Positions 1-64,000 of a stretch of DNA of 64,000 nucleotides are shown here, in pieces. The position numbers were made by a program, and so were the translations under genes. Position 1 is the first letter of the stretch; each line of letters begins with the position of its first letter. Source of the stretch: an uncultured Clostridia bacterium. GTDB taxonomy: Bacteria > Bacillota > Clostridia > TANB77 > UBA1234. Location of the stretch: contig CAKPAA010000007.1 of NCBI GenBank assembly GCA_934132775.1, positions 21,599 through 85,598 on the forward strand. Reading direction: 5' to 3'. The notes beneath the pieces are model-generated. The model worked only from the letters and a program-made list of their open reading frames with translations. It did not search any database and was not told the origin of the DNA.

Positions 1-813
1 GTACCTTTAAATTATAATATTATTCCTGACACGTTTAATGGCTATGTAATTGATAGTGCAAACCAAAACCAAATCAGCTTCACTCTTTTCGAAAATGAAG
101 ATCTACTTTATTATAGTGGTGATGTTTTAAATGTTGTTGATAATCGTTTCTCAATTGACACTACTGGATTTGTTGGCAAACACGATTTTGAAATTACAAA
201 TTCTTCAAACGAAGTTTCTAATTACACTTACTATTTCTCAGACGAGAATGGATATGTTGAGGATTACAAACTAGATGAGCTTGGTGATTTGAACGTTAAA
301 GTTTATGTAACAACAATTAAAGGCGTCAAAGTTATTTATACTGATAAGGAAAAAGATTTAATAAAAGACGTTGAAGAAATTATTTCTTCTCTACCAGAAA
401 AAATGCTTATAAACACAAAAGAAATTAAAATGCTTCCTGTTAACCATACTTCTGGTGCAGCTGGCATAACAAAATATGATAAGATTACTTTTTATAATCT
501 TTCAAAATATTCAAAAGCTACTATTAAAAACATTGTTATTCACGAAGTTGCTCACACTTGGGCATATGACTTAATGAGACAAAAAGCTATTGATTATTCT
601 TACACAGATTATAAAGAAGCTGTTAAGACTGATAGAAGATATCCAAGTAACTATGCAAGAAGGAATGTTGAAGCCGGTGATTATAGTGAAGACTTTGCAG
701 AAAGTGTATCTTTCTACTTCATAAATTCAAATTCATTCGCTAAGAAATACTCTTCAAGAGCTAGATACATCGAGAATTTAGTTAATACATATTTAAAAGT
801 TGAAGAACAATAA
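1..813 (+). CDS. Secreted zinc metallopeptidase, anthrax-lethal-factor-like (M34/ATLF-type HExxH domain), 5' partial; continues upstream of the window
   Basis: Frame 1 is open from base 1 into the listed ORF 289..813. HEVAH zinc-binding motif is followed by EDFAESVSFYF, resembling the third-ligand Glu region (NEAEFFAEAF) of M34 proteases. Confidence 0.5.
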   Translation, partial: VPLNYNIIPDTFNGYVIDSANQNQISFTLFENEDLLYYSGDVLNVVDNRFSIDTTGFVGKHDFEITNSSNEVSNYTYYFSDENGYVEDYKLDELGDLNVKVYVTTIKGVKVIYTDKEKDLIKDVEEIISSLPEKMLINTKEIKMLPVNHTSGAAGITKYDKITFYNLSKYSKATIKNIVIHEVAHTWAYDLMRQKAIDYSYTDYKEAVKTDRRYPSNYARRNVEAGDYSEDFAESVSFYFINSNSFAKKYSSRARYIENLVNTYLKVEEQ

Positions 814-827
814 ATAGGGATAAAATC

Positions 828-876
828 ATATGGGTAATTGGTAACAAAAACGTTGCTGATTACCCATATTTGCTAT
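828..876 (+). terminator. Rho-independent terminator after the metallopeptidase gene
   Basis: Perfect 11-bp inverted repeat atatgggtaat...attacccatat followed by a T-rich tract. Confidence 0.5.
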
Positions 877-898
877 TTTCTCCATTTTATGCTATAAT
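870..898 (+). promoter_or_regulatory. SigA-type promoter of dxs (TTGCTA, 17-bp spacer, TGcTATAAT extended -10)
   Basis: -35 and extended -10 hexamers with 17-bp spacing, about 17 nt upstream of the dxs RBS AGGTGA. Confidence 0.5.
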
Positions 899-914
899 CT
901 GCTAGGTGATTTTT

Positions 915-2837
915 ATGACAAGTAAAGTAATTGCAAAAGATAAAGATAAAAATATGTTAAAAAATCAAGAAAAAGTCCATTATAAAACTCTTGATAAAGT
1001 TAATAATATAGATGATTTAAAGAAACTAGATAAATCTGAACTACCTAATCTTGCAAGCGATATAAGAGCTTTTCTTATAGAAAATGTTTCAAAAACGGGT
1101 GGACACTTAGCTCCTAATTTGGGAGTTGTAGAACTTACAATAGCTCTCCATTACGTTTTTAACTCACCTGCTGACAAGATTATTTTTGACGTTGGGCATC
1201 AATGTTATGTACACAAGATTTTGACAGGTAGAAAAAATAAATTTTCTACACTTAGAAAGCTTAATGGTATTAGTGGTTTTCCTAAAACAAGAGAAAGCAA
1301 ACACGATATATTTAATACAGGTCACAGTAGCACGTCTATCTCCTCTGCACTTGGAATAGCCACAGCAAATAAGCTAAATGGCAAAAATGATTTTGCTATT
1401 GCAGTAATCGGAGACGGTGCACTAACTGGAGGACTAGCATTTGAAGGGTTAAACAACGCTAAAATTGATGACACTAATTTAATTGTAATTTTGAATGATA
1501 ATCAGATGTCAATATCTCCTAGTGTTGGAAATCTTTCAAATTACTTAAATCAAATGCGTTCTAACAGTTTGTATACTAACAGTAAAGCAAAGATCAAGAA
1601 TATTTTAGAACGTATTCCTCTAATTGGAAACGCAATAATTCATTTAGTTGAAAACTCTAAAAATGCTTTAAGACACGCTTTACTTCCTAACAGTGTTATG
1701 TTTGAGCAATTTGGATTTACGTATCTTGGCCCTATTGATGGACACAATTTAAATGATTTAACTAAAATTTTAGAACGTGCAAAAAGTGTTAGAAAGCCTG
1801 TTTTGATACATATTGTTACTAAAAAGGGAAAAGGCTATAAACCAGCAGAAGATAGACCAGACGTTTTTCACGGTGTTGGTAAATTTGACGTAGAAAGTGG
1901 AAAAATCAACACGTCATCTTCTGTATCATATTCAAAGAGATTTGGAGATGAACTTATTAAAAACGCAAAGTCAAATAATAAAATTGTTGCAATAACAGCA
2001 GCAATGCCTAAAAGCACTGGACTTTATGAATTTAGCAAAGAGTTCCCTAATAGATTTTTTGATGTTGGAATAGCCGAAGAACACGCTGTATCTTTTGCAT
2101 CAGGTCTTGCTTCTCAAGGTTTTATACCATTCTTTGCTGTTTATTCAACATTTCTACAACGCGCTTACGACGAAATCATACACGATATTGCCTTACAAAA
2201 CGCACACGTTGTTTTAGCAATTGATAGAGCTGGAATTGTCGGTGCTGACGGTGAAACACACCACGGAATATATGATTTATCTTATCTTTCTCATATTCCT
2301 AATATGACTATTATGGCACCAAAAGATGGCAATGAACTTGCTAAGATGATGGATTTTGCAATAAATTATAATGGTCCAGTTGCAATAAGATATTCACGAG
2401 ATGGTTATACTGATTCACTAACTGATGTAGCAGAATGTGAAATAGAACTTGGAAAAGCTGAGATTTTGCATACTGGAAAAGATTTAACAATTGTTGCAAT
2501 CGGCAAAACTGTTGCAACCGCATTAGAAGTTTCAAAGATTTTAGAAAAGAAGAAAATTTCTGCCGAAGTAATCAATGCACGCTTTTTAAAGCCATTAGAT
2601 AGTGATACTATTATGAATTCTCTAAGAAAGACAAAAAGAATAATAACTATTGAAGATAATGTAATAACAGGTGGGCTTGCTTCTGCCATTCAAAATCTAA
2701 TTATTAACGAAAAAGATATTTTGTTTAAAAAGTTTTTCGCATATCCAGACGAGTTTATAAAACACGGTTCGACTTCTGAAATAGAAGATGAATTTGGACT
2801 TTCATCTGAAAAAATTGCTAAAAAAATAAAATTTTAA
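915..2837 (+). CDS. dxs: 1-deoxy-D-xylulose-5-phosphate synthase
   Basis: GHQCYVHKILTGR and GDGALTGG thiamine-diphosphate motifs. Full-length transketolase-like architecture. ATG at 915 is preceded by the RBS AGGTGA; the track's GTG at 906 is an alternative. Confidence 0.93.
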   Translation: MTSKVIAKDKDKNMLKNQEKVHYKTLDKVNNIDDLKKLDKSELPNLASDIRAFLIENVSKTGGHLAPNLGVVELTIALHYVFNSPADKIIFDVGHQCYVHKILTGRKNKFSTLRKLNGISGFPKTRESKHDIFNTGHSSTSISSALGIATANKLNGKNDFAIAVIGDGALTGGLAFEGLNNAKIDDTNLIVILNDNQMSISPSVGNLSNYLNQMRSNSLYTNSKAKIKNILERIPLIGNAIIHLVENSKNALRHALLPNSVMFEQFGFTYLGPIDGHNLNDLTKILERAKSVRKPVLIHIVTKKGKGYKPAEDRPDVFHGVGKFDVESGKINTSSSVSYSKRFGDELIKNAKSNNKIVAITAAMPKSTGLYEFSKEFPNRFFDVGIAEEHAVSFASGLASQGFIPFFAVYSTFLQRAYDEIIHDIALQNAHVVLAIDRAGIVGADGETHHGIYDLSYLSHIPNMTIMAPKDGNELAKMMDFAINYNGPVAIRYSRDGYTDSLTDVAECEIELGKAEILHTGKDLTIVAIGKTVATALEVSKILEKKKISAEVINARFLKPLDSDTIMNSLRKTKRIITIEDNVITGGLASAIQNLIINEKDILFKKFFAYPDEFIKHGSTSEIEDEFGLSSEKIAKKIKF

Positions 2838-2859
2838 TAGTGATAAATATTGTTAAAAT

Positions 2860-2899
2860 AAGTAGTGAAGTACAACAAGTGTGCTCCACTACTTATTTT
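2860..2899 (+). terminator. Rho-independent terminator of dxs
   Basis: Hairpin aagtagtgaag...ctccactactt followed by ATTTTT. Confidence 0.55.
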
Positions 2900-3014
2900 T
2901 CTAGCATTACTTATTTTTATAAAGCACTATAAATTAGTATTTAAAAAAAGAAAAATAATATATAAAAGGTTATTAAATTTATTATTTTTCTATTGTATAA
3001 AAAATTAGACTTAC

Positions 3015-3323
3015 CTACATTCTTAACAATTCCTCTATTTCGCTTTTGCTCATATACCCCTCTACCCTTTTCTTTAGTTCTCCGTCTTTATACACTAAAA
3101 TTACAGGATACAAAAAAATTTTATTTCGCTCTGAAAATTCTTTATCGTTCTTCAATTTAAATCTCATAACTTTTATATCTGTATACTCTTTTTCTATTTC
3201 ATCAATGTACTTATCAACTGTTTGACAATGATAACAATCTATTATTAGATAGGCTATAAGGGTGGTTTTATCCTTCTTAGGAATTATTTGGTTTAGTTCT
3301 GCAATATCTAAAATTTCAATCAT
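3015..3323 (-). CDS. Thioredoxin-family protein (CYHC active site)
   Basis: About 100 aa with a CxxC motif (CYHC) in a thioredoxin-like context. Confidence 0.65.
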   Translation of the reverse strand: MIEILDIAELNQIIPKKDKTTLIAYLIIDCYHCQTVDKYIDEIEKEYTDIKVMRFKLKNDKEFSERNKIFLYPVILVYKDGELKKRVEGYMSKSEIEELLRM

Positions 3324-3529
3324 CTAATCTCACCACCTATTAAAATTTTCTCTTGTTTTTACTATAAAAAATGCCATAAAGGATGCCGTTTGTCTTTTTA
3401 GAAAAAGTATATTTTTCTAAAATATTATTCTTGCATCTCTTTATGACACTCTTTATTTAATAATATGTGTTTAATTTTTTATTGGTGATAATCAAAATAA
3501 TTTTAATTTTCACATTGTTTAATAAAAAT

Positions 3530-4606
3530 CTATTTTGTAGCATTTTTTGAAATGTTGAGCAGCACTCCACAAGAGCACAGCAATATTATAAGTGCCGTTC
3601 CACCGTAACTGAAAAATGGTAGTGGTATTCCTGTTACTGGGAATGTAGCTGAAACTATCGCTATATTAAGTATTGCTTGAACACCAACAAGTGATGTTAT
3701 TCCAACTGCAAGTAACGTTCCAAACATATCTGGTGCTTTTATCGCTATTGCAATTCCTCTCCATATAAAAACGCCAAATAGCAATACAACAAACATAGCC
3801 CCTATGAATCCTAACTCTTCTGCTAATATTGCAAAAATGAAGTCGTTATGTGGCTCTGGAATATACATATATTTTTGTGTACTGTTTCCAAGTCCAACTC
3901 CAAATAATCCACCACTTCCTATTGCATAAAGTGATTGTGCTGCTTGCCAGCCTGAGTCTAACAAGTCTTCAAATGGATTGAAAATATACTGCAATCTTTT
4001 TACTCTGTACGGTTCTTGTATTACTAGAAATCCAAGTCCAAGAAGTGCAACACCAACACACGATGCTATTTGCCAGCCTTTTAATCCAACTGTTACAACC
4101 ATTATTCCAGTTATTATACAAGTAATTGCTAATGCACTCATATGTGGTTCTTTATATAAAAGTGCGCATATTACACCAACAAATAGCATAATTTTGAACA
4201 GTTTTCGCCAAAACACTTTATCTTGTTTAGTTACAACTGAAAGCTCTGATGCCAAAAATACTATAAGTGCAATTTTCATAAGCTCTGACGGCTGAAATCT
4301 AATTCCGATTTTTATCCATCTTGTTGCACCTTTAACAGTTTGCCCTATTCCTGGCACTAAAACCAGCACTAATAAAACTATTGCTACAATTATTGCTATC
4401 ATCGAGAATTTTTTATATATTCTATAATCTACAAATGAAATAATAATCATTCCTGCAATTCCTATTATCGCATTTATAAGCTGACTTTTAAAATAAAAAT
4501 AACTGTCTCCCTCATATGTAAGTGCACTTGGGGCACTTGCGCTAAGCACCATTATTACCCCCATTGCAAGTAACACAAATATAGTTACTAATAATCCAAT
4601 ATCCAT
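3530..4606 (-). CDS. SEDS-family peptidoglycan glycosyltransferase (FtsW/RodA/SpoVE)
   Basis: Multi-pass membrane protein with an FtsW/RodA-like sequence, immediately downstream of mraY in the dcw cluster. Confidence 0.85.
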   Translation of the reverse strand: MDIGLLVTIFVLLAMGVIMVLSASAPSALTYEGDSYFYFKSQLINAIIGIAGMIIISFVDYRIYKKFSMIAIIVAIVLLVLVLVPGIGQTVKGATRWIKIGIRFQPSELMKIALIVFLASELSVVTKQDKVFWRKLFKIMLFVGVICALLYKEPHMSALAITCIITGIMVVTVGLKGWQIASCVGVALLGLGFLVIQEPYRVKRLQYIFNPFEDLLDSGWQAAQSLYAIGSGGLFGVGLGNSTQKYMYIPEPHNDFIFAILAEELGFIGAMFVVLLFGVFIWRGIAIAIKAPDMFGTLLAVGITSLVGVQAILNIAIVSATFPVTGIPLPFFSYGGTALIILLCSCGVLLNISKNATK

Positions 4607-4705
4607 TTGTTTTTTCTTTTTTCTTTTTGCTAATTCATTATTAACCTTTACAGCGTTTCTCTCCTGCGTAACTATATTATCGCCCCCTTTTATGCCTCAT
4701 TGAAT

Positions 4706-5692
4706 TTATATTATTGCCAAAGCTAATATTGCAAGCAATAACGTAACAGTCCAAAATGCTGGAACTATTATTGTTTCTTTTATGCCACACAATTCAAAAT
4801 GATGATGAATTGGTGCCATTTTAAATAATCTCTTTCCACCAGTAACTTTAAAATATACAACTTGTAAAATTACTGAAATCGCTTCAATAACACAAACACC
4901 CGCAACCACAATAAGTATAAGTGGCATTTTCAACATAAGTGCTACACTACAAAACGCACCACCTAGTGCAAGTGAACCTGTATCTCCCATAAATACTCGT
5001 GCAGGATACATATTGAAAAACAAAAATCCAATTGTAGTACCTGTAACAATTGCAGAAAATGCTGACATATCTTTATTTCCAAATCTCATAGCTGCAACTG
5101 TAAAAAACAACATTATTATTGCAGAGACTCCCGAAGCTAAGCCATCTAAGCCATCTGTTAAATTCAAACTATTCGTGCAAGCTAGTATTATAAACACTGC
5201 ACACGGTATATACAGCCAAACAGGAAGAGTAATATATTCTTTCAATATTGGTATATATGTTTCTGTTCCAAAATCTATATATGTTAAATAGACAACAAAA
5301 GCTGTCGCAACAATTATCAGTCCGAGCATCTTTAAACTTGGTTTTAACCCCTTTGGATTTTTCAAAATCAATTTTATAAAATCATCTATAAATCCAATAA
5401 GTCCATACCCAAGAGTTACAAGCGCAACTGGCAATACATTTTTATACTTTGAGGCAACTCCAATTGATGTTATCATAATTACTATCAGCATTATAATTCC
5501 ACCCATTGTTGGAGTTCCACTCTTTCTAAGATGTTCTTTTGGTCCATCATCTCTTACTACCTGCCCAATTTTAAATTTCTTCAAAATTGGAATAACTATA
5601 AATCCTAAAATAATTGTTAATATAAAAGATACAACTAACGCATCGGTTTCAACTGATGAATTTTCTATTACTGACTTTATTTTTTCCAACAT
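4706..5692 (-). CDS. mraY: Phospho-N-acetylmuramoyl-pentapeptide transferase
   Basis: MraY-like polytopic protein with the DDxxK/D motif (IGFIDDFIKL), in dcw position. Confidence 0.93.
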   Translation of the reverse strand: MLEKIKSVIENSSVETDALVVSFILTIILGFIVIPILKKFKIGQVVRDDGPKEHLRKSGTPTMGGIIMLIVIMITSIGVASKYKNVLPVALVTLGYGLIGFIDDFIKLILKNPKGLKPSLKMLGLIIVATAFVVYLTYIDFGTETYIPILKEYITLPVWLYIPCAVFIILACTNSLNLTDGLDGLASGVSAIIMLFFTVAAMRFGNKDMSAFSAIVTGTTIGFLFFNMYPARVFMGDTGSLALGGAFCSVALMLKMPLILIVVAGVCVIEAISVILQVVYFKVTGGKRLFKMAPIHHHFELCGIKETIIVPAFWTVTLLLAILALAII

Positions 5693-5710
5693 ATTCTCCC
5701 CCTACTTTAC

Positions 5711-7198
5711 TTACCAGGCATACAAAGTTTTATCTTTTGGCTCTGGAAGTTTCTTCAAAGCTTCCGCTATCACTTCTCTATCATCAAAGTGATGTTTTTC
5801 ACCATTTATTTCTTGATATGTTTCATGACCTTTTCCTGCTACTAGAACTAAATCATTTTTTTCTGCTTGCTTTAACGCATATTCAATTGCTTTCTTTCTA
5901 TCAACTATAACTTTATACTTTCCACTTGTTTTTCTTATTCCAGCTTCAATTTGAGCAATTATATCTTCTGGCTTTTCTGACCTTGGGTTATCAGAAGTTA
6001 TAACAGTAAGACCAGCAATTTTTCCTGCGATTTCACCCATCATAGGTCTCTTGGCAGTGTCTCTGTCTCCACCACAGCCAAACACACAAATTATCTTTCC
6101 TTTTGTGTATACCTTTGAAGCTCTTAATATATTTTCCAAACTATCTGGTGTATGCGCATAATCTACCATAACAGTAAAGTTTCTTGTCGTTGGCACAATT
6201 TCAGACCTACCTGGTACCTTTACGTTTTCAAGTCCAGCAAGCACATCTTCAACACCTGCCCCAAGTCTTATTGAAGCACAAATTGCTGCAAGTGCATTAT
6301 AAACAGTAAATCTACCTGGTATATCAACCTTTATTCTTTGTATAACTCTATTGAAAGGCATCTTAAAGTCTGAATAGCTGTTAGTTATTATTATATCTCT
6401 TGCACACACATAAGGATTATTATCTATACCATACGTTGTGATAGGGCAAGTTGCCATTGCCATCAGCTTTTTGGCATACATATCATCAGCATTTACATAC
6501 CCCTCTTTTGCCATTGTAAACAGCTTTGCCTTTGCTGCTAAATAATTATCAAATGTTTTATGAAAGTCCAAATGATCTTGTGATAAGTTCGTATAAATGG
6601 CTATATCAAAAGTATTGCCATATACTCTATCCAAAGCTAATGAGTGTGAAGAAACTTCCATAACAACTACATCAACTTTTTCATCAGCCATTTCTCTAAA
6701 CATCTTTTGCAAATCTAAACTTTCTGGTGTAGTTCTTTGAGACTCAATAACCCTGTCTCCTAAGTAATTTGCAATAGTTCCAATTAGTCCAACTTTCTTA
6801 CCTGCTTTTTCTAGTATACTCTTAATCATATATGTTGTTGTTGTTTTTCCTTTTGTACCAGTTACACCAACTAATTTAAACTCTCTCGATGGATGGCCAT
6901 AATAGTTGCAAGCAGATAGTGCAAGTAATTTTCTTGTATCTTCTGCAATAATCACAGTAACACTAGTAGGAATTTTACTTACATCAAATTCGCCATCTTG
7001 AACTGCAATTACACTTGCACCTTTTTGCAAAGCCATCTCAACATATTCATGACCATTCGTTTTAAATCCAACAATTGCCACAAACATATCACCAGGCTCA
7101 ACAAGCCTTGAATCACACCTAATTTCCTTTACTTCCTCTTCAATGTTTCCTTGAAGTTTGAATCCATCGATTCTGTCTAAAATTTTTGATAATTTCAT
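5711..7198 (-). CDS. murE: UDP-N-acetylmuramoyl-L-alanyl-D-glutamate--2,6-diaminopimelate ligase
   Basis: Mur ligase P-loop GVTGTKGKTTT and the DNPR motif typical of meso-DAP-adding MurE. Confidence 0.9.
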   Translation of the reverse strand: MKLSKILDRIDGFKLQGNIEEEVKEIRCDSRLVEPGDMFVAIVGFKTNGHEYVEMALQKGASVIAVQDGEFDVSKIPTSVTVIIAEDTRKLLALSACNYYGHPSREFKLVGVTGTKGKTTTTYMIKSILEKAGKKVGLIGTIANYLGDRVIESQRTTPESLDLQKMFREMADEKVDVVVMEVSSHSLALDRVYGNTFDIAIYTNLSQDHLDFHKTFDNYLAAKAKLFTMAKEGYVNADDMYAKKLMAMATCPITTYGIDNNPYVCARDIIITNSYSDFKMPFNRVIQRIKVDIPGRFTVYNALAAICASIRLGAGVEDVLAGLENVKVPGRSEIVPTTRNFTVMVDYAHTPDSLENILRASKVYTKGKIICVFGCGGDRDTAKRPMMGEIAGKIAGLTVITSDNPRSEKPEDIIAQIEAGIRKTSGKYKVIVDRKKAIEYALKQAEKNDLVLVAGKGHETYQEINGEKHHFDDREVIAEALKKLPEPKDKTLYAW

Positions 7199-7286
7199 AA
7201 TTATCCGCCTTTCTTTTGATAGTGTTATTTTCTATCAACTTAATCAAAATTTTTGCGAGTGCTGTAATTACAACTTCTCATCTTTA

Positions 7287-9464
7287 TTATTCAACGTCAA
7301 TGCCAACTGCTCTGAATTCAACTCTTACTAAGCTGCCTTGCTCCACACTTGTTCCAGCTGGTGGATCTTGAAGCACAGACATTCCACTTCCAGAAATCTT
7401 TATGTTTAAGTTTGCATCAGATAACTTCTTTGTTGCAGAAACTATGTCTAAGTTTTTAACATCTGGCACAATCGTATTGAATCTTGTATCATTTCCCTCA
7501 ACGTATAATTTTACTAATGACTTTTCAACTAATTTTTCGCCTGACACTGGCATTTGTGCTGTTACAATCTTATTCATATCAGATTCATCAACACTATATT
7601 TAAGTCCTGCATTGTTTAACATCCTTATTGCCTCGCCGACAGTTCTATTTGTCACATCAGGAACTTCAACTTTCTTAGTTTTATCTTCTGTTGTATAATC
7701 TTTCTTAACTTCAAGATATTCTAGAACCTCAGATAAAATATTTGAAACAACCGGTGCACATATTGCGCCACCTTGGTGTCCAAGTTTGCTCTTTGGATTA
7801 GCAATGGTCAACATTATTGCAACTTGTGGATCAGTCGCCGGAGCCAAGGCAACGAACGAAGCTGTGTAAGTTTTATTCGCTCCTCTCCCTTGCTCAGCAG
7901 TACTTGTTTTTCCTGCAACGTAGTAACCTTTTACTTGACCATTTCTACCAGTACCATTAGAAACAACGCTTGTCATCATATCCAAAACTGCATTTGCAGT
8001 TTCTTTTGAAAATACTTGTTTCTCTGCCACTGGCTCATTTTCTTGAACAACATTTCCATTTCTATCTAAAATTTTAGAAACAATTCTAGGTTTCATAAGT
8101 ATTCCATCATTTCCAAATACAGAAATTACATTAAGCATATTAAGCTGTGTCAAAGTAAAGCCTTGACCAAATGCAGCAGAAGCAATAGTTGAATCAGTTA
8201 CATTCGCGATTTGGTGAATAATTCCGTTTACTTCACCAGGTAAATCTATGCCCGTCTTTTTAGAAACGCCCAAAGCTGATAAATAGTCATAATATTTAAC
8301 CTTTCCAATTGTAAGTGCAATGCTCATAAAAACAGGGTTACAAGAGTTCATAAGACCTTGCCTCAAACTCTGCTTTCCGTGTGGATTATAATATCTCCAA
8401 CACTTCATATCCCAACCTTCAATTTTTAAATAACCATTACACAAAAACTTAACTGTATCAACATCTTTAACTAAACCTTCTTCAAGAGCAACAGCCGCTG
8501 TAACAGTTTTAAAAACAGAACCAGGTTCAAAAGTATCTGTTATAACTCTATTTCTCCATAAATTCTGTAATTCCTTTGTTTTTTCAGCGGATGATAAAGT
8601 GTCCCACTTACTCTTTAAAGCATCTGTCGTTGGTGTGAAAGGACTATTCGGATCATAAGTTGGTGCAGTTGCCATCGCAAGTATATCACCCGTCTTAGGG
8701 TTCATTATCGTGCAAGCTGCATAATCTGGATTATTGTCGCTAACAGCTTGATCCAAATATTTTTCAGTTATATACTGTATCATTTCATCAACTGTAAGAA
8801 CTAAGTTCAAACCATCTTCTGGTGGAATATACTTTTCATCATTTAAAGGAAGTTCATTTCCTATGGCATCAGTGCCAACAATTAGTTGCCCTTGAACGCC
8901 TTTAAGCACACTTTCGTACTGAGTTTCAATTCCTTCAAGACCTTGATTATCCGTTCCACAAAATCCTAACACATTCGCTAACAATTTACCATTAGGATAA
9001 TACCTTTTAGTATCTTCATATATATTTACACCTGTTATTTTTTCTTCTTTAATCCAAGCTCTCACTTGGTCTGTAACAGATTTATCTAACTTTTTAGCAA
9101 TAGTTTCATCTGCTGTATTCTTCTTAGTTTTAGCTAAAACAGTTTCATAGTCTAAATTCAAAATTTCAGATAAACCCTTTGCAGTTTTTTCTTTATTCTC
9201 TGCCTTAATATTCTTAGGCGTTATACTTATCGATTCAACGGTTATACTCTCCGCCAAGACCTCACCATTTCTATCATAAATAATTCCCCTCTTAGGGCTA
9301 ATCTTTCTATTCTTAGTTTGTTGTGCGTATGCCTCTTCTCTCATATCACTGCCTCTAACAACTTGCCAATAAAAAAGTCTACCTATAAGCACAAGAATCA
9401 ATGAAAAATATATAATCATTATAATCTTAATTCTACGTTTTGTCTTTATTTTAGCCTTTGCCAC
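7287..9464 (-). CDS. Class B penicillin-binding protein (SpoVD/PBP2B-like transpeptidase) with C-terminal PASTA domains
   Basis: N-terminal membrane anchor, transpeptidase SxxK/SxN/KTG(T/S) region and two C-terminal PASTA-like repeats, in dcw context. Confidence 0.88.
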   Translation of the reverse strand: MAKAKIKTKRRIKIIMIIYFSLILVLIGRLFYWQVVRGSDMREEAYAQQTKNRKISPKRGIIYDRNGEVLAESITVESISITPKNIKAENKEKTAKGLSEILNLDYETVLAKTKKNTADETIAKKLDKSVTDQVRAWIKEEKITGVNIYEDTKRYYPNGKLLANVLGFCGTDNQGLEGIETQYESVLKGVQGQLIVGTDAIGNELPLNDEKYIPPEDGLNLVLTVDEMIQYITEKYLDQAVSDNNPDYAACTIMNPKTGDILAMATAPTYDPNSPFTPTTDALKSKWDTLSSAEKTKELQNLWRNRVITDTFEPGSVFKTVTAAVALEEGLVKDVDTVKFLCNGYLKIEGWDMKCWRYYNPHGKQSLRQGLMNSCNPVFMSIALTIGKVKYYDYLSALGVSKKTGIDLPGEVNGIIHQIANVTDSTIASAAFGQGFTLTQLNMLNVISVFGNDGILMKPRIVSKILDRNGNVVQENEPVAEKQVFSKETANAVLDMMTSVVSNGTGRNGQVKGYYVAGKTSTAEQGRGANKTYTASFVALAPATDPQVAIMLTIANPKSKLGHQGGAICAPVVSNILSEVLEYLEVKKDYTTEDKTKKVEVPDVTNRTVGEAIRMLNNAGLKYSVDESDMNKIVTAQMPVSGEKLVEKSLVKLYVEGNDTRFNTIVPDVKNLDIVSATKKLSDANLNIKISGSGMSVLQDPPAGTSVEQGSLVRVEFRAVGIDVE

Positions 9465-9652
9465 ATACTCACCTCCAAAACATTCCGATACATATATATT
9501 ACAATATATAATTTAATATTACAACCACTGCAATCATTCTTATGAGTTAAAAACTAAAATTATAATATCTCCAACAAGCTAGCTCATAAATTTGTTATAG
9601 ATATATAAAAAGCACACAAGAAATTAAGACAACCTAATATTCCAGTGTGCAT

Positions 9653-10462
9653 CTAGTCTAATATATTTCTTATGTCGTTAATAAGCTTTTCCAAAAATGT
9701 TTTTTCTTCCTTTTCAATAACGACAGGAGTTGAAATCTTATCTTCTTTTCCCACAACAACTTTTTGTATTTGAGAATCCTTAGGTTTTTGCATACCCAAC
9801 TGATACTTTGCATAAGATTCAATATTCGATAAATCTGTTTGCGTTTGTATTTCAGATTCTATTTGTGCATTTGTTGTATTTATATTGTCTAATTTGCTTT
9901 TCATTCCATTAACCTTAGAAAATGACTCATTTATAAGTGATGACCTATAACATATCAAAAACAAAATTGAAAATGCAAAAAAGGCAATTGCCACATTTTT
10001 AAGTGGTGCTGATTTTTCTTTCGTTGCAACTTTCTTCTTTGGACTTGCAATAACCTCAGCGTGTTTCAATGACATTTCCTTTGGTTTCTGAATCTGTCTT
10101 TTAGAAACCATCGTTGGTATTTCTAAATTCTTTGATGCAGTCCTCTTTCTAGTAGTAGAAGTGGTATCTCTCGTAACCGCTCTTGTAGAAGTTCTAGTTA
10201 CGTTCCTAGTGGTAGCAGTCTTAACCTCAACCCTTTGAGAAGCTTTATTTCCTCTAACAGGCACATTTCTCGTTAATTGGCTTTGAGTGCTTTTTCTACT
10301 TGGCTGAGCTTGAACACTTCCTTTACTTGTTTGAGGCTGAGCAGTTCTTCTAACCGCTTGACTAGATGTTTTTGGTCTACCATTAGAAGTTCCAGCTTTT
10401 GCTGAACTTCTACGTCTATTGCCATATTCATAATAATCATAGTCATATTGAACTGCTGGCAT
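9653..10462 (-). CDS. ftsL: FtsL-like cell-division protein with a long disordered S/T/R-rich N-terminus
   Basis: Single transmembrane helix followed by a short coiled-coil. Sits between rsmH and the PBP gene as ftsL does in dcw clusters. Confidence 0.55.
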   Translation of the reverse strand: MPAVQYDYDYYEYGNRRRSSAKAGTSNGRPKTSSQAVRRTAQPQTSKGSVQAQPSRKSTQSQLTRNVPVRGNKASQRVEVKTATTRNVTRTSTRAVTRDTTSTTRKRTASKNLEIPTMVSKRQIQKPKEMSLKHAEVIASPKKKVATKEKSAPLKNVAIAFFAFSILFLICYRSSLINESFSKVNGMKSKLDNINTTNAQIESEIQTQTDLSNIESYAKYQLGMQKPKDSQIQKVVVGKEDKISTPVVIEKEEKTFLEKLINDIRNILD

Positions 10463-10495
10463 TAACTACAAACCTCCTTAAAAATTTTCTTACAT

Positions 10496-11419
10496 CTATT
10501 TTATAATTCTTTCAAAAACTCTTAATTTTGCACTCTTAGAGCGAGGATTTTCTTCCATCTCTTGTTCTGTTGGTACAATTGGTTTTCTTGTTATAACCTT
10601 TCCATAAGACTTAAAACCACATACACACTTTGGAAAATCTTTTGGGCAAGTACATTTACCTTGTAATTCCAAAAAAGTCTCTTTAACAATCCTATCTTCC
10701 AAAGAATGAAAAGTTATAATGCAAATTCTTCCACCATCATTTAATACGCTTGCTATATCTAATATTGCCTTCTTTAATTCTTTTAATTCTCCATTTACTT
10801 CAATTCTCAATGCCTGAAAAATCCTTTTAAAAGAATTTACTGCATCTTTTGGAACTGCACTTCTAACAATATCCGCTAATTCGTAAGTTGTTTCGATTGT
10901 TTTTATCTTTCTTGCTTGTGCAATTCTCTCAGCAATTCTTTTTGAAAACTTTTCCTCACCATATTCAAAAAATATTTTTTCTAGTTCTTCGATACTGTAA
11001 TCATTTACAATATCCTTTGCAGATAACTCTTGAGTCTGATCCATTCTCATATCAAGTTCTGCATCTTTGGTGTAACTAAAACCTCTAGCACCTTCATCAA
11101 TTTGATAAGAAGAGATACCTAAATCTAATAGCACACCATCAATTCTATCTATTCCAAGTGCAGACAGATGCTCTAATATATCCTCGTGTCTACCGTGCAC
11201 ATATTTTACATTATCATAATCTTTTAATCTTTTTTTGCTCGCTTCTAAAGCTTCTAAATCTCTATCAATCCCAATAAGTAAGCCGCTTTCAAGCTTTTCA
11301 GCAATTTTAGACGAATGTCCTGCACCACCCATAGTGCCATCCACATAAATACCGTCTTTCTTAATATTCAAATTTTCAATACATTCATTAAGCATTATAG
11401 GTTGATGCTTAAACTCCAT
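10496..11419 (-). CDS. rsmH: 16S rRNA (cytosine1402-N4)-methyltransferase
   Basis: MraW/RsmH family (GGAGHS SAM-binding motif), downstream of mraZ. Confidence 0.92.
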   Translation of the reverse strand: MEFKHQPIMLNECIENLNIKKDGIYVDGTMGGAGHSSKIAEKLESGLLIGIDRDLEALEASKKRLKDYDNVKYVHGRHEDILEHLSALGIDRIDGVLLDLGISSYQIDEGARGFSYTKDAELDMRMDQTQELSAKDIVNDYSIEELEKIFFEYGEEKFSKRIAERIAQARKIKTIETTYELADIVRSAVPKDAVNSFKRIFQALRIEVNGELKELKKAILDIASVLNDGGRICIITFHSLEDRIVKETFLELQGKCTCPKDFPKCVCGFKSYGKVITRKPIVPTEQEMEENPRSKSAKLRVFERIIK

Positions 11420-11853
11420 AACAATTCTCCTCTATGAAGATATATAGCGGCCATTAAGACCGCTATATCCTTGTATTTCTTTTTGTGACAACCTCGTCTT
11501 TTCTCTTTTGTTACCATTATTTTTCTCTTTTGTAAAACGTAAAAACAAAACAAATAAAATAAGATATTTTTTTACGACTAAAAACCAAAATATTAAAAAT
11601 TTACGAATAGTGTCGCATACACCTACATTCATAACTACCAATAATACTGTTCCTGATCTTAGTCCTAATCTTTTGTTTTTTGTAGCACCCCTTATGTACT
11701 ATTTTTTCATTTGTAAATAAAGTCCCCTTAAAACTTTCATCATTTGTAAATTAAAATTTATCTTCTGTACTTCTAGCAACGTTAACATTGCTACCACACT
11801 TTAAAATGTGCTTTTTCTGATGTTATATTTAAATTAGCTCTTTTGGAACTAAA

Positions 11854-12282
11854 TTAAATGCCTAATAAGGTCATTTTCTCAGCAATATCATCTGAATCTT
11901 GCAAAGCATTATATTCTTCCCATTTAGCTTTACTCCAAATTTCAATTCTAGACGAAACACCAATAATTACTAAATCTTTTTCCAAAGATGCAAACGTTCT
12001 CAAGCTCTGAGAAATCAAAATTCTTCCCTGAGTATCAAACTCACACTCAATAGCAGAAGAAAAGAAAAATCTTGTAAAATTTCTCGCATCTTTTCCAGTT
12101 ATCAAAGGCAATGTTTTGATCTTCTCCTCAATATTCTTCCATTCCTCCAAAGAATAACCATAAAGGCAACCATCAAAACCTTTAGTTAGGATAAATCTTT
12201 CGCCAAGCTCCGTCCTAAATTTCACCGGGATAATCACTCTGCCTTTTGCATCAATGGTATGACTATACTCACCAATTAGCAT
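11854..12282 (-). CDS. mraZ: Transcriptional regulator MraZ
   Basis: 142 aa with two DxxxR repeats ([20 protein letters not shown]). Confidence 0.92.
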
Positions 12283-12310
12283 ACTGATTCCTCCCTTCTA
12301 ATTAACTTAT

Positions 12311-12340
12311 TCACCACTTAGCTCCACTTTTCCCCACCTT
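12311..12340 (-). promoter_or_regulatory. MraZ operator: three direct GTGG repeats at 10-bp periodicity upstream of mraZ
   Basis: Minus-strand sequence GTGGGgaaaaGTGGAgctaaGTGGTgaata (ccac at 12315, 12325, 12335) lies between the -10 element and the mraZ RBS. Confidence 0.55.
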
Positions 12341-12348
12341 TGATTCAA

Positions 12349-12377
12349 TTTTAATATATAATCTTATGAAGTGCAAG
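12349..12377 (-). promoter_or_regulatory. Candidate SigA promoter of the mraZ operon (TTGCAC, 17-bp spacer, TAAAAT)
   Basis: Hexamer spacing read on the minus strand. Confidence 0.4.
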
Positions 12378-12590
12378 TGTTTTCGCAATTTTTTCCAAAA
12401 AAAATTCGACAAAATTTCTTATTTTTCGCCTTGTTCAAAAATTTACATCTCAAATTTTCTTAATATAACAGAAAGTATAAAAAAATTATCCGAATTTTTG
12501 CTTATATTTCAATAAAAAACGCCACCTTATAAACTGAAACTAAAAATGTTATTTTTTAATTTCAGAAATAAAGTGACGTTTAAAATAACC

Positions 12591-12640
12591 AAAAAAAGAC
12601 TGCACTCATTTCGAAAATAAATTCACTAATGAGTACAGCC
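12591..12640 (-). terminator. Rho-independent terminator of the 814-aa gene
   Basis: 13-bp imperfect stem ggctgtactcatt / aatgagtgcagtc followed by U7 on the minus strand. Confidence 0.5.
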
Positions 12641-12755
12641 TTCTATTTTTATATTAACTTTTAATTCAAGTTCATTACTTTATTTGATTATCACACTAAG
12701 TTACACTAATAATACTATTTAGACTTTCTGAATATTAAAAACACACATTGTCCGC

Positions 12756-15200
12756 TTATCTTTCATCTTTGTCGTTGTCTTGTTTATGTGCCTTCTCGTA
12801 AATATCTTTATATTGCTGTCTTACATACTTTCTTCCATCTTTGATTTCGTGTCCGTCTTTTTTTACATCAAACGTGCTATCTTTTATTCTTCTTGTTGGC
12901 TTAGGTTGCTCTGGTCTTACATATGAACGAGTCTTTTTTGGTGAATCTATCACTAATTTTTCTTGATTTTGAGAGTTTTCAATTGTTCTTGGCTTAAAGT
13001 TTACACTAAATTTGCCATTTTCATCAAAAACACATTCAAAAGTTGGTATGTATGGTTTTTTATTCATCTTTTCCAATTCTGTCTCCTCGTACTTCTGCAA
13101 CTTAGCATATCCAAATGTTGTTTTTCCTGTTGTTACTAATCTCGCATCACAACTATGTTTGTATGGACCATATGGAGATTTTAATGCGTTGCATACATCT
13201 TGTGCTGTTAATGCTGAATCTAATGCAATTGCCATTTTAAATTGATTTTCTGGTATTGTTGGATCATCCCAAGTTCTTATTGCATCACTGCTTAAATCTA
13301 ATTTTCCATCTAGTTCATCTCTAGTTTTAGTTTTAAATCTTCCCCAAACTCTCTTTGCTGGATTTGATGACATCATTCTTGTAAAGTCTGTATCTTTTCC
13401 GCCATTTTCTTTTTTCATTTCTTTGCATAGTTTCTTTAATCCATCTTCGCCATACATCTCTAGCATTTTTCCTCTTAAATTCCCAATAGCTTTGTCTAAT
13501 GCTTTTGATGGATTTTTAATGTATGAATCAATATCTTTTTCTTTACGAATTAGCTTATCGCCTCTCTTCTCAAAGAAACTTAATTTTCCATCTTTCACAT
13601 ACATTTTATTTTCATTTTCAAGTAAAAACATATCTATGTCTTTTGGCATTGAAATACTTTCGCAATCCAATTCAGTAGATTTACTTTTCTCTTCTTTTTG
13701 ACCAAATAATCTTTCAAAGAAACTAGGTTTCTCTTTAGCTGGTAATTTTGTTTCTTCCTTTTTCTGCTGTGTTGAAGTTTCAGGTGTTTTGTTACTATTA
13801 TCCTGAGTTAAAACTGACTTAGCATCACTTAGCTTACTTGGTTGTCCCTTACCATCATTCTTTGGCAAATCTGATGGCTTAGTTTTGTTATTACTTGCTG
13901 GCTGATCATTTTTACTTTTATCTTTATCATTTGCAGACTGGTTCTTTCCATCTTTATCTTTCCTTGCCTCTGTCTGATTCTTTTGATCTTTATTAGTGTT
14001 CATTGTTTGATTAGTCGCTTTATCACTATTTTTATCTTGATTTGCGTCTTTTACCGTCTTTTCTGCATTTTGCCAAGAAGCCTCATTTTTACGATATTTT
14101 AGATGTTTTTCTTTTTCTCTTTCAACAGCTTTTCTTACGTCTGTCTCTCTCTTTTCCATTTTGTATTTTGAATGTATTCCATCTCTTTCTGCTTCAAACA
14201 CACTTTTTCTACGTTCTATATCCTCTTGCTTTCTCTGAAGTGTTGATCTATAATTCTTTAAATTTTGTAAGTTACCATTTAATGTATCAACGTCTATTTT
14301 TATTGCATTAGGGACATCTTTATTGAAATTTTCTCCAATTTCAAAAGCCGACTTACTCAAAGAAAATTTCTGTTCTATATCTTTATTATTTTCTAATAAA
14401 TCCAATAATTCAGAAGTTAGTCTATCAAATTCATCAGGATCGTACCCAGGTTCATAAACTCTTGTTCCGTCAGCTGCTATATGAAAATGGTTACTAAATT
14501 CTTGATATCTAGCATACTTTTCGTTAATCTGTCTTACTAATTCTTCGGCTCTATCTATGTCATCTATATCTTCCTTATTTTCTTTATATTCATCATCAAA
14601 TTGCTTTATGTATTCTTCCAACTCATTTAATCTATTTTGGTCAAAGTTCAAAGTTTCTTCGGACACAATTCCCCTTGCTCTATTTAATTTTTCACCAGCT
14701 AATTTCAATGCCTTTGCAACATCTTCGTATTTATCTCCTGTCTTATATCTATCTTCTAAGGTTACTTCAATATTATCTAATCTACGCACTAACATTCTTC
14801 TTTTATCTTCTGATAAATTGGGTTGAGATAGCTCTTGCATAATTTCGTCTATCTCTCTTAGCTTTTGCGTAAGCTCTAATATTTCCTGAGATGCTTCGCT
14901 TATTTCTTTTCTATATTGTTTTTCACTTTCCAAAATAGCCCTAGCATCCTCTAATCTATTAAACGCCTCTCCTGCTTTAATTTGTTCTTGTCTAAGTGTA
15001 TCCTCATTTTTCAATATTTCTGCATCAAGTTCTGATATTGCAGCATTATCCCCTTTTCCTATAGCATCTACCTTCTTATTCTTTAATCTTCTAGTCATTA
15101 TTGCCCTGTTTACAACAGCTTCAAACTGCATATTATAATTTTTTTCTAGTCTTTCAATATTTTGTTCTAACTCGTTGATTAACTTACTTAATTCATCCAT
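12756..15200 (-). CDS. Large hypothetical cytoplasmic protein (814 aa): N-terminal coiled-coil, K/D/N/Q-rich disordered middle, C-terminal globular region
   Basis: Long ORF with RBS GGGGGAT. No signal peptide or transmembrane helix and no recognisable catalytic motif. Carries its own terminator. Confidence 0.6.
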   Translation of the reverse strand: MDELSKLINELEQNIERLEKNYNMQFEAVVNRAIMTRRLKNKKVDAIGKGDNAAISELDAEILKNEDTLRQEQIKAGEAFNRLEDARAILESEKQYRKEISEASQEILELTQKLREIDEIMQELSQPNLSEDKRRMLVRRLDNIEVTLEDRYKTGDKYEDVAKALKLAGEKLNRARGIVSEETLNFDQNRLNELEEYIKQFDDEYKENKEDIDDIDRAEELVRQINEKYARYQEFSNHFHIAADGTRVYEPGYDPDEFDRLTSELLDLLENNKDIEQKFSLSKSAFEIGENFNKDVPNAIKIDVDTLNGNLQNLKNYRSTLQRKQEDIERRKSVFEAERDGIHSKYKMEKRETDVRKAVEREKEKHLKYRKNEASWQNAEKTVKDANQDKNSDKATNQTMNTNKDQKNQTEARKDKDGKNQSANDKDKSKNDQPASNNKTKPSDLPKNDGKGQPSKLSDAKSVLTQDNSNKTPETSTQQKKEETKLPAKEKPSFFERLFGQKEEKSKSTELDCESISMPKDIDMFLLENENKMYVKDGKLSFFEKRGDKLIRKEKDIDSYIKNPSKALDKAIGNLRGKMLEMYGEDGLKKLCKEMKKENGGKDTDFTRMMSSNPAKRVWGRFKTKTRDELDGKLDLSSDAIRTWDDPTIPENQFKMAIALDSALTAQDVCNALKSPYGPYKHSCDARLVTTGKTTFGYAKLQKYEETELEKMNKKPYIPTFECVFDENGKFSVNFKPRTIENSQNQEKLVIDSPKKTRSYVRPEQPKPTRRIKDSTFDVKKDGHEIKDGRKYVRQQYKDIYEKAHKQDNDKDER

Positions 15201-15389
15201 ATTTTATCCCCCTTAAACAAAACTACATATATATTATATCACATGTTTACATAATTATCTAGCTTTGCTTACAATTTCTTTTGTTTTTTAATAGCTTTTA
15301 TGGCTAATTTATATAATTTTCATATTAAATAACAAGAATAACCCTTGAAAATCTCACAAAGTATTTAAGATTTTCAAAGGTTACTTGCT

Positions 15390-15530
15390 CTATCCTTCTA
15401 CTATTTCATCTATTTTATCTAATAAATTTCCCAACTTTTCCAAATCTTCATCAGATAAACTAGCTAAATTTTCTGGTGTCATTAACTCTACCAAATTGTC
15501 TAGTTTATCTACAACCTCATCTTCGTTCAT
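15390..15530 (-). CDS. Small acidic hypothetical protein (46 aa), not in the ORF track
   Basis: ATG preceded by GGGAGGAACTAACG. Product is MNEDEVVDKLDNLVELMTPENLASLSDEDLEKLGNLLDKIDEIVEG. Confidence 0.4.
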   Translation of the reverse strand: MNEDEVVDKLDNLVELMTPENLASLSDEDLEKLGNLLDKIDEIVEG

Positions 15531-15567
15531 CGTTAGTTCCTCCCTTTTTTCTTTCGTTTGCAAAGGT

Positions 15568-15711
15568 TTATCTCACAGCTTCTTTCTCGTAATATTGTAC
15601 AATATATTTGTCTAGTTCGATGCTTACTTTGTATATTTCTTCGTATGGGGCATTGTTTTTTACTAATCTGTTAAGTTTTTTTCTTAATAACTCTATTTTT
15701 TCATTTAGCAT
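15568..15711 (-). CDS. Spo0E-like sporulation regulatory protein (aspartyl-phosphate phosphatase family), 47 aa, not in the ORF track
   Basis: ATG preceded by GGAGG. Product MLNEKIELLRKKLNRLVKNNAPYEEIYKVSIELDKYIVQYYEKEAVR has Spo0E-like helical-hairpin size and an S..ELD..I core. Confidence 0.5.
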   Translation of the reverse strand: MLNEKIELLRKKLNRLVKNNAPYEEIYKVSIELDKYIVQYYEKEAVR

Positions 15712-15768
15712 AAAAATTCCTCCTCATCTTTTTCCTTAAATCCACTTTACAGTAAAAAAACACAAATG

Positions 15769-16659
15769 TCAACTACCTATTTCATTATTTCGTCGACCTT
15801 TTCTTTTGATATAATATATAATTCCAAAAAATATGACAAATATCAAGCTTAAAAGCTGAGATATTCTAAAATTTGCAAACATCAATGAATCTGTTCTTAG
15901 TCCCTCAACGCAAAACCTTATCGTTCCATAGATTATCATATAAAGATAAAAAATTTGTCCGTCGAACTTTTTATTTTTTGACAAATTCACTAAAAATATA
16001 AAGCCTAAAAATGTCAAAATTGATTCGTATAAAAATGTCGGATGCACGTAAATGTAGTCATTTAACTGCGAATTATAAACTCCCATTTTCCACGGTAAAT
16101 TTGTTTCATATCCGTAGGCTTCCCTATTTACAAAATTTCCCCATCTTCCGATAGATTGCACCAATAAAAGATATGGAACGAGTAAATCTGCTAATTTTAA
16201 AAATTTAATATTTCTTTTTTTACAAAAATACAAAGCGTATAGTATTGCTCCTATTATTCCGCCATATATAGCAATTCCGCCATTCCATATCATAAATATT
16301 TCCGCAGGATTTTTTATATAATAATCTAGTCTAAATAGTACATAATACATCCTAGCACATATGAAGCCAATTATTATAGCACAAACCAGATAGTCAATTA
16401 CGGTATCAAAAGTTATTCCGCTTTCTTTTGGTAATCTAGAACTGCTCCCTATTTTCCCTTTGTTTGGCTTGTCTTTAAGGCTTTGAACATTAAATTTTAC
16501 AAACTTAATTCCGTTAAGTTTTTTATACAACAAAGCCAAGGCTAAACATATTCCTGCCACTATTATTATTCCATACCAATAGACATTTATCTTTCCAATC
16601 GAAAAAGCAATTGGATTTATAAATATTTCTCTTCCCCAAAATATTATTGGCTTCATCAT
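15769..16659 (-). CDS. lgt: Prolipoprotein diacylglyceryl transferase
   Basis: Lgt signature GRWGNFVNREAYG and the polytopic membrane topology. Confidence 0.9.
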   Translation of the reverse strand: MMKPIIFWGREIFINPIAFSIGKINVYWYGIIIVAGICLALALLYKKLNGIKFVKFNVQSLKDKPNKGKIGSSSRLPKESGITFDTVIDYLVCAIIIGFICARMYYVLFRLDYYIKNPAEIFMIWNGGIAIYGGIIGAILYALYFCKKRNIKFLKLADLLVPYLLLVQSIGRWGNFVNREAYGYETNLPWKMGVYNSQLNDYIYVHPTFLYESILTFLGFIFLVNLSKNKKFDGQIFYLYMIIYGTIRFCVEGLRTDSLMFANFRISQLLSLIFVIFFGIIYYIKRKGRRNNEIGS

Positions 16660-16822
16660 CTAGTGCTCCTCTTTTTTATTATAATTAAGTTGTCATTTTA
16701 TTTTAGTAACAAGTAATCTAAAATTGTATTTGCACAATTTTACTTAGTTTAAAATTACATATCTATAATTTTTAATCACAATTACTCTTTTATAAGTTTA
16801 GCCATTGCATAGCTTTAATTTC

Positions 16823-18139
16823 TTATTGTAAAGGGTTTATTATTGATACAGCCTCTTTTTCAAAATCAAAATGATTTTTTAAAACTTCTTCTGCATATTC
16901 CTTTGAAATTTCTTTATACGCTCTAGCATACATTGCAGAATTAACGCCTCTAAAGAAATCTGATATAAACATATTAGCAATTGTGCTAACATCTTCAAAA
17001 CTTCTTACAAAGCTTCCGTATAAAGATTTTTTGGTTCTTTCAAACTCTTCTTCATCAATACCATTTTTCTTTAATTCTTCTATTTTTTCGTTAATTCTTG
17101 AAATAACCGCATCTGCATCTTTTGATTCACCCGAAATTGCACTATATGCATAATCTTCTTCCATTGAAAAATCGTAAGATAACTCTTTTGTTAATAAAGA
17201 CTCATTATATAACTTTTCATATAACTCAGTGCTGTTTCCAGCAATAAGTTCAAGTAATATTTGAATTGTAACATTATATTTTATTGCATCATTTATGTCA
17301 GTTGGAAGCCCTGCTTTAAACTTATCTCCGTTAGCATACTCTTTTATTGCGTAGTTATCTTTAAAGCCAAACATAAACATTGGAACACTTATATCCATTT
17401 TTTTCTCAGCATTCTTCTTATTTAAAGTTTCTTTTTCATCTCCATAAAATCTATCTATTTCAGAAAATACTTTTTGCTCCTTTGTATCGTTTCTAATTAT
17501 ATCCATAACTTCGGCTACATCAACATCGCCTGCCACACAAAGTATCATATTAGATGGATCATAAAAGGTATTGTAACATCTATACAAAGTTTCAGGTGTT
17601 ATTTCAGCAATACTCTCAATTGTTCCAGCAATATCTTTTGTTATTGCGTGTTTTCCATATAAACAGTTTAAAAAGCCAAAGAATAATTGCCAACTTGGAT
17701 CATCATCATACATTTGAATTTCTTGACCTATTATTCCTTTTTCTTTCTCAACATTCTCATCTGTTAAATAAGGATTTTGCACAAATTGTATAAGTGCCTT
17801 TAAAACTTCTTCAAAATTATTTGTACATTCAAACAAATAAGATGTGTGATTGAAACTAGTGTAAGCATTAGGATTTGCTCCCATCTTAGTAAGCCTATCT
17901 AGTGCGTTAACACCATCTTCTTGCTCAAATAATTTGTGTTCCAAGAAATGAGCAACACCATCAGGAACAATCACTGCCTTTGTTTCATTTGCTGTTTTAA
18001 ATTCGTAATTTATTGAACCAAAATGAGTTGCATATGCAGCATATTTTTTAGTTCCACCTTTTTTAGGAATAATAATAACTTGCAAGCCATTAGGCAATTT
18101 CTCTGTATATATTTTTTCATTCAAACATTCGTAAATCAT
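16823..18139 (-). CDS. M16-family zinc peptidase (insulinase-like, catalytic HxxEH subunit)
   Basis: HFLEHKLFE inverted zinc-binding motif. Confidence 0.85.
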   Translation of the reverse strand: MIYECLNEKIYTEKLPNGLQVIIIPKKGGTKKYAAYATHFGSINYEFKTANETKAVIVPDGVAHFLEHKLFEQEDGVNALDRLTKMGANPNAYTSFNHTSYLFECTNNFEEVLKALIQFVQNPYLTDENVEKEKGIIGQEIQMYDDDPSWQLFFGFLNCLYGKHAITKDIAGTIESIAEITPETLYRCYNTFYDPSNMILCVAGDVDVAEVMDIIRNDTKEQKVFSEIDRFYGDEKETLNKKNAEKKMDISVPMFMFGFKDNYAIKEYANGDKFKAGLPTDINDAIKYNVTIQILLELIAGNSTELYEKLYNESLLTKELSYDFSMEEDYAYSAISGESKDADAVISRINEKIEELKKNGIDEEEFERTKKSLYGSFVRSFEDVSTIANMFISDFFRGVNSAMYARAYKEISKEYAEEVLKNHFDFEKEAVSIINPLQ

Positions 18140-18153
18140 CTTTTCACCTCACA

Positions 18154-19416
18154 TTATTTCGTTAAATAGTAGTTAACAACAGGACGAAGTTTATTTGCAA
18201 CTTCAACGATATCCTTTTTGGTAACTTTTTTAATATTTTCTATCATCTCTTCTATTGTATCATTTATTCCAAGCACAAATTGACTTATACTAAGTTCAAT
18301 CATTGTCATCTCATCATCTAAACAAGAAGTAAAAATATTTTCTAAGAACACTTTTGCATCTCTAACATCCTCATCTGTAAAGTTTCCTTTTTTCATATCT
18401 TCTACTTGAATTTTTATAAGTTCCAAAGCTTTGTCATATTTATCTAACTCTATTCCAGCAGTAACCAAAAGCACGCCTTTATGTTTTAAATACGTTGACC
18501 TAGTAGTGTAGGCTAAGCTTGCCTTTTCTCTTACATTTTGGAATAGTTTTGAATTTGAAGAGCCACCTAATATAGCATTATACATAGTCATTTTATAGAA
18601 ATTTTCAGGTGTCAATTCAATATCTACATCATAGCCAAGAACTAACTTACCTTGTGTAACTTCCATATTATCAACAACTTTAACTTCTTCATCACTAAGC
18701 TTGCTCTTTTTAGTTCTAATAATTTTCTTTTCTGTAAAATCAGACTTTCCAAATTTGCCATAGAAAAATCCTTTTATCTTTTCTATGTTAACATCTCCAG
18801 CTATATAAAAATGCTTTTCACTTTCAGACAATACTTTTATATATTGCTCATAAAGATTTTCAGCATCAATCCCATCTAAATCTTCTTCTCTACCATATTT
18901 AAAAATTCCATATGCATCATCTTTAAACATAGTTTCTAAGGCCCTAAAATTAGCGTATGCAGCCTTATTATTTATCTTACTTTTTATAAGCTCACGTAAA
19001 GTCTCTTTTTCTTGTGCAACATATTCTTCATCAAAAATACCATCAACTGTTTTAGGCGAATATATAACATCATATAAGAAATTCAAGCTTTCTAAGAACA
19101 ATTCTTCATTCTCCAAAGCATATTTATTATCTATGCAAGAAATATAAAATTGCATTGCCTGCTTATCTCCTATTTTATCAGTGCTTGCGTCAAATAAAGC
19201 ACCATACATATCATTCATTTTCATAGCAATGTCTTTCATTGTTTGAAGTTTCGAAGTACCTCTTCTTAAAACTGCTGGAATTAAAGCATTTTTTGTTATT
19301 TCATCTTTTTCTAAATCTGTAAGTAAAAATGCTGCTATTATATTTGATTTGAATTTATCTGTTTTCAATATGTGTATAAAAACCTTTTCGCTTATTCTAA
19401 TAATTTCTTCTTTCAT
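18154..19416 (-). CDS. M16-family peptidase, probably the non-catalytic partner
   Basis: Same M16 fold without the HxxEH motif, paired with the upstream M16 gene. Start is placed at MKEEII, preceded by GGAGG; the ORF track extends to 19512. Confidence 0.75.
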   Translation of the reverse strand: MKEEIIRISEKVFIHILKTDKFKSNIIAAFLLTDLEKDEITKNALIPAVLRRGTSKLQTMKDIAMKMNDMYGALFDASTDKIGDKQAMQFYISCIDNKYALENEELFLESLNFLYDVIYSPKTVDGIFDEEYVAQEKETLRELIKSKINNKAAYANFRALETMFKDDAYGIFKYGREEDLDGIDAENLYEQYIKVLSESEKHFYIAGDVNIEKIKGFFYGKFGKSDFTEKKIIRTKKSKLSDEEVKVVDNMEVTQGKLVLGYDVDIELTPENFYKMTMYNAILGGSSNSKLFQNVREKASLAYTTRSTYLKHKGVLLVTAGIELDKYDKALELIKIQVEDMKKGNFTDEDVRDAKVFLENIFTSCLDDEMTMIELSISQFVLGINDTIEEMIENIKKVTKKDIVEVANKLRPVVNYYLTK

Positions 19417-19535
19417 ATTTTGCCTCCTTTTTCTCTCAATTAGTATATCGCAAGTGAAGTGTTTTATGCAATGAAAAATTATGGTTTTAAGGGCAAAAAA
19501 ATAGCTACCCAAAAGGGTAGCTTGTATTTTTTAGA

Positions 19536-20159
19536 TTAGTATGTTAATCCAGCATTTGTTGCAGAATTGTCAAGAGGTCCATTTACTGAACTTACAAGAA
19601 CTACAGGAGTTGTAATATTTGGGAAAGTAATACTTGATGTATCTCCTGTCAAAGCTGCATAAGTAGTTTTATCTATAGCTAATGTATCATTTAGATAATA
19701 CTTATCTTCATATTTGTATGGAGGCCATACGAATACTTGACCATCATAAGTTACAGCATACTTAACTTCATAATTTGAAGCTGCTGGTGTATTAACTTTG
19801 ATTGTTGGTAATTTAATACCAATTGATTTTTCTGCTTTTGCTCCATCAATTATTGTGTATTGTGTTAATTGAGCTATTGGTGTAATGTCTCCACTTTGAG
19901 TTCCATCTTTACCTTCAGCTATTGTCTTGTAAGATTGTGCATCTGTAATTTCATTACCAATTGCTGCTTGATCACCTTTGAATTCTGTTGCAGATTTTTT
20001 GAAAGCATCTCTAACTTCACCAATGTTTGATACAAACTTAGAATAGTTTGCCTTTTCAATTGTTGATGTTGAAGAGTTGAATGCGATTGCTGCTAAGATA
20101 ATTACAACGATAATTGTAATTACAAGTGCTATTAAAGAAACACCTTTTTGATTTTTCAT
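19536..20159 (-). CDS. Pilin-like protein (prepilin-type N-terminus without Glu5), 207 aa
   Basis: N-terminus MKNQKG|VSLIALVITIIVVIILAAIAF is a class III signal-like hydrophobic segment. The first ~50 aa and the conserved block YTIID..IGIKLP..VNTP..VKYAVT..G.VF.WPP are shared with the 507-aa paralog at 36910..38433. Confidence 0.6.
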   Translation of the reverse strand: MKNQKGVSLIALVITIIVVIILAAIAFNSSTSTIEKANYSKFVSNIGEVRDAFKKSATEFKGDQAAIGNEITDAQSYKTIAEGKDGTQSGDITPIAQLTQYTIIDGAKAEKSIGIKLPTIKVNTPAASNYEVKYAVTYDGQVFVWPPYKYEDKYYLNDTLAIDKTTYAALTGDTSSITFPNITTPVVLVSSVNGPLDNSATNAGLTY

Positions 20160-20188
20160 AATAAATTTCCTCCTTTTATTTTTGCTTT

Positions 20189-20216
20189 TCTAGAGTATGC
20201 TTAAAATTACTCTAGA
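20189..20216. promoter_or_regulatory. Candidate operator: perfect 9-bp inverted repeat TCTAGAGTA-N10-TACTCTAGA upstream of the pilin-like gene, with a third half-site at 20245..20253
   Basis: Seen directly. Lies 17 to 45 nt upstream of the RBS of the gene starting at 20159. The TACTCTAGA(CT) unit recurs at 20208 and 20245. Confidence 0.4.
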
Positions 20217-20416
20217 CTTCTTTGTTAGTCTTAAAAGCTCTTACTACTCTAGACTAGCAAAATAATGATTTACGTTTTTTGTCAATACTCGCACAATATC
20301 GACTAAAAAACTTATTAAATCCTTTTACAACTTTGATTATAACCAATCGGTTTTAATATTGCAATAGTTATGTTCATTAAATTATTGTTACAAACTTGTT
20401 ACAGTTTTGTAACATA

Positions 20417-21784
20417 TTATAGGTATGCATCGAACAAGAATGAACCCATGTATACTTCCATAATTGGTTTTAATACTAATATTACGAATGCTATCATAAC
20501 TATACCCATGATAGACATACTTATTTGTGGTAATATCTTTATTGTTCTTTCTATTGTTATGTTTATTTCATCTTCCATGTACTCAACAATTTTGTTTATC
20601 ATATCGGTTATATCTGTTTCCATACCTATTCTAAGCATCTCTAATGCCATTCTTGGCATATTAGGCAAAGTTTCAAATGGTTCAACCCATGAATCACCTT
20701 GCTGTAAATTATCTGTCGCTGATTCAATAACAGATAAAACCACGTAGTTACTTACTGTTCCTTTACTTACTTCAAGAGCGTCTTGCAATTTAGCATTGTT
20801 AGCTAAGTTTAATTGCATAGCTTCAAAAAACTTCTGTAATTGAAGTCTTAATATAAGTCCTCCAAATACAGGCAATTTTAATTTAAACATATCCCATTGA
20901 TACTTTCCATGAATAGTAGACTTCCAAAGAATAAATGCTGTTACCAAGCCCGCTACCACTGCAACACCAATATACCAATATTTTATTACAAGCTTTATAA
21001 AATTTGACGCAGCCATAGTTGCTGCTGGAATTTGGTTTGTTAATCCCATGCTAGCATATAGGTCTTCCAATATTGGCACACCAACCATAATACCTACAAC
21101 TGTTCCAACTAGCATAAGCACTGCTTGTAGTAAAGGTCCAACTAAAGCTTTTTTCAATGCTTTTGTTCTTTTTGTACTTGTTTCTAAGTAATTCATTGCT
21201 TGAAACAACGCATTTGTAAGTGAACCTGAAAGTTCACCAACCTTGATTGTCTCAATATAAATATCTGGGAATATTTTATTGTAATATTCTAGTGTAGAAT
21301 ATATATATTCACCAGCTTCAACACCGTTTAGAATATCTTCAATAACACTTCTCATAGCTGGGTTATCTGTATTTTCTAATAATGTTGCCAATGCTCTTAT
21401 GTTAGTAAAATTTGCCCTTTTTAACAAGTATAAACTCTGTGTAAATGAAAAAACATCCTTTTTAGTTACTCTATATAAAAATGATAAATCGAGTTCAAAT
21501 GGAAGTTCTATTTCCATCTGCAAACCAGTTTTCTCTTTCTTTTTCTGATTTTCTATCATTTTTTGCTTTGCATATTTACTAACGGATGCACTTGAAGAGG
21601 TTATCGCATTCCTTTTTGCTTTCTTGTTGCTAAGTCCACCTAGTGCTTTACTTTGTTGAACTGATACAGGTTGTAGTCCATTATTTTTTAGTCTTTCCAA
21701 AACACTTTCACGTGATTCATCATCTATGGTGCCATTAACAACTTTACCATTTGACAGAACTGCTCTATATCTGAATTTAGCCAT
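20417..21784 (-). CDS. pilC: Type IV pilus platform protein (PilC/GspF family)
   Basis: PilC-like N-terminus (MAKFRYRA..G..V.G) and two T2SS-F domains in a polytopic membrane protein. Confidence 0.88.
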   Translation of the reverse strand: MAKFRYRAVLSNGKVVNGTIDDESRESVLERLKNNGLQPVSVQQSKALGGLSNKKAKRNAITSSSASVSKYAKQKMIENQKKKEKTGLQMEIELPFELDLSFLYRVTKKDVFSFTQSLYLLKRANFTNIRALATLLENTDNPAMRSVIEDILNGVEAGEYIYSTLEYYNKIFPDIYIETIKVGELSGSLTNALFQAMNYLETSTKRTKALKKALVGPLLQAVLMLVGTVVGIMVGVPILEDLYASMGLTNQIPAATMAASNFIKLVIKYWYIGVAVVAGLVTAFILWKSTIHGKYQWDMFKLKLPVFGGLILRLQLQKFFEAMQLNLANNAKLQDALEVSKGTVSNYVVLSVIESATDNLQQGDSWVEPFETLPNMPRMALEMLRIGMETDITDMINKIVEYMEDEINITIERTIKILPQISMSIMGIVMIAFVILVLKPIMEVYMGSFLFDAYL

Positions 21785-21822
21785 TGTTTTCTTCCTTTCT
21801 TATAAGTAATCTCAGCATAATT

Positions 21823-23472
21823 TTAATATGCTAATTTCTTCTTTACCTCACTTATTACTGTACGTCCATCTAGTACTTTATTAAAAGCATCTACAACAAG
21901 AGGTCTATATCCAGTTTCATAGGCTTTCTTTCTTATGTCGGTTATTGTGCCATCTGATATTATCAAATTTTTTATTTCTTCATCTACAATTAACATTTCA
22001 TTTGCAGCAATTCTTCCATAAAAGCCAGTGTAGTTGCATTTCTCGCATCCTACTGGTTCATATGTATGTTTACCTGTTAGGTCAAATTCATAATTATATC
22101 TTGTACCTATCTTTTTAAATTCATTTACTTCATCTTCTGTGAACTCTCTTTCTCTGCAACAATCTTTACATATTCTTCTTACAAGTCTTTGTGCTATTGA
22201 TGTTGCTAAAACGCTTCCTATATCGTAACTTGATATTCCAAGTTTTCTAAGTCTTGTGATAACCTCTATACTATCAACTGTGTGAATTGTTGACAACACA
22301 AAGTGACCTGTTTGACCTGCCTGTATTGCAATCTCAGCTGTTTCTTTATCTCTTATTTCTCCAAGTAGTATGATGTCTGGGTCTTGTCTTAAAATTGTTC
22401 TTAGTGAGTCAGCAAATGTAACCCTCTTATTTACTTCAACTTGATTTATTCCTGGGATTCTTATTTCAACTGGGTCTTCAACTGTTGTTATATTTATTTC
22501 GGGTCTATTCAACAAAGACAATGCACTATACAAAGTTGTTGTTTTACCTTCACCAGTTGGGGCCGCAATAACTGCAATACAGTTTCTCTTATTAAAGCAT
22601 TTATTCATAATTGTTTCTTGATCTGGATATCCCAACTCTTCCAAACCAGAAATTGTTGACTCTTTCTTCATAAGTCTTAATACAAACTTTTCACCGTATA
22701 TATTCATCTGTGAAGATACACGAATATTGTAGTCTGGATATGCTGTTATTCTACCATCTTGTGAAAGCTGTATTTCTTGGTGCATATTTGATATTGATTT
22801 TAATCTACCAATAACCTGCGCTTGCTTAGATTTTTCTATCGTAGCAATTATAAGTAACTCACCATCAATTCTGAACCTAACTCTTACTTTGTCATCCATT
22901 GGTTCGAAGTGAATATCACTCGCTCTTTTTACCATTGCAGATCTAATTATATTATCTATTAGCTGTGCTACGTCTTTTCCATAGGAATCAAAATTTTTCT
23001 CTTCTTCTGATTTCTTTTCTATGTCTCTAACTATATCATCTATGTATGATTCAAAAGTAACATAAACTTCCATTGAAAGACCTTTACTAAGCAATATTAA
23101 ACGTATCATCTTCTGTAAATCCTTATCTGATGGATCAGCAAAAGCAACTTTTATTCTATTCTCATTTAATTCAAAAGGTAATACCTTATGCTGTTTTACT
23201 ATATCCATTGACAAATACTTAGAAAAGTCAAAATTAAACATACCAGGCTCAAGTTTTATCCCCTTTACTCCAATACCTTCTGCAATTGTATTTAATAGCT
23301 CTTGTTCATCACATACTCCAAGTTTATGAAAAGCTTCTCCTAATTTCGTTCCTTTGTGTTCTCTTTGATATACAATTGCTTTATCTATATCAGACTCATT
23401 TATCAAGCCTTTTCTTATAAGCATAACACCTAATGGTGCTTTTTTCATTGTATTATTATCGAAGATTGCCAT
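21823..23472 (-). CDS. pilB: Type IV pilus assembly ATPase (PilB/GspE family)
   Basis: Walker A APTGEGKTTT, Asp/Walker B DPDIILLGEIRD, His box GHFVLSTIHT and a C-terminal tetracysteine. Confidence 0.92.
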   Translation of the reverse strand: MAIFDNNTMKKAPLGVMLIRKGLINESDIDKAIVYQREHKGTKLGEAFHKLGVCDEQELLNTIAEGIGVKGIKLEPGMFNFDFSKYLSMDIVKQHKVLPFELNENRIKVAFADPSDKDLQKMIRLILLSKGLSMEVYVTFESYIDDIVRDIEKKSEEEKNFDSYGKDVAQLIDNIIRSAMVKRASDIHFEPMDDKVRVRFRIDGELLIIATIEKSKQAQVIGRLKSISNMHQEIQLSQDGRITAYPDYNIRVSSQMNIYGEKFVLRLMKKESTISGLEELGYPDQETIMNKCFNKRNCIAVIAAPTGEGKTTTLYSALSLLNRPEINITTVEDPVEIRIPGINQVEVNKRVTFADSLRTILRQDPDIILLGEIRDKETAEIAIQAGQTGHFVLSTIHTVDSIEVITRLRKLGISSYDIGSVLATSIAQRLVRRICKDCCREREFTEDEVNEFKKIGTRYNYEFDLTGKHTYEPVGCEKCNYTGFYGRIAANEMLIVDEEIKNLIISDGTITDIRKKAYETGYRPLVVDAFNKVLDGRTVISEVKKKLAY

Positions 23473-23575
23473 TATAAATCCTCCTCTTTTGTATCAATTA
23501 TAAACCCTAATATTATTTTATAATATTTAAAATATAAGTCAATATAAAATGCTTAGTTTCAAACATTTACCAGCG

Positions 23576-23764
23576 CTACATCCTATCAGCTATATCATAT
23601 GCATTTTCTATATCAGAAGAGTATGTTTTTTGTAACTGTTCTATTTGAGACTCCTGCAAAACATAAGCACTAACACTTCTTCCATACAAAGCTATACCAT
23701 ATAAAGCAAGTACAAGCATTGACATTAACGCCGCCATTGTTATTGAACCTCTTTTTTTCCACAT
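23576..23764 (-). CDS. Minor pilin-like protein (short)
   Basis: Prepilin-like leader MWKKRG|SITMAALMSMLVLAL. Start is placed at the internal Met to avoid overlap with the upstream gene; the ORF track extends to 23830. Confidence 0.45.
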   Translation of the reverse strand: MWKKRGSITMAALMSMLVLALYGIALYGRSVSAYVLQESQIEQLQKTYSSDIENAYDIADRM

Positions 23765-23777
23765 ATTCTTCGCCCCT

Positions 23778-24248
23778 TTAATAACCTTTTCCAACTTTGA
23801 TATTATAGTCGGAAGTATAAACATTATCATCTTTTGTATAACTTAATTTTATTTTAATAATCTCTTGATTTTCTGCATTATCAAAACCAAATCCTACATT
23901 TGAAAGCTTGTCTGTTATTAAAACATTGTTTCTATATAGCTCATAAATATTAAACGTTTGATTTTCTTCATTTCTGTTATCAGAACTAAATTTAACAGTA
24001 TATTCTGTGCCATTGCTAAGTCTTAAATGTCTATCTGAAAATTCTAGCACTCTTTCAGAAGCTTTTATGTCATCTATTAAAAAAGCTTGCGCCTTTAACA
24101 CTTCGCTACTTTTGGTGCTCTTCACTGTTAAATCAGCTATCTGTGACATAAAATTAATATTCAAAAATGCAAGCGTGCCCAAAACAACAACCGACACAAT
24201 TATATAAACAGTAAGCGAAAGCATCGTTACACCTTTTTGATCATTCAT
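23778..24248 (-). CDS. Pilin-like/pseudopilin protein without Glu5
   Basis: MNDQKG|VTMLSLTVYIIVSVVVL N-terminus, in the pilus operon. Confidence 0.55.
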   Translation of the reverse strand: MNDQKGVTMLSLTVYIIVSVVVLGTLAFLNINFMSQIADLTVKSTKSSEVLKAQAFLIDDIKASERVLEFSDRHLRLSNGTEYTVKFSSDNRNEENQTFNIYELYRNNVLITDKLSNVGFGFDNAENQEIIKIKLSYTKDDNVYTSDYNIKVGKGY

Positions 24249-24704
24249 TTACATTTCCTCCTCAACTTTCAAAGTTTTTAGCTCTATTGTTCTTTTGCTC
24301 GAAGGGTCATTTTTCTTTGTGTAAAATTGTACTTCCGCATTTAATAATTTCACCTTTGAATCATCATAACTTACCCCATTTTTAGGTGGAAGATTTTCTA
24401 TCGTAGTTGTAACTGTTAAATTATATTTTTTTACTTCTGTTAACGTAGTTCTTTTTCCATTTTCATCTTCAATTACACGTGTGTCTGCTGGGTCATCTGT
24501 AATTGAATAATCCTCAATTCCAATAAGTTCACTCTCAACAGCCTTAATTAGATAAGACATAGCTATATTTTTTTGCTCTACAAGCCTATAATTTGCGCAA
24601 GTACCACTAAGCATTGATATAGCACAAGATAAAAATATTGAAATAAGCACTAATCCAACTCCAACTTCAACAAGAGAATAACCTTTTTGAGATTTAAATT
24701 TCAT
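24249..24704 (-). CDS. Type IV prepilin with a canonical N-terminal cleavage/methylation motif
   Basis: KG|YSLVEV gives Gly-1 and Glu+5, followed by a hydrophobic helix. Confidence 0.65.
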   Translation of the reverse strand: MKFKSQKGYSLVEVGVGLVLISIFLSCAISMLSGTCANYRLVEQKNIAMSYLIKAVESELIGIEDYSITDDPADTRVIEDENGKRTTLTEVKKYNLTVTTTIENLPPKNGVSYDDSKVKLLNAEVQFYTKKNDPSSKRTIELKTLKVEEEM

Positions 24705-24733
24705 ATTAAAACTCCTTCATACTTTAATTAAAA

Positions 24734-25540
24734 TTAAGCTATATTATTATTTATAAGAGTAGCAATTGGCATAAGATAATTAGTAAATATTATTGCAATT
24801 ACACTACCTATACTTAAAAAATATCCAAATGGTATTTCTTTATATTTTTTTATAACCGTTATTAGACTTCCAACAATAACAGCCAGCACAATTGAAATAA
24901 CTTGCATTCCAAAGCCAAGGAACAATCCTATCATCGCTATATATTTAATATCTCCAAAGCCGAATGGAAGTTTTTCATTTTTTAGCATCTTTTTAATAAT
25001 CACATCTATTAATATCAAAATCAATGGTATAACTAAAAATCCTAATAAATTATATAGCATACTTTCACTTAAAAATATTGCTTTATATAGTCCATTTGCC
25101 AAACCTATGAATATTCCATATAGCAACGCACCATCATGTATTTCAAGCTTTTCTTTATCAATTCCGCCTATTATGTATAATGCACACATAAACAAATAAA
25201 CAAAAAAAAGATTTATAAATTCATATATCGAACTATACACATCTATTTTAGCAAGTAATGCTATTAAAACAAATGTAAGTCCTGAAAAGATTTCTAATAG
25301 CACATATCTACTTCTTATTTTTTCTTTGCAATATCTGCACTTTCCACCTAAAAAAATGTAACTAAATATAGGTATCAAATCCCAAAAATTTAATCTATGA
25401 TTGCAAGTTGTGCAGTGTGATCTTTGATGTGTTATATCTTCTTTACGTGGCAATCTATATACTGCAAGTGAAAAGAAGCTTCCAAAAACAGAGCCACATA
25501 TAAATATTGCTAAGTATAATATAATGTTCATATCTTTCAT
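24734..25540 (-). CDS. pilD: Prepilin peptidase (A24 family, PilD)
   Basis: N-terminal Cys-rich zinc-binding region (HCTTCNHRL..DLIPIFSY..GGKCRYCKEKI) and a polytopic membrane body. Confidence 0.88.
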   Translation of the reverse strand: MKDMNIILYLAIFICGSVFGSFFSLAVYRLPRKEDITHQRSHCTTCNHRLNFWDLIPIFSYIFLGGKCRYCKEKIRSRYVLLEIFSGLTFVLIALLAKIDVYSSIYEFINLFFVYLFMCALYIIGGIDKEKLEIHDGALLYGIFIGLANGLYKAIFLSESMLYNLLGFLVIPLILILIDVIIKKMLKNEKLPFGFGDIKYIAMIGLFLGFGMQVISIVLAVIVGSLITVIKKYKEIPFGYFLSIGSVIAIIFTNYLMPIATLINNNIA

Positions 25541-25607
25541 TCCATTTCTTAAAAATTAAAGGATATACTAAAAATTAGCATATCCTTGATTTACATATAT
25601 TTGTTAT

Positions 25608-26012
25608 TTAGTCACCAGATGTATTATCAGATACGCTATCAAATTGTTGATAGTCTTCATAATTATTTCTTGTTGTAGTAACAGTCTCACTTGGTAAATC
25701 ATTGTCACCGTTTTCTCCCTTAAATGGGTTTACAGTTCCAGGAATATATCTGATTTCAGTCTGATAAATTTCAAGTTCTGATGGAGAAGTCGAGAATGTT
25801 TCAGTTGCATCTTGAGCATCTTGTATGCTTCCTACAACCTTGTAATTTTCTCTAGTTAAATTTACATATTTCTCAGCAGGAGGCACTTCCATTTTGTATG
25901 GAATACTGTCTTTAAAAACAAAAAAACCTGCACCACTAACAACAACTATAACTAGTAAAATTATAGCAACTTCTTTTAATATCAATAAAACTTTCTTATT
26001 TTTCATTAGCAA
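25608..26012 (-). CDS. Membrane-anchored hypothetical protein in the pilus operon
   Basis: Single N-terminal transmembrane helix, no recognisable motif. Confidence 0.5.
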   Translation of the reverse strand: MLMKNKKVLLILKEVAIILLVIVVVSGAGFFVFKDSIPYKMEVPPAEKYVNLTRENYKVVGSIQDAQDATETFSTSPSELEIYQTEIRYIPGTVNPFKGENGDNDLPSETVTTTRNNYEDYQQFDSVSDNTSGD

Positions 26013-26032
26013 ATCCTCCTTGTAAAACGGAA

Positions 26033-26632
26033 TTATACCTCTGGAGCATTTGGTGAAGTAACAACTCTTACACCTTCAACTCTAAAGTTTGCTTTTACTA
26101 TAGAATCTGAACTGCCACCTTGAATTGTGATTCCGTTAATTTCAAAATTTAAGTCCATATCATTTTCTAAGTCATAAATAAAATTGATTACGGAAATATA
26201 TTTGCCTGTTATATCAAATGTAAGTATATAGTTATCGTAATCAGGAGTCATCTTAAATTTTATGTCATTATCCGAAGCATAGTTTCCTATTTTTATCCAC
26301 AAATAATCAAGTAAGTATCTCTCAATTTTATTTGCCTCAGCAATATCTCTTTCAGATGCTGTTGCAGCAAGCATATCGTATTCTTGTTTTTTTGTTTCAT
26401 ATTTCTTTAATGAAGTTTCAACATTTCCTTCTTCAACGACTAACTCATTATTATTCTTGTTTTTCAAAGTAGTCAACTTAGAATCTAAATTTTCCTTATT
26501 ATTTTGCACTTCTTGATAACTTGGTATATTTATCTGTACAAAACCTAAGTCAAACTCATATCCTTGAGTAGCGAAAAGCCAAGTTACATATCCTGTAAGT
26601 CCAATTAACAATATTAGTAAAATTTTTTTCAT
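26033..26632 (-). CDS. PilO-like pilus assembly protein
   Basis: N-terminal signal-anchor, coiled-coil, then a C-terminal domain. ATGA overlap with pilMN. Confidence 0.6.
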   Translation of the reverse strand: MKKILLILLIGLTGYVTWLFATQGYEFDLGFVQINIPSYQEVQNNKENLDSKLTTLKNKNNNELVVEEGNVETSLKKYETKKQEYDMLAATASERDIAEANKIERYLLDYLWIKIGNYASDNDIKFKMTPDYDNYILTFDITGKYISVINFIYDLENDMDLNFEINGITIQGGSSDSIVKANFRVEGVRVVTSPNAPEV

Positions 26633-28404
26633 CTTGGCAATTCCCCCTCTATTTGAATTTTAATATTACTATCTACAATTGGTTTACTCATCTCAACATT
26701 TTGCAAAGCACCTTCTAATTTAATTTTAGAAACTAAATAACCTAACTGTGCATATTGTCCAGATTCCGCATTTATTGTTACAACACCAGTATCTTTTATC
26801 TCAATTGTTTTAACAGTAACATTTGCAGGCATAATAAACATCAATTTACTCAAAAAATTAGGAATATCATATGTTTTCCTAGTTTGTTTATTTATCTTTG
26901 CAAGTATCGTAGCAAGCTTATTTGTTATTTCTTCATAATTTGAAGAAAGTCCATCTAAATAACTTGCATCCGATTTTGCACTCGCTATTGCTGTATCAAC
27001 TTTTTCCGTTTCAGCAAGCACCGACTTAGTTTTTTCATCAATAAGCTTATTTGAATACATAGCCAAACCTGCATAAATAATAGTTGCCGAAAGTGTTAAT
27101 GCAGCTGCTCTTCCAAGCCACAAATCAAGCACACCAAATCCAACAACTTCTTCTGTCTCTTCCTCAGGCTGTTGAACATTAGCCTCGCCTAAGCTTGTTA
27201 TAGTTGCTCCAACTGGTTCACCATCATCAAAATCAACCTTAACTTTTCCTCTTCTTTTCTTGTTATACGTTCCTGGAGGAGCATTAAGCTTTTTAGAAAT
27301 TTCGTCAAATTTTTCTTTTACAAAATTAACTTTTTCTTTCAATTTAAAATCTCTCGAAAATTCCCTAAAAGGAGTTAAATTAGCAGCCTTTTTAGCAACA
27401 ACGTTAAAATCTAATTCTGTATTTTCTTTTCCAAGTCCGTCCATCGCAAGAGCAATAGCACTGTTTACCTCGATTATGTCTTTAACATTCGAAGCATTAG
27501 TATCTAAGAAATATGGTTTTAAAATTAAACATTCTTTTTCTGTGAAAACCTCACTAAAATATAAATCAATATTATTTATTATTGCACCGATTCCCGTTAT
27601 ATATATTCTCTTTATGTTCTTCATAAAAGGTGCAAGCTTATCTTCTACGTTTTGTCTAATTTCATACAACGTAGGTACTACTACATCCAGTATATCTCTC
27701 ATTTCTGCATCGTCAGTATCATAATTAGACTCTAAATATGCAGACACTTTTTTGCAAGCTTCATACGCTTTAGCTGCTGAATTATATTTGCTTGCAAGCC
27801 TATTTATTATCTCCCCAGCTCCTAATGGAAGATTATCAACGTATTGAATTTCACTAGCATGGAACACTGTTACAGTCGTCCTATCATCTATATTAACAAC
27901 TGCACATTCCTCATCTATTCCTTGATTTTCAAATAAATTCTTTAAACTAACTGCCAATGGCTCAATCGAGCTAACTTTATAATTTTCATAAGTGGTACCA
28001 ATATTAGCAATTTCAGTTTTTGAAGTAGTAACACAAATTATTCCATTTTTATCTTGAACACCAGAATTTTTAAAGACTATGAATCTAAGTTCAGCAACAC
28101 TAAGCGGAATACCTCTAGTTTTGCCAATTTCTTCGTATTCTGAATTTACTAAATCTGCAATATCTTTCATTTTCAAATTGCTAAAAACTTGTGTGTTATA
28201 ATATTCTTCATTTGTTAATGCCAAAGCAATTGGTCCTCTTTCCATACCAACCTCAAGTGCAATTTCATTAACTGTTGTTTGAATATTGTCATAGAATTTT
28301 ACGCCAAAAGCATCAACGCTGTATTTTTCTCCATTTCTTTCAGATGTTAGCTTTGCATACTTAACCATATTCTTATCTGTGTATAGTCCTAAACAACTTG
28401 GCAT
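26629..28404 (-). CDS. Fused PilM-PilN pilus assembly protein
   Basis: N-terminal actin-like PilM-type domain, a central transmembrane helix (LWLGRAAALTLSATIIYAGLAMY) and a PilN-like coiled-coil C-terminus. Fused pilMN genes are reported for Clostridial Tfp loci. Confidence 0.65.
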   Translation of the reverse strand: MPSCLGLYTDKNMVKYAKLTSERNGEKYSVDAFGVKFYDNIQTTVNEIALEVGMERGPIALALTNEEYYNTQVFSNLKMKDIADLVNSEYEEIGKTRGIPLSVAELRFIVFKNSGVQDKNGIICVTTSKTEIANIGTTYENYKVSSIEPLAVSLKNLFENQGIDEECAVVNIDDRTTVTVFHASEIQYVDNLPLGAGEIINRLASKYNSAAKAYEACKKVSAYLESNYDTDDAEMRDILDVVVPTLYEIRQNVEDKLAPFMKNIKRIYITGIGAIINNIDLYFSEVFTEKECLILKPYFLDTNASNVKDIIEVNSAIALAMDGLGKENTELDFNVVAKKAANLTPFREFSRDFKLKEKVNFVKEKFDEISKKLNAPPGTYNKKRRGKVKVDFDDGEPVGATITSLGEANVQQPEEETEEVVGFGVLDLWLGRAAALTLSATIIYAGLAMYSNKLIDEKTKSVLAETEKVDTAIASAKSDASYLDGLSSNYEEITNKLATILAKINKQTRKTYDIPNFLSKLMFIMPANVTVKTIEIKDTGVVTINAESGQYAQLGYLVSKIKLEGALQNVEMSKPIVDSNIKIQIEGELPR

Positions 28405-28426
28405 ATCTCTTCCCCTTTTCTCTAAA

Positions 28427-29254
28427 TTACTGAACTTCTACAACTTCACTTCCATTTGTATCGCCAGACTCTGTTGGATTAAATTCAAAGGTTTCAAATC
28501 TTCTTAAAAAAGTAAACATTTCAGCATATGTTAAGTTTTTAGCTAAACCTAATTCTTGTCCCTCAGTATCAAATCCAAGTAAAACCCCAGCTTCTTTAAA
28601 TTCATTTATCATGTCTTCTTCTGATAAAGTTCTATCCGAAAGTAAACTAAACATCAATGTTAAAAATTCTTTTCTAGATATATCTCCAAAATATGGTTTG
28701 ACGTGATATGTTACAAGCTCTTTATATTTTACTGCTCCCATATTCTTCAACACATAAGATTTATAAGAATCCTCACTAATTTTAACCGCCGCACTATATT
28801 TAACAAGTGATAAATATAAGTCTATAGTTTTTACATTATCTCTCGTTAACAAATTTGAATTGGTATTTATTGTTTTTCTTATATGTTCTGCATATCCAGC
28901 AACATTTCTATATTCCTTTGGACTTAACGATTCCTTATCCAAATATGAATTTATCTCACCAACAATTCCATCTAACGCTTTGTTAAAATTGTTAGAAGAA
29001 TTATGTTGTATTACACTATTTTTAGGCACAACATTTTTATATTTCAAATAATTTATTAATATCGAATAAAAGTTTTCAAGTGATACCTTATTATTCAACG
29101 CAGAATTATTTGAAAGCGAAGTAAGCTTTTTTTCTCTAGCCCACTCATAGCCTGGAGTACCCCACCAAGCAGCAAATACCGTTGTAGACATCATTGTTAA
29201 AAGCATAGTTAATACAAAAATTAACATCATTATCTTAGAATTTATCTTCTTCAT
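28427..29254 (-). CDS. Secreted hypothetical protein, first gene of the pilus operon
   Basis: Signal peptide MKKINSKIMMLIFVLTMLLTMMSTTVFA. Start taken at the second Met, 8 nt after the RBS AAGGTG. Lies 22 nt upstream of pilMN. Confidence 0.5.
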   Translation of the reverse strand: MKKINSKIMMLIFVLTMLLTMMSTTVFAAWWGTPGYEWAREKKLTSLSNNSALNNKVSLENFYSILINYLKYKNVVPKNSVIQHNSSNNFNKALDGIVGEINSYLDKESLSPKEYRNVAGYAEHIRKTINTNSNLLTRDNVKTIDLYLSLVKYSAAVKISEDSYKSYVLKNMGAVKYKELVTYHVKPYFGDISRKEFLTLMFSLLSDRTLSEEDMINEFKEAGVLLGFDTEGQELGLAKNLTYAEMFTFLRRFETFEFNPTESGDTNGSEVVEVQ

Positions 29255-29390
29255 TATTTCACACCTTTTCACGTAATTTTATAACATATTTATCACTTGA
29301 TTAAGCTTTCTCGCCTAAGGACTGCCGTATTTCATAATTCGATAATATTTTATATATTTAAGTAATTAAAATCAACGTTTGTTACAAAAA

Positions 29391-29418
29391 TGTAATGAAT
29401 ATGTAATATAAATGTAAT
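29391..29418 (-). promoter_or_regulatory. Three direct repeats (TGTAAT core, 11-bp spacing) upstream of the pilus operon
   Basis: TGTAAT at 29391, 29402 and 29413 on the plus strand, about 140 nt upstream of the first operon gene. One helical turn of spacing suggests a response-regulator-type binding array. Confidence 0.35.
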
Positions 29419-29489
29419 ATAATTTTATTTGCTTTTATTATTGCCATTTTTTATGAATTTATCCAGTTAGATCTGCCAATTTCAGGCAT

Positions 29490-29522
29490 AAAAAAGATTT
29501 GTGCATATATTTACTACACAAA
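29490..29522 (-). terminator. Probable rho-independent terminator of ileS
   Basis: Short hairpin tttgtg...cacaaa with a U-tract on the minus strand. Confidence 0.35.
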
Positions 29523-29614
29523 CCTTTTTCTCTTTATAAAAATGCATAAAATTTTCAATTTTCATTCTCTAATCATCAAAGTTTTTTCATTCTTGCATTT
29601 TCTATTAAATTTAA

Positions 29615-32600
29615 CTATTGTTTTCTAATTAGCTTAATTACAGCCTTTTCGCCATTTATATCAAGCTCGGTTCCATCTTCTCCCCTTGTAATCAAATCAG
29701 CCAAAGTTTCATCTGCAATTTGAACTTTATTTTTATCTATTATTTCAGCTATTTTTTCACTGCCTGAATAATAAATTTCAATATGATTTTGCACTTCAAA
29801 TCCAGATTCTTTTCTTAAATTTTGTATCTTAGAAATCAATTCTCTTACATAGCCTTCTTCAATCAACTCAGGAGTTAATTCAATGTCTAATACTACGGTT
29901 ACATCATTTTCAGCACTTGATATATACTTTTCAGACTTCGTAGTTTCAATTAGTAAATCTTCTTCAACTAATTCAATCTTAGCATCACCAATCTCCAAAA
30001 CAACTTTTCCTGTTTCATTTAGTTCCCTAACAAAAGCTGTTCCGTCTCCGCCTCTTAGCATTTGATTTATTGTTGGTAATATAGAACCATACTTAGGTCC
30101 TACTGTTTTCAAGTTTGGTTTTACATTATAAGAAACAAATTCACTAACATCATCTTTAAATTCTATTTCTTTTACATTTAATTCTTCCTTTATGATGTAG
30201 TAATACTTTTCATCTAATTTTCCTTTCATACCAACATAAACTTTTGATAAAACCTGTCTATTTTTCATATTAGAAACATTTCTGCAAGCTCTTCCAAGTG
30301 TAACTATTTCAAGAACTTTTTCCATACTTTCTTCTAAGTCTTTGTCAATCATTTTTTCATCAGCTACTGGAAAATCGCACAAATGTATGCTTTCTGGTGC
30401 TGTTTGGTCAAAGTTTCTAACTAAATTTTGATATATTTCTTCTGTCATAAATGGAACAAATGGTGCACTAACTTTTGCAAGCGTAACAAGACAAGTGTAA
30501 AGTGTCATATAAGCATTTACTTTATCTTGCTCCATTCCACTTCCCCAAAATCTCTCTCTACATCTTCTAACATACCAGTTAGAAAGTTCATCAGTGAAGT
30601 CTTGTATTGCTCTTGCACTCTCTGTAATCTTATATTCTGTCATTCCACTATCAACATCTTTTATCAACGTGTTAAGCTTAGATAAAACCCATTTATCCAT
30701 TTGAGATAATTTATCGTATTCTAATTTGTGCTCCATTGGATTAAACTTATCAATGTCAGCATATAGAACGTAGAATGCGTATGTATTCCAGAACGTTCCT
30801 ATAAATTTTCTTTGATACTCACTAATTCCTTCTGGATAAAATCTTGTTGGAAGCCAAGGGCTACTACTTGCACAGAAATACCATCTAACTGCATCTGCGC
30901 CTTGCTTGTCTAAAACAGACCAAGGGTCAACAACATTACCTTTATGCTTACTCATCTTCAAACCATCTTTGTCTTGAACGTGACCTAAAACTAAACAATT
31001 TTCAAAAGGTGATTTATCAAATAAAAGCGTTGATATAGCCATAAGCGTGTAGAACCAGCCTCTTGTTTGATCTATTGCTTCACTTATAAACTGAGCTGGG
31101 AAATGTTTTTCAAACAATTCTTTATTTTCAAATGGATAATGATATTGTGCAAAAGGCATTGAACCAGAATCAAACCAGCAGTCAATAACGTATGGAACTC
31201 TTGTCATATCCTTTCCACACTTATCGCACTTTATCTTAATTCCATCAATATATGGCTTGTGAAGTTCAATATCATCTGGAACGTTATCGCCCAACTTTTT
31301 AAGTTCATCAATACTTCCAACAACGTGATAATTTCCACATTCACATTCCCAAACAGGAAGTGGAGTTCCCCAATATCTTGAACGTGAAAGACCCCAGTCA
31401 ATAACATTTTCAAGGAAATTGCCAAAACGACCATCCTTTATATTTTCAGGCATCCAATTAACAGTATTATTATTTGCGACTAGTCTGTCTCTAAGAGCTG
31501 ACATTTTTATAAACCAAGTGTCAATTGCGTAATACAAAAGTGGTGTATCACATCTCCAACAGAAAGGATATGAGTGTTCATAAGGAAGTGCAGCAAATAA
31601 CAAGCCTCTTTCCTCCAAGTCTTTAAGAACAAGCTTATCAGCATCTTTAACAAAAGTGCCAGCCCACTCACCAGTCTCAGCTGAGAACTTACCAGCTTCA
31701 TCAACGAGTTGTAAGAATGGCAAATCATTATCTTTTCCAACTCTTGAATCGTCTTCACCAAATGCAGGTGCAATATGAACAACACCAGTACCATCAGTTA
31801 AAGTAACATAGCTATCGGCAACCACATAATATGCTCTTTTATCTATTTTAGCAAAACTATATAATGGTTCATACTCAGTTCCATACAAATCATCACCAAT
31901 ATAATTTCTAATAACTTTGTATTCATCTTTTATAACAGATGGAACAAGTGCTTCGGCCAAAATATACCTTTCGCCATTTGAAACTTCAATTTCAACATAC
32001 TTATCCTTAGGGCTTACGCAAAGAGCAACGTTTGATGGCAAAGTCCAAGGTGTTGTTGTCCAAGCCAAAATATATGTATTTTCTTTGTTCTTTACTTTGA
32101 ATTTCGCAATACAAGAAGTTTCCTTAACATCTTTATATCCTTGTGCAACTTCGTGAGATGAAAGAGATGTTCCACATCTAGGGCAATAAGGAACTATCTT
32201 ATGTCCTTTATATAACAAGCCTTTATCGTTTATAGTTTTCAAAGCCCACCATTCAGATTCAATATAGTCATTATGATATGTTACATATGGGTTCTCCATA
32301 TCTGCCCAGAAGCCAACTCTCTCGCTCATAAGCTCCCATTCGTGTTTATATTTCCAAACACTTTCTTTACATTGCTTAATGAATGGTTCAACACCATACT
32401 TTTCAATTTGAGGCTTGCCGTTAATTCCAAGCATTTTTTCAACTTCAAGCTCAACAGGAAGACCGTGAGTATCCCAGCCAGCTTTTCTAGGTACTTCATA
32501 ACCTTTCATAGTCCAAAATCTAGGAACAACATCTTTAAAAACTCTCGTTTCAATATGCCCTATATGAGGCTTACCATTAGCTGTTGGAGGACCATCATAA

Positions 32601-32752
32601 AACATAAACGTTGGATATCCTTCTCTATTTTTTATGCTCTTTTTGAATATTTCATTTTTGTTCCAGAAGTCAATAACTTCTTTTTCTCTTTCAACAAAAT
32701 TCAAATCTGTTGAAACCTTTTTGTACATTGATTTTTCGCAATCTTCGCACAT
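29615..32752 (-). CDS. ileS: Isoleucyl-tRNA synthetase (long, type-2-like form, 1045 aa)
   Basis: HIGH motif (PHIGHIETR), KMSKS motif (KMSKHKGN) and class I editing/CP1 architecture. Confidence 0.95.
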   Translation of the reverse strand: MCEDCEKSMYKKVSTDLNFVEREKEVIDFWNKNEIFKKSIKNREGYPTFMFYDGPPTANGKPHIGHIETRVFKDVVPRFWTMKGYEVPRKAGWDTHGLPVELEVEKMLGINGKPQIEKYGVEPFIKQCKESVWKYKHEWELMSERVGFWADMENPYVTYHNDYIESEWWALKTINDKGLLYKGHKIVPYCPRCGTSLSSHEVAQGYKDVKETSCIAKFKVKNKENTYILAWTTTPWTLPSNVALCVSPKDKYVEIEVSNGERYILAEALVPSVIKDEYKVIRNYIGDDLYGTEYEPLYSFAKIDKRAYYVVADSYVTLTDGTGVVHIAPAFGEDDSRVGKDNDLPFLQLVDEAGKFSAETGEWAGTFVKDADKLVLKDLEERGLLFAALPYEHSYPFCWRCDTPLLYYAIDTWFIKMSALRDRLVANNNTVNWMPENIKDGRFGNFLENVIDWGLSRSRYWGTPLPVWECECGNYHVVGSIDELKKLGDNVPDDIELHKPYIDGIKIKCDKCGKDMTRVPYVIDCWFDSGSMPFAQYHYPFENKELFEKHFPAQFISEAIDQTRGWFYTLMAISTLLFDKSPFENCLVLGHVQDKDGLKMSKHKGNVVDPWSVLDKQGADAVRWYFCASSSPWLPTRFYPEGISEYQRKFIGTFWNTYAFYVLYADIDKFNPMEHKLEYDKLSQMDKWVLSKLNTLIKDVDSGMTEYKITESARAIQDFTDELSNWYVRRCRERFWGSGMEQDKVNAYMTLYTCLVTLAKVSAPFVPFMTEEIYQNLVRNFDQTAPESIHLCDFPVADEKMIDKDLEESMEKVLEIVTLGRACRNVSNMKNRQVLSKVYVGMKGKLDEKYYYIIKEELNVKEIEFKDDVSEFVSYNVKPNLKTVGPKYGSILPTINQMLRGGDGTAFVRELNETGKVVLEIGDAKIELVEEDLLIETTKSEKYISSAENDVTVVLDIELTPELIEEGYVRELISKIQNLRKESGFEVQNHIEIYYSGSEKIAEIIDKNKVQIADETLADLITRGEDGTELDINGEKAVIKLIRKQ

Positions 32753-33177
32753 TTTAAAATTCCTCCCTTTATATAAATTTTATTAAAATATAAGCTTTCA
32801 AAAATGGCACACAATAGTAAGAAACTATCTTTACCATTTAAAGCAAATTTTCAAATAGCTTGCTTAAATCAAAGATTTTATACAATAGGAATGCAACAAA
32901 CTTTACAACTTGTTATACTTTCCTATTGTATAAAAAAAGCGCTCTATCCCAACTATCTAGGATAAAGCGTTAATATACTTTATTTATACCACCTACATAC
33001 AATCATATGAGTTCTCTATAACGTGAGAAAACCGTTGACATTTACTACAAGTTCAACATCAAAGCTCCCAGGTGATTTTCAGCATTTCATCCGTTACGAA
33101 ACTTTCAGCACTTGTCTCGCTCTCTAAAACTTCATAAAATACATACTGTCCTTTTCAAAGCTATTATCAAATCTTAC
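32753..33177 (-). promoter_or_regulatory. ileS 5' leader with an intrinsic-terminator attenuator; T-box-like but lacking a canonical T-box sequence
   Basis: Extended -10 TGATATAAT promoter near 33185..33193. Stem-I-like AGAGAGCGAGACAAGTGCTGAAAG, a partial AGGTGGTA element, then the terminator at 32934..32972, all upstream of the ileS RBS. Confidence 0.4.
32934..32972 (-). terminator. Leader terminator (attenuator) of ileS
   Basis: 11-bp stem gcgctttatcc/ggatagagcgc with one G-U pair, followed by U7 on the minus strand. Confidence 0.55.
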
Positions 33178-33220
33178 GGCTATTATTATATCACGTGAAA
33201 ACAAAAAGTAAAGAAATTTT

Positions 33221-33799
33221 TTAATTACCTTGTTTAGCTATATACATCTTGTTTCTTTGCACCCCAAAGCTTTCTTTCATCAAATTCATTACAGCTCTGT
33301 TATCTAAGCTTGAAATTGTAAATTTCGTTTTCTTTCCATTATTTTCTGAAACAACCAATTTTACAGTATATGCGTGATTTTTCATAAATTTTCTTGTATA
33401 ACTATAAATATACATTCCGTTGATTTTAGCTGCATCTATTTCTTTTGTTCTGGCTAAAAATCTTGTTAACACCAACTTTCCGTCTCTTAAAGCAACCCTT
33501 CTCGTTATTTCCATCAAATAACTGCAAAGTATTATTACCGTAGCTATGAAAGTCAACATTCCACCAGAATGACTTATTGCATCTAGCCCCCAATACATAC
33601 CTAACAGTATTCCTGTAAATATCGATACTGTAACAACATATTTAGGTTCTGCTGCTATTTCCTTGTTCTTTGAAAGATTATATTCTTCAACATTTGTAAA
33701 ATAATTTATATCTTTTGGCTCTTTATATAGCTTTTCACCTAAAAAGTAATTTAATATTGTGGTTATTATAATTACGAACGTTACTATATACATTACCAT
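33221..33799 (-). CDS. Membrane hypothetical protein with two N-terminal transmembrane helices and a C-terminal soluble domain
   Basis: ORF with the RBS GAGGAGG. No family assignable. Confidence 0.5.
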   Translation of the reverse strand: MVMYIVTFVIIITTILNYFLGEKLYKEPKDINYFTNVEEYNLSKNKEIAAEPKYVVTVSIFTGILLGMYWGLDAISHSGGMLTFIATVIILCSYLMEITRRVALRDGKLVLTRFLARTKEIDAAKINGMYIYSYTRKFMKNHAYTVKLVVSENNGKKTKFTISSLDNRAVMNLMKESFGVQRNKMYIAKQGN

Positions 33800-33936
33800 T
33801 TTTCTTCCTCCTCACACAAATATGCTTCACATCCCAAATTGCATTAAATTTCTGGGTGAAATATTATTGAAACACGTTCTTATCGTGTGTCTCAATCTTT
33901 TCCCCCATCACTCTTAAAACTAAATTCGCATCAATT

Positions 33937-35178
33937 TTATTTTTTATTATGATAATTTATATAATCTCTTCTCGCTGTATCTGGCGAATCAGCCCCCTCA
34001 GCATTTTTCACTGGTGAAAAATCTTCTTCTCTAACTCCACGTATCAAACCAATTTCAGGCATTTTCGCAAATGCATCAAATAAAAACGTTTCAAATTTAT
34101 ATGCATTAGGCTTTTCAGGTTTAACCATTTCTCCATTTTCATTCATATAATCGCTCTTTTTATGAGCAGTGTGATATGGTAATTTATACTTTTCAATCTC
34201 CTCTAATGCTGAAATATTAAATAAATTTAATAGTACGTGTGATTCACCGAACAATAACTCGCCATTTTCATCTCTTGCATTCGCATATTCTTCAGATATT
34301 TCAGTGTACTCAATTACATATGGCTTTCCGTTTTTCTTGCAGAAAACTCCAACACGCTCATCTGGTCCTTTTTTTGCAATCGTCTTAGAAACTATTTTAT
34401 AACCATTCTTTATAGCAAAACCTATTAAAAGTGGATCTGCCATTTTTACCAAAACATTGTCTACTGCGGCTATAAACACCCACTCAACGCCTCGTTTTTT
34501 CATATCTGTCAAAACTCCGTTAGTAGCCATAGCCTCAAAAACACCGCCATGACCGTCCGCTGCCTCCTTAACAAAACCATTTTCATCTAATATAAGCTTG
34601 CCATTTTCATCTATCATAGGAAGTTCACCTTGTGTAAAAAAGTGATCTATTTCAGCCTTTGGATATCCAAAATAATTATGCTCCTCAAAGAAATTTTTTG
34701 TATCATCATTGTTGGCATTGCTAGTCATTATATACCAAGGAATCGTCACAGCATACTTTTCATTTGCTAATTTCAAAATATCATTTTGAATTTCAAATAT
34801 ACTTTTATGAGATGGAAGCCCAATATCGAATGTGCCCTTAGGTCCATTATGTCCAAGTCTAGTGCCTTGCCCACCTGCCATTGTAACAACAGCAAGTTTG
34901 CCACTTTCAATTGCTTTCTCTCCAAGCTTAATATATTCATCTCTCTCACTTTCAGATAATTTTAATGAATCAACATAAGGAGCAGGCTCTATCTTGTCAT
35001 TGTGAATTTCAGGCTTTTTATCTGCATTTTTATATAAATCCAATATCTTTTCAAAATCAATTCTTGAAATTTGATCTAACAACTTATCTTTATCACTCTC
35101 ATTCATTCTTTCATATGACTTCAAAATATGCTCTTGACCGTACTTTTCAAGCTTTGCTTTCGCTTCTTCAAATTTCAT
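33937..35178 (-). CDS. UDP-sugar pyrophosphorylase (UDPGP family, UDP-N-acetylglucosamine/UTP-hexose-1-phosphate uridylyltransferase-like)
   Basis: MAGGQGTRLG nucleotide-binding motif and eukaryotic-type UDPGP architecture. Confidence 0.75.
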   Translation of the reverse strand: MKFEEAKAKLEKYGQEHILKSYERMNESDKDKLLDQISRIDFEKILDLYKNADKKPEIHNDKIEPAPYVDSLKLSESERDEYIKLGEKAIESGKLAVVTMAGGQGTRLGHNGPKGTFDIGLPSHKSIFEIQNDILKLANEKYAVTIPWYIMTSNANNDDTKNFFEEHNYFGYPKAEIDHFFTQGELPMIDENGKLILDENGFVKEAADGHGGVFEAMATNGVLTDMKKRGVEWVFIAAVDNVLVKMADPLLIGFAIKNGYKIVSKTIAKKGPDERVGVFCKKNGKPYVIEYTEISEEYANARDENGELLFGESHVLLNLFNISALEEIEKYKLPYHTAHKKSDYMNENGEMVKPEKPNAYKFETFLFDAFAKMPEIGLIRGVREEDFSPVKNAEGADSPDTARRDYINYHNKK

Positions 35179-35427
35179 AAAATCACCCTTTCTGCAAATA
35201 TTATATACTATTGTTTAAAAAAAAACAGCTTTTTATGTGAAAAAATTACCAGAATAAAAAAATCTTAGTTTGTACAACATAAAATTGAAACAATTAACAC
35301 AATTGTGCCTATGGGAACGCATACTCATTAATCATAAATAATGTGGCAGCATATGTCCCCATAGGTACAAAAAGCACTTAGAAGTGTCACAACATTAAAA
35401 CAAATCGCTTTGAAAGGAAGTGAGTAT

Positions 35428-35634
35428 ATGAAAGCTTTTTATGCAACAGTTTTAACAATCTTAATAATTGGAGGACTAAACTGGGGACTTGTTGGTTTAT
35501 TTAACTATAACCTAGTAGATGCAATATTTGGAGCAAACAACTGGTTCACTAGACTTGTATATATATTAGTTGGCGTATCTGCAATTTTCTCTTTTGCATT
35601 CTACGGTTATGAAAGTGAAAAAGAAAGAAACTAA
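35428..35634 (+). CDS. DUF378-family small membrane protein
   Basis: GGLNWGLVG signature. Start taken at the ATG 6 nt after AAGGAAG; the track's TTG at 35410 is the alternative. Confidence 0.65.
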   Translation: MKAFYATVLTILIIGGLNWGLVGLFNYNLVDAIFGANNWFTRLVYILVGVSAIFSFAFYGYESEKERN

Positions 35635-35755
35635 ATAAAATAACAAAATCATTAAATGTAAAATAGTTTTTCAGCATTTCATAAACTTCACACTTCAAAC
35701 ATATTGAAAAATAAGCACTTGTAATATATAATATGGCAACAGAGGTGTAAAAAAT

Positions 35756-36637
35756 ATGCTTGAAAAATGTAATTTGTGTGCATTTAACTGCAACGTAGAT
35801 AGAAATAAAAAATTAGGAGCTTGCAAATGTGGCATTCAGCCAAAACTTGCACTAGCTTCTATACATATGTGGGAAGAACCTTGTATAAGTGGAACAAATG
35901 GCTCTGGAACAGTATTTTTCAGTGGATGTAATTTTAGATGCGTATTCTGCCAAAATTACGACATATCGCAAAACGAATTTGGAAAAGAAATAACCACAAA
36001 TAGATTAGCCGAAATTTTTTTAGAACTACAAGCCAAAAACGTGCATAACATAAATTTAGTTTCACCAACACCATACGTTTATCAAATTATAGACGCAGTA
36101 AAAATTGCAAAAGAAAATAGACTAAAAATACCAATTGTGTACAACACAAACACATACGAAAATATTGAAACAATAAAACTTTTAAAAGGTACAGTTGATA
36201 TATACTTGCCAGACCTAAAATATTACAACAACGAAACAGCACTAAAATTTTCGAAAATTCCAAACTACTTCAGCGTTGCCACAAATGCAATTTTGGAAAT
36301 GGTAAAACAAGTTGGCACACCAACATTTGACGAAAATGGAATTATGCAAAAAGGTGTAATAATTAGGCACCTAACTTTGCCAAATCATCTTACAGAAACA
36401 AAATATGTACTAAACTGGATAAAAGAAAACTTAGGCGATAAAGTATATGTAAGTGTTATGGCACAATACTTTCCAACATACAAAGCAAAGAACTTTGAAG
36501 ATATAAATAGAAAACTAAACAAACGTGAATATACTTACCTTTTAAAAATGGTATCCGATATAAAAAATGGCTACATTCAAGAACTGGGCACACACGAAGA
36601 AGAATACGTACCAAAATTTGATTTGCAAGGAATTTGA
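35756..36637 (+). CDS. Radical SAM protein (PflX-like pyruvate formate-lyase activating enzyme homolog)
   Basis: CNFRCVFC (Cx3Cx2C) motif plus an N-terminal Cys-rich segment. Preceded by a TTGAAA-17-TATAAT promoter and the RBS AGAGGTG. Confidence 0.8.
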   Translation: MLEKCNLCAFNCNVDRNKKLGACKCGIQPKLALASIHMWEEPCISGTNGSGTVFFSGCNFRCVFCQNYDISQNEFGKEITTNRLAEIFLELQAKNVHNINLVSPTPYVYQIIDAVKIAKENRLKIPIVYNTNTYENIETIKLLKGTVDIYLPDLKYYNNETALKFSKIPNYFSVATNAILEMVKQVGTPTFDENGIMQKGVIIRHLTLPNHLTETKYVLNWIKENLGDKVYVSVMAQYFPTYKAKNFEDINRKLNKREYTYLLKMVSDIKNGYIQELGTHEEEYVPKFDLQGI

Positions 36638-36763
36638 AAATAATATAACTTTTCTTTATACATATAGTTTTTATGTTGAAATAATTTCTTTATAAATCTT
36701 ATTTTAATTTTCAGCAATTTAAAATAATCAGTAGCTGTAAAAAATACTTTCTCCAAAATATAT

Positions 36764-36810
36764 AACCCACACAAACCTTAACTTAATTTAGCTTGTGTGG
36801 GTTTATTTTT
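36764..36810. terminator. Bidirectional rho-independent terminator between convergent genes
   Basis: Perfect 11-bp stem aacccacacaa/ttgtgtgggtt flanked by T-tracts on both strands. Confidence 0.55.
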
Positions 36811-36909
36811 GAAAAATAAATTACAATAAAATATTTAATCTTTCAAGTTATTTTTTATCTTTTAGCATTATATTAAAAATTTTTACACTAATTTTGATAA
36901 TATATCAAT

Positions 36910-38433
36910 TTATTTAATATTCCAAGCAGTTGATGCAGATGAACCATCAGTTGAAGAATTTGAAATATCTAATAAATTAGCTGATATAGAGATTACAGGA
37001 CGAAGACCATACGAAGGCGCGCCCACGTAGCCAGTCGAAATGACTGAGTAGTAGCCGTAGACATAGGTAGTATAAGCCGTGCGTAAGCCATAGTAGGCAA
37101 AGGCACCCTCAGAGGCCAAGCCGACATACGGCGAAGCGAGCCAGCCTCTATTGTCTACATCTCCTTTTAGTATATCGCCAATCTTCGCATTGGCACTACT
37201 CGGATTATAACCATAATATGTCCTTGTTATTAAAACTGGTTCATCTTTTGACTTTAATTCAATATAATCAGTTTCACTTGTTGATTTATGTGTTACTCCA
37301 TTCTTGTCATCCCAGTTATAGAATCTTGGGTACTCTACTCCACTTGCTAAACTTGCAGTGTGCTTTTTAGCTGTGTATGTGTGTCCTCCTGCTACTACAT
37401 CTTTCAAATCACTATCCGCCGTATCAGCTGGATACCAAGCCCATCTTGTTAGATTTGTTGATGGAATATAATCACAAGCCTTATTCAAATCTTCTATTGT
37501 CATACTTCTTGCTGTTATTCCCTTATCTGCATTTGAATATAACTTCTCACATAATCTATGCAATTCGTTTGCACCATATAAATATCCTGCTGCACCCTTA
37601 ATAGTTACTTTGTTTACGTACCCATCTGTTGTTAGCATAACTTTTCCTGTTTCATTATCGATACTCAAAATTCTCCACTTTGCTGTTGCATCTGTTGAAA
37701 GAGTTTCTTTTGTGTAACCGGTTTTTCTTGGATCTGTTTCAACATTCTGCACCGCTGTTGGTACGTAGTTCACATAGTCTCCTACTTTTATTTTACTTGT
37801 TATTTCTTCAAACTCTTTCTTAGACAAGCCATCGTCCAAAAGTTCTCTATTTTCAAGGTTACTACTCTCATTTATTTGCAACTTAAAAGTTGTACCTGCA
37901 ACTGTTATATCAACATCTCCTGAACTAGAAACAAGTGAACTATCTACAAATTCCTTGTCTCTTATGTTATATGCATTCTCGCTTGGAAATGGTGGCCAAA
38001 TAAACACCTTACCATTTTTAGTTACAGCATATTTAACATCAACATTAGTCTCACTTGGAGTATTCACTCTCATTACTGGTAACTTAATTCCAATATCTGC
38101 ACTCTTATCAATTATTGTATAATCAGGTGTCCTGCTTTCTACCACAAAATCACTATCAGTCCTACCACCCTTAGCTACATAATTAAACACTTGTCCATCA
38201 GTAATCTGAGAACCCTTCGCAAGCATTGCACCTTTAACCTCTATCATCTTCTCATTTATAGCCTGTTCAACTTCACTAATATTAGACACAAACTTAGAAT
38301 AATTCGCCTTTCCAATAGTGCCCGTTGAACTATTAAAAGCAATAGCTGCTAAAATAATTACTACTATAATCGTAATAACCAATGCAATAAGAGAAATACC
38401 TCTCTCACTATTTCTTAATTCAAAACATTTCAT
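36910..38433 (-). CDS. Pilin-like protein with a large C-terminal C-type-lectin/FGE-like domain carrying a hypervariable-region-like patch (507 aa)
   Basis: N-terminus ERG|ISLIALVITIIVVIILAAIAF is paralogous to the 19536..20159 product. C-terminus NRGW...YYGLR...YGLRPV resembles the RGGSW...GFRxV framing of diversity-generating-retroelement target domains. Confidence 0.6.
   Translation of the reverse strand: MKCFELRNSERGISLIALVITIIVVIILAAIAFNSSTGTIGKANYSKFVSNISEVEQAINEKMIEVKGAMLAKGSQITDGQVFNYVAKGGRTDSDFVVESRTPDYTIIDKSADIGIKLPVMRVNTPSETNVDVKYAVTKNGKVFIWPPFPSENAYNIRDKEFVDSSLVSSSGDVDITVAGTTFKLQINESSNLENRELLDDGLSKKEFEEITSKIKVGDYVNYVPTAVQNVETDPRKTGYTKETLSTDATAKWRILSIDNETGKVMLTTDGYVNKVTIKGAAGYLYGANELHRLCEKLYSNADKGITARSMTIEDLNKACDYIPSTNLTRWAWYPADTADSDLKDVVAGGHTYTAKKHTASLASGVEYPRFYNWDDKNGVTHKSTSETDYIELKSKDEPVLITRTYYGYNPSSANAKIGDILKGDVDNRGWLASPYVGLASEGAFAYYGLRTAYTTYVYGYYSVISTGYVGAPSYGLRPVISISANLLDISNSSTDGSSASTAWNIK
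36995..37200 (-). other. GC-rich, adenine-depleted, NNC-codon-biased patch resembling a diversity-generating-retroelement variable region
   Basis: Roughly 200 nt with host-atypical codons (GGC, GCC, TAC, GTC, CGC, TCG, CCG), including the GC-only run GTGGGCGCGCC, embedded in an otherwise AT-rich gene. Confidence 0.4.
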
Positions 38434-38932
38434 ACGTAAATCAACCTCATTTCTTCATTTTATTTTTTATACTCTCAACACTATCTCAAACAAAACTCAC
38501 TTAAATCCAGCCACTATGTTCAAAGGAGTAAAAGTACATAGAATAAATTTTTTCGGCTCGGTATGGGTAGGTAGGAGAAAAAATTTTTCTATTACTTTTA
38601 CGACGCTACTATGCCAAAACAAACTTAAATTGGTGCTTTTATAAATCATAGTAACTAATCAGAACAAACTTAAAATAACTCTTTCATAAATTGTAGCATC
38701 TTCTCAAAGCAAAGCATATTTTTCACACGCCAAAAAGACTAACCAAAACTTAGCCATCTCATTCAAGTTTCACACAAAACTCAAATAAATAGCAAAATTT
38801 CAGTTAGTCTCCTAACTATCCTCAACATAATTTATAAAATCCAAAGCAAAATAGCAAACACTTGCAACACTTACTGCACAAACATCAGCCACACCGAAAG
38901 CACTCTCATAAGAAACTGCTTTCGCATTTCTT

Positions 38933-38998
38933 TTATTTAAAAATTGGCTTGTGTGTGTGTGTGTGTACAGCCCCAACGGTTTCAAGTACCTTGTTCAT
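38933..38998 (-). CDS. Small ORF with RBS GGAGG containing an (AC)8 tract on the coding strand; 21 codons now, 62 codons if the tract had 9 units
   Basis: ATG 6 nt after AGGAGG, 40 nt downstream of the HD-GYP gene. Current product is MNKVLETVGAVHTHTHKPIFK. Confidence 0.25.
   Translation of the reverse strand: MNKVLETVGAVHTHTHKPIFK
38951..38966. repeat. (GT)8 dinucleotide microsatellite
   Basis: gtgtgtgtgtgtgtgt read directly. Confidence 0.95.
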
Positions 38999-39038
38999 TT
39001 TTCTCCTCCTGTTTCTAAAATTTAATTACTAAAAACAT

Positions 39039-39941
39039 CTATATTCTCAACTGTTTTATCAATTTTTGAATTTCTTCTTGCTCACTTTCATATAATTTCA
39101 TCTTCTCAATTTCTTTTTCCAATGCTCTCTGCTTAATTATAAGCAAATTAGCATTTGTACTCATATCATATCCTGGTGCCAGTTCAAATCTTTTCAACTT
39201 TCTTTCTAATTTTTTAGTTAAACCTTGATCATATATTTGTTTGTATATGCCTTCTAATTCGTGTAATATCTCTAAATTATTTCTATACTGCATTACATTC
39301 TTTTCGTGTGTATTACGTTCCTCTGTCACTTTATCATACACAACCATTAACAAATACACCAAATATTCACCAGACATTTTTTTGTTCTTCACATCTTGAA
39401 CCATCATTTTTAATGCATCACTTATTTTGTAACCATCTTTATATTGCCTCTTTTGTGTCAATGCATCATATACATCAGCAACTTTTATTATCTGTGCCTC
39501 TTTCGGAATTTCATCTCCCTTTAATCCGTCTGGATATCCTGTACCGTCCATATTTTCGTGATGTGCTCTTACTATTGGTGCTAAGTCTTTAAAGTTTTTA
39601 TATTCCATACATATTTCATATCCGTATATCGTATGTTTTTTCATTATTTCAAATTCTTCATCCGTTAGCCTTGAAGTTTTTTGTAGTATCTCAGGTGGTA
39701 TTTTTATTTTTCCCACGTCGTGCAAATATGCAGCAAGAACACATTTTTTTAATTCTTCGTATGGCATCCCCATTCTTTGACACATAGCAGTTGTCATCTT
39801 GGCAACACCTTGTACGTGTGCATCTGTAAATATATCTAGTCCCTTTAACACTGATATTTCCAAACTAATCTCATTTGATAACTCTGCCTCATTTATTCTT
39901 GTGCTTCCTAGTATATCTAACGGTTTAAAACGTTTTTTCAT
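39039..39941 (-). CDS. HD-GYP domain cyclic-dinucleotide phosphodiesterase
   Basis: HD motif (LHDVGK) and HHENMDGTGYP motif. Start is at the Met preceded by GGAGG; the track ORF extends to 40004. Confidence 0.85.
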   Translation of the reverse strand: MKKRFKPLDILGSTRINEAELSNEISLEISVLKGLDIFTDAHVQGVAKMTTAMCQRMGMPYEELKKCVLAAYLHDVGKIKIPPEILQKTSRLTDEEFEIMKKHTIYGYEICMEYKNFKDLAPIVRAHHENMDGTGYPDGLKGDEIPKEAQIIKVADVYDALTQKRQYKDGYKISDALKMMVQDVKNKKMSGEYLVYLLMVVYDKVTEERNTHEKNVMQYRNNLEILHELEGIYKQIYDQGLTKKLERKLKRFELAPGYDMSTNANLLIIKQRALEKEIEKMKLYESEQEEIQKLIKQLRI

Positions 39942-39958
39942 CTTTTGTATCCTCCTAA

Positions 39959-40759
39959 TTATATTGCTTGATAGGTTCCATTCTTTAAATTTATTTCTAT
40001 CCACTTTTTATTTATTTTTATAATTAGCCTGTATTCTAATAGTGATAAATTTCCTTCTAAATGCGCTATGTAGTACATTATCTCTTTTGAAAATTTATCT
40101 AAATCCGTTATATCTTCGAAATATTCTGGACTTGTTATTTCTGCGAATATAATATTTATATCATATTTTTTATAATTATCCAATAGCTTTCTTATTTTCT
40201 CAAATATCTTGTTTTTTATATCTATATTATACTCTTCTTCAAGTTCTGGATTTATCTTAGGTGTAAGAATTGTTCTTTTACCATCATTGTATATTTCAAC
40301 TTTATCACTGGCTTTTTTATATTCAATATATCCCTCTATATTTTCTTTTTCTAACTTATATTCTTCCAAGTCGTGTGAAAGCTTTTCAACTAGCCAGTCA
40401 TATCCAACATATATTTTTGTAACTTCTATTCCTATGCTCTTTCCTTTTCGTTCTAACACAAAGTCTGGGCATTCCGTTTTCGTTATCTTACCAGAACGTA
40501 TTTTAAATTTATTTAATAATTTAAAAACAGTATTAAATTCATTTATTTCTTTTTGGAGTTGTTTATTTCTCTCTAGTTCATTTTCAACCATTTGATTCCA
40601 AATTTTTATATCTTTTTGAGTTGCCTTAACTTTTGTCATTTTTAACGTGAATGTGTTTAAATTTAGCACCATATCGTCCATATGGACTTTTATATATGCA
40701 TCTTTAATTTCACCTGAACTTTTATGAGAATTCATTACATCATATATAGGATTTTCCAT
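39959..40759 (-). CDS. Hypothetical protein (266 aa) with a weak PD-(D/E)xK-like segment
   Basis: ORF with the RBS GGGAG. Segment ECPDFVLERKGKSIGIEVTK loosely resembles a PD...ExK nuclease core. Ends at the RBS of the HD-GYP gene. Confidence 0.5.
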   Translation of the reverse strand: MENPIYDVMNSHKSSGEIKDAYIKVHMDDMVLNLNTFTLKMTKVKATQKDIKIWNQMVENELERNKQLQKEINEFNTVFKLLNKFKIRSGKITKTECPDFVLERKGKSIGIEVTKIYVGYDWLVEKLSHDLEEYKLEKENIEGYIEYKKASDKVEIYNDGKRTILTPKINPELEEEYNIDIKNKIFEKIRKLLDNYKKYDINIIFAEITSPEYFEDITDLDKFSKEIMYYIAHLEGNLSLLEYRLIIKINKKWIEINLKNGTYQAI

Positions 40760-40928
40760 ATTTTTCTCCCTGTTACATTATTGAATTTCATATTTTTTTC
40801 ATATATAATACATAGTAGTGACAAATAAATGTCCTAATATATGTAGTATACACGATTGAAATATATTATTCAACATTAGATTTATATTAAAAATTTATAC
40901 ATAAAATTATATGAAAGGATGATTGATT

Positions 40929-42137
40929 ATGTCTTTTAAGAATGACTTCGAACGTGAAAGGATATACGAGGAAATGGAGGGTAAACAGTCTTCAAAACTT
41001 GGTTGGGTTGGCAAAACACTTAGCATCGCATTGCTTTTGTCTTTGGGATTTGCAAGTGGAAGTATTTACTCGACATTCACTGGTAAAGGCTTATTGCCAA
41101 GCCAAAAAGAAAATGTACAAAACAATTTAAATGTAAGTCAAGTTTCTACAACACCATCTAATTCAACAAATGTTGTAACAGCTCCAAGTTCACTTTCAGA
41201 TGTTGTTGCAAAAACTGCTGACTCTGTTGTTGAAATAACACAATACTCAACTTCAACATCAATGTTTTCATCACAAAGTTACACTTCTCAAGGTAATGGA
41301 AGTGGTGTTATTATTTCAGCTGATGGCTATATTTTAACGAATAATCACGTTATTAGTGGCGCTGAAAAAATTACTGTTAGATTAAGAAATGGTAAAGAAT
41401 ATGAAGCAACTCTTGTTGGCAAAGATTCAAAAACGGACGTTGCAATTATTAAAATTGACGCACAAGATTTAACAGTTGCAACAATAGCTGATTCTTCTAA
41501 AACAAAAGTTGGCGACTTTGTTTTAGCAATTGGTAATCCTCTTGGAGAATTAGGTGGAACAGTAACTTATGGCTATATCAGTGCTTTGGAACGTGAAATT
41601 AAAATTGATAATTCAACAATGAACTTAATGCAATTTGATGCCGCTGTAAACCCAGGTAATTCTGGTGGTGGTTTATTTAATGTTTATGGCGAACTTATCG
41701 GTATCGTTTCTGCAAAATCTACTGGCTACGACGTTGAAGGACTTGGATTTGCAATTCCGATAAATGATATTAACAAAGTTACGAGTGATATACTTGATTT
41801 AGGCTATGCAACAAATAGAGCTTTTTTAGGAATTAAACTTGAAAACGCAGTTTACTCATATAACAACCAATATGGTGGACTTTTTGGAATGTTCTATCAA
41901 CAGATGCAATATGGTGCAACTGTTGCAGAAGTAGTAAAAGACTCACCTGCTGAAAAAGCTGGAATAGAAGTTAAAGATATTATCGTTTCAATAAATGGTA
42001 AAGCTATTTCAAGTGCATCAGAAGCCACATCAGAAGTTGCTGCTTTGAGTGTTGGTGATGAAATTGAAATCGGAATAATTCGTGACGGTCGTACAAAAAC
42101 TGTTAAAGCTACTCTTGAAGAGTATAAAGGTCAATAA
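40929..42137 (+). CDS. htrA: HtrA/DegP-family serine protease with a C-terminal PDZ domain
   Basis: Transmembrane anchor, trypsin-like His/Asp/Ser triad with GNSGGGL, and a PDZ domain. Confidence 0.9.
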   Translation: MSFKNDFERERIYEEMEGKQSSKLGWVGKTLSIALLLSLGFASGSIYSTFTGKGLLPSQKENVQNNLNVSQVSTTPSNSTNVVTAPSSLSDVVAKTADSVVEITQYSTSTSMFSSQSYTSQGNGSGVIISADGYILTNNHVISGAEKITVRLRNGKEYEATLVGKDSKTDVAIIKIDAQDLTVATIADSSKTKVGDFVLAIGNPLGELGGTVTYGYISALEREIKIDNSTMNLMQFDAAVNPGNSGGGLFNVYGELIGIVSAKSTGYDVEGLGFAIPINDINKVTSDILDLGYATNRAFLGIKLENAVYSYNNQYGGLFGMFYQQMQYGATVAEVVKDSPAEKAGIEVKDIIVSINGKAISSASEATSEVAALSVGDEIEIGIIRDGRTKTVKATLEEYKGQ

Positions 42138-42387
42138 TAGATTTTAAGCATAAATAAATATTTTCCCAGTTATATGGACTAATTTGTGAAAAGTAAAATC
42201 CAACTTTTCCCCATCCTGTTAGTTCATTTAACTGGGATTTTTATATAACAAAAAAGACTGATGAAAGGAGAATACGCACACAGTCTCTTTTTGTTAATTA
42301 AAAAATTTAAATACATATAGAAATAGCGTACACTCTATATGTTTTTAATATTTCTCACAAATTTCTCATAAAATAAGTTTCTTACAT

Positions 42388-42819
42388 TCATTTTTCTTTT
42401 GTTTTAAAAAATTTATCTCTTACACTTTCTATCACTGGTTTAGTAAATTTTTCAATTTTGTCTTTTGAAGTTTTAATCACTGGTGTTATCATCTTTGCAA
42501 ACTTTCCAGCAGCTTTTGAAATTATAAAATCTTTTGCTATATTAGTAGCAATTTTAAATATAGTTTTTCCTATATTATTTTTTTCTTCTTTCGGCCTGTT
42601 CTTCTCTTGCCTTATCTCAATTACTGTATTAACAGGATTCCTGCTTTCTTCTTTCTTTTCTTTGGTATCCTTTAAAACAACAATGTTACTATTATTTTTT
42701 TCTAAGTAATTTTTCACTTGTTCTTGAAGATTTGCAACTTCTAGTTGTTCATCTTTATTAAAAAGATTCAAACCTCTTTCGTTTAATGTTTTCACGTCAT
42801 CAAGAACGTTTATTTTCAT
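42388..42819 (-). CDS. Hypothetical K/E-rich protein (143 aa)
   Basis: ORF only; no motif recognised. Confidence 0.45.
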   Translation of the reverse strand: MKINVLDDVKTLNERGLNLFNKDEQLEVANLQEQVKNYLEKNNSNIVVLKDTKEKKEESRNPVNTVIEIRQEKNRPKEEKNNIGKTIFKIATNIAKDFIISKAAGKFAKMITPVIKTSKDKIEKFTKPVIESVRDKFFKTKEK

Positions 42820-43046
42820 AAAATTCCTTTCCTGACAATGTTCTCTCTATTGACTTAAAAATACTATACACATCGCTATTTGTCAACAAATTTCGTTCGA
42901 CATATTACGACAGAATTTAACATTTTTGTTTATTCTTTCGTTTTCATTTTTGAATATTATATGCTTTTTGTATAAATACTATAATTGAATTCATAGATTT
43001 ATTTTTTACGTTTGCTTAGTTTTCTATGAATTTTTAGGAGGTTAAT

Positions 43047-43520
43047 ATGAACAAGAAAATTTTAATTACACTTACGTTAGTGTTATCTTTAATGAGTTTC
43101 TCACTTGTTTTTGCAGCAAATAATAACACTGTAAATAGTGGAACTACTGCTGGTAGAGTTATAGATAATACTGGTAATGCAGTTGGAAATACTGCTGGAA
43201 ATGTTGTCAATGATATTGGTAAGGGCGTTGGTGGTGTTATTAACGGTGCTGGTAGTGCTGTAAATAGTGTTGGTAACGCAGTTAGCAATGTTGGCAGAGA
43301 TTTAGGTAATGGTGTTAATAATACAACTGATTCTATTACTAACGAATCAAATAGTTCTACTGGTTATAATGCTACTAGAACTTCTGCAACAGCTGGAAAT
43401 ACTGCCGCTGATACTACTTGGACTTGGATTATTGTTATAGTTGCTGCTATCGCTATTATTGGACTTATTTGGTACTATAATGCTGAAAACAAAGAACATA
43501 ATTCAAGAAAAGATAGATAA
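43047..43520 (+). CDS. Secreted, membrane-anchored low-complexity G/N/V-repeat protein
   Basis: Signal peptide, GNAVGNTAGNVVN-type repeats and a C-terminal transmembrane helix. RBS AGGAGG. Confidence 0.55.
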   Translation: MNKKILITLTLVLSLMSFSLVFAANNNTVNSGTTAGRVIDNTGNAVGNTAGNVVNDIGKGVGGVINGAGSAVNSVGNAVSNVGRDLGNGVNNTTDSITNESNSSTGYNATRTSATAGNTAADTTWTWIIVIVAAIAIIGLIWYYNAENKEHNSRKDR

Positions 43521-43521
43521 C

Positions 43522-43745
43522 ATTCATTTTCAAAGAGGGCATATTTAAATGGAGTATCATAGTGCATTTTCTAGAAAAATTATTTAATTTTCTAAATGCT
43601 GGCTTCACTTAACGGCAAATTCCAATATTGCAGGGCTTTGCCCTGCACCTTACCTATCTGTAATTTGCCTATTCAGGAGCATTGTAGAAAATTAAATGAA
43701 TTTTTCTCCCTATAGGAGTTGCTTACTATATGTGCCATTTAAATA
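43522..43745. repeat. 224-bp composite palindromic element with perfect 21-bp terminal inverted repeats and a central GC hairpin
   Basis: AAAGAGGGCATATTTAAATGG at 43522..43542 is perfectly inverted at 43725..43745. Inner imperfect repeats GAAAAATTATTTAATTTTCTAAATGCT flank the core hairpin gcagggc-ttt-gccctgc at 43620..43636. Confidence 0.6.
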
Positions 43746-43953
43746 TGCCCTCTTTTTCTAAATTTATTTTCAAGCATCTCTTACTATCTTAAAAATGTAA
43801 AAAATTATTTTTAGGTACGCACAAACTCTTATAAATATATATTACACTAAAAAGTTATAATCAATTCATCGACTATCTCACAATAATTACCTTCTACCAC
43901 TTTTATTTAATAGTTCAATATGTTATAATTTCCTTGAAATTGGAGGTTTTTTT

Positions 43954-44418
43954 ATGACAAATAAAAGCGATGAAAATAGAGTAATTTCAAAAAACAGTAA
44001 AGCATACCACGATTATTTTATAGACTCGAAAATGGAATGTGGAATTGAACTTGCTGGAACAGAAGTTAAATCAATTAGAGATGGAAAAGTTAATATGAAA
44101 GATAGCTATGCTTCAATAAAAAATGGGGAACTTTTCATTCACTCATTACATATAAGTCCTTACGAAAAAGGAAATATATTTAACAAAGATCCTATGCGTT
44201 CAAGAAAATTACTAGTTCATAAAAATGAAATTTTAAAACTAGTTGGAATGGTTAAACAAAAAGGAATTGCCTTAGTTCCACTTTCTCTTTATTGGGATAG
44301 AAACCACGTTAAGGTAGAGTTAGGTATTTGCCGAGGCAAAAAGCTTTACGACAAACGTCAAGATATTGCTAAAAAAGATGCCGAACGCAGAATAGCCCAA
44401 CATCTCTCAGGAAAATAA
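43954..44418 (+). CDS. smpB: SsrA-binding protein
   Basis: Full SmpB family sequence with RBS GGAGG. Confidence 0.93.
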   Translation: MTNKSDENRVISKNSKAYHDYFIDSKMECGIELAGTEVKSIRDGKVNMKDSYASIKNGELFIHSLHISPYEKGNIFNKDPMRSRKLLVHKNEILKLVGMVKQKGIALVPLSLYWDRNHVKVELGICRGKKLYDKRQDIAKKDAERRIAQHLSGK

Positions 44419-44534
44419 TTATAAAACTAACTTAAATTTTTGATAAAAAATATAACCTGTCAAAAGTAAATATCATACACAAAATGTAATATGTTATTAA
44501 ACTAAAATTCACCACTAAAAGTTTCAAATACTGT

Positions 44535-44563
44535 TTGACATTTTCTGGTTCAAATGTTAGAAT
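44535..44563 (+). promoter_or_regulatory. Near-consensus SigA promoter (TTGACA, 17-bp spacer, TAGAAT) with no downstream CDS
   Basis: Seen directly. The only downstream plus-strand feature is the terminator hairpin at 44602..44640. Confidence 0.45.
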
Positions 44564-44601
44564 TTAATTACAGCGGTTTACAAGTAATTGTAAATTTCTT
44601 A

Positions 44602-44640
44602 AAAAGCTAAGGAAGTGTGTGTCCTTAGCTTTTCTCCTTT
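44602..44640. terminator. Bidirectional terminator hairpin (agctaagga/tccttagct)
   Basis: 9-bp stem with T-tracts on both sides. It terminates the convergent minus-strand gene and would end a roughly 70-nt plus-strand transcript. Confidence 0.5.
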
Positions 44641-44697
44641 TATATGATGCTGTTCTAAGCATCTTTTTGTTTCAATAATTTTGTAATTTTCCATAGC

Positions 44698-45186
44698 TTA
44701 TATTATTTCATTTATTGGTGGAAATTTTCCTGATTTGACAATATCAAGTAGCTCTTGCAATTTACTTAATGCATCTTCATATTGTTCCTTAGTTATTATA
44801 TTTTCATTTAGTGCTTCGTCTAACTCTTCCCTATCTAGTATTTCGTATTTGCCATCTGAAAAGATTTTTAAATCAACTAACAAGTCTATAAGAGTGTATG
44901 TATCATCTTCAAATTTATAGTCTATAATGTCGCAATACCAATATATAAAATTTCCGCTTTTATCAAAGAATTTGCTTATTTTCCAACCTTTGTCTAACAT
45001 TGTGTATGAAATTCCCATTCCAATATCTGGTCTTGGCTTTATTGGTGTCCATTTAGTAACAATTAGATTTTCTGTTTTTAATATTACTTCATCTTTTGAT
45101 ATATCAACGATTTCATCTGGGATATATCTTTTTCTTAGTATTTTCATTTCAACTAACATTCCCCTCTTTAAAGGTAAATATTCCAA
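44698..45186 (-). CDS. DUF402-like protein (possible nucleoside di/triphosphatase fold)
   Basis: Size and overall sequence recalled as resembling DUF402/YgaC-type proteins. Weak call. Confidence 0.4.
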   Translation of the reverse strand: MEYLPLKRGMLVEMKILRKRYIPDEIVDISKDEVILKTENLIVTKWTPIKPRPDIGMGISYTMLDKGWKISKFFDKSGNFIYWYCDIIDYKFEDDTYTLIDLLVDLKIFSDGKYEILDREELDEALNENIITKEQYEDALSKLQELLDIVKSGKFPPINEII

Positions 45187-45257
45187 ATCTCTTTTTTAAA
45201 AAGTATTTTCATTTATTACCCTAATGTTTATTTACTAAAATTCTAGCAAATCATTTT

Positions 45258-46262
45258 TCAATTTGCAATAGTAATTTCAACACCTGTATAGTAATGTTTT
45301 ATTATCTCATCATACTTGCTCCCATTCTTAGCCATTGAATTTGCTCCCTCTTGGCTCATCCCAACTCCGTGACCATAGCCTATTGTGTAAAAAGTAATTT
45401 GTCCATTTTCATTTTTTTCTATTCTGAAATTAGTTGAACGTATACCGGTTAATTTTCTAAGCTCTGTGGCTTTTATTTGAACTTCACCAATTTTCAATGT
45501 ATTAACTCTGCCACTTCCAGTGTAATCTACTATTTCTATTGGATAATCTTTTTCTTTATAGTCACTAACGTATGATTTTATTATTTCTGCAAATTCCTCT
45601 TTTGTAAATGTTTTTGTATCTTGGTATGGATTTTCTTCATTACCTGCTACACTTTGCAAATATGGTATCTCTTTTCCACCCCATACGTATTTTACATTCT
45701 CTGTTTTTCCCCCACTATTAGCATGAAAAAATGCAGATATTATTTCTCCATTATACGTTATTACTTGGTTACTAGTAGATTTCACAGCTTTCTCTAACTT
45801 TGCCCACTTTTCATTTTCCTCTACATCATCCCAAGATTCAAAGGCGTACTCTTTTGTTTTATAACACTGACAACAATTTATATTGTCACACATATCCGCA
45901 CCGTCATGCAAATTAGGACTATTTTTTAACTTATATAAAGTATAAGTTCTAGCTACTAATGCTTGTGCCTTTAATGCCTCTATTTCATATGTTGCCGGTA
46001 CTTCTCCTATTAGCACACCTATAATATAGCTATCAAAATCTAGTTCGATAATTTTATTTTCGCTAGTAAGCAAAAGTTTTATTTTGTCTCTATTTTCTAT
46101 TTTGCTCTCCTCAATATTTGTGTCACCAGAGCTTTCATCTTGCTTGGGCACAACGTTATTTCTAACTCCAATTAAAAATATGCTTGGAGTCAAAAAGCTT
46201 ATTATCATTAAAGCTACAAAAAATAGCAAGAATTTTCGCATAAGAAAACCTCCCATCCTCAT
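45258..46262 (-). CDS. spoIID: Stage II sporulation protein D (SpoIID/LytB-domain lytic transglycosylase)
   Basis: N-terminal anchor and the conserved SpoIID block AFFHANSGGKTENVKYVWG. Confidence 0.85.
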   Translation of the reverse strand: MRMGGFLMRKFLLFFVALMIISFLTPSIFLIGVRNNVVPKQDESSGDTNIEESKIENRDKIKLLLTSENKIIELDFDSYIIGVLIGEVPATYEIEALKAQALVARTYTLYKLKNSPNLHDGADMCDNINCCQCYKTKEYAFESWDDVEENEKWAKLEKAVKSTSNQVITYNGEIISAFFHANSGGKTENVKYVWGGKEIPYLQSVAGNEENPYQDTKTFTKEEFAEIIKSYVSDYKEKDYPIEIVDYTGSGRVNTLKIGEVQIKATELRKLTGIRSTNFRIEKNENGQITFYTIGYGHGVGMSQEGANSMAKNGSKYDEIIKHYYTGVEITIAN

Positions 46263-46314
46263 AGTTAATTCTATGTGGACAAGAGGTGCTTTTAGAACTT
46301 ATATTTTATCTAAC

Positions 46315-46665
46315 TTATTTAGCTACTGCAGCTGATACGATTTCGCTAAATCCTTTAGGATCGTTAACTGCCATTTCAGCTAACATCTTTCTGTTAATAT
46401 TGATGTTTGCTTTTTTCATTCCGTTAATTAAAGTGCTGTAATTAACACCGTTTGCTCTAGCAGCAGCGTTAATTCTTGTAATCCATAGCTTCCTGAAATC
46501 TCTCTTTTTAAGTCTTCTTCCAACGTAAGCATATTGTAAAGATTTCATTACAGCTTGGTTAGCCATTCTAAATCTAATGCTTTTTGCTCCATAATAGCCT
46601 TTAGCCATTTTTAAAACTTTTTTATGTTTCTTTCTTGTAATTTTTGCTGTTTTTACTCTTGCCAT
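46315..46665 (-). CDS. rplT: 50S ribosomal protein L20
   Basis: [16 protein letters not shown].. canonical L20 sequence. Confidence 0.95.
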
Positions 46666-46694
46666 TAGTCTTTCTCTCCTTTCAATCTAATCTA

Positions 46695-46892
46695 TTAACC
46701 GTATGGTAACATTTTCTTTACAGTTGCTACCATTGTCTTATCAACTGTTGTTGGTTTTCTTAGTCTTGCTTTTCTCTTTGATGTTTTAACATTTAATAAA
46801 TGTCTTTTATTCATTCTGTTTCTTTTAATTTTTCCTGTACCTGTAAAGCTAACTCTCTTTTTAGTAGCTCTATGTGTTTTCATTTTAGGCAT
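46695..46892 (-). CDS. rpmI: 50S ribosomal protein L35
   Basis: [13 protein letters not shown].. canonical L35. ATG at 46892 follows GGGAG by 9 nt. Confidence 0.93.
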
Positions 46893-46919
46893 AGTCAAAA
46901 CTCCCTTCTAAAAATATAA

Positions 46920-47441
46920 TTATTGTTGTTTTGGATTAATCATAAGCATCATACTTCTGCCTTCTAATTTAGGGGCTTTATCAGTGCTTCCAACATCAGA
47001 TAAAGATTCTGCAAACTTACTTAACACGTTTGCTCCGAAAGCTGTATTGTTTACTTCTCTTCCCTTAAATTTAATCGTTGCTTTTACTTTGTTTCCATCT
47101 TCTAAAAATTTTCTAGCATTTTTAGATTTGAATTCAAAATCATGTGTATCGATTGTTGAAGACAAACGAATTTCTTTAATTTCAACAACTTTTTGTTTCT
47201 TCTTAGACTCTTTTTCTTTGCGAGCTTGCTCATATTTGTACTTTCCATAGTTCATAATCTTACAAACTACTGGGTCTGCACTAGGTGCAACCTCAACTAA
47301 ATCTAATTCTCTTTCATCAGCTAGCTTTTGTGCTTCTGATACTGGCATAATACCAAGTTGTTCACCGTTTTCATCAATAACCTTTACTTCTTTAGCTACG
47401 ATTTCCTCATTGATAGAAAGTTCTTGTTTGATACAAATCAC
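46920..47441 (-). CDS. infC: Translation initiation factor IF-3 (true start probably a non-AUG codon near the 5' end of the ORF)
   Basis: Canonical IF-3 N- and C-domains in the infC-rpmI-rplT arrangement. Confidence 0.9.
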   Translation of the reverse strand: MICIKQELSINEEIVAKEVKVIDENGEQLGIMPVSEAQKLADERELDLVEVAPSADPVVCKIMNYGKYKYEQARKEKESKKKQKVVEIKEIRLSSTIDTHDFEFKSKNARKFLEDGNKVKATIKFKGREVNNTAFGANVLSKFAESLSDVGSTDKAPKLEGRSMMLMINPKQQ

Positions 47442-47641
47442 TCCTTATTTTTAATTTGCTTTTATATAAGCAATGGTCTAGTTTTTTACACTTCTTAGCA
47501 AGCATAAAAAAAGACTTAAGTTAAAGACTTAAGCCACCACATACAATAATTCGTAAAACATAATTCGTACTAATTATTTTTAACCACTAACATATATATG
47601 TTAGGGTGAGAAGTGGTTGACTTCTTCTTGAACCATTTATT

Positions 47642-47669
47642 ATTATAATCGCTTTATGAAATTTGTCAA
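47642..47669 (-). promoter_or_regulatory. SigA promoter of the infC-rpmI-rplT operon (TTGACA, 16-bp spacer, TATAAT)
   Basis: Consensus hexamers read on the minus strand. The downstream leader contains an 18-bp perfect palindrome ctaacatatatatgttag, a possible L20 autoregulatory structure. Confidence 0.5.
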
Positions 47670-47720
47670 GTAATTTTACAAAAAAGTTTCACTTATGTCA
47701 AGTTCTTTTTATATTTTTTG

Positions 47721-47853
47721 TTGACAAAAAGGGATTTTGGTATTAAAATAGTTTCGCATGGTATTAGAGAGGATACCCCGGATGCCTTAGATAATATCAC
47801 GAAACGATTATTTAAATTAAATATGTATTTGAAATGGAGGTTTAGATAGTACC
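47721..47853 (+). promoter_or_regulatory. rplM-rpsI promoter (TTGACA, 17-bp spacer, TAAAAT) and structured L13-type leader
   Basis: Promoter hexamers followed by nested hairpins gtttcg...cgaaac enclosing ggtatt...gatacc, ahead of rplM. Confidence 0.45.
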
Positions 47854-48288
47854 ATGAATAATGTTACACATAGCGTTAAAGCTAGCGAAATTGAAAGAAA
47901 ATGGTATGTAATCGATGCTGATGGTAAAGTTTTAGGTAGACTTGCATCAGAAGTTGCAAAACTATTAAAAGGAAAACACAAACCAACTTATACAACAAAC
48001 TTAGATGTTGGTGATTATGTTGTTGTTGTAAATACTGACAAAATGATTTTAACAGGAAATAAAATGGAAGACAAGATATATAGAAGACATACAGGTTACA
48101 TTGGTAATATGAAAGAATTACAAGCCAAAGATATGATGGCTAAAGATTCAGCAAACGTTCTTATGCTTGCTGTTAAAGGTATGCTTCCAAAGAATAGTTT
48201 AGGAAGAAAAATGTTAACAAAATTAAAAGTATACAGAGGTGCTGAGCACGAACAACAAGCTCAAAAACCAGAAGTATACAACTTTTAA
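47854..48288 (+). CDS. rplM: 50S ribosomal protein L13
   Basis: Canonical L13 ([15 protein letters not shown]). Confidence 0.95.
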
Positions 48289-48301
48289 GGAGGAGAAATA
48301 A

Positions 48302-48712
48302 ATGCCTAGAGTTGCTAAAAAAGATGTAGCCGTATTTTGCGGAACTGGTAGAAGAAAAACTTCTATCGCTAGAGTTAGATTGATGCCAGGTAAAGGTAAT
48401 ATCACAATAAACGGAAAAGATATTGCTGAATACCTACCTACTGAAGTTCTTAGAGTTGTTGCTAAACAAGCTTTAGCAGTTAGTGGAACTGAAGGAAAAT
48501 ATGATATTGTAATCAAAGTTGAAGGTGGCGGTTTAACAGGTCAAGCTGGTGCCATCAGACACGGTATTGCTAGAGCTTTGGTTAAAGCTGATGAAGCTTA
48601 CAAACCTGCTATTAAAGCAGCTGGTTTATTGACAAGAGATTCAAGAATGAAGGAAAGAAAGAAACCAGGTCTTAAAAAAGCAAGAAAAGCTCCACAATTC
48701 TCAAAGAGATAA
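48302..48712 (+). CDS. rpsI: 30S ribosomal protein S9
   Basis: Canonical S9 with the C-terminal ..FSKR. Confidence 0.95.
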
Positions 48713-48727
48713 TATTTTATATATTAC

Positions 48728-48760
48728 AAACCCTACAGTTTCAAAAAGCTGTAGGGTTTT
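48728..48760 (+). terminator. Rho-independent terminator of rplM-rpsI
   Basis: aaaccctacag/ctgtagggttt stem followed by TTTT. Confidence 0.7.
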
Positions 48761-48895
48761 CGACTGTTTAAGATTCTTTAAGATTGTAGAAAAACTGGTA
48801 TGTAAGTAACAAATTTTAATGCAATTTTTATTATGCAATTATACTTTTTAAATAAAAAATAAGACTACTCCGTTAAGGGATAATATTTTATATCT

Positions 48896-49577
48896 TTATT
48901 GCCACAAGTTTAAAGATGAGTCTGGTGTAACTTCAGCCATTCCCTCTAAATTATAAAAAGTATCTGGCACATCACCTATCAAAACAGTTTCCGCCACATT
49001 TACGTGATTTATAACATCTACCTTTTCACTTATAAACGGTGCTACAATTCCCATTCTGCACCTAATTTCCAAATAAACTCTATGTCTAGTCTGATTTATT
49101 CCTGTTGAGATAAATTCCGTTTTAAACTCAATATTGACTGTTCCAGTTGGTATTAGTTTTACTTCTATCACTGGTCCTCTACCTGCTAAAAATGCATTTC
49201 CTGTGAAATTTCCTATTGGTATTCTTACATATGATTCTTTTAGTTCATTATTTTTTTCTTGTATTCTACTAGAAATTTCAGACGAAATTCTGTTCATTTC
49301 TATAACGTTTGCTCTAAGTGCTAATATTTTGCCGGTTTGCATCTCTATCCAAAATTATTAAATCAAGATATCCAACGTCATTCATAACTTCTTGCACAAC
49401 TTGGTTAGATATTGATATTCCAATGCTTTCAGCTCTAACCTTGCAAAGTTCCATTATTGTTGGTTCTGCAAGATATGTAATTAGCTCAAAAGTAAGCCAC
49501 ATTGCTAAAATTACAATTAAATATTCTAAAATAAATAACTTTTTTCTATACTTATCAAAACCTAATCGCTCTTCCAT
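48896..49577 (-). pseudogene. yunB: Sporulation protein YunB homolog split by a +1 frameshift
   Basis: The N-terminal part (49314..49577) and the C-terminal part (48896..49342, with GNAFLAGRGP and VPDTFYNL YunB-like blocks) lie in different frames and overlap at 49314..49342. Removing one C from GCCGG at 49331..49335 restores a contiguous DRDANGKILALRAN reading. Confidence 0.5.
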
Positions 49578-49578
49578 A

Positions 49579-51144
49579 TCATAACAATTCAGCAGCTACT
49601 TTCGCATTTCTTTTTGGAATAATTAACTGTTGATTTGGATATATTTTATCATCTTTCAAATCATTATAACTCATTATTTCACATACCGTAGTTCTATATT
49701 TCTTTGCAATTTTCCACAAAGAGTCCCCTGGTTTAACATAGTAAATAACTATACTTGGCATCTCTGGTAATTTATCTTCTGATACTTCTATATTTTTTAT
49801 ACCATTTATTCTTTCATTTTTGTCTGCTTGCACAAATATCTTTGTTTCTATTTTTATTTGCATTTGACTAGAATCAATTTTTGAATATTCAATATTATTT
49901 ATATTCATATTGATTTCCGTATTCATACCATTTTGCAAGTTTTGTATTTTTACAACTTGTGCAAATGGTAACTCCATTTTTTTAGATTCTAGCGTTCTTT
50001 TATTTTCGTTATAGTTTAAAATATCAAAATTTATATTTCCTTCCAAAGCAACTTTACCATCTAAAACATTTTTTGTATTTATATTTGGAGTCGCATCAAT
50101 ATTAAGAATTTTTATATTATCTAGGTCTGGAATTAACAATCCTTGCACAATTTCCACATTTTCTGCCTGATTTATCGTATTTTGTAATAAATTTATTTCT
50201 TCATATTCGCATTTTAAGTTACAATCTGGTGAATATATATCATCAATTACTTCTGTTTGTTCTTTTTGAAACACACAAACTCTTGCACATACTTTTCCCT
50301 CAACTGTAAAACTAAGTGATTTTAAATCTTGATATATAGGCTTTATAGAGAATGCCTTAACTGTGTACTTTAATGAAATCTCCATATTTTCATTTATACC
50401 ATCGTAATCAATAAAGCCCATTACTGGTATTGTTGTCTCAAAGGATTCTAACGTCTGACTTTCATCATCAGAAACATATATTATCTTAACGATGGCATCT
50501 GCTTTTGCAAAAATCTTATTATAGCTTATTTTATAATCTTCATTTGATATTTTCAAAGTGGCTTTTAATATTTCACCTATTGGCTTGCATCCCTCATCTA
50601 AGCTAACATTTTCTTGTAAATCTATATCTTGCATTTTGCAGTTTTGAAGCACATTAAGATCAATGCTTTTCTTTTGAAGTTCAACATCTCTGCTATCTGT
50701 TACATCTTTTGCAATGTTGCATTCGGTCGTATTCATCGCTTTTACATCTATTGTTATTGGAGATTTAATATTTAGTTTTCTGCTGTTTATAACTTTACAT
50801 TCGATAGGTCCTTTATACACTCTTAAATCAATTATTGAGTTCTCATTAACATCTGGAATATTAAATGTTTCAGAGAAATCAAAATTACTTGTTAAATTTT
50901 TAAAAGCTCCGCTCTCATCATCTGACATATAGACAACACAAACTTGCATTGTACCATCAACAATTAACTTTCCATTTTCAATTCTTTGATTTGTTATAAA
51001 AACTTCATTATCCACCGAAATTAAGCTAAGAATATCTGGTTTTATATCAGGTACGCTTATATCTCCCTCTATAACTTTTGTTTTTTTCTCCTTACCAACT
51101 AACTTAGTAACATTTATTGGCTGATTTATTGTCTCTATATTCAT
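49579..51144 (-). CDS. DUF3794-repeat protein with a C-terminal LysM domain (SipL-like spore-coat morphogenetic protein candidate)
   Basis: C-terminal LysM (VKPGDSLWKIAKKYRTTVCEIMSYNDL). Size and architecture recalled for Clostridial SipL-like proteins. Confidence 0.5.
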   Translation of the reverse strand: MNIETINQPINVTKLVGKEKKTKVIEGDISVPDIKPDILSLISVDNEVFITNQRIENGKLIVDGTMQVCVVYMSDDESGAFKNLTSNFDFSETFNIPDVNENSIIDLRVYKGPIECKVINSRKLNIKSPITIDVKAMNTTECNIAKDVTDSRDVELQKKSIDLNVLQNCKMQDIDLQENVSLDEGCKPIGEILKATLKISNEDYKISYNKIFAKADAIVKIIYVSDDESQTLESFETTIPVMGFIDYDGINENMEISLKYTVKAFSIKPIYQDLKSLSFTVEGKVCARVCVFQKEQTEVIDDIYSPDCNLKCEYEEINLLQNTINQAENVEIVQGLLIPDLDNIKILNIDATPNINTKNVLDGKVALEGNINFDILNYNENKRTLESKKMELPFAQVVKIQNLQNGMNTEINMNINNIEYSKIDSSQMQIKIETKIFVQADKNERINGIKNIEVSEDKLPEMPSIVIYYVKPGDSLWKIAKKYRTTVCEIMSYNDLKDDKIYPNQQLIIPKRNAKVAAELL

Positions 51145-51267
51145 AAAAAATCCCTCCTAATATTTTTAGTTTGTACTACTTCAAATATATTAGGAGAGAT
51201 TAAAATTTAGAACAAGCAAGATGAAATTTTGATATATACAACAAAAGAGAACCATTTCTAGTTCTCT

Positions 51268-51597
51268 TTAAAGATTCGTTTTCGGAGTTGCAGTATCAAG
51301 TATTGAACTGAAACCTTCACTACCTTCAATATTTAACTCTACTGATTTTGTTAATACATCTGTGTAACTGTATGTAACATTTCTTTGACTGTCATCCATC
51401 TTTACTACAAATATATTGGGATAAGTGTTAACAAGGGTGCCCTCTTTTTCAAAGCTTTTATTTCTTCCAAGACTTCCACGAAGTAGTACTTTTTGACCAA
51501 CACAATCTTCTATATTTTTCTTTACCTCATTTATATTGCTTTTTTCAATCACAATAACCACCCCTCTTGTTTCTTCTGTATGCTCCAAGTATAGCAC
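51268..51597 (-). CDS. veg: Veg-family protein
   Basis: Conserved core TYPNIFVVKMDD..VTYSYTDVLTKSVEL. The N-terminus may begin at an alternative internal start. Confidence 0.75.
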   Translation of the reverse strand: MLYLEHTEETRGVVIVIEKSNINEVKKNIEDCVGQKVLLRGSLGRNKSFEKEGTLVNTYPNIFVVKMDDSQRNVTYSYTDVLTKSVELNIEGSEGFSSILDTATPKTNL

Positions 51598-51685
51598 AAT
51601 TTGGTAGTAATGTCAAAACATAAATTTAGCATTTAAAGCTACTCTCGCAAGGATTTGAAAGCTCAGTTATGTAAAGAAAACATAA

Positions 51686-54517
51686 TCAGTCTTTATTCAA
51701 ATATTTCTTTAAAAATTTTCCTGTGTATGAGCCTTCAACCTTAGCAACTTCTTCTGGTGTTCCTTGGGCTATAATCTGTCCTCCATTTACTCCTCCCCCG
51801 GGTCCCAAGTCTATTATATGGTCTGCAATTTTTATTATGTCTAAGTTATGCTCGATTATTAACATACTATTTCCAGCATCAACAAGTCTATCAAGTATTT
51901 CTATAAGCTTGTGAATGTCTGCTATATGTAGACCTGTTGTTGGCTCGTCCAAAATATACATTGTTTTTCCAGTAGATTTTTTGCATAACTCGTTTGCAAG
52001 TTTTACTCTTTGTGCCTCGCCGCCAGACAAAGTTGTTGAAGATTGTCCTAATTTTATATATCCTAGTCCCACATCATACAATGTTTGAATTTTATTTTTT
52101 ATTTTAGGAACGTTAGTGAAGAAATCTAATGCTTCTTCAACAGTCATATTTAGCACATCATATATATTCTTTCCCTTGTATTTTACTTCGAGAGTTTCTC
52201 TATTATACCTCTTTCCACCACAAACATCACAAGGCACATAAACATCAGATAAAAAGTGCATTTCGATTTTTACAATACCCTCGCCCTCGCACGATTCGCA
52301 TCTTCCACCTGCCACATTAAAGCTAAATCTTCCCTTTGAATATCCCCTCATTTTAGCTTCATTTGTCTCTGCAAATAAATCTCTTATCAAGTCAAAAACA
52401 CCTATATATGTTGCTGGATTTGAACGAGGCGTTCTACCTATTGGTGATTGGTCTATTGCTATTACTTTATCTAAATTTTCTATTCCTTTTATTTCTTTAT
52501 ACTTTCCTTGTTTTAGATTTGCTCTATTCAAATCATTTGCAAGCTTTTTATATAAAACTCCATTTATAAGTGAAGATTTTCCTGAACCTGAAACACCAGT
52601 TATTGCAACCATTTTGCCAAGTGGTATTTTTACATTTATATTTTTCAAATTATTTTCGGCAGCACCAATTACTTCAAGATATTTCTTATTTCCTTTTCTA
52701 CGTTTTGCTGGAACTGGGATTTTAAGTTCACCACTTAAATATTTTCCTGTTATTGAATTTGGATTTTTCTTTAATTCTTCTGCTGTTCCTTCTGCTACAA
52801 CATTTCCACCGTGCACACCAGCGCCCGGTCCTATATCTATTATGTGGTCTGCTGCATACATAGTATCTTCATCATGTTCAACAACTATCAATGTGTTTCC
52901 TAAATCTCTTAGTTTCTTTAATGTCGCAATTAACTTTTCATTGTCTCTCTGGTGTAGACCAATACTAGGTTCGTCAAGTATATACAAAACTCCCATAAGT
53001 CCAGAACCAATTTGTGTTGCTAATCTAATTCTTTGCGCCTCTCCACCAGATAATGTACCTGCATTTCTTGAAAGTGTTAAATATTCCAAGCCAACATCAA
53101 TTAAAAACTGTAGTCTAGCATTTAATTCTTTTATAATTTGTTGTGCAATAATCTTTTCTTTCTCAGTTAGTTTTAATTTTTCAATAAATTTCTTTATTTC
53201 CGTAACAGACATCGAAGTTAATTCATATATATTTTTACCTCCGACAGTTACAGAAAGTGCAGATTTATTAAGTCTTGCTCCGTTGCACTCATAGCAATGA
53301 GATTCAGTCATATACATCTCATAAAATTCACGCATACCATTTGAAGAAGTCTCTCTATATCTTCTTTCCATAGTGTTCATAACGCCCTCAAAAGGTGCTG
53401 TGAAATTTCTTACTCCCGTAGAGCTTTCGTATCTAAAATCAATTTTTTCGTCGCCAGTTCCATACAAAACTTTTTCCATAAAATCTCTTGGCAAATCTTT
53501 AATTGGTTTTGAAACATCAACGTGATAATGTTCTCCCAATGCCTTTAAATACATAACTCCCATATTATTCTCTTTTGACTGATTCCAGCCCATTCCTTTT
53601 AGTCCACCATCAAGAAGTGAGATATTTTTATCTGGCACTATTAAATCCTCATCCATTTTTAACAAAACACCTAAACCACTACAAGTTGGACAAGCGCCAA
53701 ATGGATTATTAAATGAGAATAATCTTGGTGATAAATCTTCAATACTAATATTGCAGTCAGGACAAGAATAGTTTTGTGAAAATAATATTTCTTTTCCATC
53801 AATAATGTCTATTAAAACTAGTTTGTTAGCATGTTTTAGAGCTGTTTCAACTGAATCACTAATTCTATTTCTAGCACTTTCTTTAACAACAATTCTATCA
53901 ACTACAATTTCAATGCTGTGTTTCTTAGTTTTACTAATTTGTATTTCATCCTCACTTAAATCGTATATTGTTCCATCAACTCTTACTCTAACAAAACCAT
54001 CTTTTTTAGCATCTTCTAATAGCTTTGTATACTCACCTTTTTTCCCTCTAACAACAGGTGCAAGTACTTGAATTTTAGTGCCTTCTCCCAAAGCCATTAT
54101 TGCATCTATTATTTGGTCAATTGATTGTTGCTTTATCTCTTTGCCACATTTAGGGCAATGTGGAATACCAATTCTAGCATACATAAGTCTTAAATAGTCA
54201 TAAATCTCAGTTACAGTTCCAACTGTTGAACGTGGATTTTTTGAAGTCGTTTTTTGGTCAATCGATATTGCAGGTGATAATCCTTCAATATAGTCAACAT
54301 CTGGTTTTTCCATTATTCCCAAGAATTGTCTTGCATATGAAGATAAACTTTCAACGTATCTACGTTGTCCCTCAGCATAAATTGTGTCAAATGCAAGTGA
54401 CGACTTTCCTGAACCACTAAGTCCAGTGACAACAACTAGCTTGTCCCTAGGTATCTTCACATTTATATTTTTTAAGTTATTAACTCTTGCTCCCTTTATC
54501 TCTATATAGTCTAACAT
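51686..54517 (-). CDS. uvrA: Excinuclease ABC subunit A
   Basis: Two ABC ATPase modules ([18 protein letters not shown]), zinc fingers and the canonical N-terminus [18 protein letters not shown]. Confidence 0.95.
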
Positions 54518-54562
54518 AAGTCCCCTCCACTTCTGTATTTACATACAAACTCAGACTATATT

Positions 54563-54576
54563 GTAACATACGTTCG
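54563..54576. promoter_or_regulatory. LexA (Cheo-type) box candidate upstream of uvrA
   Basis: GTAACATACGTTCG compared with the consensus CGAACATATGTTCG. Right half-site matches perfectly, with mismatches in the left half. Confidence 0.35.
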
Positions 54577-54773
54577 CATTTTTTTCAACAACGAAACTCA
54601 AAAACTATTTTCCGATTTGAGAGAAACCAAAAATATTCAATTTTTCGGTATTAAATTTTTAAAAAATTTTCTATTAAAAATGTAAAATCTCTTGTATAAG
54701 TCAAAATTTTTATACAATATGAAGATAAAAAACTCTGCAACTTTGTTACAAATTGTTATCTTTTTTTGTTGCA

Positions 54774-54818
54774 CAAAAAAATTGAGGCATAAAATTTTCT
54801 CAAATTTTATACCTCAAT
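54774..54818 (-). terminator. Rho-independent terminator of rplJ-rplL
   Basis: 14-bp stem ttgaggtataaaat/attttatgcctcaa followed by U7 on the minus strand. Confidence 0.55.
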
Positions 54819-54853
54819 ATAATTTTACTTTTTATAAAAATTATTAGTTAAAA

Positions 54854-55222
54854 CTAAGCAAGTTCAACTGTTGCTCCAGCTTCTTCTAATTTAGCTTTTA
54901 AAGCTTCTGCATCAGCTTTTGGTGCATTCTCTTTAACTGTCTTAGGAGCTCCATCAACTAAGTCTTTAGCTTCTTTTAATCCTAAACCAGTAGCTTCTCT
55001 AACTACTTTGATAACTGCTAATTTTGTAGCTCCAGCGTCTTTTAATACAACATTGAATTCTGTTTTTTCTTCAGCAGCTGCTGCTCCTGCAGCTGGTGCT
55101 GCTACAACTGCTGCTGCAGCTGCAGATACTCCAAATTTGTCTTCAATTGCTTTAACTAAATCAGCTAATTCTAAAACTGTAAGTTTTTCGATTTCAGCTA
55201 TTAAATTTTCGATTTTTTCCAT
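54854..55222 (-). CDS. rplL: 50S ribosomal protein L7/L12
   Basis: Canonical L7/L12 with an Ala-rich hinge. ATG at 55222 follows GGAGA; the track ORF extends further 5'. Confidence 0.93.
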
Positions 55223-55402
55223 TTTAAATTTCTCCTTTATATTTATTTTATGTTTTCTGGCACATAAAGCCATTATAATTAAATTTTACTGAGAGTAGCT
55301 CATAACTTTTATATATCTTTCGTTTTTCGATTAAAATAATCAAAATAAAGACTATATTGAACTAATCAATTTAAGATTCATACACGGCAAAGTTTATAAC
55401 AA

Positions 55403-55909
55403 TTAACCTTGTGCAGATTCTTTTTGTTCTCTAACTTGATCAAGTACAACTGCAACATTTCTAATGTTAGCAAGCAATACTGTAGCAAGTTGTGTAAGTA
55501 ACATTTCTTTTGATGGTAATTTAGCAAGTTTGATAACTTCTTCAGCATCAATAACTTTTCCATCCATTATTCCACCTTTAATTTTGTAAAATTCTGTGTC
55601 TTTAGCATAATCATACAAAACTTTAGCTGGTGTTACGTAATCTTCGTAACTAAATGTAACTGCTGTTGGTCCTTCTAATAATTTAGAAATTTCTTCAACA
55701 TCTGTTCCTTTAACAGCAAATTTCAATGTTGAGTTTTTAGCAACTAAATACTCAGAATCAGTTTTTCTTAATTCTGCTCTAATCTTTGTAATGTCTTCAA
55801 CGTTAATTCCTCTGTAATCAGTTAAAATAACTAATTTTGATTTGCTGAATTTTTCTTTAAGTGCTTCTGCATCACTTTGTTTTTTAGCAAGTACTTTTGC
55901 GTTTGGCAT
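55403..55909 (-). CDS. rplJ: 50S ribosomal protein L10
   Basis: Canonical L10. ATG at 55909 follows GGAGGTG by 5 nt. Confidence 0.93.
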   Translation of the reverse strand: MPNAKVLAKKQSDAEALKEKFSKSKLVILTDYRGINVEDITKIRAELRKTDSEYLVAKNSTLKFAVKGTDVEEISKLLEGPTAVTFSYEDYVTPAKVLYDYAKDTEFYKIKGGIMDGKVIDAEEVIKLAKLPSKEMLLTQLATVLLANIRNVAVVLDQVREQKESAQG

Positions 55910-56055
55910 TACTACACCTCCTTTTAATAAAAAATCTGACATACTACCGAAGTAAATATGCCAGATCATAAATCCGTTCATTTACCTCGGTAGGAATCTT
56001 TTACATACTTAATGTATAACCCACTGTCTTTGGCTATATATAAATAAATTAAACT
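55910..56055 (-). promoter_or_regulatory. L10-leader-type structured 5' UTR of rplJ-rplL
   Basis: Hairpin ccgaggtaaatgaacggatttatgatctggcatatttacttcgg lies between rplA and rplJ, as in Firmicute L10 autoregulatory leaders. Confidence 0.4.
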
Positions 56056-56736
56056 CTACGCTCTAACTTGAACACCAGGTCCCATTGTGCTAGAAACTGA
56101 CATTCCTTTGATATATTGACCTTTAGCTGCAGCTGGTTTAGCTTTAACTATTGCATCATATAAAGTTGTAAAGTTTTCAACAAGCTTATCTGCTCCGAAA
56201 GATATTTTACCAATTGGGCAGTGAATAATGTTATTCTTATCCAATCTATATTCTATCTTACCAGCTTTGATTTCGCTAACTGCCTTAGCAACATCCATAG
56301 TAACTGTTCCTGATTTTGGGTTTGGCATTAAACCTTTTGGTCCTAATACTTTACCTAATCTACCAATAATACCCATCATATCTGGTGTAGCTACGATAAC
56401 ATCATAATCAAACCAGTTTTCTTTTTCGATTCTTGGTATTAAATCTTCTGCTCCTACGAAATCTGCACCTGCAGCTTCAGCTTCTTTAGCCTTATCACCT
56501 TTTGCAAAAACTAAAACTCTTTGAGTTTTACCTGTTCCGTGTGGTAATACTATAACACCTCTAACTTGTTGATCAGCGTGTTTTGAATCAACACCTAATC
56601 TGAAGTGTGCTTCAACTGTTTCATCGAATTTTGCTTTTGGCATCTTTTCGATTAAATCAAATGCTGTTTTAAGGTCATATGAAACGCCTTTTTCAATAAG
56701 CTTTGCACTCTCTTGATATCTTTTTCCTCTTTTCAT
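56056..56736 (-). CDS. rplA: 50S ribosomal protein L1
   Basis: Canonical L1. Confidence 0.95.
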
Positions 56737-56796
56737 TTTTTCCTCCTTTGGTTCAAACGAGATTTTTTACATCTCTCCCATAATTAAAATCTTGGA

Positions 56797-57225
56797 CTAG
56801 TCTTCTACAACTATTCCCATACTTCTAGCTGTACCTTTAACCATACTTGTTGCAGCTTCTAAGCTTGCAGCATTTAGGTCTTGCATTTTTGTCTTTGCAA
56901 TTTCTTCAGCTGTTGCAGATGTTATTTTAGCAACTTTATCTTTATTAGGTTTTGCTGAACCTTTTTCGATTTTAGCAGCTTTTAACAATAAGTCAGCAAC
57001 TGGTGGAACTTTAGTAATAAAGCTAAAAGATTTGTCTTGATATACTGTGATAACAACTGGGATTGTCATTCCAGGTTGATCTGCAGTTTTATCATTAAAC
57101 TCTTTTACGAATTGCATAATGTTGATACCACTTGAACCTAAAGCTGGTCCTACTGGTGGTGCTGGTGTTGCCTTTCCTGCTGGTATTTGCAATTTTATAA
57201 CGTTAGTAACTTTCTTTTCTGCCAT
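56797..57225 (-). CDS. rplK: 50S ribosomal protein L11
   Basis: Canonical L11. Confidence 0.95.
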
Positions 57226-57242
57226 TTTTTACACCTCCTAAA

Positions 57243-57803
57243 TTACATTTTCTGTATTTGTGAAAATTCTAGTTCTACTGGAGTTTCCCTACCAAACATA
57301 GAAACTAAAACTCTTACTTTCTCTTTTTCCATATTTATTTCTTCTACAACGCCAACAAAACTTTCTAATGGACCTGAGACAATTTTAACAGTATCTCCAA
57401 CCTCATAGTCAACGTTTACTGGCACTTTTTCGAAGCCCATATTTCTAATTTCTTCATCTGTAAGTGGAACTGGCTTTCCTCCTGCTCCAACGAAACCTGT
57501 AACACCTCTTACATTTCTAACAACGTACCAAGACTCTTCTGTTAAAATCATCTTAATTAGCACGTAGCCAGGAAATACTTTTTTTAAAGTTGTTTTCTTT
57601 TTATCGTCTTTTATTTCAATTTGTTCTTCAAGAGGAACAATTACTTCTTGAACAAGATGTTGCATATCTCTGTTTTCTACAGCCTTTTCCAAAGTATCTT
57701 TTACTTTATTTTCGTAACCTGAATATGTATGTACCACATACCATCTAGCTACTTCTGTATTATTTGTGTTATCTTGAGGCACTGATATTCCTCCTTTATT
57801 CAT
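57243..57803 (-). CDS. nusG: Transcription termination/antitermination factor NusG
   Basis: NGN domain (ARWYVVHTYSGYENKV) and a KOW domain. Confidence 0.9.
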   Translation of the reverse strand: MNKGGISVPQDNTNNTEVARWYVVHTYSGYENKVKDTLEKAVENRDMQHLVQEVIVPLEEQIEIKDDKKKTTLKKVFPGYVLIKMILTEESWYVVRNVRGVTGFVGAGGKPVPLTDEEIRNMGFEKVPVNVDYEVGDTVKIVSGPLESFVGVVEEINMEKEKVRVLVSMFGRETPVELEFSQIQKM

Positions 57804-57845
57804 TTTTTCAACTACTGAAACTTTTTAAATCATAACTGCAAAAAA

Positions 57846-58166
57846 CTATTCAGTGATTTTACCACTGATGTTCTCGCCACTTACATCTCCACTTAAACTT
57901 TCGTCTATTAGCTCACCGCTTACGTCTCCACTAACATTTTGTTCAATCTTAGTGTCTTTTCCAAGTATTAAGCCGTACCAACGATCACTCAAGAAATTAA
58001 AGAAAAGATTTAAAACGATTAGTATTGCTGAAATCAATAAAACAAATGCTATTGTAACAAACGTGGCTTTTACAGTTTGTTTACCCGTAGGCCAAATTAC
58101 TCTTTTTAATTCTGCCTTCATATTTTGAAAAAAGCTTCCTTTAACTTTTTTATCTTCATTTTGCAT
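57846..58166 (-). CDS. secE: Preprotein translocase subunit SecE with a repetitive C-terminal extension
   Basis: SecE core (LKRVIWPTGKQTV plus a transmembrane helix) followed by a tail with SGDVSGE repeats. Canonical position before nusG. Confidence 0.75.
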   Translation of the reverse strand: MQNEDKKVKGSFFQNMKAELKRVIWPTGKQTVKATFVTIAFVLLISAILIVLNLFFNFLSDRWYGLILGKDTKIEQNVSGDVSGELIDESLSGDVSGENISGKITE

Positions 58167-58196
58167 ATCAATTCACACCTTTATACTAATATTATC

Positions 58197-58346
58197 TTAT
58201 TTTGTTTCTTTGTGTTCTGTATGTTTTTTGCAGAATTTACAATACTTTTTCATTTCAATTCTATCTGGGTCATTCTTTTTGTTCTTCTTTGTATCGTAAT
58301 TTCTTTGTTTGCATTCTGTGCACGCTAAAGTTATTTTATCTCTCAT
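58197..58346 (-). CDS. rpmG: 50S ribosomal protein L33 (49 aa; not in the ORF track)
   Basis: Minus-strand translation [49 protein letters not shown] shows the L33 zinc-ribbon CxxC..CxxC. Canonical position upstream of secE. Confidence 0.9.
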
Positions 58347-58419
58347 CTCATTCTTCCCCTTCCGCTACATTGTTCGCATATTTGTTCAAAAAAAAAGAAC
58401 CTTCTGCGGTTTGCTAGCT

Positions 58420-58448
58420 CATTCTACCACGTTAGTCCTTTTTTGTCA
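58420..58448 (-). promoter_or_regulatory. SigA promoter of rpmG-secE-nusG (TTGACA, 17-bp spacer, TAGAAT)
   Basis: Consensus hexamers on the minus strand, immediately downstream of direct repeat A. Confidence 0.5.
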
Positions 58449-58875
58449 ATACCTTTTGCAATATTTGCGTTTGTATTATGTATAAACATTTAAACATAAA
58501 AAAACAGCCCACAATTGTGAACTGAAAAGCAAGCTTTTTTTGACCATCCCTACTCAAACACCTTACTCGTGATACGCTGTGCAACATCGATGGATTAAAA
58601 TACTCCCAAGAATCGTAGAAGCTACTTACTCTATCTGCTAACTGTTCAAAGTCGTTAACTTGAATATCCGCCATTTCAAGTAGCACTTCTTTTAATAACC
58701 ATTCTTTTTCACTGCCTAATAAATAAGATGGAATTACGCCTGTTTCATATACTCTAAATGCTTCTTCTCTTATAGAATCATATAGAGCATCTTTTTCAGC
58801 TTCCATCTCTGCAACTTCTCTTCTAGCATCTTCCATAGTAAGTCTTTTTCTGCTACTTTCCTTCATAACGGCCAC
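58432..58875 (-). CDS. Hypothetical protein (147-aa ORF; the 3' end probably over-extended through the rpmG promoter)
   Basis: Strong RBS AAGGAG 7 nt before the ATG. No family recognised. Confidence 0.45.
   Translation of the reverse strand: MAVMKESSRKRLTMEDARREVAEMEAEKDALYDSIREEAFRVYETGVIPSYLLGSEKEWLLKEVLLEMADIQVNDFEQLADRVSSFYDSWEYFNPSMLHSVSRVRCLSRDGQKKLAFQFTIVGCFFMFKCLYIIQTQILQKVLTKKD
58454..58478. repeat. Direct repeat A (25 bp, TTTTGCAATATTTGCGTTTGTATTA)
   Basis: Identical 25-mer recurs at 61098..61122. Confidence 0.85.
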
Positions 58876-59109
58876 TCCTTCATTAAATAGATTAGGACTA
58901 TCATTACCGCAGCATTATGTAAATAATATACCATAAGCACTTGTAAATGTCAATTTGTGGCAGTTTTGCAGCATTACGGTTCACATAATGTTGACTTTTC
59001 CTCTAAAATATGATAAAATATATATAGTCACTGATGTTGTGACATTTTTCTGACACGCTGTGTTGGGAAAAAACAAAATCGGTGTTACACACCAAGAAAG
59101 GAGTTCACT

Positions 59110-64000: not shown

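Follow-up and report, generated by a model that had tools for sequence, protein, structure and literature searches.

DivIVA, EzrA and GpsB are coiled-coil morphogenetic scaffolds of Firmicutes that occur phylum-wide. Scaffold proteins composed of coiled coils and disordered segments commonly diverge fast in sequence, and the dcw cluster ranks among the most strongly conserved groups of genes in bacteria. To our knowledge, Clostridia lack some of the canonical organisers of division or of the sporulation septum. Lineage-restricted mid-cell division proteins, MldABC, have been described in Clostridioides difficile, and other clostridial divisome substitutes "remain to be discovered" (PMC10693644). 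A short C-terminal sequence, KGFLKRLFGG, targets Escherichia coli MinD to the membrane (PMC5471200). Here we analyse an 814-aa protein encoded directly upstream of mraZ in an uncultured Clostridia bacterium, within a stretch of 64,000 nucleotides (the window), and we tentatively read it as a scaffold specific to its lineage.

The gene, its signals and its site

The coding sequence and its surroundings comprise the following features.

12756..15200, minus strand: coding sequence of the 814-aa protein, stop codon included (ORF list, dN/dS, identical public copies)
15208..15214, minus strand: ribosome-binding site AAGGGGG, 7 nt before the ATG (read from the sequence)
15233..15261, minus strand: candidate sigma-A-type promoter with extended -10, TAGATA - 17 nt - tgaTATAAT (consensus scan)
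12587..12644, minus strand: intrinsic terminator of the 814-aa gene, a hairpin with a 17-bp stem followed by T7 (RNA fold)
15331..15389, minus strand: terminator of the upstream Spo0E-like/46-aa unit (RNA fold)
15390..15530, minus strand: acidic 46-aa ORF, upstream of the 814-aa gene in every clade examined (orthologue comparison)
12314..12337, minus strand: three GTGG boxes at 10-nt spacing, shortly upstream of mraZ (sequence reading)

The 814-aa ORF is a real gene under purifying selection. It begins with ATG on the minus strand in the ORF list of the window, with exactly the position and length given in the first-pass annotation, and a stop-free run of 814 codons at 31% GC would arise by chance with a probability of about 1e-29, as estimated from base composition. 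Several independent assemblies (NCBI, ENA, Logan) carry a protein identical to its product. We regard the gene as real because its dN/dS against three relatives is 0.21-0.27, and because it comes with a candidate extended -10 promoter, a strong ribosome-binding site and terminators on both sides. Its dN is about 20-fold above that of the adjacent PBP, and it is nonetheless under purifying selection.

The divergence of the protein, much faster than that of its neighbours, could also point to a poorly constrained or decaying lineage-specific ORF without important function, as could the linker indels and tail truncations between strains and the frame change that interrupts the copy on metagenome scaffold L019. 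We consider such decay highly improbable: omega is well below 1 across every structured region, a full-length frame of 650-814 codons is kept in AT-rich DNA in five clades, and promoter, ribosome-binding site and terminator are conserved. The L019 copy, which has a 100-N gap as well, may be interrupted through an assembly error, from which a pseudogene would be indistinguishable. An 89-aa protein from the same scaffold (P0029) was rejected as a separate small protein; it is a fragment of the orthologue, created by the 100-N gap upstream and the frame change at the 3' end.

The candidate promoter matches 10 of 12 consensus positions plus the TG, a match to the consensus alone. It is retained with small changes in the close relatives L001, L003 and L018, and the most distant locus, L015, carries the equivalent TTGAAA-17-TGgTACAAT. 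That L015 and the window's clade share a candidate sigma-A-type extended -10 promoter is consistent with activity during growth, and no sporulation-sigma promoter was recognisable by eye, a non-rigorous inspection, in the upstream alignment of the clades. A GGGGG or GGGAGG run is found at the same distance from the start in all clades. The gene's own terminator, which had been proposed previously and holds up, folds with a dG of -24.2 kcal/mol (z = -6.4); a simple consensus scan missed it because of its long loop. Every other clade has a hairpin and T-run 3' of the gene (in L015 a T-rich tail), with unrelated sequences. The upstream hairpin (dG -25.8 kcal/mol, z = -6.4) is conserved in position across the clades, with changes on both arms, and as a predicted terminator it insulates the 814-aa gene from its upstream neighbours. 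The predicted signals support a transcription unit of its own, without co-transcription with either neighbour.

The gene lies directly upstream of mraZ, with the 46-aa ORF and a Spo0E-like gene (Pfam E = 2.7e-11) on its other side, just as the first reading of the locus had it. Orthologues of the 46-aa ORF occur at L001, L004, L007, L009, L010, L011/L015, L018 and L019, with identities to the window copy of 43-83% in other clades and of 100% in L003; neither Pfam nor NCBIfam returned a significant family match for it. The GTGG boxes, which we take to be putative operator sites of MraZ, have offsets of -55/-45/-35 relative to the mraZ ATG in the window, and these are preserved, or nearly so, in all clades. 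The dcw promoter/operator region is located downstream of the terminator of the 814-aa gene. The order M16-M16-lgt-(Spo0E-like)-46 aa-814-aa gene-mraZ is found in every clade that has the gene; the L015 clade lacks the Spo0E-like gene and retains the 814-aa-type protein. GC and GC3 of the gene match those of neighbouring genes. The gene had been described as inserted at this site, but the same synteny in all six clades and the native base composition indicate that it is ancestral there, a vertically inherited chromosomal gene. The association with the dcw cluster is weak as functional evidence, since it is positional only and terminators separate the gene from both neighbours.

Clostridial coat proteins are lineage-specific and fast-evolving, and the 814-aa protein could be a sporulation-specific structural protein of this kind, whether of the spore coat, of its basal layer or of a morphogenetic type at the forespore surface. 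The adjoining Spo0E-like gene, a SpoIID-domain gene within the window, the very fast divergence of the protein and its lysine-rich linker of low complexity would all agree with this, as would the dcw cluster of the window, which contains a bPBP with PASTA domain and a SEDS gene, an arrangement that correlates in Firmicutes with sporulation and SpoVD/SpoVE function (PMC10693644). We nevertheless judge a dedicated sporulation protein unlikely: the Spo0E-like gene is a separate unit, and the L015 clade lacks it but still encodes the protein; the protein resembles no known coat or morphogenetic family; and, as a weak argument, the promoter that can be recognised is of sigma-A type with an extended -10 and not of sigma-E/K/F/G type.

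An orphan family of gut Clostridia

Searched exhaustively with HMMER, 1.84 billion representative proteins yielded only about five clades besides that of the window, all from uncultured Clostridia. Relatives of about 90% identity were matched with the full-length query, and a genome scan found no species with the peptide patterns of the close clade and four species with those of the diverse alignment. No relatives were found in viral contigs, phages or plasmids. A 1141-aa protein with Ig-like repeats (P0028, E = 1e-4) was discarded as a spurious match, being repetitive and eukaryote-like. The protein had been called an orphan at first reading, and with some six narrow clades, no family match and no fold match among solved structures it is, by homology search, a new orphan family restricted to a few uncultured gut Clostridia.

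Comparison with Pfam, NCBIfam and PDB yielded no family or motif match for the window protein (NCBIfam noise only), and none of eight divergent members reached the gathering cut-off in Pfam or NCBIfam, where the NCBIfam matches were helix-rich noise confined to single members. The best sub-threshold Pfam match in the family is DUF3848 (PF12959), with 16-21 bits against a curated cut-off of 30. In three close relatives the match lies at residues 93-160 and takes in positions 13-83 of the 95-position profile (E = 3e-4 to 8e-3), such scores being inflated by helical, compositionally biased sequence. DUF3848 gave no match in the window protein or in four divergent clades, and no publication on it was found in the literature searched.

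Domain architecture of the protein

Five consecutive regions and one clade-specific extension can be distinguished.

14031..15200, minus strand: acidic, heptad-rich helical region, residues 1-390 (AlphaFold2, heptad test)
14988..15116, minus strand: 43-residue extension of the window's clade, residues 29-71 (alignment gap and AlphaFold2)
13746..14030, minus strand: predicted disordered linker, residues 391-485, rich in K/N/D/Q/S/T and variable in length (AlphaFold2, composition)
13701..13745, minus strand: conserved island LPAKEKPSFFERLFG, residues 486-500 (family alignment, AlphaFold2)
12981..13673, minus strand: predicted compact alpha/beta C-terminal domain, residues ~510-740
12759..12965, minus strand: basic charged tail, residues 746-814, in the window's clade only (alignment)

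No transmembrane segment is apparent in the protein (maximum Kyte-Doolittle 19-residue mean 0.74) and no signal peptide, which bears out the original description, as does the lack of known motifs in Pfam, NCBIfam and PDB. These results support a cytoplasmic location.

The coiled-coil N-terminus first placed at about 300 aa has real heptads, but its helical part extends over about 390 residues. Heptad-like windows cover 217 of the first 385 residues, against 21 +/- 25 in shuffled sequences, none of which reached 217 (0/200). In the AlphaFold2 prediction the region forms antiparallel helical hairpins and, in addition, two small beta elements (helices at 2-49, 52-124, 131-152, 159-175, 182-236, 255-279 and 304-391; pLDDT mostly 75-92), and the family profile matched only designed antiparallel coiled coils in the PDB. 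Foldseek found no significant match for this part in the PDB; its best hits were generic, spectrin-repeat-like helical bundles (best E = 0.11). The region has a net charge of -18, and Y96, R97, N173, G177, K345, Y346 and R370 are invariant in the family.

Residues 29-71 correspond to a gap in P0024-P0027, and AlphaFold2 places a turn at residues 50-51. This clade-specific indel of 43 residues is thus centred on the predicted hairpin tip, which lends independent support to the antiparallel hairpin model. The segment is the least constrained of the protein (omega 0.41-0.70). In the window allele its dS against L003 and L018 is 0.56-0.85, while neighbouring genes show 0.01-0.18, and this difference suggests a mosaic 5' end.

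The K/D/N/Q/S-rich composition reported for the following linker is correct, but the length of 200 aa is not: it spans only about 100. Residues ~386-490 contain 20% K, 13% N, 11% D and 10% each of Q, S and T, with a pLDDT of 25-30 in AlphaFold2 and an omega of 0.42-0.49. Indels of 24-26 residues separate close relatives, and slippage was rejected as the cause of the length variation, as DNA tandem repeats are absent from the linker.

Within the disordered region lies an island with the family pattern NLP[AV]KK..[FIL]FxR[LM]F[GS], expected 0.003 times per 814 aa by chance. L486 and P487 are invariant across the family; three of the four aligned clades retain the FFxR[LM]FG core, which the most divergent one (P0027/L015) has lost. 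AlphaFold2 predicts a short isolated helix for FFERLF, with flanks of low pLDDT. The hydrophobic moment of this helix is 0.49-0.52 (0.45 for the MinD tag), its mean hydrophobicity of 0.09 is likewise close to that of the tag, and it is flanked by the basic residues K489, K491 and K502. The MinD-like motif comprises just 7 residues and was noticed post hoc. Short, with a hydrophobic face and basic flanks, and not packed against a domain, the stretch has the sequence properties of an amphipathic membrane-targeting helix. Residues 486-500 are hence a candidate for such a helix or for a short linear binding motif, and the MinD-like motif could equally bind a protein.

A folded C-terminal domain exists, as had been proposed, but with about 230 aa (residues ~510-740) it is smaller than the 300 aa assigned to it, and is followed by the clade-specific tail. 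It was modelled with AlphaFold2 from a diverse C-terminal alignment; the shallow full-length alignment gave this domain a pLDDT of 25-45. The tail (~65 aa) is absent from P0024-P0027, and in the strain variants P0008, P0014 and P0015 (767-768 aa) a short alternative end replaces it. The Cys/Trp part of the spacing pointed out at first does not hold: none of the five cysteines and none of the three tryptophans is invariant across the family, and only C592 is retained in most clades. Y680 and Y704 are invariant.

Constraint is strongest in the C-terminal domain (omega 0.13-0.16), whose conserved polar residues (D556, K566, K596, D603, S611, S662, Y680, Y704) include some in loop-like motifs, RKE(K/R)D..Y...P.KAL, KKENGGKD.EF and ALDSA. 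With the net basic charge of the C-terminal half and tail, these observations could indicate an unrecognised enzyme or a ligand- or nucleic-acid-binding core, which would make the protein a regulator or enzyme that the coiled coil only oligomerises or positions. We consider this unlikely, given that no detectable relative and no catalytic or binding family or fold matched the domain, that a nucleotide-binding motif is absent and that the cysteines and histidines of the family are not conserved. Walker A (G....GK[ST]) does not occur in the 814 residues; GKTT at 692-695 was rejected as such a motif because it lacks both the correct spacing and conservation. A known housekeeping family matching the C-terminal domain, which would run counter to the orphan call, was looked for and none was found.

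A helical N-terminus combined with an unrecognised C-terminal domain superficially resembles polymorphic toxins, and the first-pass annotation had allowed for an effector or toxin. Such a secreted or contact-dependent effector, a polymorphic toxin (LXG/T7SS-like), an anti-phage defence protein or a recent mobile-element gene might also account for the fast divergence and for the sub-threshold DUF3848 matches at residues 93-160 of three close relatives. This group of explanations is, however, largely refuted and in our estimate very improbable. Conservation lies in the C-terminus and variation in N-terminus and linker, opposite to the pattern of polymorphic toxins. The protein has neither signal peptide nor transmembrane segment, it has no secretion partner, and the gene is followed not by an immunity-type ORF but by its terminator and mraZ. 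Searches for LXG and other Pfam domains gave no match, PADLOC none for the window protein or eight family members, and PHROGs none for the window protein. Viral, phage and plasmid relatives are lacking, and the gene occupies one chromosomal site in six clades with native GC and GC3.

A candidate scaffold and its described counterparts

Our preferred explanation, which we hold tentatively and as possible rather than probable, is a coiled-coil scaffold that is restricted to its lineage, binds the membrane peripherally and acts in the morphogenesis of septum or forespore. A division or sporulation scaffold is plausible in that the architecture, the MinD-like amphipathic motif and the constant site next to the dcw cluster all agree with it; self-assembly, membrane binding and the morphogenetic role are what we infer from these features. 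The acidic N-terminal 390 residues would form antiparallel coiled-coil hairpins and thereby self-associate into oligomers or filaments, followed by a flexible spacer of about 100 residues. The conserved amphipathic helix (FFERLFG, MinD-like) may then act as a peripheral tether to the cytoplasmic membrane, and the constrained alpha/beta domain of about 230 residues could bind a partner. The protein would thus serve envelope morphogenesis, at the division or forespore septum, in the few uncultured gut Clostridia that carry it, which probably form spores. A bolder version, in which a self-assembling coiled coil, an internal MinD-like tether and a partner-binding domain of new fold define an undescribed, fast-evolving family of cytoskeletal or divisome scaffolds that substitutes for a canonical organiser, appears rather doubtful to us.

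If the scaffold reading is true, the protein would show once more that Clostridia build division or sporulation machinery from parts specific to their lineage, and it would add a protein domain without relative among solved structures. The locus in addition provides a clear natural case of extremely unequal rates under purifying selection, directly beside dcw. Its impact is limited by its occurrence in a few uncultured gut species, and it gives no pointer to a new biochemical mechanism.

Among described proteins, the ATPase heads of SMC, Rad50 and MukB were sought and not found, as judged by Walker A and Pfam, and the Foldseek match to the MukB elbow is not significant (E = 0.84). With DUF3848, an uncharacterised helical domain, the family shares that the matched stretch of the relatives covers the family-invariant Y96-R97.

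Like DivIVA, EzrA and GpsB, the 814-aa protein is predicted to be cytoplasmic and dominated by coiled coils or helical hairpins, it has no catalytic motif, it is encoded near cell-envelope genes, and it has a candidate short element for membrane association. It differs from them in having no sequence or significant structural similarity to them (no DivIVA, GpsB or EzrA domain in Pfam at E <= 1), in lacking both the N-terminal transmembrane anchor of EzrA and the domain of DivIVA and GpsB, in its attached alpha/beta C-terminal domain of about 230 aa and in its confinement to a few species.

The island resembles the MinD tag in its core [FL][FL]x[RK][LM]FG, with hydrophobic residues at i, i+1, i+4 and i+5 and basic flanks. 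Unlike in MinD, the motif is internal, between disordered linker and folded domain, and is absent from one clade, and the protein, having no Walker A, is not a ParA/MinD ATPase.

From MldABC the 814-aa gene differs in its genomic context, and from MldA, with its peptidoglycan-binding SPOR domain, in carrying neither SPOR nor another Pfam domain (PMC10693644). It resembles MldABC in its narrow clostridial lineage, and in the organisms that possess MldABC the dcw-encoded synthases serve sporulation (PMC10693644).

A monocistronic gene beside the dcw cluster

The 814-aa gene is real, expressed-looking, selection-maintained, monocistronic and chromosomal. In the ORF list of the window it starts with ATG and runs for 814 codons on the minus strand (12756-15200), in exact agreement with the coordinates and length of the first-pass annotation. 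Since stop codons are frequent at the window's G+C of 31%, a frame of this length is not a product of chance (probability about 1e-29, estimated from base composition). GC (0.316) and GC3 (0.215) match those of the flanking housekeeping genes, the identical protein is recorded on several contigs from assemblies in NCBI, ENA and Logan, and its 90%-identity cluster holds 23 member sequences.

Features around the 814-aa gene
15331-15389, minus strand: hairpin terminating the Spo0E-like/46-aa unit (dG -25.8 kcal/mol, z = -6.4)
15261-15233, minus strand: candidate extended -10 promoter TAGATA-17-tgaTATAAT (consensus scan)
7 nt 5' of the ATG, minus strand: strong RBS AAGGGGG (sequence reading)
12587-12644, minus strand: terminator of the 814-aa gene, a 17-bp-stem hairpin followed by T7 (dG -24.2, z = -6.4)
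12314-12337, minus strand: three GTGG boxes at 10-nt spacing, -55/-45/-35 from the mraZ ATG (sequence reading)

Terminators stand on both sides and, like the other features listed, recur across clades; the gene is thus monocistronic, and set apart from its neighbours on either side. The terminator of its own that had been proposed earlier is indeed present at 12587-12644, where a simple terminator scan overlooked it because of its long loop. Each other clade carries a hairpin with a T-run 3' of the gene, unrelated in sequence, except that the tail in L015, the most divergent locus, is merely T-rich; a GGGGG-type RBS precedes the gene in every clade. The promoter region of the dcw (cell-division) cluster begins only beyond this terminator, and its three GTGG boxes, which we take to be a putative MraZ operator, lie in a region nearly identical across all clades, the most divergent locus included.

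The 46-aa ORF (15390-15530, minus strand; MNEDEVVDKLDNLVELMTPENLASLSDEDLEKLGNLLDKIDEIVEG) is very acidic and helical-looking, and a significant family match was not found. It belongs to the transcription unit of the Spo0E-like gene and not to that of the 814-aa gene, and lies 5' of the latter in every clade, also in that of L015, from which the Spo0E-like gene is missing. Further downstream, the mraZ-rsmH spacer (11420-11853, minus strand) is unusually long, with 434 nt in the window and 267-434 nt over all clades. A conserved box (ATGACGAGGnTGTCA) precedes a conserved stem-loop (about 11440-11480; ATAGCGGTCTTAATGGCCGCTAT), which closes the spacer right before the rsmH RBS and has both arms altered in L015 and in another locus, L004. 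The spacer has no Rfam match at the gathering threshold; the stem-loop may be an RNA element for regulation or processing inside the dcw operon. Elsewhere in the window, a cluster (19536-29272, minus strand) resembles those for type IV pili or type II secretion: genes for a T2SSE ATPase, T2SSF platform protein and A24 prepilin peptidase and a pilin-like ORF of 207 aa stand together with several ORFs that have no Pfam match, including 591-aa and 281-aa proteins.

Distribution and evolutionary rate of the family

The protein had been called an orphan, and this description holds: no match was found in Pfam, NCBIfam, PHROGs, PADLOC or PDB sequences, nor for divergent family members in Pfam, NCBIfam or PADLOC, and homologs occur in a few narrow clades. 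DUF3848 reaches only 16-21 bits over residues 93-160, below its 30-bit cut-off, and in the window's clade only. A full-length word-index search returned only seven relatives (70-90% identity); the same search with either protein half missed even these, and negatives of this search with sub-sequence queries are untrustworthy. When the C-terminal profile was run exhaustively with HMMER against 1.84 billion representative proteins, seven were recovered: one from the window's clade, P0024, P0025 and P0026 (E = 1e-65 to 4e-51), P0027 (E = 1e-4), a spurious Ig-repeat protein (P0028) and a fragment that belongs to this gene in a sixth clade (P0029). P0024 to P0027 can be aligned with the window protein from one end to the other (33, 31, 29 and 19% identity, respectively) and have the whole architecture in common. 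The sixth-clade copy (locus L019, 4592-6685) occupies the same site, with a 100-N scaffold gap upstream and, in the C-terminal domain, one frame change at the 3' end; this may reflect a pseudogene or an error of assembly.

Four of 185,579 species-representative genomes carry the gene, all of them uncultured Clostridia or 'Eubacteriales' MAGs, and a metagenome scan added two loci, at least one of which (L016) is labelled human gut. The family is extremely narrow in distribution, vertically inherited and placed beside the dcw cluster. The gene order at every locus is M16 peptidase, M16 peptidase, lgt, Spo0E-like, 46-aa acidic ORF, 814-aa gene, mraZ, rsmH, ftsL-like, PBP, murE, mraY, except that the L015 clade has no Spo0E-like gene. 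The gene, which the first-pass annotation had described as inserted, is therefore ancestral at this site. Its supposed toxin-like character fares no better: that it is an effector, toxin, defence or mobile gene is contradicted on several counts and highly improbable, as features of enzymes, secretion, defence or mobile elements are not recognisable in it, and viral contigs, phage records and plasmid records hold zero relatives.

The divergence of the protein relative to its neighbours is extreme.

Percent identity to the window's proteins (protein: P0024-P0026 clades; L015)
This protein: 29-30; 21
MraZ: 92-95; 87
PBP: 89-90; 77
MurE: 88-94; 83
RsmH: 83-88; 75
Lgt: 67-86; 54
FtsL-like: 50-69; 45

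Omega (dN/dS), Nei-Gojobori estimates from three relatives within the window's own clade
Whole 814-aa gene: 0.21-0.27
C-terminal domain: 0.13-0.16
Residues 72-385: 0.17-0.21
Linker: 0.42-0.49
Hairpin extension (29-71): 0.41-0.70
Neighbouring genes: mostly 0.02-0.22 (FtsL-like 0.41 in one comparison)

The gene is fast-evolving yet clearly under purifying selection, with a dN about 20-fold that of the PBP gene and a dS that, on typical values, is about twice as high as in most neighbours. Omega and the conserved reading frame contradict a decaying ORF, an explanation we consider hardly credible. In codons 1-71 of the window allele (14988-15200), dS against the close relatives at L003 and L018 is 0.56-0.85, versus 0.01-0.18 in neighbouring genes, and residues 15-75 are unlike those of all seven close relatives, which suggests a recombinant 5' end, through allelic recombination or as a mosaic gene.

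Coiled coil, linker and globular domain

The protein consists of a coiled coil, a linker and a globular domain, the layout proposed at first, although the sizes needed adjusting. The acidic residues 1-390 (net charge -18) contain heptad-like windows covering 217 of the first 385 residues, compared with 21 +/- 25 in shuffles, none of 200 of which reached 217. AlphaFold2 predicts helices at 2-49, 52-124, 131-152, 159-175, 182-236, 255-279 and 304-391 with two small beta elements (pLDDT mostly 75-92). A 43-residue segment (29-71), unique to the window's clade, has its centre at the predicted turn (residues 50-51), so that both arms of the first hairpin would be lengthened equally; this independently supports the modelled antiparallel hairpin. 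The only PDB matches of the family profile are de novo designed single-chain antiparallel coiled coils, and Foldseek returned only generic long-helix matches for the N-terminal part (spectrin repeats, MukB elbow, PspA/ESCRT-III, flagellin; best E = 0.11).

The low-complexity linker exists, with a length of about 100 residues (about 391-485) rather than the 200 first estimated. It is composed of K (20%), N (13%), D (11%) and Q, S and T (10% each) with 6% hydrophobic residues, is predicted to be disordered (pLDDT 25-30), and differs by indels of 24-26 residues between close relatives. A conservation island follows at residues 486-500, NLP(A/V)KK..(F/I/L)FxR(L/M)F(G/S). Its FFERLFG (494-500), modelled as a short isolated helix, is hydrophobic at i, i+1, i+4 and i+5 with flanking lysines, and the motif's hydrophobic moment is 0.49-0.52 in three clades versus 0.45 for KGFLKRLFGG, the membrane-targeting tag of E. 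coli MinD (PMC5471200). The long open frames of the window (about 22,000 residues) contain the degenerate pattern, expected 0.003 times per 814 residues, at two places, one of them in this protein; the P0027/L015 clade lacks the motif and retains NLPVP alone. The MinD-like reading of seven residues is a post-hoc resemblance and may serve as a testable lead.

For residues about 510-740, a more diverse alignment was required to obtain the AlphaFold2 model, a compact alpha/beta fold (mean pLDDT 73.7, pTM 0.65, core 83-91). No relative of the predicted domain was found. Of the five Cys and three Trp, not one is kept throughout the family, C592 alone being retained in most clades, and the Cys/Trp motif once noted here is not supported; invariant positions hold for the most part Gly, Pro and hydrophobic residues, together with D556, Y560, K566, K596, D603, S611, S662, Y680 and Y704. 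An unrecognised enzyme or binding domain could form the functional core, which we think unlikely; a Walker A motif was not found in the protein. The basic tail (746-814) is confined to the window's clade. Three strain variants of 767-768 aa (P0008, P0014, P0015) end in '...DQTRII' in place of about 65 residues of this tail, which thus varies, or can be dispensed with, among members of the species cluster.

A candidate morphogenetic scaffold

By its layout, the protein may be a peripheral-membrane morphogenetic scaffold, a tentative assignment. The N-terminal hairpins would self-associate, the amphipathic helix FFERLFG could tether the protein to the membrane, and the C-terminal domain would bind a partner. 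A transmembrane segment is absent from the protein (Kyte-Doolittle 19-residue mean peaks at 0.74). The scaffold suggested at the outset thus stays the best available reading, if unproven. Clostridia use lineage-restricted division factors (MldABC), and substitutes for missing divisome components remain to be found (PMC10693644); a scaffold confined to a narrow clade is plausible on these grounds.

The scaffold might serve either the septum of vegetative cells or sporulation. Pairs of bPBP and SEDS genes within the dcw cluster correlate with sporulation in Firmicutes (PMC10693644). Such a pair, the Spo0E-like gene and a SpoIID-domain gene (45258-46262, minus strand; Pfam E = 6e-24) together suggest that the window's organism forms spores. 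A sporulation-specific structural protein seems doubtful, slightly more so than an unrecognised enzyme or binding domain, and the sigma-A-like candidate promoter favours expression in growing cells.

The rate contrast and the position make the 814-aa gene interesting, and nothing indicates a new kind of mechanism. The protein represents a new, very narrow family with an unmatched C-terminal domain. The likeness of its motif to the membrane-targeting helix of MinD is one of functional class only. Every membership test run places it outside DivIVA, EzrA and GpsB, but these coiled-coil division and morphogenesis scaffolds of Firmicutes are the closest to how it would work.

Follow-up and report, generated by a model that had tools for sequence, protein, structure and literature searches.

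The question raised by this locus is how a gene in the low-GC genome of an uncultured Clostridia bacterium came to carry a short, sharply GC-rich and adenine-poor patch, and whether a diversity-generating retroelement (DGR) wrote that patch and still rewrites it. The mechanism of DGRs is well known, and the kind of target seen here is little described; DGRs are densest in the human gut, and their targets outside Bacteroides and phages have been poorly described. The present case provides a concrete example in an uncultured Clostridia lineage of Hadza and Nepali gut metagenomes. The window, by which we mean the whole 64-kb stretch of DNA that was analysed, holds the gene on its minus strand, and the 507-aa translation contains the peptide NRGWLASPYV...YGLRPVISI on which the initial annotation had centred its proposal of a DGR variable region (VR) corresponding to a template repeat (TR) elsewhere.

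36910..38433, minus strand: target (variable-protein) gene, 507 aa, from the open reading frame (ORF) and its translation
37011..37142, minus strand: VR core, 132 nt, residues 431-474, from comparison with the TR of contigs L012 and L009
36986..37010, minus strand: 3' continuation of the TR homology and candidate IMH-like end; of its 8 mismatches to the TR, 7 are at non-adenine positions

The composition of the patch is as the initial annotation described it, at 57% GC and 13% A against 35% and 37% in the remainder of the gene. The coding strand of the 132-nt core (37142 to 37011) consists of 12.9% A, 30.3% C, 26.5% G, and 30.3% T (G+C 56.8%), and the gene outside the core has 37.1% A and 34.6% G+C; in 150-nt windows, the G+C content peaks at 56% at 37000-37149, relative to a 64-kb mean of 31.4%. 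The sole other stretch of the 64 kb that is as GC-rich as the patch (59145-59644) was considered as a TR or second VR and rejected, as it is an unrelated small membrane-protein ORF. The interval originally proposed, 36995-37200, does contain the VR core, but its edges are shifted: the TR-homologous region extends from 37142 to 36986, so that it starts about 58 nt inside that interval on the 5' side and overruns it by 9 nt on the 3' side. A GC-only run, GTGGGCGCGCC, is present in the patch and had been likened to the GC-rich element that typically terminates DGR variable regions. That likeness does not hold; the run equals the template GTGAACACGCC after three A-to-G changes and is a product of A-to-G mutagenesis and no conserved terminal GC element.

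We are highly confident that the patch is the DGR-written VR of the target gene, a reading supported by a TR from which it differs at adenines only, by its variability across the population, and by the predicted fold of the encoded module. The TR was sought with a pattern restricted to the columns invariant across six VRs. This pattern returned only one further VR from a genome collection (L008, a Clostridia MAG) and nothing from a viral contig collection, which argues against a phage-borne element. A looser version gave a single match, on the metagenome contig L009, where AAC or AAT occupies every codon that is variable in the VRs, a stop codon lies just upstream in the VR frame, and the flanks are non-coding; because of these three features, the match was assigned as the template repeat and not as another target. 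A protein search with the peptide that the TR could encode gave no match, and the ORF of the TR is therefore not called as a gene. The TR can be sought by the sequence GGCTCGCTTCGCCGTATGTCAACTTGAACTCTGAGAATGCC... The M18 aminopeptidase gene beside the L009 TR was also followed as a route to the cassette, which was not reached in this way; the search revealed a further target-bearing contig, L010.

The cassette itself was found through P0241, which clusters with the window protein at 90% identity; its gene body matches that of the window, and its VR differs. The contig that carries it, L012, shares 99.2% identity with window positions 47993-38502, and directly 3' of the orthologous gene this contig carries, in order, a small MutS-domain-I protein (MSL), an Avd-like protein, the TR, a spacer, and a reverse transcriptase (RT).

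L012, first after the orthologous gene: MSL, 140 aa (MutS_I at 1e-09, 39 bits, cut-off 20.6)
L012, next: Avd-like ORF, 120 aa, matching over the full model length below threshold (bAvd at 8.8e-06, 26.6 bits, cut-off 40; DivGenRetAVD at 7.8e-06, 26.1 bits, cut-off 80)
L012, 12430-12586: TR, identical to the L009 TR
L012, 12885-13829: RT, 314 aa (RVT_1 at 2.8e-16; motifs IGNMTSQ and YQDD)

The 120-aa ORF fits Avd in both position and size. The RT, which begins 299 nt after the TR, was assigned to the DGR clade in this sister strain from the RVT_1 match together with its motifs. The spacer that separates TR from RT aligns to the entire Rfam motif RT-14 (RF02921), one of the "RT" motifs located near reverse transcriptase genes (PMC5737381), with scores of 40.5 (L009) and 34.9 bits (L012) against a gathering score of 48.1. 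Rfam missed the motif on a 3.2-kb slice of L012, where it surfaced only once the search was narrowed, and it is therefore treated as a sub-threshold match. Thus, the adenine-bearing TR beside an RT that the initial annotation had envisaged is located, with the Avd-like ORF, directly downstream of the orthologue in a 99.2%-identical strain.

Compared with the TR of L012 and L009, which stands in for that of the window's own genome, the window VR has changed at 20 of 37 adenine sites over 132 nt (9 to G, 9 to T, and 2 to C) and at none of the 95 non-adenine positions. The cis VR of L012 behaves similarly, with changes at 16 of 37 adenine sites and non-adenine mismatches at 0 of 97 positions. The bodies of these two genes are nearly identical, with four differences in about 1150 nt, and many differences fall at the adenine sites of the VR. 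The cassette-distant copies L001b, L003b, and L010 have changed at 15-25 of the 37 adenine sites and show 2-7 non-adenine mismatches, an adenine bias with Fisher p values from 3e-8 to 3e-12. The few non-adenine differences are identical in L003a and L003b, as would be expected if the TR of that strain had itself drifted slightly.

Variation among relatives follows the same pattern. In all, 540 homologues are detectable, every one without Pfam annotation, and their variability is concentrated near the C-terminus. Nearly all variation among the 40 closest homologues (68-89% identity) lies between NRGW and GLRPV, around a conserved framework of W431, A433, Y448, G449, S466, G476, R478, and P479. 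At the DNA level, in five copies taken from metagenome contigs of the human gut (Hadza, Nepal), the variable bases come in pairs at codon positions 1 and 2, while the third position of the variable codons stays C or T. In a 111-sequence alignment, the entropy reaches 3.1-3.7 bits at the 12 AAY codons, versus a mean of 1.05 bits for residues 13-424. The strain-to-strain variability anticipated for a DGR target is therefore seen, together with variability among paralogues, concentrated in the patch and at template-adenine codons. Target copies are also multiple: two occur in tandem in L001 and two in L003, and additional ones sit on different contigs from the same sample, where coverage is equal. 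An ORF of 310 aa that separates the two L003 targets was considered as an RT and rejected, as it encodes a PD-(D/E)XK transposase-family protein.

The window copy has no such cassette beside it. A pattern search for the TR over the 64 kb, allowing up to 3 mismatches, recovered only the patch itself and no second copy; no DGR-type RT motif occurs in the six frames of the window; and tblastn with the MSL, Avd, and RT of the sister strain gave a best E-value of 0.12. These searches agree with the initial annotation, which had reported neither RT, Avd, nor template repeat here, and its caveat that diversification must act in trans or that the patch is a fossil stands, the cassette lying outside the window. 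Synteny between the window and L012 ends at the stop codon of the target, beyond which a radical-SAM gene follows in the window, an arrangement shared with the second of the two tandem targets of L003. In its leader and 3' tail, the window gene belongs to a different paralogue type from the L012 gene; from the end of synteny and this change of type, we conclude that the paralogues recombine. The cassette-less layout is probably real and not a mis-join, since an independent assembly (L013) shows the same layout at 98.0% identity over 13.5 kb. Its VR differs from that of the window by a single base, at a TR-adenine site, despite 2% divergence of the flanks, which implies either that the window copy is rarely rewritten or that the 3' half of the gene has recently been exchanged. 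This 3' half is more similar between the window and L013 than the flanks are, and a recent exchange between strains is possible.

The alternative that survives best is that the VR is frozen, having been written by a DGR whose cassette has since been lost, for example by paralogue recombination, so that the patch is now ordinary coding sequence. We consider this possible, if rather doubtful. It accords with the lack of a cassette within 64 kb, with synteny to the cassette-bearing strain that stops exactly at the stop codon, with the evident recombination that left a leader and 3' tail of different type from those of L012, with the near-identical VR and shared layout of L013 across diverged flanks, and with the mismatched 3' end of the TR homology. 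It has to contend, however, with the absence of any non-adenine difference to the TR across 132 nt, which makes any loss of the cassette very recent, and with the cassette-distant copies of L001, L003, and L010, which keep adenine-biased patterns. Cellular DGRs with targets more than 100 kb from the RT have also been documented (PMC5758913). Moreover, the genes lying beyond the L012 cassette (ftsY-like, ligA, and others) are missing from the window, and as they are unlikely to be dispensable, their absence points to rearrangement and not deletion. On this evidence, we cautiously favour the window copy as a live remote target, and we infer that the cassette still resides elsewhere in this genome and acts on the copy in trans.

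The 3' end of the TR homology bears on how such action would proceed. Over 36986..37010, the cis VR of L012 shows no difference from the TR, whereas the window copy carries the mismatches listed above, and its G-to-T/C changes are common to all cassette-distant copies; the 3' end reads GTGGGGGCTTCGTCCC in the cis copy and GTATGGTCTTCGTCCT in the window copy. The mismatched last 25 nt may mark the homing boundary, may lower the efficiency of homing, or may reflect a TR in this genome whose 3' end differs, possibly reading ...TCGTATGGTCTTCGTCCT. A search for a hairpin downstream of the VR in four sequences found none better than in shuffled sequence.

A second alternative is gene conversion among pilin-like paralogues of the pilE/pilS type, or a horizontal in-frame mosaic, in either case with no retroelement involved. 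The many paralogues, with mosaic leaders and tails, speak for it, as do the PDDEXK_2 (Rpn-like) genes that adjoin several target copies and the foreign-looking base composition of the patch. It nevertheless leaves unexplained that the differences are confined to template adenines, that an A-rich non-coding template exists with AAY at every variable codon, and that Avd and RT adjoin the TR; recombination does occur on the flanks, though not as the source of the VR pattern, and we judge this explanation very improbable. Weaker still, to the point of being negligible, is a compositional or selective artefact in which a Tyr/Gly/Ala/Ser-rich binding loop with GC-rich codons evolved under ordinary positive selection, for although Tyr/Gly/Ser-rich binding surfaces are common and the composition of the peptide fits, the framework codons of the patch are likewise GC-rich and identical to the TR, and variability tracks template A versus non-A and not protein position alone.

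The protein is built of two modules, one carrying the VR and the other resembling a type IV pilin, and the window also holds a type IV pilus gene cluster.

36913..37791, minus strand: C-terminal module, about 290 aa, residues 215-507, C-type-lectin-like fold
37834..38433, minus strand: pilin module, about residues 1-200, paralogous to the 207-aa pilin gene at 19536..20159
38329..38433, minus strand: class III signal-peptide-like N-terminus, read from the sequence
19536..25540, minus strand: type IV pilus gene cluster, from Pfam matches, made up of the five entries below
19536..20159, minus strand: pilin paralogue, 207 aa, heading the cluster
20417..21784, minus strand: PilC-like T2SSF platform protein
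21823..23472, minus strand: PilB-like T2SSE ATPase
23778..24704, minus strand: two pilin-like ORFs
24734..25540, minus strand: prepilin peptidase A24

An AlphaFold2 model built from 111 sequences (mean pLDDT 90.3) places an N-terminal helix at residues 15-72, followed by a beta-rich pilin-like module (strands at 105-187) and the C-terminal module of about 290 aa. In this predicted model, the C-terminal module matches C-type-lectin folds, including those of the DGR proteins TvpA and TaqVP, and the VR lies at the C-terminus of the predicted fold, as the suggestion of a C-type lectin/FGE fold had implied. Foldseek with the whole model gave no match, nor did phmmer with the C-terminal module against PDB sequences. 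The module recurs in other surface proteins, alone or in tandem. At E <= 0.001, it occurs in 1003 clusters (50% identity), often at the C-terminus and sometimes with up to seven repeats in giant proteins. One such surface protein, of at least 940 aa because the contig end cuts the gene, is encoded on L010 and has two tandem modules, one of which bears a TR-matching VR.

At the other end of the protein, the target begins with the leader MKCFELRNSERG, followed by the hydrophobic tract ISLIALVITIIVVIILAAIAFNS. A class III signal peptide consists of a short hydrophilic leader ending in Gly or Ala and then about 21 hydrophobic residues (PMC8179133), and the target N-terminus fits this definition, with MKCFELRNSERG before the cleavage site and ISLIALVITIIVVIILAAIAF after it (cleavage context ...ERG/ISLIALVITIIVVIILAAIAF). 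Ala takes the place of Glu at position +5. No Pfam match to the N-terminal methylation motif (PF07963/IPR012902) was obtained for the target, and the 207-aa paralogue scores 18.7 bits against the corresponding profile, under the 21.2-bit cut-off. Sequence searches with the target gave weak pilin matches (PilE1 8pfb, E = 0.014; an NCBIfam prepilin-peptidase-dependent pilin, E = 0.004), and a structural search with its model gave no significant pilin match. Two direct repeats, D1 and D2, link the target to the 207-aa pilin gene at 73-74% DNA identity. The 507-aa protein is called pilin-like, and no more, because its sequence matches are weak and Ala occupies +5. The pilus cluster lies about 11-19 kb from the target gene, its T2SSE, T2SSF, and A24 genes (20417-25540) being 11-18 kb away, and we infer that the protein would be displayed on the pilus in the manner of Streptococcus sanguinis PilB and PilC (PMC8179133) and would function as an adhesin.

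The following sequence of events is proposed. The TR, of about 157 nt, would be transcribed jointly with the structured spacer RNA and copied into cDNA by the DGR-type RT together with Avd and, presumably, the MSL. The RT would misincorporate opposite template adenines and the cDNA would replace the VR, turning the 12 AAY codons and further A-containing codons into random codons on the ligand-binding face of the lectin fold. With this lectin-fold module grafted onto the type IV pilin-like module, the product would most likely undergo cleavage by the prepilin peptidase and be presented as a variable adhesin on the type IV pilus, whose genes lie 11-19 kb away.

More tentatively, the copies taken together may form a repertoire, in which at least four to five paralogous lectin-fold surface proteins (pilin-like adhesins as well as giant proteins) are rewritten in trans by one chromosomal MSL-Avd-TR-RT cassette, with recombination among paralogues, affecting leaders, tails, and copy number, as a second, combinatorial layer; we regard this as conceivable, somewhat short of probable. 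The Rpn-like PD-(D/E)XK genes beside the targets possibly help such recombination. If the repertoire reading is true, no earlier description would exist of type IV pilus adhesins diversified by a DGR in a monoderm commensal, and the orphan RT-14 RNA motif would be tied to DGR priming.

Several consequences follow for future work. By themselves, the 12 fully randomisable AAY codons allow 15^12 protein variants, about 1e14. Each genome holds several target copies, some adjoining the retroelement and some distant. As the 3' end of the VR is exactly where cis copies depart from distant ones, the effect of that end on the efficiency of trans-homing becomes testable, and so does the question of whether the type IV pili of monoderms can bear hypervariable tips. 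The lesson for annotation is that, in a genome of low GC content, a patch sharply enriched in GC and poor in adenine reliably flags a DGR target, also on a contig that holds no cassette.

Much of what is described here has precedent. Adenine-specific TR-to-VR transfer, Avd, MSL, C-Lec targets, and multiple and remote targets are all documented (PMC5758913), and pilus-adhesin targets are known as well; the initial annotation's view of a DGR-diversified pilin-like adhesin as unusual was thus too strong. A "G-type pilin" domain holding a VR is rare in a published survey (PMC11661182), and a search of the literature at hand returned no paper joining DGRs with a prepilin or pseudopilin. The L012 cassette is of the MSL-containing type, "Architecture D" of Wu et al. 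2018, which includes the Legionella pneumophila DGR (PMC5758913). It shares with that class the order of target VR, MutS-like small protein, Avd (here the Avd-like ORF), TR, and RT on one strand, a C-terminal VR in a lectin-type fold, and a cellular and not phage-borne location. Unlike Architecture D DGRs, however, the target here begins with a type IV pilin-like module, and there are several scattered paralogous targets, the window copy being apart from the cassette. The Treponema DGR belongs to the HRDC-containing Architecture C and not to the MSL one (PMC5758913), and its target TvpA (PDB 2Y3C, Treponema denticola) has no pilin module and shares 13% sequence identity with the target described here.

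With the DGR of Bordetella phage BPP-1 (Mtd/Avd/TR/Brt), the present system has in common adenine-specific TR-to-VR transfer, an Avd (putative here), and a C-terminal VR in a C-Lec fold. A structured RNA, RT-10, separates TR from RT in BPP-1, and a candidate RT-14-like one does so here (PMC5737381). The BPP-1 element is phage-borne, with a single cis target and a GC-rich IMH plus hairpin, and no comparable hairpin was detected here. The DGRs of Bacteroides, which diversify the tip adhesins of type V pili (bioRxiv 10.1101/2024.11.15.621889), resemble the present case in setting, with a gut commensal as host, a C-Lec head on a pilin scaffold, modular loci, and many pilin paralogues. They differ in the pilus itself, which in Bacteroides is of type V and assembled from lipoproteins by strand exchange and here is of type IV with a class III signal peptide, and also in host (Bacteroidota versus Clostridia) and in their set of accessory genes.

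A parallel in architecture is offered by the modular type IV pilins of Streptococcus sanguinis, PilB with a vWA module and PilC with a lectin module (PMC8179133, PMC9934059). These proteins, like the target, are bimodular, of about 450-500 aa, and place a bulky binding module at the C-terminus of a pilin for presentation on the filament. In contrast to PilB and PilC, the target has Ala and not Glu at +5 and stays below the Pfam N_methyl threshold. The modules of PilB and PilC are genetically static, whereas the module grafted here is a DGR-diversified C-type-lectin fold.

The motif G|[VI]SLIA is common to the diversity-generating retroelement (DGR) target (window 38398-38433) and the presumed major pilin (window 19536-20159), both encoded on the minus strand, and both proteins carry Ala at position +5, where Glu is usual; a pilin-like ORF nearby (window 24249..24704) has the canonical G|YSLVE.

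Features that bear on the target paralogues lie on other contigs:

L003 12195-13127: PD-(D/E)XK transposase-family (Rpn/YhgA-like) gene
L005 11797-12708: gene of the same family
L008 1449-2360: gene of the same family
L010 2752-5574, minus strand: surface protein, 940 aa or longer, its gene truncated where the contig ends

The surface protein contains a module of ~290 aa twice, in tandem, and the GC-rich variable region (VR) that matches the template repeat (TR) is found only in the first; relative to the TR, this VR is changed at 22 of 37 A sites, with four non-A mismatches. In several strains, PD-(D/E)XK genes immediately adjoin target paralogues. Genes of this family may promote the recombination seen among these paralogues.

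Elsewhere, the following were located:

Window 12756-15200, minus strand: ORF of 814 aa, with the dcw cluster on one side and lgt on the other
Window 32961-33167, minus strand: T-box leader upstream of the isoleucyl-tRNA synthetase gene
Window 59110-59604, plus strand: ORF of 164 aa encoding a small membrane protein, within a GC-rich patch (59145-59644)
Window 12511-12650 and L009 2315-2460: intergenic element of ~140 nt

A Pfam search with the 814-aa ORF gave no match. At 74 bits, the T-box leader falls short of the gathering score (93). The searches also picked up an L10 and an L20 leader, and all three are ordinary features. The GC-rich patch, ~500 nt at 50-56% GC in a genome of 31% GC, looks like a foreign islet. 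Its adenine content is not low, a terminator hairpin lies 3' of its ORF, and it matched neither a TR or VR nor any Rfam family. In the ~140-nt element, terminator-like hairpins are bordered by runs of A and of T. Its copies, one between mraZ and the 814-aa ORF and the other past the TR spacer of L009, are 72% identical, and the element looks like an intergenic repeat with dispersed copies.

Two contigs bear on the DGR cassette itself, namely L012, which is 99.2% identical to window 47993-38502, and L009, a metagenome contig with the same TR:

L009 656-2055, plus strand: three overlapping reading frames resembling a frameshifted transposase-like gene
L012 12580-12734, plus strand, and L009 2406-2559, minus strand: RT-14-like spacer region

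Because the transposase-like frames, which had no match in Pfam, sit at the position held by the reverse transcriptase in L012, the L009 cassette copy may be disrupted. One spacer hairpin shows apparent compensatory changes, as judged by eye, between the two loci, which suggests that RT-14 is a DGR spacer RNA, in a role like that of RT-10, the DGR spacer RNA of phage BPP-1.

Follow-up and report, generated by a model that had tools for sequence, protein, structure and literature searches.

What does a small open reading frame (ORF) between an HD-GYP gene and a gene for a pilin-like protein do in the genome of an uncultured Clostridia bacterium, and to which of its neighbors does it belong? In a preliminary description of the 64-kb stretch of DNA analyzed here (the window), a 266-aa gene, the HD-GYP gene, the small ORF and the pilin-like gene were proposed to be one c-di-GMP-coupled module. 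We conclude that the small ORF belongs functionally with the pilin-like gene, not with the HD-GYP gene, and that positions 36764-39010 (minus strand) are one unit whose function is separate from that of the abutting 266-aa/HD-GYP operon (Table 1). With a probability of roughly 70%, we read this unit as a (CA)n-frameshifted leader plus terminator that gates a pilin-lectin gene of the diversity-generating retroelement (DGR) type.

Table 1. Features of the locus and genes of the type IV pilus operon in the window.
Feature	Position	Strand	Basis and remarks
266-aa ORF	39959-40759	minus	Sequence; conserved upstream partner of HD-GYP, outside the proposed switch
HD-GYP protein, stand-alone, 300 aa from ATG (ATG at 39941)	39039-39941	minus	Pfam
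Leader ORF RBS, AGGAGGAG	39003-39010	minus	Sequence; abutted by HD-GYP 3' end
Leader ORF, OFF phase in window genome, 21 aa: MNKVLETVGAVHTHTHKPIFK then TAA	38933-38998	minus	Sequence
(CA)8 slippage tract within leader ORF	38950-38965	minus	Sequence
Leader ORF ON-frame continuation (SQFLNKRNAK...INYVEDS), TAG at 38812-38814	38812-38949	minus	Reading frame
Candidate attenuator/terminator hairpin, ~37 bp	about 38737-38811	minus	Folding
U5 tract 3' of hairpin (UCUUUUUGG)	38732-38736	minus	Sequence
~300-nt leader module and pilin-lectin RBS (GAGG ~38444-38447)	38434-38731	minus	Sequence
507-aa pilin-lectin gene	36910-38433	minus	Sequence
DGR-type variable region inside lectin-like domain	36994-37143	minus	Composition, family entropy
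Terminator-like hairpin 3' of pilin-lectin gene, AAACCCACACAAGC...GTTTGTGTGGGTT and T-rich tail	36764-36804	minus	Sequence reading
pilD	24734-25540		Type IV pilus operon
pilB	21823-23472		Type IV pilus operon
pilC	20417-21784		Type IV pilus operon
207-aa pilin, last gene of type IV pilus operon	19536-20159	minus	Homolog of 507-aa N-domain

The HD-GYP gene and its neighbors

The four ORFs and their spacings in the preliminary description are real, and all four are on the minus strand. The TAA of the 266-aa ORF stands directly before the HD-GYP ribosome-binding site (RBS; TTAGGAGGA), exactly 40 nt separate the HD-GYP TAG from the small ORF (whose ATG, at 38998, is preceded by AGGAGGAG), and 500 nt lie between the stop of the small ORF and the ATG of the 507-aa gene. 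The HD-GYP translation contains the motif HHENMDGTGYP and matches the Pfam families HD_5 (3e-38) and HD (1e-24), and the 266-aa ORF has no match in Pfam or NCBIfam. Together they are a real, conserved two-gene unit: the 266-aa protein is 100% identical in L002, its ORF also lies upstream of HD-GYP in the loci of relatives (L045-L054), and in relatives both genes stand beside a divergent htrA, with HD-GYP identities of 88, 69 and 67%. The genes 3' of HD-GYP differ in these relatives (Sua5, a convergent radical-SAM gene, or an unrelated 904-aa protein), so the proposed link between HD-GYP and pilin does not hold up in a synteny comparison, and HD-GYP is a neighbor of the pilin-like gene rather than a conserved partner.

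Coupling of all four genes by c-di-GMP would suit their common strand and tight spacing, as well as the retention of the arrangement in 12 of 12 samples of the window species. It would also suit the fact that the window cassette lacks a promoter of its own, so that the small ORF is probably transcribed from the 266-aa/HD-GYP operon; to this extent the suggested cotranscription with HD-GYP stands. However, the adjacency of HD-GYP and the pilin-like gene is missing both in the sister species and in relatives further away, where the 266-aa and HD-GYP genes are still paired, and pilin-like paralogs with the same small-ORF cassette are located in unrelated neighborhoods without HD-GYP. The cassette is portable and normally comes with its own promoter, and a strong hairpin resembling a terminator stands downstream of the small ORF, ahead of the pilin-like gene. 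As in the preliminary description, which had seen no c-di-GMP riboswitch upstream of the pilin-like gene, an Rfam scan found none of type I or II at gathering scores across the whole window, nor any up to E = 10 over 38300-39150. The conserved 266-aa/HD-GYP unit thus remains, but we regard the four-gene module as improbable and as already largely refuted by synteny.

A leader ORF with a repeat of variable length

The small ORF, which has a strong RBS, contains a (CA)8 tract; no other CA/TG tract in the 64 kb reaches 5 units. A conserved 21-mer 5' of the (CA)8 tract occurs once in the window (0 expected). The length of the tract varies among samples at the same locus: the other samples have n = 8, 8, 9, 10, 10, 10, 11, 11, 12, 13 and 14, giving a range of 8-14 over 12 samples, as counted in metagenome consensus assemblies. 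The HD-GYP protein is identical in 11 of these 12 samples and 99.7% identical in L002. Other cassettes that we found have n = 6-18, and in several contigs the assembly breaks within the tract.

The reading frames show what each length does: a value of n that is not a multiple of 3 leads to an early stop, and a multiple of 3 to a stop at the foot of a hairpin. Both OFF frames end 2-5 codons past the repeat in the cassette types examined. The window, with n = 8, is in the OFF phase, and its peptide in the ATG frame (21 aa, 38933-38998) stops 121 nt upstream of the hairpin; the 57-aa ORF of the mechanical ORF list (38812-38985, TTG start) is in the +1 frame relative to this ATG, to which one extra CA unit would join it. 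The ON frame continues for 41-45 further codons before its stop at the hairpin's 5' foot, and it is open over this whole distance in diverged alleles, including one with an in-frame 12-nt deletion.

A full leader product of 62-64 aa, predicted for every n divisible by 3, is called in L002b, L180 and L183. This product and the strong RBS could point to a functional phase-variable protein, such as a pilus accessory factor or regulator, with the hairpin as its plain terminator. Such a role is very hard to credit: apart from the His-Thr run and the initial 11 residues, peptides of different cassette types are unrelated (SQFLNKRNAK..., RHFLTEEKEN..., SILNNEIIKF... and GDLKNKKIKY...), the small ORF has no Pfam match, and in the fused forms described below the same 5' end serves merely as a prepilin leader peptide. 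Conservation between cassette types is limited to the first 11 codons, which fits a leader where translation, not the product, matters.

Where the preliminary description had recognized no terminator before the pilin-like gene, there is a 37-bp hairpin with a U5 tract, at about 38732-38811. The hairpin (~38737-38811; -39.9 kcal/mol, z = -8.0, none of 200 shuffles as stable) begins directly 3' of the TAG of the long frame and is followed by the U-run. It is retained in four window-type alleles, with one-sided pair-preserving changes at 13 pairs and two pairs broken in one allele; compensatory double changes are absent among these four. A simple terminator scanner did not call the hairpin, and the U-run of just five U and a stem far exceeding the typical length of an intrinsic terminator count against its being an attenuator.

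An RBS, an ATG opening the sequence MNKxLETVxAV, the (CA)n tract and a short ORF make up the small-ORF cassette, which is portable. It is found ahead of pilin-lectin paralogs in unrelated neighborhoods, ahead of other pilin-like genes (L037 and L040), ahead of a SipW signal-peptidase operon (L042), and fused in frame into a prepilin leader peptide (L001, L016, L029, and proteins P0065 and P0078). Twelve of the 16 other cassettes have a promoter, TTGAAA/TTGACT-N16-17-TAAAAT (TAGAAT in L001), located 64-80 nt 5' of the ATG, and this usual promoter is absent in the window and in L002a. In most other cassette types the ON frame likewise ends at a hairpin and T-run, unrelated in sequence, with stop codons ranging from a few nucleotides 5' of the stem to within it, and L040 and L037 are poorer fits to this pattern. 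A TTTT(T)G tail follows the best hairpin in 10 of 12 distinct short-ORF cassettes.

Could recombination instead have left the small ORF as a decaying 5' fragment of a prepilin gene that was formerly itself phase-variable? In that case the hairpin would just end the HD-GYP operon, the 300-nt leader would contain the pilin-lectin promoter, and the length of (CA)n would now be neutral. The locus is clearly recombinogenic, the peptide SQFLNKRNAK after the repeat resembles the prepilin leader THFLRDNKG of the fused forms, and the start codon is lost (ATG to ATA) in some leader alleles (L175 and L185), which also counts against a switch. A promoter could hide in the long leader: the ~300-nt module at 38434-38731, which is shared with L004a and L002b but absent from L002a, leaves room in the window for an independent promoter and contains a weak promoter consensus match at 38489-38462. 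Some paralogs (L002b and L004b) have a separate promoter-like module, again at odds with a switch, and the pilin-lectin upstream leader matches no Rfam family. Against decay, the ON frame is open over its 41-45 codons in diverged, AT-rich alleles with an in-frame indel, and the ON stop is placed at the hairpin across unrelated hairpin families (less well in L040 and L037). The U-run is only 27 nt from the next start codon in L002a and 31 nt in L042, leaving no room for a promoter between them, and the cassette is found in front of an operon that is not a pilin operon as well. We therefore consider decay unlikely.

In the switch that we favor, a ribosome reaching the stop at the hairpin foot in the ON frame would unzip the lower stem and so block formation of the terminator, and RNA polymerase would go on to transcribe the pilin-lectin gene. 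With the leader in either OFF frame, the terminator would fold and expression of the gene would be low or absent. Since the frame would decide whether the terminator forms, slippage in (CA)n would toggle the gene stochastically. We infer this ribosome-mediated antitermination at the window hairpin from how the locus is built and from a single precedent, Streptococcus gallolyticus pil1/pil3, in another, unrelated genus. The window cassette, having lost its own promoter, would depend on read-through of the 266-aa/HD-GYP operon, and its predicted state is OFF.

The pilin-lectin protein and its variable region

The 507-aa protein has a prepilin-like N-terminus (RG followed by ISLIALVITIIVV); aa 9-166 are a pilin domain, and aa ~215-507 are a C-type-lectin-like domain. 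It was rightly called pilin-like, its N-domain having 53% identity over 163 aa to the 207-aa pilin of the type IV pilus operon, an operon that ends ~7.6 kb away and not the 9 kb given earlier. The product looks like a pilin-lectin surface protein with a putative binding tip from a retroelement-hypermutated gene family in uncultured human-gut Clostridia.

Entropy across the protein family peaks in the variable region (VR; 150 nt), which has 55% GC and 13% A, whereas the gene has 37% GC and 35% A. In the variable columns, K/E/Q/M/W account for 7.6% inside this region and 23% outside it. Between the window and its ortholog in L176, VR differences are mostly at codon positions 1-2, and nucleotides 121-1200 are identical except for 2 bases. 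The L176 ortholog, which occupies the window locus, is directly followed by MutS_I-like and bAvd genes, and in L189-L193 there is a full DGR, in the order target, MutS_I-like, bAvd-like, template repeat (TR) and RVT_1. In these relatives, 23 of 25 TR-to-VR mismatches are at TR adenines (p = 5e-12); the TRs are near-identical between samples, and the adjacent VRs vary almost only at TR-adenine positions. A DGR-type variable region is shown for the family and strongly indicated for the window copy. Because we found no TR or reverse transcriptase in the 64 kb, and because the window VR differs by one base from that of L177, current hypermutation of this copy is unproven. Mosaicism, with paralogs exchanging segments through recombination, is also shown for the family. 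This multi-copy adhesin family is therefore apparently varied in three ways: by on/off switching, binding-site hypermutation and mosaic recombination.

Comparison with known systems

Clostridioides difficile pilA1 is controlled by a c-di-GMP-II riboswitch. Like it, the window has a clostridial type IV pilin gene behind a long regulatory 5' leader ending in a terminator, but it has no c-di-GMP aptamer; a frameshift-prone leader ORF takes the place of the sensor, which would make switching stochastic and not a response to a signal. In Neisseria, the repeat tracts of opa (CTCTT) and pilC (poly-G) are located in signal-peptide coding regions. The likeness there is a leader-peptide repeat in a multi-copy surface family whose copies are switched independently by frameshift, which the fused forms (L001, L016, L029, P0065/P0078) match. 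The organisms and proteins are unrelated, however, and because the window repeat lies in an ORF of its own ahead of the gene, control would be transcriptional and not translational.

Among DGR targets, the family resembles Mtd, TvpA and TaqVP in its C-type-lectin-like fold with a variable region near the C-terminus, and its relatives share with known DGRs the adenine-specific TR mismatches and the avd-like and reverse-transcriptase genes. Type V pilus adhesins of Bacteroides are DGR-diversified (10.1101/2024.11.15.621889) and are likewise pilus-associated adhesins of a gut bacterium. In PMC11661182, a G-type pilin domain that holds a VR is mentioned only under the 'scarcely represented' domains. 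Unlike known DGR proteins, the scaffold in the window is a type-IV-pilin fusion in Clostridia with ~30 codons 3' of the VR, the 64 kb that hold the window copy contain neither TR nor RT, and an SSR switch is added to each copy.

The nearest parallel to the proposed switch is S. gallolyticus pil1/pil3, an experimentally dissected, phase-variable leader-peptide attenuator (Danne et al. 2014, PMC3894217). Its leader contains a GCAGA repeat (5 nt) whose number varies among isolates, and leader translation stops either well short of a stem-loop terminator that precedes the pilus genes, or else at this terminator or inside it (PMC3894217). Both systems have a short leader ORF, a repeat unit that is not a multiple of 3, variable repeat number, a frame-dependent stop relative to a terminator and, in the window by analogy, proposed ribosome-mediated antitermination. 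They have no sequence relationship, and they differ in repeat unit (CA, 2 nt, in the window) and in the gated genes, which are type-IV-pilin-like in the window and encode sortase-assembled pili in S. gallolyticus. Only one of the three window frames reaches the terminator, the other two stopping at once, and the window-type cassette is multi-copy and portable (pilin paralogs, SipW operon) and also occurs as an in-frame fusion. By this analogy, the window system appears to match a pil1/pil3-type attenuator with another repeat and another type of pilus.

The CA repeat and hairpin ahead of the pilin-like gene

The four ORFs that a preliminary description had placed on the minus strand (a 266-aa hypothetical protein, an HD-GYP protein, a small repeat-containing ORF and a 507-aa pilin-like protein) are borne out by the sequence, and the HD_5 domain together with an HHExxDGxGYP motif predicts that the second is an HD-GYP phosphodiesterase. 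Read from its ATG, the small ORF encodes only 21 amino acids (MNKVLETVGAVHTHTHKPIFK); the 57-aa ORF in the mechanical list of ORFs is the +1 frame. Its CA repeat is the sole such tract of at least five units in 64 kb. The same description recognized no terminator before the pilin-like gene, and here it has to be corrected: a 37-bp terminator-like hairpin precedes the gene, with a free energy of −39.9 kcal/mol (z = −8.0), and none of 200 shuffled sequences folded as well. A consensus scan for promoters and terminators missed this hairpin and found promoter-like sites to be no commoner than in shuffled sequences; such a scan is uninformative in this AT-rich DNA.

Coordinates of the features discussed, in the window unless another contig (L number) is named
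Feature	Position	Strand	Remark
266-aa ORF	39959-40759	-	TAA runs straight into TTAGGAGGA, ahead of HD-GYP start at 39941
HD-GYP gene	39039-39941	-	Pfam HD_5 3e-38; motif HHENMDGTGYP
Leader ORF start	38998 (ATG)	-	AGGAGGAG + ATG, 40 nt past HD-GYP stop
(CA)8 repeat	38950-38965	-
OFF stop	38933-38935	-	121 nt upstream of hairpin
ON stop (TAG/UAG)	38812-38814	-	At foot of hairpin stem
Terminator-like hairpin	about 38732-38811	-	37 bp, then UCUUUUUGG (U5)
Conserved leader module	38434-38731	-	About 300 nt
507-aa pilin-like gene	38433 to 36910	-
Variable region (VR)	36994-37143		150 nt; residues 430-476
207-aa operon pilin	19536-20159	-	End of pilD-pilB-pilC operon
Ribosomal protein L10 leader	55920-56051	-	Rfam RF00557, 50.4 bits
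ATA start of leader ORF	L175:~3945, L185:~3945
PD-(D/E)XK_2 gene	L002:8195-9127, L001:7797-8708		Pfam 2.8e-41
DGR genes	L189:8001-10221 (also L190-L193), L176:6434-6903		Complete in L189-L193
Template repeat (TR)	L189:8901-9055
Cassette and SipW-type gene	L042:5490-6047 and downstream	-	n = 15
Group II intron	L044:178-2208		5' GTGCG
Tandem palindromes	L001:5400-5950		Five copies

An exact look-up of the HD-GYP protein yielded ten further samples with the same arrangement, and we added L002, a contig whose HD-GYP protein is 99.7% identical; the flanking genes are 99–100% identical. Across these 12 samples the repeat at this locus ranges from n = 8 to n = 14, with n = 8 in the window, L179 and L182, n = 9 in L183, n = 10 in L177, L181 and L002, n = 11 in L176 and L184, n = 12 in L180, n = 13 in L178 and n = 14 in L175. 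The long ORF is joined in frame to the ATG at n = 9 and n = 12 alone, where gene calls give a product of 62 or 64 aa. Several contigs break off within the tract. Judged from the assembled sequences, these differences between samples are the signature of slipped-strand variation. In L175 and L185 the leader ORF starts with ATA, not ATG, and these alleles may be locked OFF.

Two other kinds of control were considered and rejected. For c-di-GMP riboswitch control of the pilin, Rfam gave no c-di-GMP-I or -II match either at gathering scores over the whole window or at E-values up to 10 over positions 38300–39150, in agreement with the preliminary description, which had itself failed to recognize one in the leader. 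Above noise, Rfam matched the long hairpin only with plant microRNA models. As for an invertible promoter, the 600-nt leader contains just short imperfect inverted repeats (10–19 nt), none of them conserved. The leader module between the hairpin and the pilin-like gene is conserved in two cassette copies from other samples (L004a and L002b), contains a hairpin whose loop is C-rich (CUCCUACCUACCCAUACCGAGCCG) and has no Rfam match. Elsewhere in the window, an ordinary ribosomal protein L10 leader lies upstream of the rplJ region.

A portable cassette and its junction with the HD-GYP gene

The same arrangement recurs as a cassette upstream of paralogs of the pilin-like gene in unrelated genomic neighborhoods: an RBS, then ATG AAC AAG nCA CTT GAA ACC GTT GrG GCT GTA, then (CA)n. 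It turned up at more than 25 loci, with n = 6 to 18–for example, it lies after glmS/glmM in L004, occurs twice in L002, and lies after spoIIE in L189–and more than 25 cassettes retain the RBS and start codon of the short leader ORF. The frame logic is the same throughout: the two wrong frames end 2–5 codons past the repeat, and the ON frame, in which n is a multiple of 3, stays open for 21–45 further codons until a stop that lies inside a strong hairpin with a TTTT(T)G tail or a few nucleotides short of that hairpin. Neither the hairpins nor the post-repeat peptides of different cassette types are related in sequence. Among alleles of the window type, 13 hairpin pairs carry a one-sided, pair-preserving change and one allele has 2 disrupted pairs, with no double compensatory change seen; the post-repeat frame is open in the diverged alleles, and one allele has an in-frame 12-nt deletion. 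Upstream, a promoter-like sequence (TTGAAA or TTGACT, N16-17, (TG)nTAAAAT) is present 64–80 nt before the ATG in 12 of 16 distinct cassettes.

Relatives such as L001, L016 and L029, and the proteins P0065 and P0078, have this 5' end and repeat joined directly, in frame, to a prepilin (MNKTLETVEAVHTHTHTHTTHFLRDKKG/VSLIALV), which amounts to ordinary phase variation at the level of translation, as in Neisseria opa. Past the repeat, the codons of the leader ORF look like the prepilin leader of these fused forms, so a 5' gene fragment is the probable origin of the attenuator form. Other pilin-like genes (L037, L040) are preceded by the cassette as well, and in L042 it stands, in ON phase, directly ahead of a SipW-type signal peptidase I gene that is followed by small proteins with N-terminal hydrophobic segments, so the switch is not confined to pilin genes. 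In L044, the (CA)6 tract of one cassette is followed directly by a group II intron with a reverse-transcriptase ORF. A palindrome, GTAGCGGAGCACAGYGTGCTCCATGAA, recurs in L001 (in tandem, about 115 nt apart), L016, L041 and L043 and in the leaders of L008, L027 and L189. One copy lies a few tens of nucleotides upstream of the −35 in L001, L016, L041 and L043, and the palindrome might act as an operator or be REP-like.

The genes upstream have a different distribution. The 266-aa/HD-GYP pair and a divergent htrA gene are conserved together in relatives down to 67% identity, and the gene after HD-GYP varies: it is Sua5 in relatives with 88% identical HD-GYP proteins (six contexts shown), a convergent radical-SAM gene in a relative at 69%, and, beyond a terminator, a gene for an unrelated 904-aa protein in a relative at 67%. 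In the species of the window, HD-GYP and the radical-SAM gene are separated by the inserted pilin-like unit. The preliminary description had proposed that the four ORFs form a c-di-GMP module, with synteny as a check. When we made this comparison only the 266-aa/HD-GYP pair was kept in relatives, and not its adjacency to the pilin-like gene; with no riboswitch, no conserved gene after HD-GYP and a cassette that goes with pilin-like paralogs elsewhere, the module is not supported and the c-di-GMP link can be dropped. The small ORF goes with the pilin-like gene and not with HD-GYP, and the HD-GYP/cassette junction is species-specific and at a recombination hot spot. The suggestion of cotranscription survives in part, for this junction and not as a conserved module: the window cassette starts only at the RBS, and because the 3' end of HD-GYP stands in place of the usual promoter, the leader ORF is most likely transcribed from the 266-aa/HD-GYP operon. 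The 266-aa protein itself has no family match; by eye, its CPDF...IEVTK resembles a PD-(D/E)XK nuclease motif.

Variation in the pilin-lectin protein

Homologs of the 507-aa protein are numerous, almost all from human-gut metagenomes or metagenome-assembled genomes of uncultured Clostridia, with several copies per genome. A look-up for the exact protein gave no match, and the GTDB species representatives contain relatives at no more than 59% identity, named 'Clostridia bacterium'. The N-terminus is prepilin-like, with a short basic leader ending in Gly and then a hydrophobic helix (MKCFELRNSERG/ISLIALVITIIVVIILAAIAF), and residues 9–166 are 53% identical, over a 163-aa alignment, to the 207-aa pilin of the pil operon. 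Both proteins (window 38330–38433 for the N-terminus of the 507-aa protein and 19536–20159 for the operon pilin, minus strand) have Gly at −1 and a hydrophobic helix. Mature position +5 is Ala in both, not the canonical Glu, a trait of pilins in this lineage. The 507-aa protein has no Pfam match and scores 17 bits (E = 0.004) against an NCBIfam prepilin model with a cut-off of 138, and the operon pilin scores 18.7 bits against N_methyl, below the cut-off of 21.2. Because of the Ala at +5 and these scores under the methylation-motif thresholds, we call the 507-aa protein pilin-like and not a proven pilin. Its AlphaFold model (pLDDT 84.8, and above 90 from about residue 215) has helices at residues 15–34 and 43–72. 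A Foldseek search of the PDB found nothing. Like the variable proteins of diversity-generating retroelements (DGRs), the protein has a C-type-lectin-like fold carrying a variable region (VR).

This VR is where sequence entropy in the family peaks, and its composition (55% GC, 13% A) departs from that of the whole gene (37% GC, 35% A). The amino acids K, E, Q, M and W make up 7.6% of its variable columns, compared with 23% elsewhere, a scarcity expected from AAY codons. DGR genes accompany family members in other samples. In L189–L193 the order is cassette, 505-aa family member, MutS_I-like gene (145 aa), bAvd-like gene (124 aa), template repeat (TR) and RVT_1 reverse transcriptase. The reverse transcriptase was called as two overlapping ORFs in 5 of these 5 samples, and may be frameshifted or mis-called. 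The TR and VR of L189 are identical at 130 of 155 positions, and 23 of the 25 mismatches are at TR adenines (P = 5 x 10−12). Across samples the TR is nearly constant, and the adjacent VRs differ almost only at positions of TR adenines.

At the locus of the window itself, L176 (contig ERZ27287379:k141_180786) has MutS_I-like and bAvd genes directly after the ortholog of the window gene. The two orthologs differ by 2 bases over nt 121–1200; past nt 1200 the differences fall in the 3' tail and, within the VR, mostly at codon positions 1–2 and mostly in AAY-type codon doublets. The VRs of the window and L177 differ by one base. These sequence features mark the window copy as a target of DGR type. 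A BLAST search with the VR over the 64-kb window and a motif scan of all its ORFs found no TR or reverse transcriptase, and the window has no Avd gene. The L175 and L178 alleles at this locus, and L008, have AT-rich regions unlike VRs. In viral contigs the cassette is absent, and the VR scaffold has only chance 14-mer matches.

Recombination adds to this variation. Neighboring housekeeping genes are 99–100% identical, compared with only 87–89% for the pilin-lectin genes. The window gene is a mosaic whose segments match, by turns, L002 gene 1, L002 gene 2 and the L004 genes at 98–100% identity, and its leader combines parts of both L002 cassettes. At least three versions of the locus occur: a single gene in the window and most samples; in L002, a pair of genes flanking an Rpn-like PD-(D/E)XK gene; and in L176, a single gene with DGR accessory genes behind it. 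The PD-(D/E)XK_2 gene (Rpn-like, 'transposase') lies between or beside pilin-lectin paralogs in L002 and L001, and could promote the recombination seen here.

A proposed switch and its comparison with Streptococcus gallolyticus

We interpret the locus as a repeat-driven switch, composed of a leader ORF and a terminator, ahead of a gene for a DGR-type, recombining pilin-lectin adhesin; the principle is known from S. gallolyticus. At n = 8 the ribosome would stop 121 nt before the hairpin, the terminator would form, and the pilin-like gene is predicted to be OFF. With n = 9 or 12, translation would continue to the UAG at the stem's foot, and read-through could follow. Transcription of the pilin-like gene would then be gated by translation of the leader and by the terminator. 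There are three caveats: the U-run is short, some alleles have no leader ATG, and a promoter inside the conserved leader module could serve the window copy. In L002a (a cassette copy in L002) and L042, where the U-run is only 27 nt and 31 nt from the next start codon, the gap leaves no space for a promoter, so the downstream gene can be transcribed only through the hairpin, as attenuation would have it.

We give roughly even odds to a broader reading, that in a clade of uncultured human-gut Clostridia the cassette (promoter, MNKxLETVxAV leader, (CA)n and terminator) is a general stochastic switch for every member of a multi-copy family of type-IV-pilin/C-type-lectin adhesins and for other surface operons such as sipW, with adhesin binding sites rewritten by DGRs and shuffled by recombination. 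The system would be noteworthy for placing three layers of variation (on/off switching, hypermutation and mosaicism) on a single pilus-displayed lectin, and for a switch cassette that is portable and widespread in uncultured gut Clostridia. Layering slippage, DGR activity and recombination in this way would imply strong and changing selection on binding, whether to host glycans, microbes or phages. There are also practical consequences: gene callers mis-start or split cassette genes ('MRLYTHTHT...'), assemblies break at the cassette, and the switch is short and self-contained enough for simple reporters to suffice.

In the literature searched, we found no dissected repeat-driven leader-peptide attenuators other than those of S. 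gallolyticus. In its pil1 and pil3 loci, GCAGA repeats alter how long a leader peptide is; expression is low from leaders that stop 28 nt or more ahead of a stem-loop and high from those that stop beside or within it, and deletion of the terminator locks expression ON (PMC3894217). The architecture in the window matches pil1/pil3 point for point. As in pil1, a short ORF with an RBS and start codon lies in the 5' leader of the regulated gene, the length of a repeat inside this ORF differs between isolates at one locus, and, depending on the frame, translation ends either far short of the stem-loop ahead of the structural gene or at or inside that stem-loop. Unlike pil1, the repeat unit is CA and not GCAGA, and the leader peptide (MNKVLETVGAV) is different, so that the two systems would be similar in their working and not homologous; if our reading is true, leader-peptide attenuation arose independently, and is widespread, in abundant uncultured gut Clostridia.

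What the first reader, a model, noticed from the sequence alone, without database searches (positions are those of the whole stretch)
38933..38998. (GT)8 microsatellite inside a small ORF with a strong RBS: candidate slipped-strand phase switch
A dinucleotide repeat is rare in this AT-rich sequence. It lies at codons 11-17 of an ORF whose ATG follows AGGAGG by 6 nt, directly downstream of the HD-GYP gene. With 8 units the ORF ends after 21 codons (MNKVLETVGAVHTHTHKPIFK). With 9 or 6 units it reads through 62 codons into a hydrophobic Cys-containing peptide (..SQFLNKRNAKAVSYESAFGVADVCAVSVASVCYFALDFINYVEDS). A slippage-prone tract whose length sets the frame is the standard signature of phase variation. 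It could also modulate transcription reading toward the pilin-like gene downstream.
Basis: seen in the sequence. Interest (0 to 1): 0.5.

Follow-up and report, generated by a model that had tools for sequence, protein, structure and literature searches.

The report
Phase-variable leader ORF gating a pilin gene
A run of eight AC units sits in a short leader reading frame just upstream of a hairpin and a large pilin-like adhesin gene; its length differs between related strains, so it most likely acts as a reversible on/off switch, in a gut Clostridia lineage where such repeat switches have not been described.

Summary
On the minus strand, AGGAGG, 6 nt and ATG (38998) open an ORF containing (AC)8 (38951-38966), the only long dinucleotide run in 64 kb.

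With 8 units the ORF stops after 21 codons. With 9 it runs 62 codons to a TAG (38812-38814), 2 nt before a 38-bp hairpin followed by U5.

The 62-aa frame is a conserved family of at least 29 protein clusters. Sixteen distinct DNA copies carry 6-15 AC units, and seven are out of frame. Alleles at least 90% identical differ in unit number and frame. A syntenic strain (L022) carries 10 and 12 units where the window has 8.

The tail peptide shows no amino-acid constraint (pN/pS about 0.8) yet is never interrupted.

Of 11 full-length copies, 10 precede a roughly 500-aa protein. That protein has a type IV pilin N-domain, 53% identical to the pilin of the window's own T4P cluster, plus a variable C-terminal domain with weak lectin-fold similarity.

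The best reading is a slipped-strand switch in a leader peptide that controls a premature terminator. This is the logic shown experimentally for Streptococcus gallolyticus pil1. Here the repeat, pilus type, lineage and multi-copy recombining family are all different. The attenuation step is inferred, not shown.

The parts
39005..39010 (-). Shine-Dalgarno AGGAGG of the leader ORF, 6 nt before the ATG
   Evidence: Read directly. An equivalent GAGGAG/AAGGAG is present in all copies.
38933..38998 (-). Leader ORF in its present OFF state: 21 codons, MNKVLETVGAVHTHTHKPIFK, stop TAA
   Evidence: The same truncated product is seen in other alleles (L014 and L013; P0046).
38951..38966 (-). (AC)8 slippage tract, which encodes (His-Thr)n when in frame
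   Evidence: TRF. 0 of 100 shuffles contain it. 6-15 units in 16 distinct homologous copies.
38812..38950 (-). Tail of the leader ORF: 45 codons plus TAG, read only when the unit number is a multiple of 3. It is open in every copy but its amino-acid sequence is unconstrained.
   Evidence: 0 stops in frame versus 51 and 74 in the other two frames over 14 copies; pN/pS 0.82. Variable sites per codon position 20/19/23; column shuffle P about 0.05.
38732..38809 (-). Long RNA hairpin (stem 38809-38737) followed by U5 (38736-38732). It starts 2 nt after the ON-frame stop codon and is the proposed premature terminator or attenuator.
   Evidence: dG -35.6 kcal/mol, z -8.9. Conserved in 12 copies with many G-U pairs and 3 compensatory pairs. 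Divergent modules have a 16-18-bp hairpin (canonical 13-bp core) followed by T5 at the same place.
38508..38612 (-). Leader element of about 105 nt that is nearly invariant between copies whose flanks are 70-80% identical. Function unknown.
   Evidence: Alignment A2. A 25-nt core is found without mismatch in most modules, and a 32-nt stretch occurs once in the window. No Rfam match. Absent from L022 module 1, L016 and L021 modules.
36910..38433 (-). 507-aa pilin-like gene, the presumed regulated gene. It has a type IV pilin N-domain and a variable C-terminal domain with weak C-type-lectin-fold similarity.
39039..40004 (-). HD-GYP gene ending 40 nt before the leader ORF. In this copy it replaces the family's own promoter, so any transcription of the module here probably reads in from it.
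   Evidence: Pfam HD_5/HD. The family promoter TTGAWA-17-TGGTAAAAT is present in 11 of 15 copies and absent here and in L022 module 1. No promoter-like site was found on this strand at 38999-39400.
19536..25540 (-). Context: type IV pilus gene cluster. It holds a 207-aa pilin (19536-20159), PilC/T2SSF (20417-21784), PilB/T2SSE ATPase (21823-23472), a minor pilin (24249-24704) and a prepilin peptidase (24734-25540).
   Evidence: Pfam, translations, tblastn.

Best explanation
The (AC)n tract is a slipped-strand contingency switch inside a leader ORF (uORF) that belongs to a two-part module: leader ORF plus hairpin, then a large pilin-like adhesin gene.

**ON state.** When the unit number is a multiple of 3 (6, 9, 12), ribosomes translate 60-64 codons and terminate at a UAG 2 nt before a long hairpin followed by U5. 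A ribosome at that stop covers the bottom of the 5' arm. The terminator then cannot close, and RNA polymerase reads on into the pilin-like gene.

**OFF state.** With any other number, including the 8 units in this window, translation stops 5 or 6 codons after the tract, about 125 nt before the hairpin. The hairpin forms and most transcripts end there.

Each genome carries several such modules that switch independently, and modules also recombine with one another. In this window the crossover lies at or next to the tract.

**Shown:** the tract, its length polymorphism in and out of frame among close alleles, the conserved open but sequence-unconstrained tail, the conserved RNA hairpin next to the ON-frame stop, and the linkage to pilin-like genes.

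**Inferred:** that the hairpin terminates transcription, that the ribosome relieves it, and that the window's copy is transcribed from the HD-GYP gene because it lacks the family promoter.
For: 1. **Repeat polymorphism.** Counts are 6-15 units in 16 distinct copies, 7 of them out of frame. Within 90% clusters there are (HT)3 versus (HT)4 alleles and alleles in both wrong frames. The syntenic strain L022 has 10 and 12 units against 8 here.
2. **Reversibility.** Every OFF copy keeps the tail frame open.
3. **Translation matters, the peptide does not.** pN/pS is 0.82 and there is no third-position excess (20/19/23). There are still 0 in-frame stops against 51 and 74 in the other frames. Divergent relatives share only the head M.K.LETVGAV(HT)n and have unrelated tails of 30-66 aa.
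4. **Geometry is conserved while sequence is not.** The ON-frame stop lies 2 nt before the stem in the main family, 5 nt before a canonical terminator (13-bp core) in the L021 modules, and inside the 5' arm in L016.
5. **The hairpin is an RNA-level feature.** It has many G-U pairs and 3 compensatory pairs, with z from -7 to -10.
6. **No room for a separate promoter in one copy.** In L022 module 1 the pilin-like RBS is only about 14 nt after the U-tract, so that gene can only be transcribed through the leader.
7. **Promoter position.** A conserved extended -10 promoter sits upstream of the uORF in 11 of 15 copies.
8. **Experimental precedent.** The same logic is established in a Firmicute, S. 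gallolyticus pil1/pil3. Leaders ending 28 nt or more before the terminator give low expression. Leaders ending at or in it give high expression (PMC3894217).
Against: - No expression data exist, so termination and antitermination are untested.
- The hairpin is atypical for an intrinsic terminator. It is 38 bp long and rich in A-U and G-U pairs, and the simple terminator scan did not call it. RNA polymerase is about 85 nt past the stop when the U-tract is made, so close coupling or a pause would be needed.
- Some modules may have a promoter of their own between hairpin and gene. The window has TTGAGA-16-AAAAAT at 38489-38462, which is within chance expectation. L022 module 2 carries the upstream region of a uORF-less paralogue.
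- The window's copy lacks the family promoter.
- Two loci keep the uORF and hairpin but have lost the pilin-like gene (L015, L017).
- The ORF-openness statistic is partly biased, because most copies were found through a protein search.
Confidence: 0.6

Rival explanations
1. The 62-aa peptide is itself the phase-variable product, for example a small hydrophobic or secreted peptide. On this reading the hairpin is simply its terminator, and the pilin-like gene is transcribed independently from its own promoter.
For: - The ORF has a strong RBS, and its head and last 8 codons (FINYIEDS) are conserved.
- The uORF and hairpin persist where the pilin-like gene has been deleted (L015, L017).
- Candidate weak promoters exist downstream of the hairpin in some copies.
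Against: - The tail shows no purifying selection on amino acids (pN/pS 0.82, flat codon-position profile).
- Relatives have unrelated tails of 30-66 aa.
- There is no Pfam or NCBIfam match.
- Of 11 full-length copies, 10 sit directly upstream of a pilin-like gene.
- L022 module 1 leaves no room for a separate promoter.
Confidence: 0.13
2. The switch is genuine in the family, but this window's copy is a silent recombinant cassette. It has no promoter, is out of frame, and serves mainly as a sequence reservoir for recombination with expressed modules.
For: - The family promoter is missing, and homology to other modules starts at the RBS.
- The copy is a mosaic of the two modules seen in syntenic L022, with a crossover at the tract.
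- Its current state is OFF.
Against: - The RBS, ORF, hairpin and the full-length intact 507-aa gene are all preserved.
- L022 module 1 has the same promoter-less junction with HD-GYP and is also intact. This suggests read-through transcription from the HD-GYP gene is the normal arrangement at this site.
- No terminator-like site was found between HD-GYP and the uORF.
Confidence: 0.15
3. uORF translation still gates the pilin-like gene, but the hairpin acts after transcription. It could be an RNase III or other processing site, or an mRNA-stability element, whose base is opened by the terminating ribosome. It would not be an intrinsic terminator.
For: A 38-bp, nearly perfect duplex is longer than usual terminators and is a plausible double-strand RNase substrate. 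The terminator scan did not call it.
Against: It is always followed directly by U5. In divergent modules it is replaced by a short canonical terminator (13-bp core plus T5) at the same position, which argues that termination is the conserved property.
Confidence: 0.09
4. The unit number is an assembly or sequencing artefact, or the tract is a neutral hypermutable microsatellite with no role in expression.
For: Dinucleotide runs are error-prone in short-read assemblies, and several contigs have low coverage (for example 1.8x for L014).
Against: - The same architecture recurs in many independent assemblies. Counts are identical across three to six samples for the same allele (L009/L010; L018-L020; L022-L027).
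- The tract sits at a fixed codon position of a conserved ORF whose two alternative frames stop at once.
- No other such run exists in the 64-kb window.
Confidence: 0.03

Closest known systems
Streptococcus gallolyticus pil1/pil3 leader-peptide phase variation with transcription attenuation (Danne et al. 2014, PLoS Pathog, PMC3894217)
   Same: The order of parts is the same: promoter, RBS, short leader ORF containing a simple repeat, stem-loop terminator, pilus gene. Repeat gain or loss changes the frame. The long frame ends at or in the hairpin (ON), and the short frame ends well upstream (OFF or low). More than one locus per genome is involved, and the host is a gut-associated Firmicute.
   Different: - The repeat is an AC dinucleotide (6-15 units), not the GCAGA pentamer (13-23 units).
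- The regulated gene is a type IV pilin-like protein with a C-terminal domain of weak lectin-fold similarity, not a sortase pilus operon.
- The module is a dispersed, tandemly duplicated and recombining multi-copy family.
- The ON frame is a single defined frame with a fixed stop 2 nt before the stem.
- The hairpin is much longer (38 bp).
- There is no sequence homology, and nothing here has been tested experimentally.
Dinucleotide-repeat contingency genes of Helicobacter pylori (CT/AG tracts in the 5' coding region of oipA, sabA, hopZ) and Haemophilus influenzae hif (TA)n (from my own knowledge)
   Same: Slippage of a dinucleotide tract switches a surface adhesin or pilus on and off.
   Different: [quoted passage not shown] Here it lies in a separate upstream ORF, and the adhesin reading frame is untouched.
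Neisseria opa genes (CTCTT repeats; multi-copy, recombining family) (from my own knowledge)
   Same: Several paralogous surface-protein loci per genome each carry their own repeat switch, giving combinatorial expression. Recombination between copies adds further variation.
   Different: The opa repeat is inside the structural gene's leader sequence and control is purely translational. No uORF or terminator is involved.
Haemophilus influenzae lex2A/lex2B (GCAA repeats in a small upstream ORF) (from my own knowledge)
   Same: The repeat lies in a small upstream ORF whose translation determines expression of the downstream gene.
   Different: lex2 is thought to work through translational coupling of adjacent or overlapping ORFs. 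Here 110-400 nt and a hairpin with a U-tract separate the two ORFs.
Clostridioides difficile cwpV switch (from my own knowledge)
   Same: A heritable DNA change in the leader of a surface-protein gene, in the class Clostridia, decides whether a premature terminator forms.
   Different: cwpV uses site-specific inversion by a recombinase. It involves neither repeat slippage nor a leader peptide.

Membership tests
SSR-in-leader-peptide transcription attenuation (S. gallolyticus pil1 type) | Simple sequence repeat inside a short ORF with its own RBS and ATG, upstream of the structural gene | tested here: met
   AGGAGG, 6 nt, ATG, with (AC)8 at codons 11-17. The same layout is present in 16 copies.
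SSR-in-leader-peptide transcription attenuation (S. gallolyticus pil1 type) | Repeat number varies between strains or alleles and changes the leader's reading frame | tested here: met
   6-15 units, 7 of 16 copies out of frame. ON and OFF alleles occur within 90% clusters. Syntenic L022 has 10 and 12 units against 8 here. Variation within a single population was not testable because no reads were available.
SSR-in-leader-peptide transcription attenuation (S. gallolyticus pil1 type) | Stem-loop terminator between leader ORF and structural gene | tested here: inconclusive
   A conserved hairpin plus U5 is present, and divergent modules have a canonical short terminator. The simple scan does not call the long form, and termination activity cannot be tested here.
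SSR-in-leader-peptide transcription attenuation (S. gallolyticus pil1 type) | One frame ends at or in the hairpin, and the other frames end well upstream (28 nt or more) | tested here: met
   The ON-frame UAG is 2 nt before the stem (5 nt in L021, inside the stem in L016). Both OFF frames stop about 125 nt upstream.
SSR-in-leader-peptide transcription attenuation (S. gallolyticus pil1 type) | Structural gene transcribed only from the promoter upstream of the leader | tested here: inconclusive
   Met in L022 module 1, where the RBS is about 14 nt after the U-tract. The conserved promoter lies upstream of the uORF. In the window about 300 nt separate the hairpin from the gene and contain a weak promoter-like site.
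SSR-in-leader-peptide transcription attenuation (S. gallolyticus pil1 type) | Downstream transcription depends on leader translation | not testable with these tools
   This needs reporter or RNA experiments. The only indirect support is an open but amino-acid-unconstrained tail.
Classical slipped-strand contingency locus | Tract long enough to slip, at a frame-determining position, associated with a surface structure, with several loci per genome | tested here: met
   8 units here and up to 15 elsewhere. Two modules per contig in L009, L021 and L022. The target is a pilin-like protein.
Type IV pilin (prepilin-type N-terminal domain) for the downstream 507-aa protein | Class III signal peptide: short basic leader, Gly at -1, about 20 hydrophobic residues | tested here: met
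   The N-terminus reads ...SERG|ISLIALVITIIVVIILAAIAFN. It is 53% identical over 162 aa to the T4P-cluster pilin. A prepilin peptidase, PilB and PilC are encoded in the window.
Type IV pilin (prepilin-type N-terminal domain) for the downstream 507-aa protein | Glu at +5 and a match to Pfam N_methyl (PF07963) above threshold | tested here: not met
   Ala is at +5. The 507-aa protein has no Pfam hit, and its NCBIfam prepilin and GspG hits are far below cutoff. The 207-aa paralogue scores 18.7 bits against a cutoff of 21.2. I therefore call it pilin-like, not a canonical major pilin.
AgrD-type autoinducing peptide precursor (considered for the 62-aa product) | Family profile match, an adjacent agrB, and a conserved Cys-containing ring motif | tested here: not met
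   There is no Pfam or NCBIfam hit. The neighbours are HD-GYP and the pilin-like gene. The Cys positions are not conserved between alleles.

The most novel reading that the evidence does not exclude
Uncultured gut Clostridia may run a genome-wide combinatorial adhesin system. Under this reading several paralogous large pilins, each a T4P pilin domain plus a hypervariable lectin-like head, are gated one by one by private (AC)n leader-peptide attenuators. The invariant uORF head and repeat would also serve as the crossover site that shuffles promoters, leaders and adhesin cassettes between loci. That would unite slippage-based phase variation and recombination-based antigenic variation in one module, for a pilus type and a phylum in which repeat-driven switching has not been described.
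Probability: 0.35. Interest if true: 0.75.

Novelty: new variant of a known kind. Interest (0 to 1): 0.6.

Why it matters
Phase variation in gut Firmicutes is known mostly from invertible DNA switches. Repeat-driven switches are textbook for Neisseria, Haemophilus, Helicobacter and Campylobacter.

I found only one experimentally studied case in which a repeat in a leader peptide controls a premature terminator: S. gallolyticus pil1/pil3. An unrelated second instance would show that this is a recurrent design rather than a curiosity. This one has a different repeat, a different pilus system, and is spread over a family with at least 29 leader clusters and more than 500 pilin-like protein clusters.

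It also flags a large, unannotated family of variable pilin-adhesins in uncultured human-gut Clostridia. Their on/off state could be read directly from metagenomes, as unit number modulo 3. That would make strain-level adhesin expression and host selection testable from sequence data.

Tried and rejected
- **Known RNA family in the leader:** Rfam at gathering threshold over the window and at E-value threshold over 38300-39200 gave only chance-level miRNA-like hits to the hairpin.
- **Known peptide family (AgrD or RiPP precursor):** no Pfam or NCBIfam hit, and the Cys residues are not conserved.
- **Conserved synteny with HD-GYP:** rejected. In the species-level relatives L002 and L003 the HD-GYP gene is followed directly by the convergent radical-SAM gene, so the module is an insertion. 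Elsewhere modules sit next to FeoB, a glycosyltransferase, an ABC protein and other genes.
- **JGI metagenome scans:** one with the tract flanks and one with the invariant leader element both found nothing. A viral-contig scan also found nothing. The lineage appears only in ENA/NCBI human-gut assemblies.
- **Exact look-up of the window's 507-aa protein:** nothing on record.
- **Structure of the invariant 105-nt element:** its predicted fold is not better than shuffles (z -1.3), so its role stays unexplained.
- **Terminator and promoter scan:** it did not call the hairpin, and it found no convincing promoter for the window's copy.

Full report
**1. The observation**

The feature lies on the minus strand.
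- AGGAGG (39010-39005) is followed after 6 nt by ATG (38998).
- The ORF reads MNKVLETVGAV-HTHTH-KPIFK and stops at TAA (38935-38933).
- Codons 11-17 contain (AC)8 at 38951-38966. On the + strand TRF reports (TG)8.5 at 38950-38966.
- None of 100 dinucleotide-preserving shuffles of the window contains such a run. The only other dinucleotide run of 5 or more units in this 31.4%-GC window is (AT)5.
- The frame reached by adding one unit stays open for 45 more codons, to TAG at 38814-38812.

The one slip is that 6 units would give 60 codons, not 62.

**2. The long frame is a real, conserved ORF**

The repaired 62-aa peptive is not an isolated sequence. It finds 29 protein clusters, 26 of them 56-66 aa long and 24 covering the full query.
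- Their alignment differs chiefly in the number of His-Thr dipeptides, from 1.5 to 5.
- Two hits (P0008, P0022) begin with ...GLYTHTHT. That is the window's own out-of-frame reading, picked up from an alternative start codon.
- A profile search of 1.84 billion representatives adds more distant members. They share only the head M.K.LETVGAV(HT)n and have unrelated tails of 30-66 aa. They again include alleles in both wrong frames and truncated ones.
- No Pfam or NCBIfam family matches.

**3. The repeat number varies**

I recovered 16 distinct DNA copies from public gut-metagenome assemblies (tabulated).
- Unit numbers are 6, 8, 8, 9, 9, 9, 9, 10, 10, 11, 12, 12, 12, 12 and 15. One further copy has an interrupted tract.
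- Seven copies are out of frame. In all seven the tail frame is still open.
- Within clusters of at least 90% identity there are (HT)3 and (HT)4 alleles and alleles in each wrong frame. P0046 is a 33-aa product ending ...HTHTHTHKPIFK, truncated in the same way as the window's product.

The best single comparison is L022, a 122-kb contig syntenic with the window. It shares the gene order HtrA, 266-aa gene, HD-GYP, then radical SAM, DUF378, UDPGP and a 192-aa gene, at 96-98% identity.
- Directly after HD-GYP, at the same junction as in the window, L022 carries a copy with 10 units (OFF).
- About 3.5 kb further on it carries a second copy with 12 units (ON).
- The window has a single copy with 8 units.

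Variation within one population could not be examined because no reads were available.

**4. What the ORF belongs to**

In 10 of the 11 full-length copies the ORF is followed by a hairpin and then, after about 110-530 nt, by a roughly 500-aa gene without Pfam domains. In L022 module 1 the gap from the ORF stop to that gene is about 110 nt.
- The genes flanking the module differ from site to site: FeoB, a GT4 glycosyltransferase, an ABC ATPase, OGG, or HD-GYP.
- Modules occur in tandem pairs (L009, L021, L022).
- In the species-level relatives L002 and L003 the HD-GYP gene abuts the radical-SAM gene, so the module is an insertion.
- Eleven of 15 copies have a conserved promoter upstream of the ORF, TTGAWA-17-TGGTAAAAT, which is an extended -10 type. 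The window and L022 module 1 do not: there the ORF starts 40 nt after the HD-GYP stop.

**5. The hairpin**

Two nucleotides after the ON-frame UAG begins a 38-bp hairpin (38809-37737 stem arms, that is 38809-38737) followed by U5 (38736-38732).
- Its dG is -35.6 kcal/mol with z = -8.9.
- Across 12 copies it is maintained with many G-U pairs, so it is specific to this RNA strand. Three pairs show compensatory changes.
- The two divergent modules of L021 have unrelated ORF tails of 47 aa. In place of the long hairpin they carry a canonical terminator, a 16-18-bp predicted stem (13-bp AGACTAGGTTAAG core) plus T5, starting 5 nt after the stop.
- In L016 the usual stop is mutated, and the ORF ends 4 codons later inside the 5' arm.

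The position of the stop relative to a terminator-like hairpin is therefore conserved while the sequences are not.

**6. The tail is translated but its sequence is free**

- Over 12 distinct 45-codon tails, variable sites fall 20/19/23 on codon positions 1/2/3.
- Pairwise pN/pS over the 14 main-family copies is 0.82, similar to the two control frames.
- There are nevertheless no in-frame stops, against 51 and 74 in the other two frames.
- About 5% of possible substitutions would create a stop, and the copies carry 187 differences from consensus. Column shuffling leaves zero stops in only 4.9% of trials.
- Caveat: most copies were found through a protein search, which favours open frames. The four bystander copies not found that way (window, L009 copy 2, L022 module 1, L021 copy B) are all open too.

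**7. The most likely mechanism**

These features match a system shown experimentally in Streptococcus gallolyticus (Danne et al. 2014, PMC3894217). There, GCAGA repeats in a leader-peptide gene change its frame.
- Peptides that end 28 nt or more before a premature terminator give low pilus expression.
- Peptides that end at or in the hairpin give high expression, because the ribosome prevents the stem-loop from forming.

Here the ON frame ends 2 nt before the stem. Both OFF frames end about 125 nt upstream, at the conserved AAGCCAATTTTTAAATAA that supplies a stop in each.

L022 module 1 gives independent support. Its pilin-like RBS lies about 14 nt after the U-tract, which leaves no room for a separate promoter.

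My best explanation, at confidence 0.6, is a slipped-strand switch in a leader ORF that gates read-through of a premature terminator into the pilin-like gene. I am more confident (about 0.85) that the tract is a genuine frame switch. I am less confident (about 0.55) about the attenuation step, which is inferred.

Points against the attenuation step:
- The long hairpin is unusual for a terminator, and the simple scan does not call it.
- Some copies may have a promoter of their own.
- The window's copy lacks the family promoter.
- Two loci retain the uORF and hairpin after losing the gene.

**8. What is regulated**

The 507-aa protein begins ...SERG|ISLIALVITIIVVIILAAIAFN.
- The window also contains a type IV pilus cluster on the same strand: prepilin peptidase, PilB ATPase, PilC platform protein, a minor pilin with Glu at +5, and a 207-aa pilin.
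- The 207-aa pilin is 53% identical over 162 residues (E 5e-38) to the N-terminal third of the 507-aa protein.
- The family has at least 540 clusters, none with a Pfam domain or a descriptive name.
- An AlphaFold model has mean pLDDT 79.8, above 90 for most of residues 210-490. Foldseek finds no match in PDB.
- Conservation is lowest at residues 426-475.

I read this as a pilin domain carrying a variable ligand-binding head. Because it has Ala at +5 and no above-threshold N_methyl match, I call it pilin-like rather than a canonical major pilin.

**9. Recombination**

Relative to the two L022 modules, the window's single module is a mosaic:

| Window span | Resembles |
|---|---|
| 39099-38950 | module 1 |
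| 38949-38500 | module 2 |
| 38499-38150 | module 1 |
| gene body | mixed |
| 3' end | module 2 |

The first crossover falls at or beside the AC tract. The invariant ORF head and repeat therefore also act as a substrate for exchange or deletion between modules.

**10. Comparison and novelty**

The system works like the S. gallolyticus pil1 switch but is not homologous to it. The repeat unit, hairpin, pilus type, lineage and multi-copy recombining organisation all differ.

It also resembles the dinucleotide switches of Helicobacter adhesin genes and the multi-copy opa system of Neisseria. In those the repeat lies in the structural gene (from my own knowledge).

Three full-text literature searches found no description of such a switch in Clostridia or for type IV pilins.

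I rate it a new variant of a known kind, with interest 0.6.

Noticed in passing
window 38508-38612 (-): A leader element of about 105 nt (ATAGTAGCGTCGTAAAAGTAATAGAAAAATTTTTTCTCCTACCTACCCATACCGAGCCGAAAAAATTTATTC...) is nearly invariant between module copies whose flanks are only 70-80% identical. It is missing from some modules (L022 module 1, L016, L021). It has no Rfam match, and its predicted fold is no better than shuffles.
   Followed up: partly
window 38150-39099 (-) versus L022:2335-8230: The window's single module is a mosaic of the two modules present at the syntenic locus of a 96-98% identical strain. The first crossover lies at or next to the (AC)n tract. One pilin-like gene and a 310-aa gene are absent from the window.
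   Followed up: yes
window 19536-25540 (-): A type IV pilus gene cluster: prepilin peptidase, PilB, PilC, a minor pilin with Glu+5 and a 207-aa pilin. The 207-aa pilin shares its N-domain (53% identity) with the 507-aa phase-variable family. Like that family it has Ala, not Glu, at +5.
   Followed up: partly
[not shown]
   Followed up: partly
window 38967-38998 (-) and homologues: The 11-codon head of the leader ORF (M.K.LETVGAV) is conserved even in distant relatives whose tails are unrelated. It is nearly invariant at the DNA level. No explanation was found; a translation-initiation context, a nascent-peptide effect or a recombination substrate are possibilities.
   Followed up: no
window 38860-38966 (-): In the predicted fold of the leader RNA the AC tract pairs with GU-rich stretches of the ORF tail (GGUGUGG...UGUGCAG). 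A longer tract would lengthen this helix. It may be incidental.
   Followed up: no
L015:5001-5700 and L017:10001-10660: These are deletion derivatives. The leader ORF and hairpin are retained, with 12 AC units in L015 and an interrupted tract in L017. Almost the whole pilin-like gene is gone, leaving only its last codons (seen in L015) before a polysaccharide deacetylase gene.
   Followed up: partly
window 39941-40004 (-): The mechanical HD-GYP ORF starts at GTG 40004 and overlaps the upstream 266-aa ORF. The orthologue in L022 is called at 300 aa, so the true start is probably the ATG giving MKKRFKPLD... near 39941.
   Followed up: no
window 43139-43231 (+): A 45-nt tandem repeat (2.1 copies, with a 24-nt sub-period) lies inside a 157-aa Gly/Asn/Thr-rich ORF that has an N-terminal signal-like segment and a C-terminal hydrophobic segment.
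   Followed up: no
window 55920-56051 (-): A ribosomal protein L10 leader (Rfam RF00557, 50.4 bits) is the only Rfam family above gathering score in the window. A (GCT)n/Ala-coding repeat lies nearby at 55077-55123.
   Followed up: no
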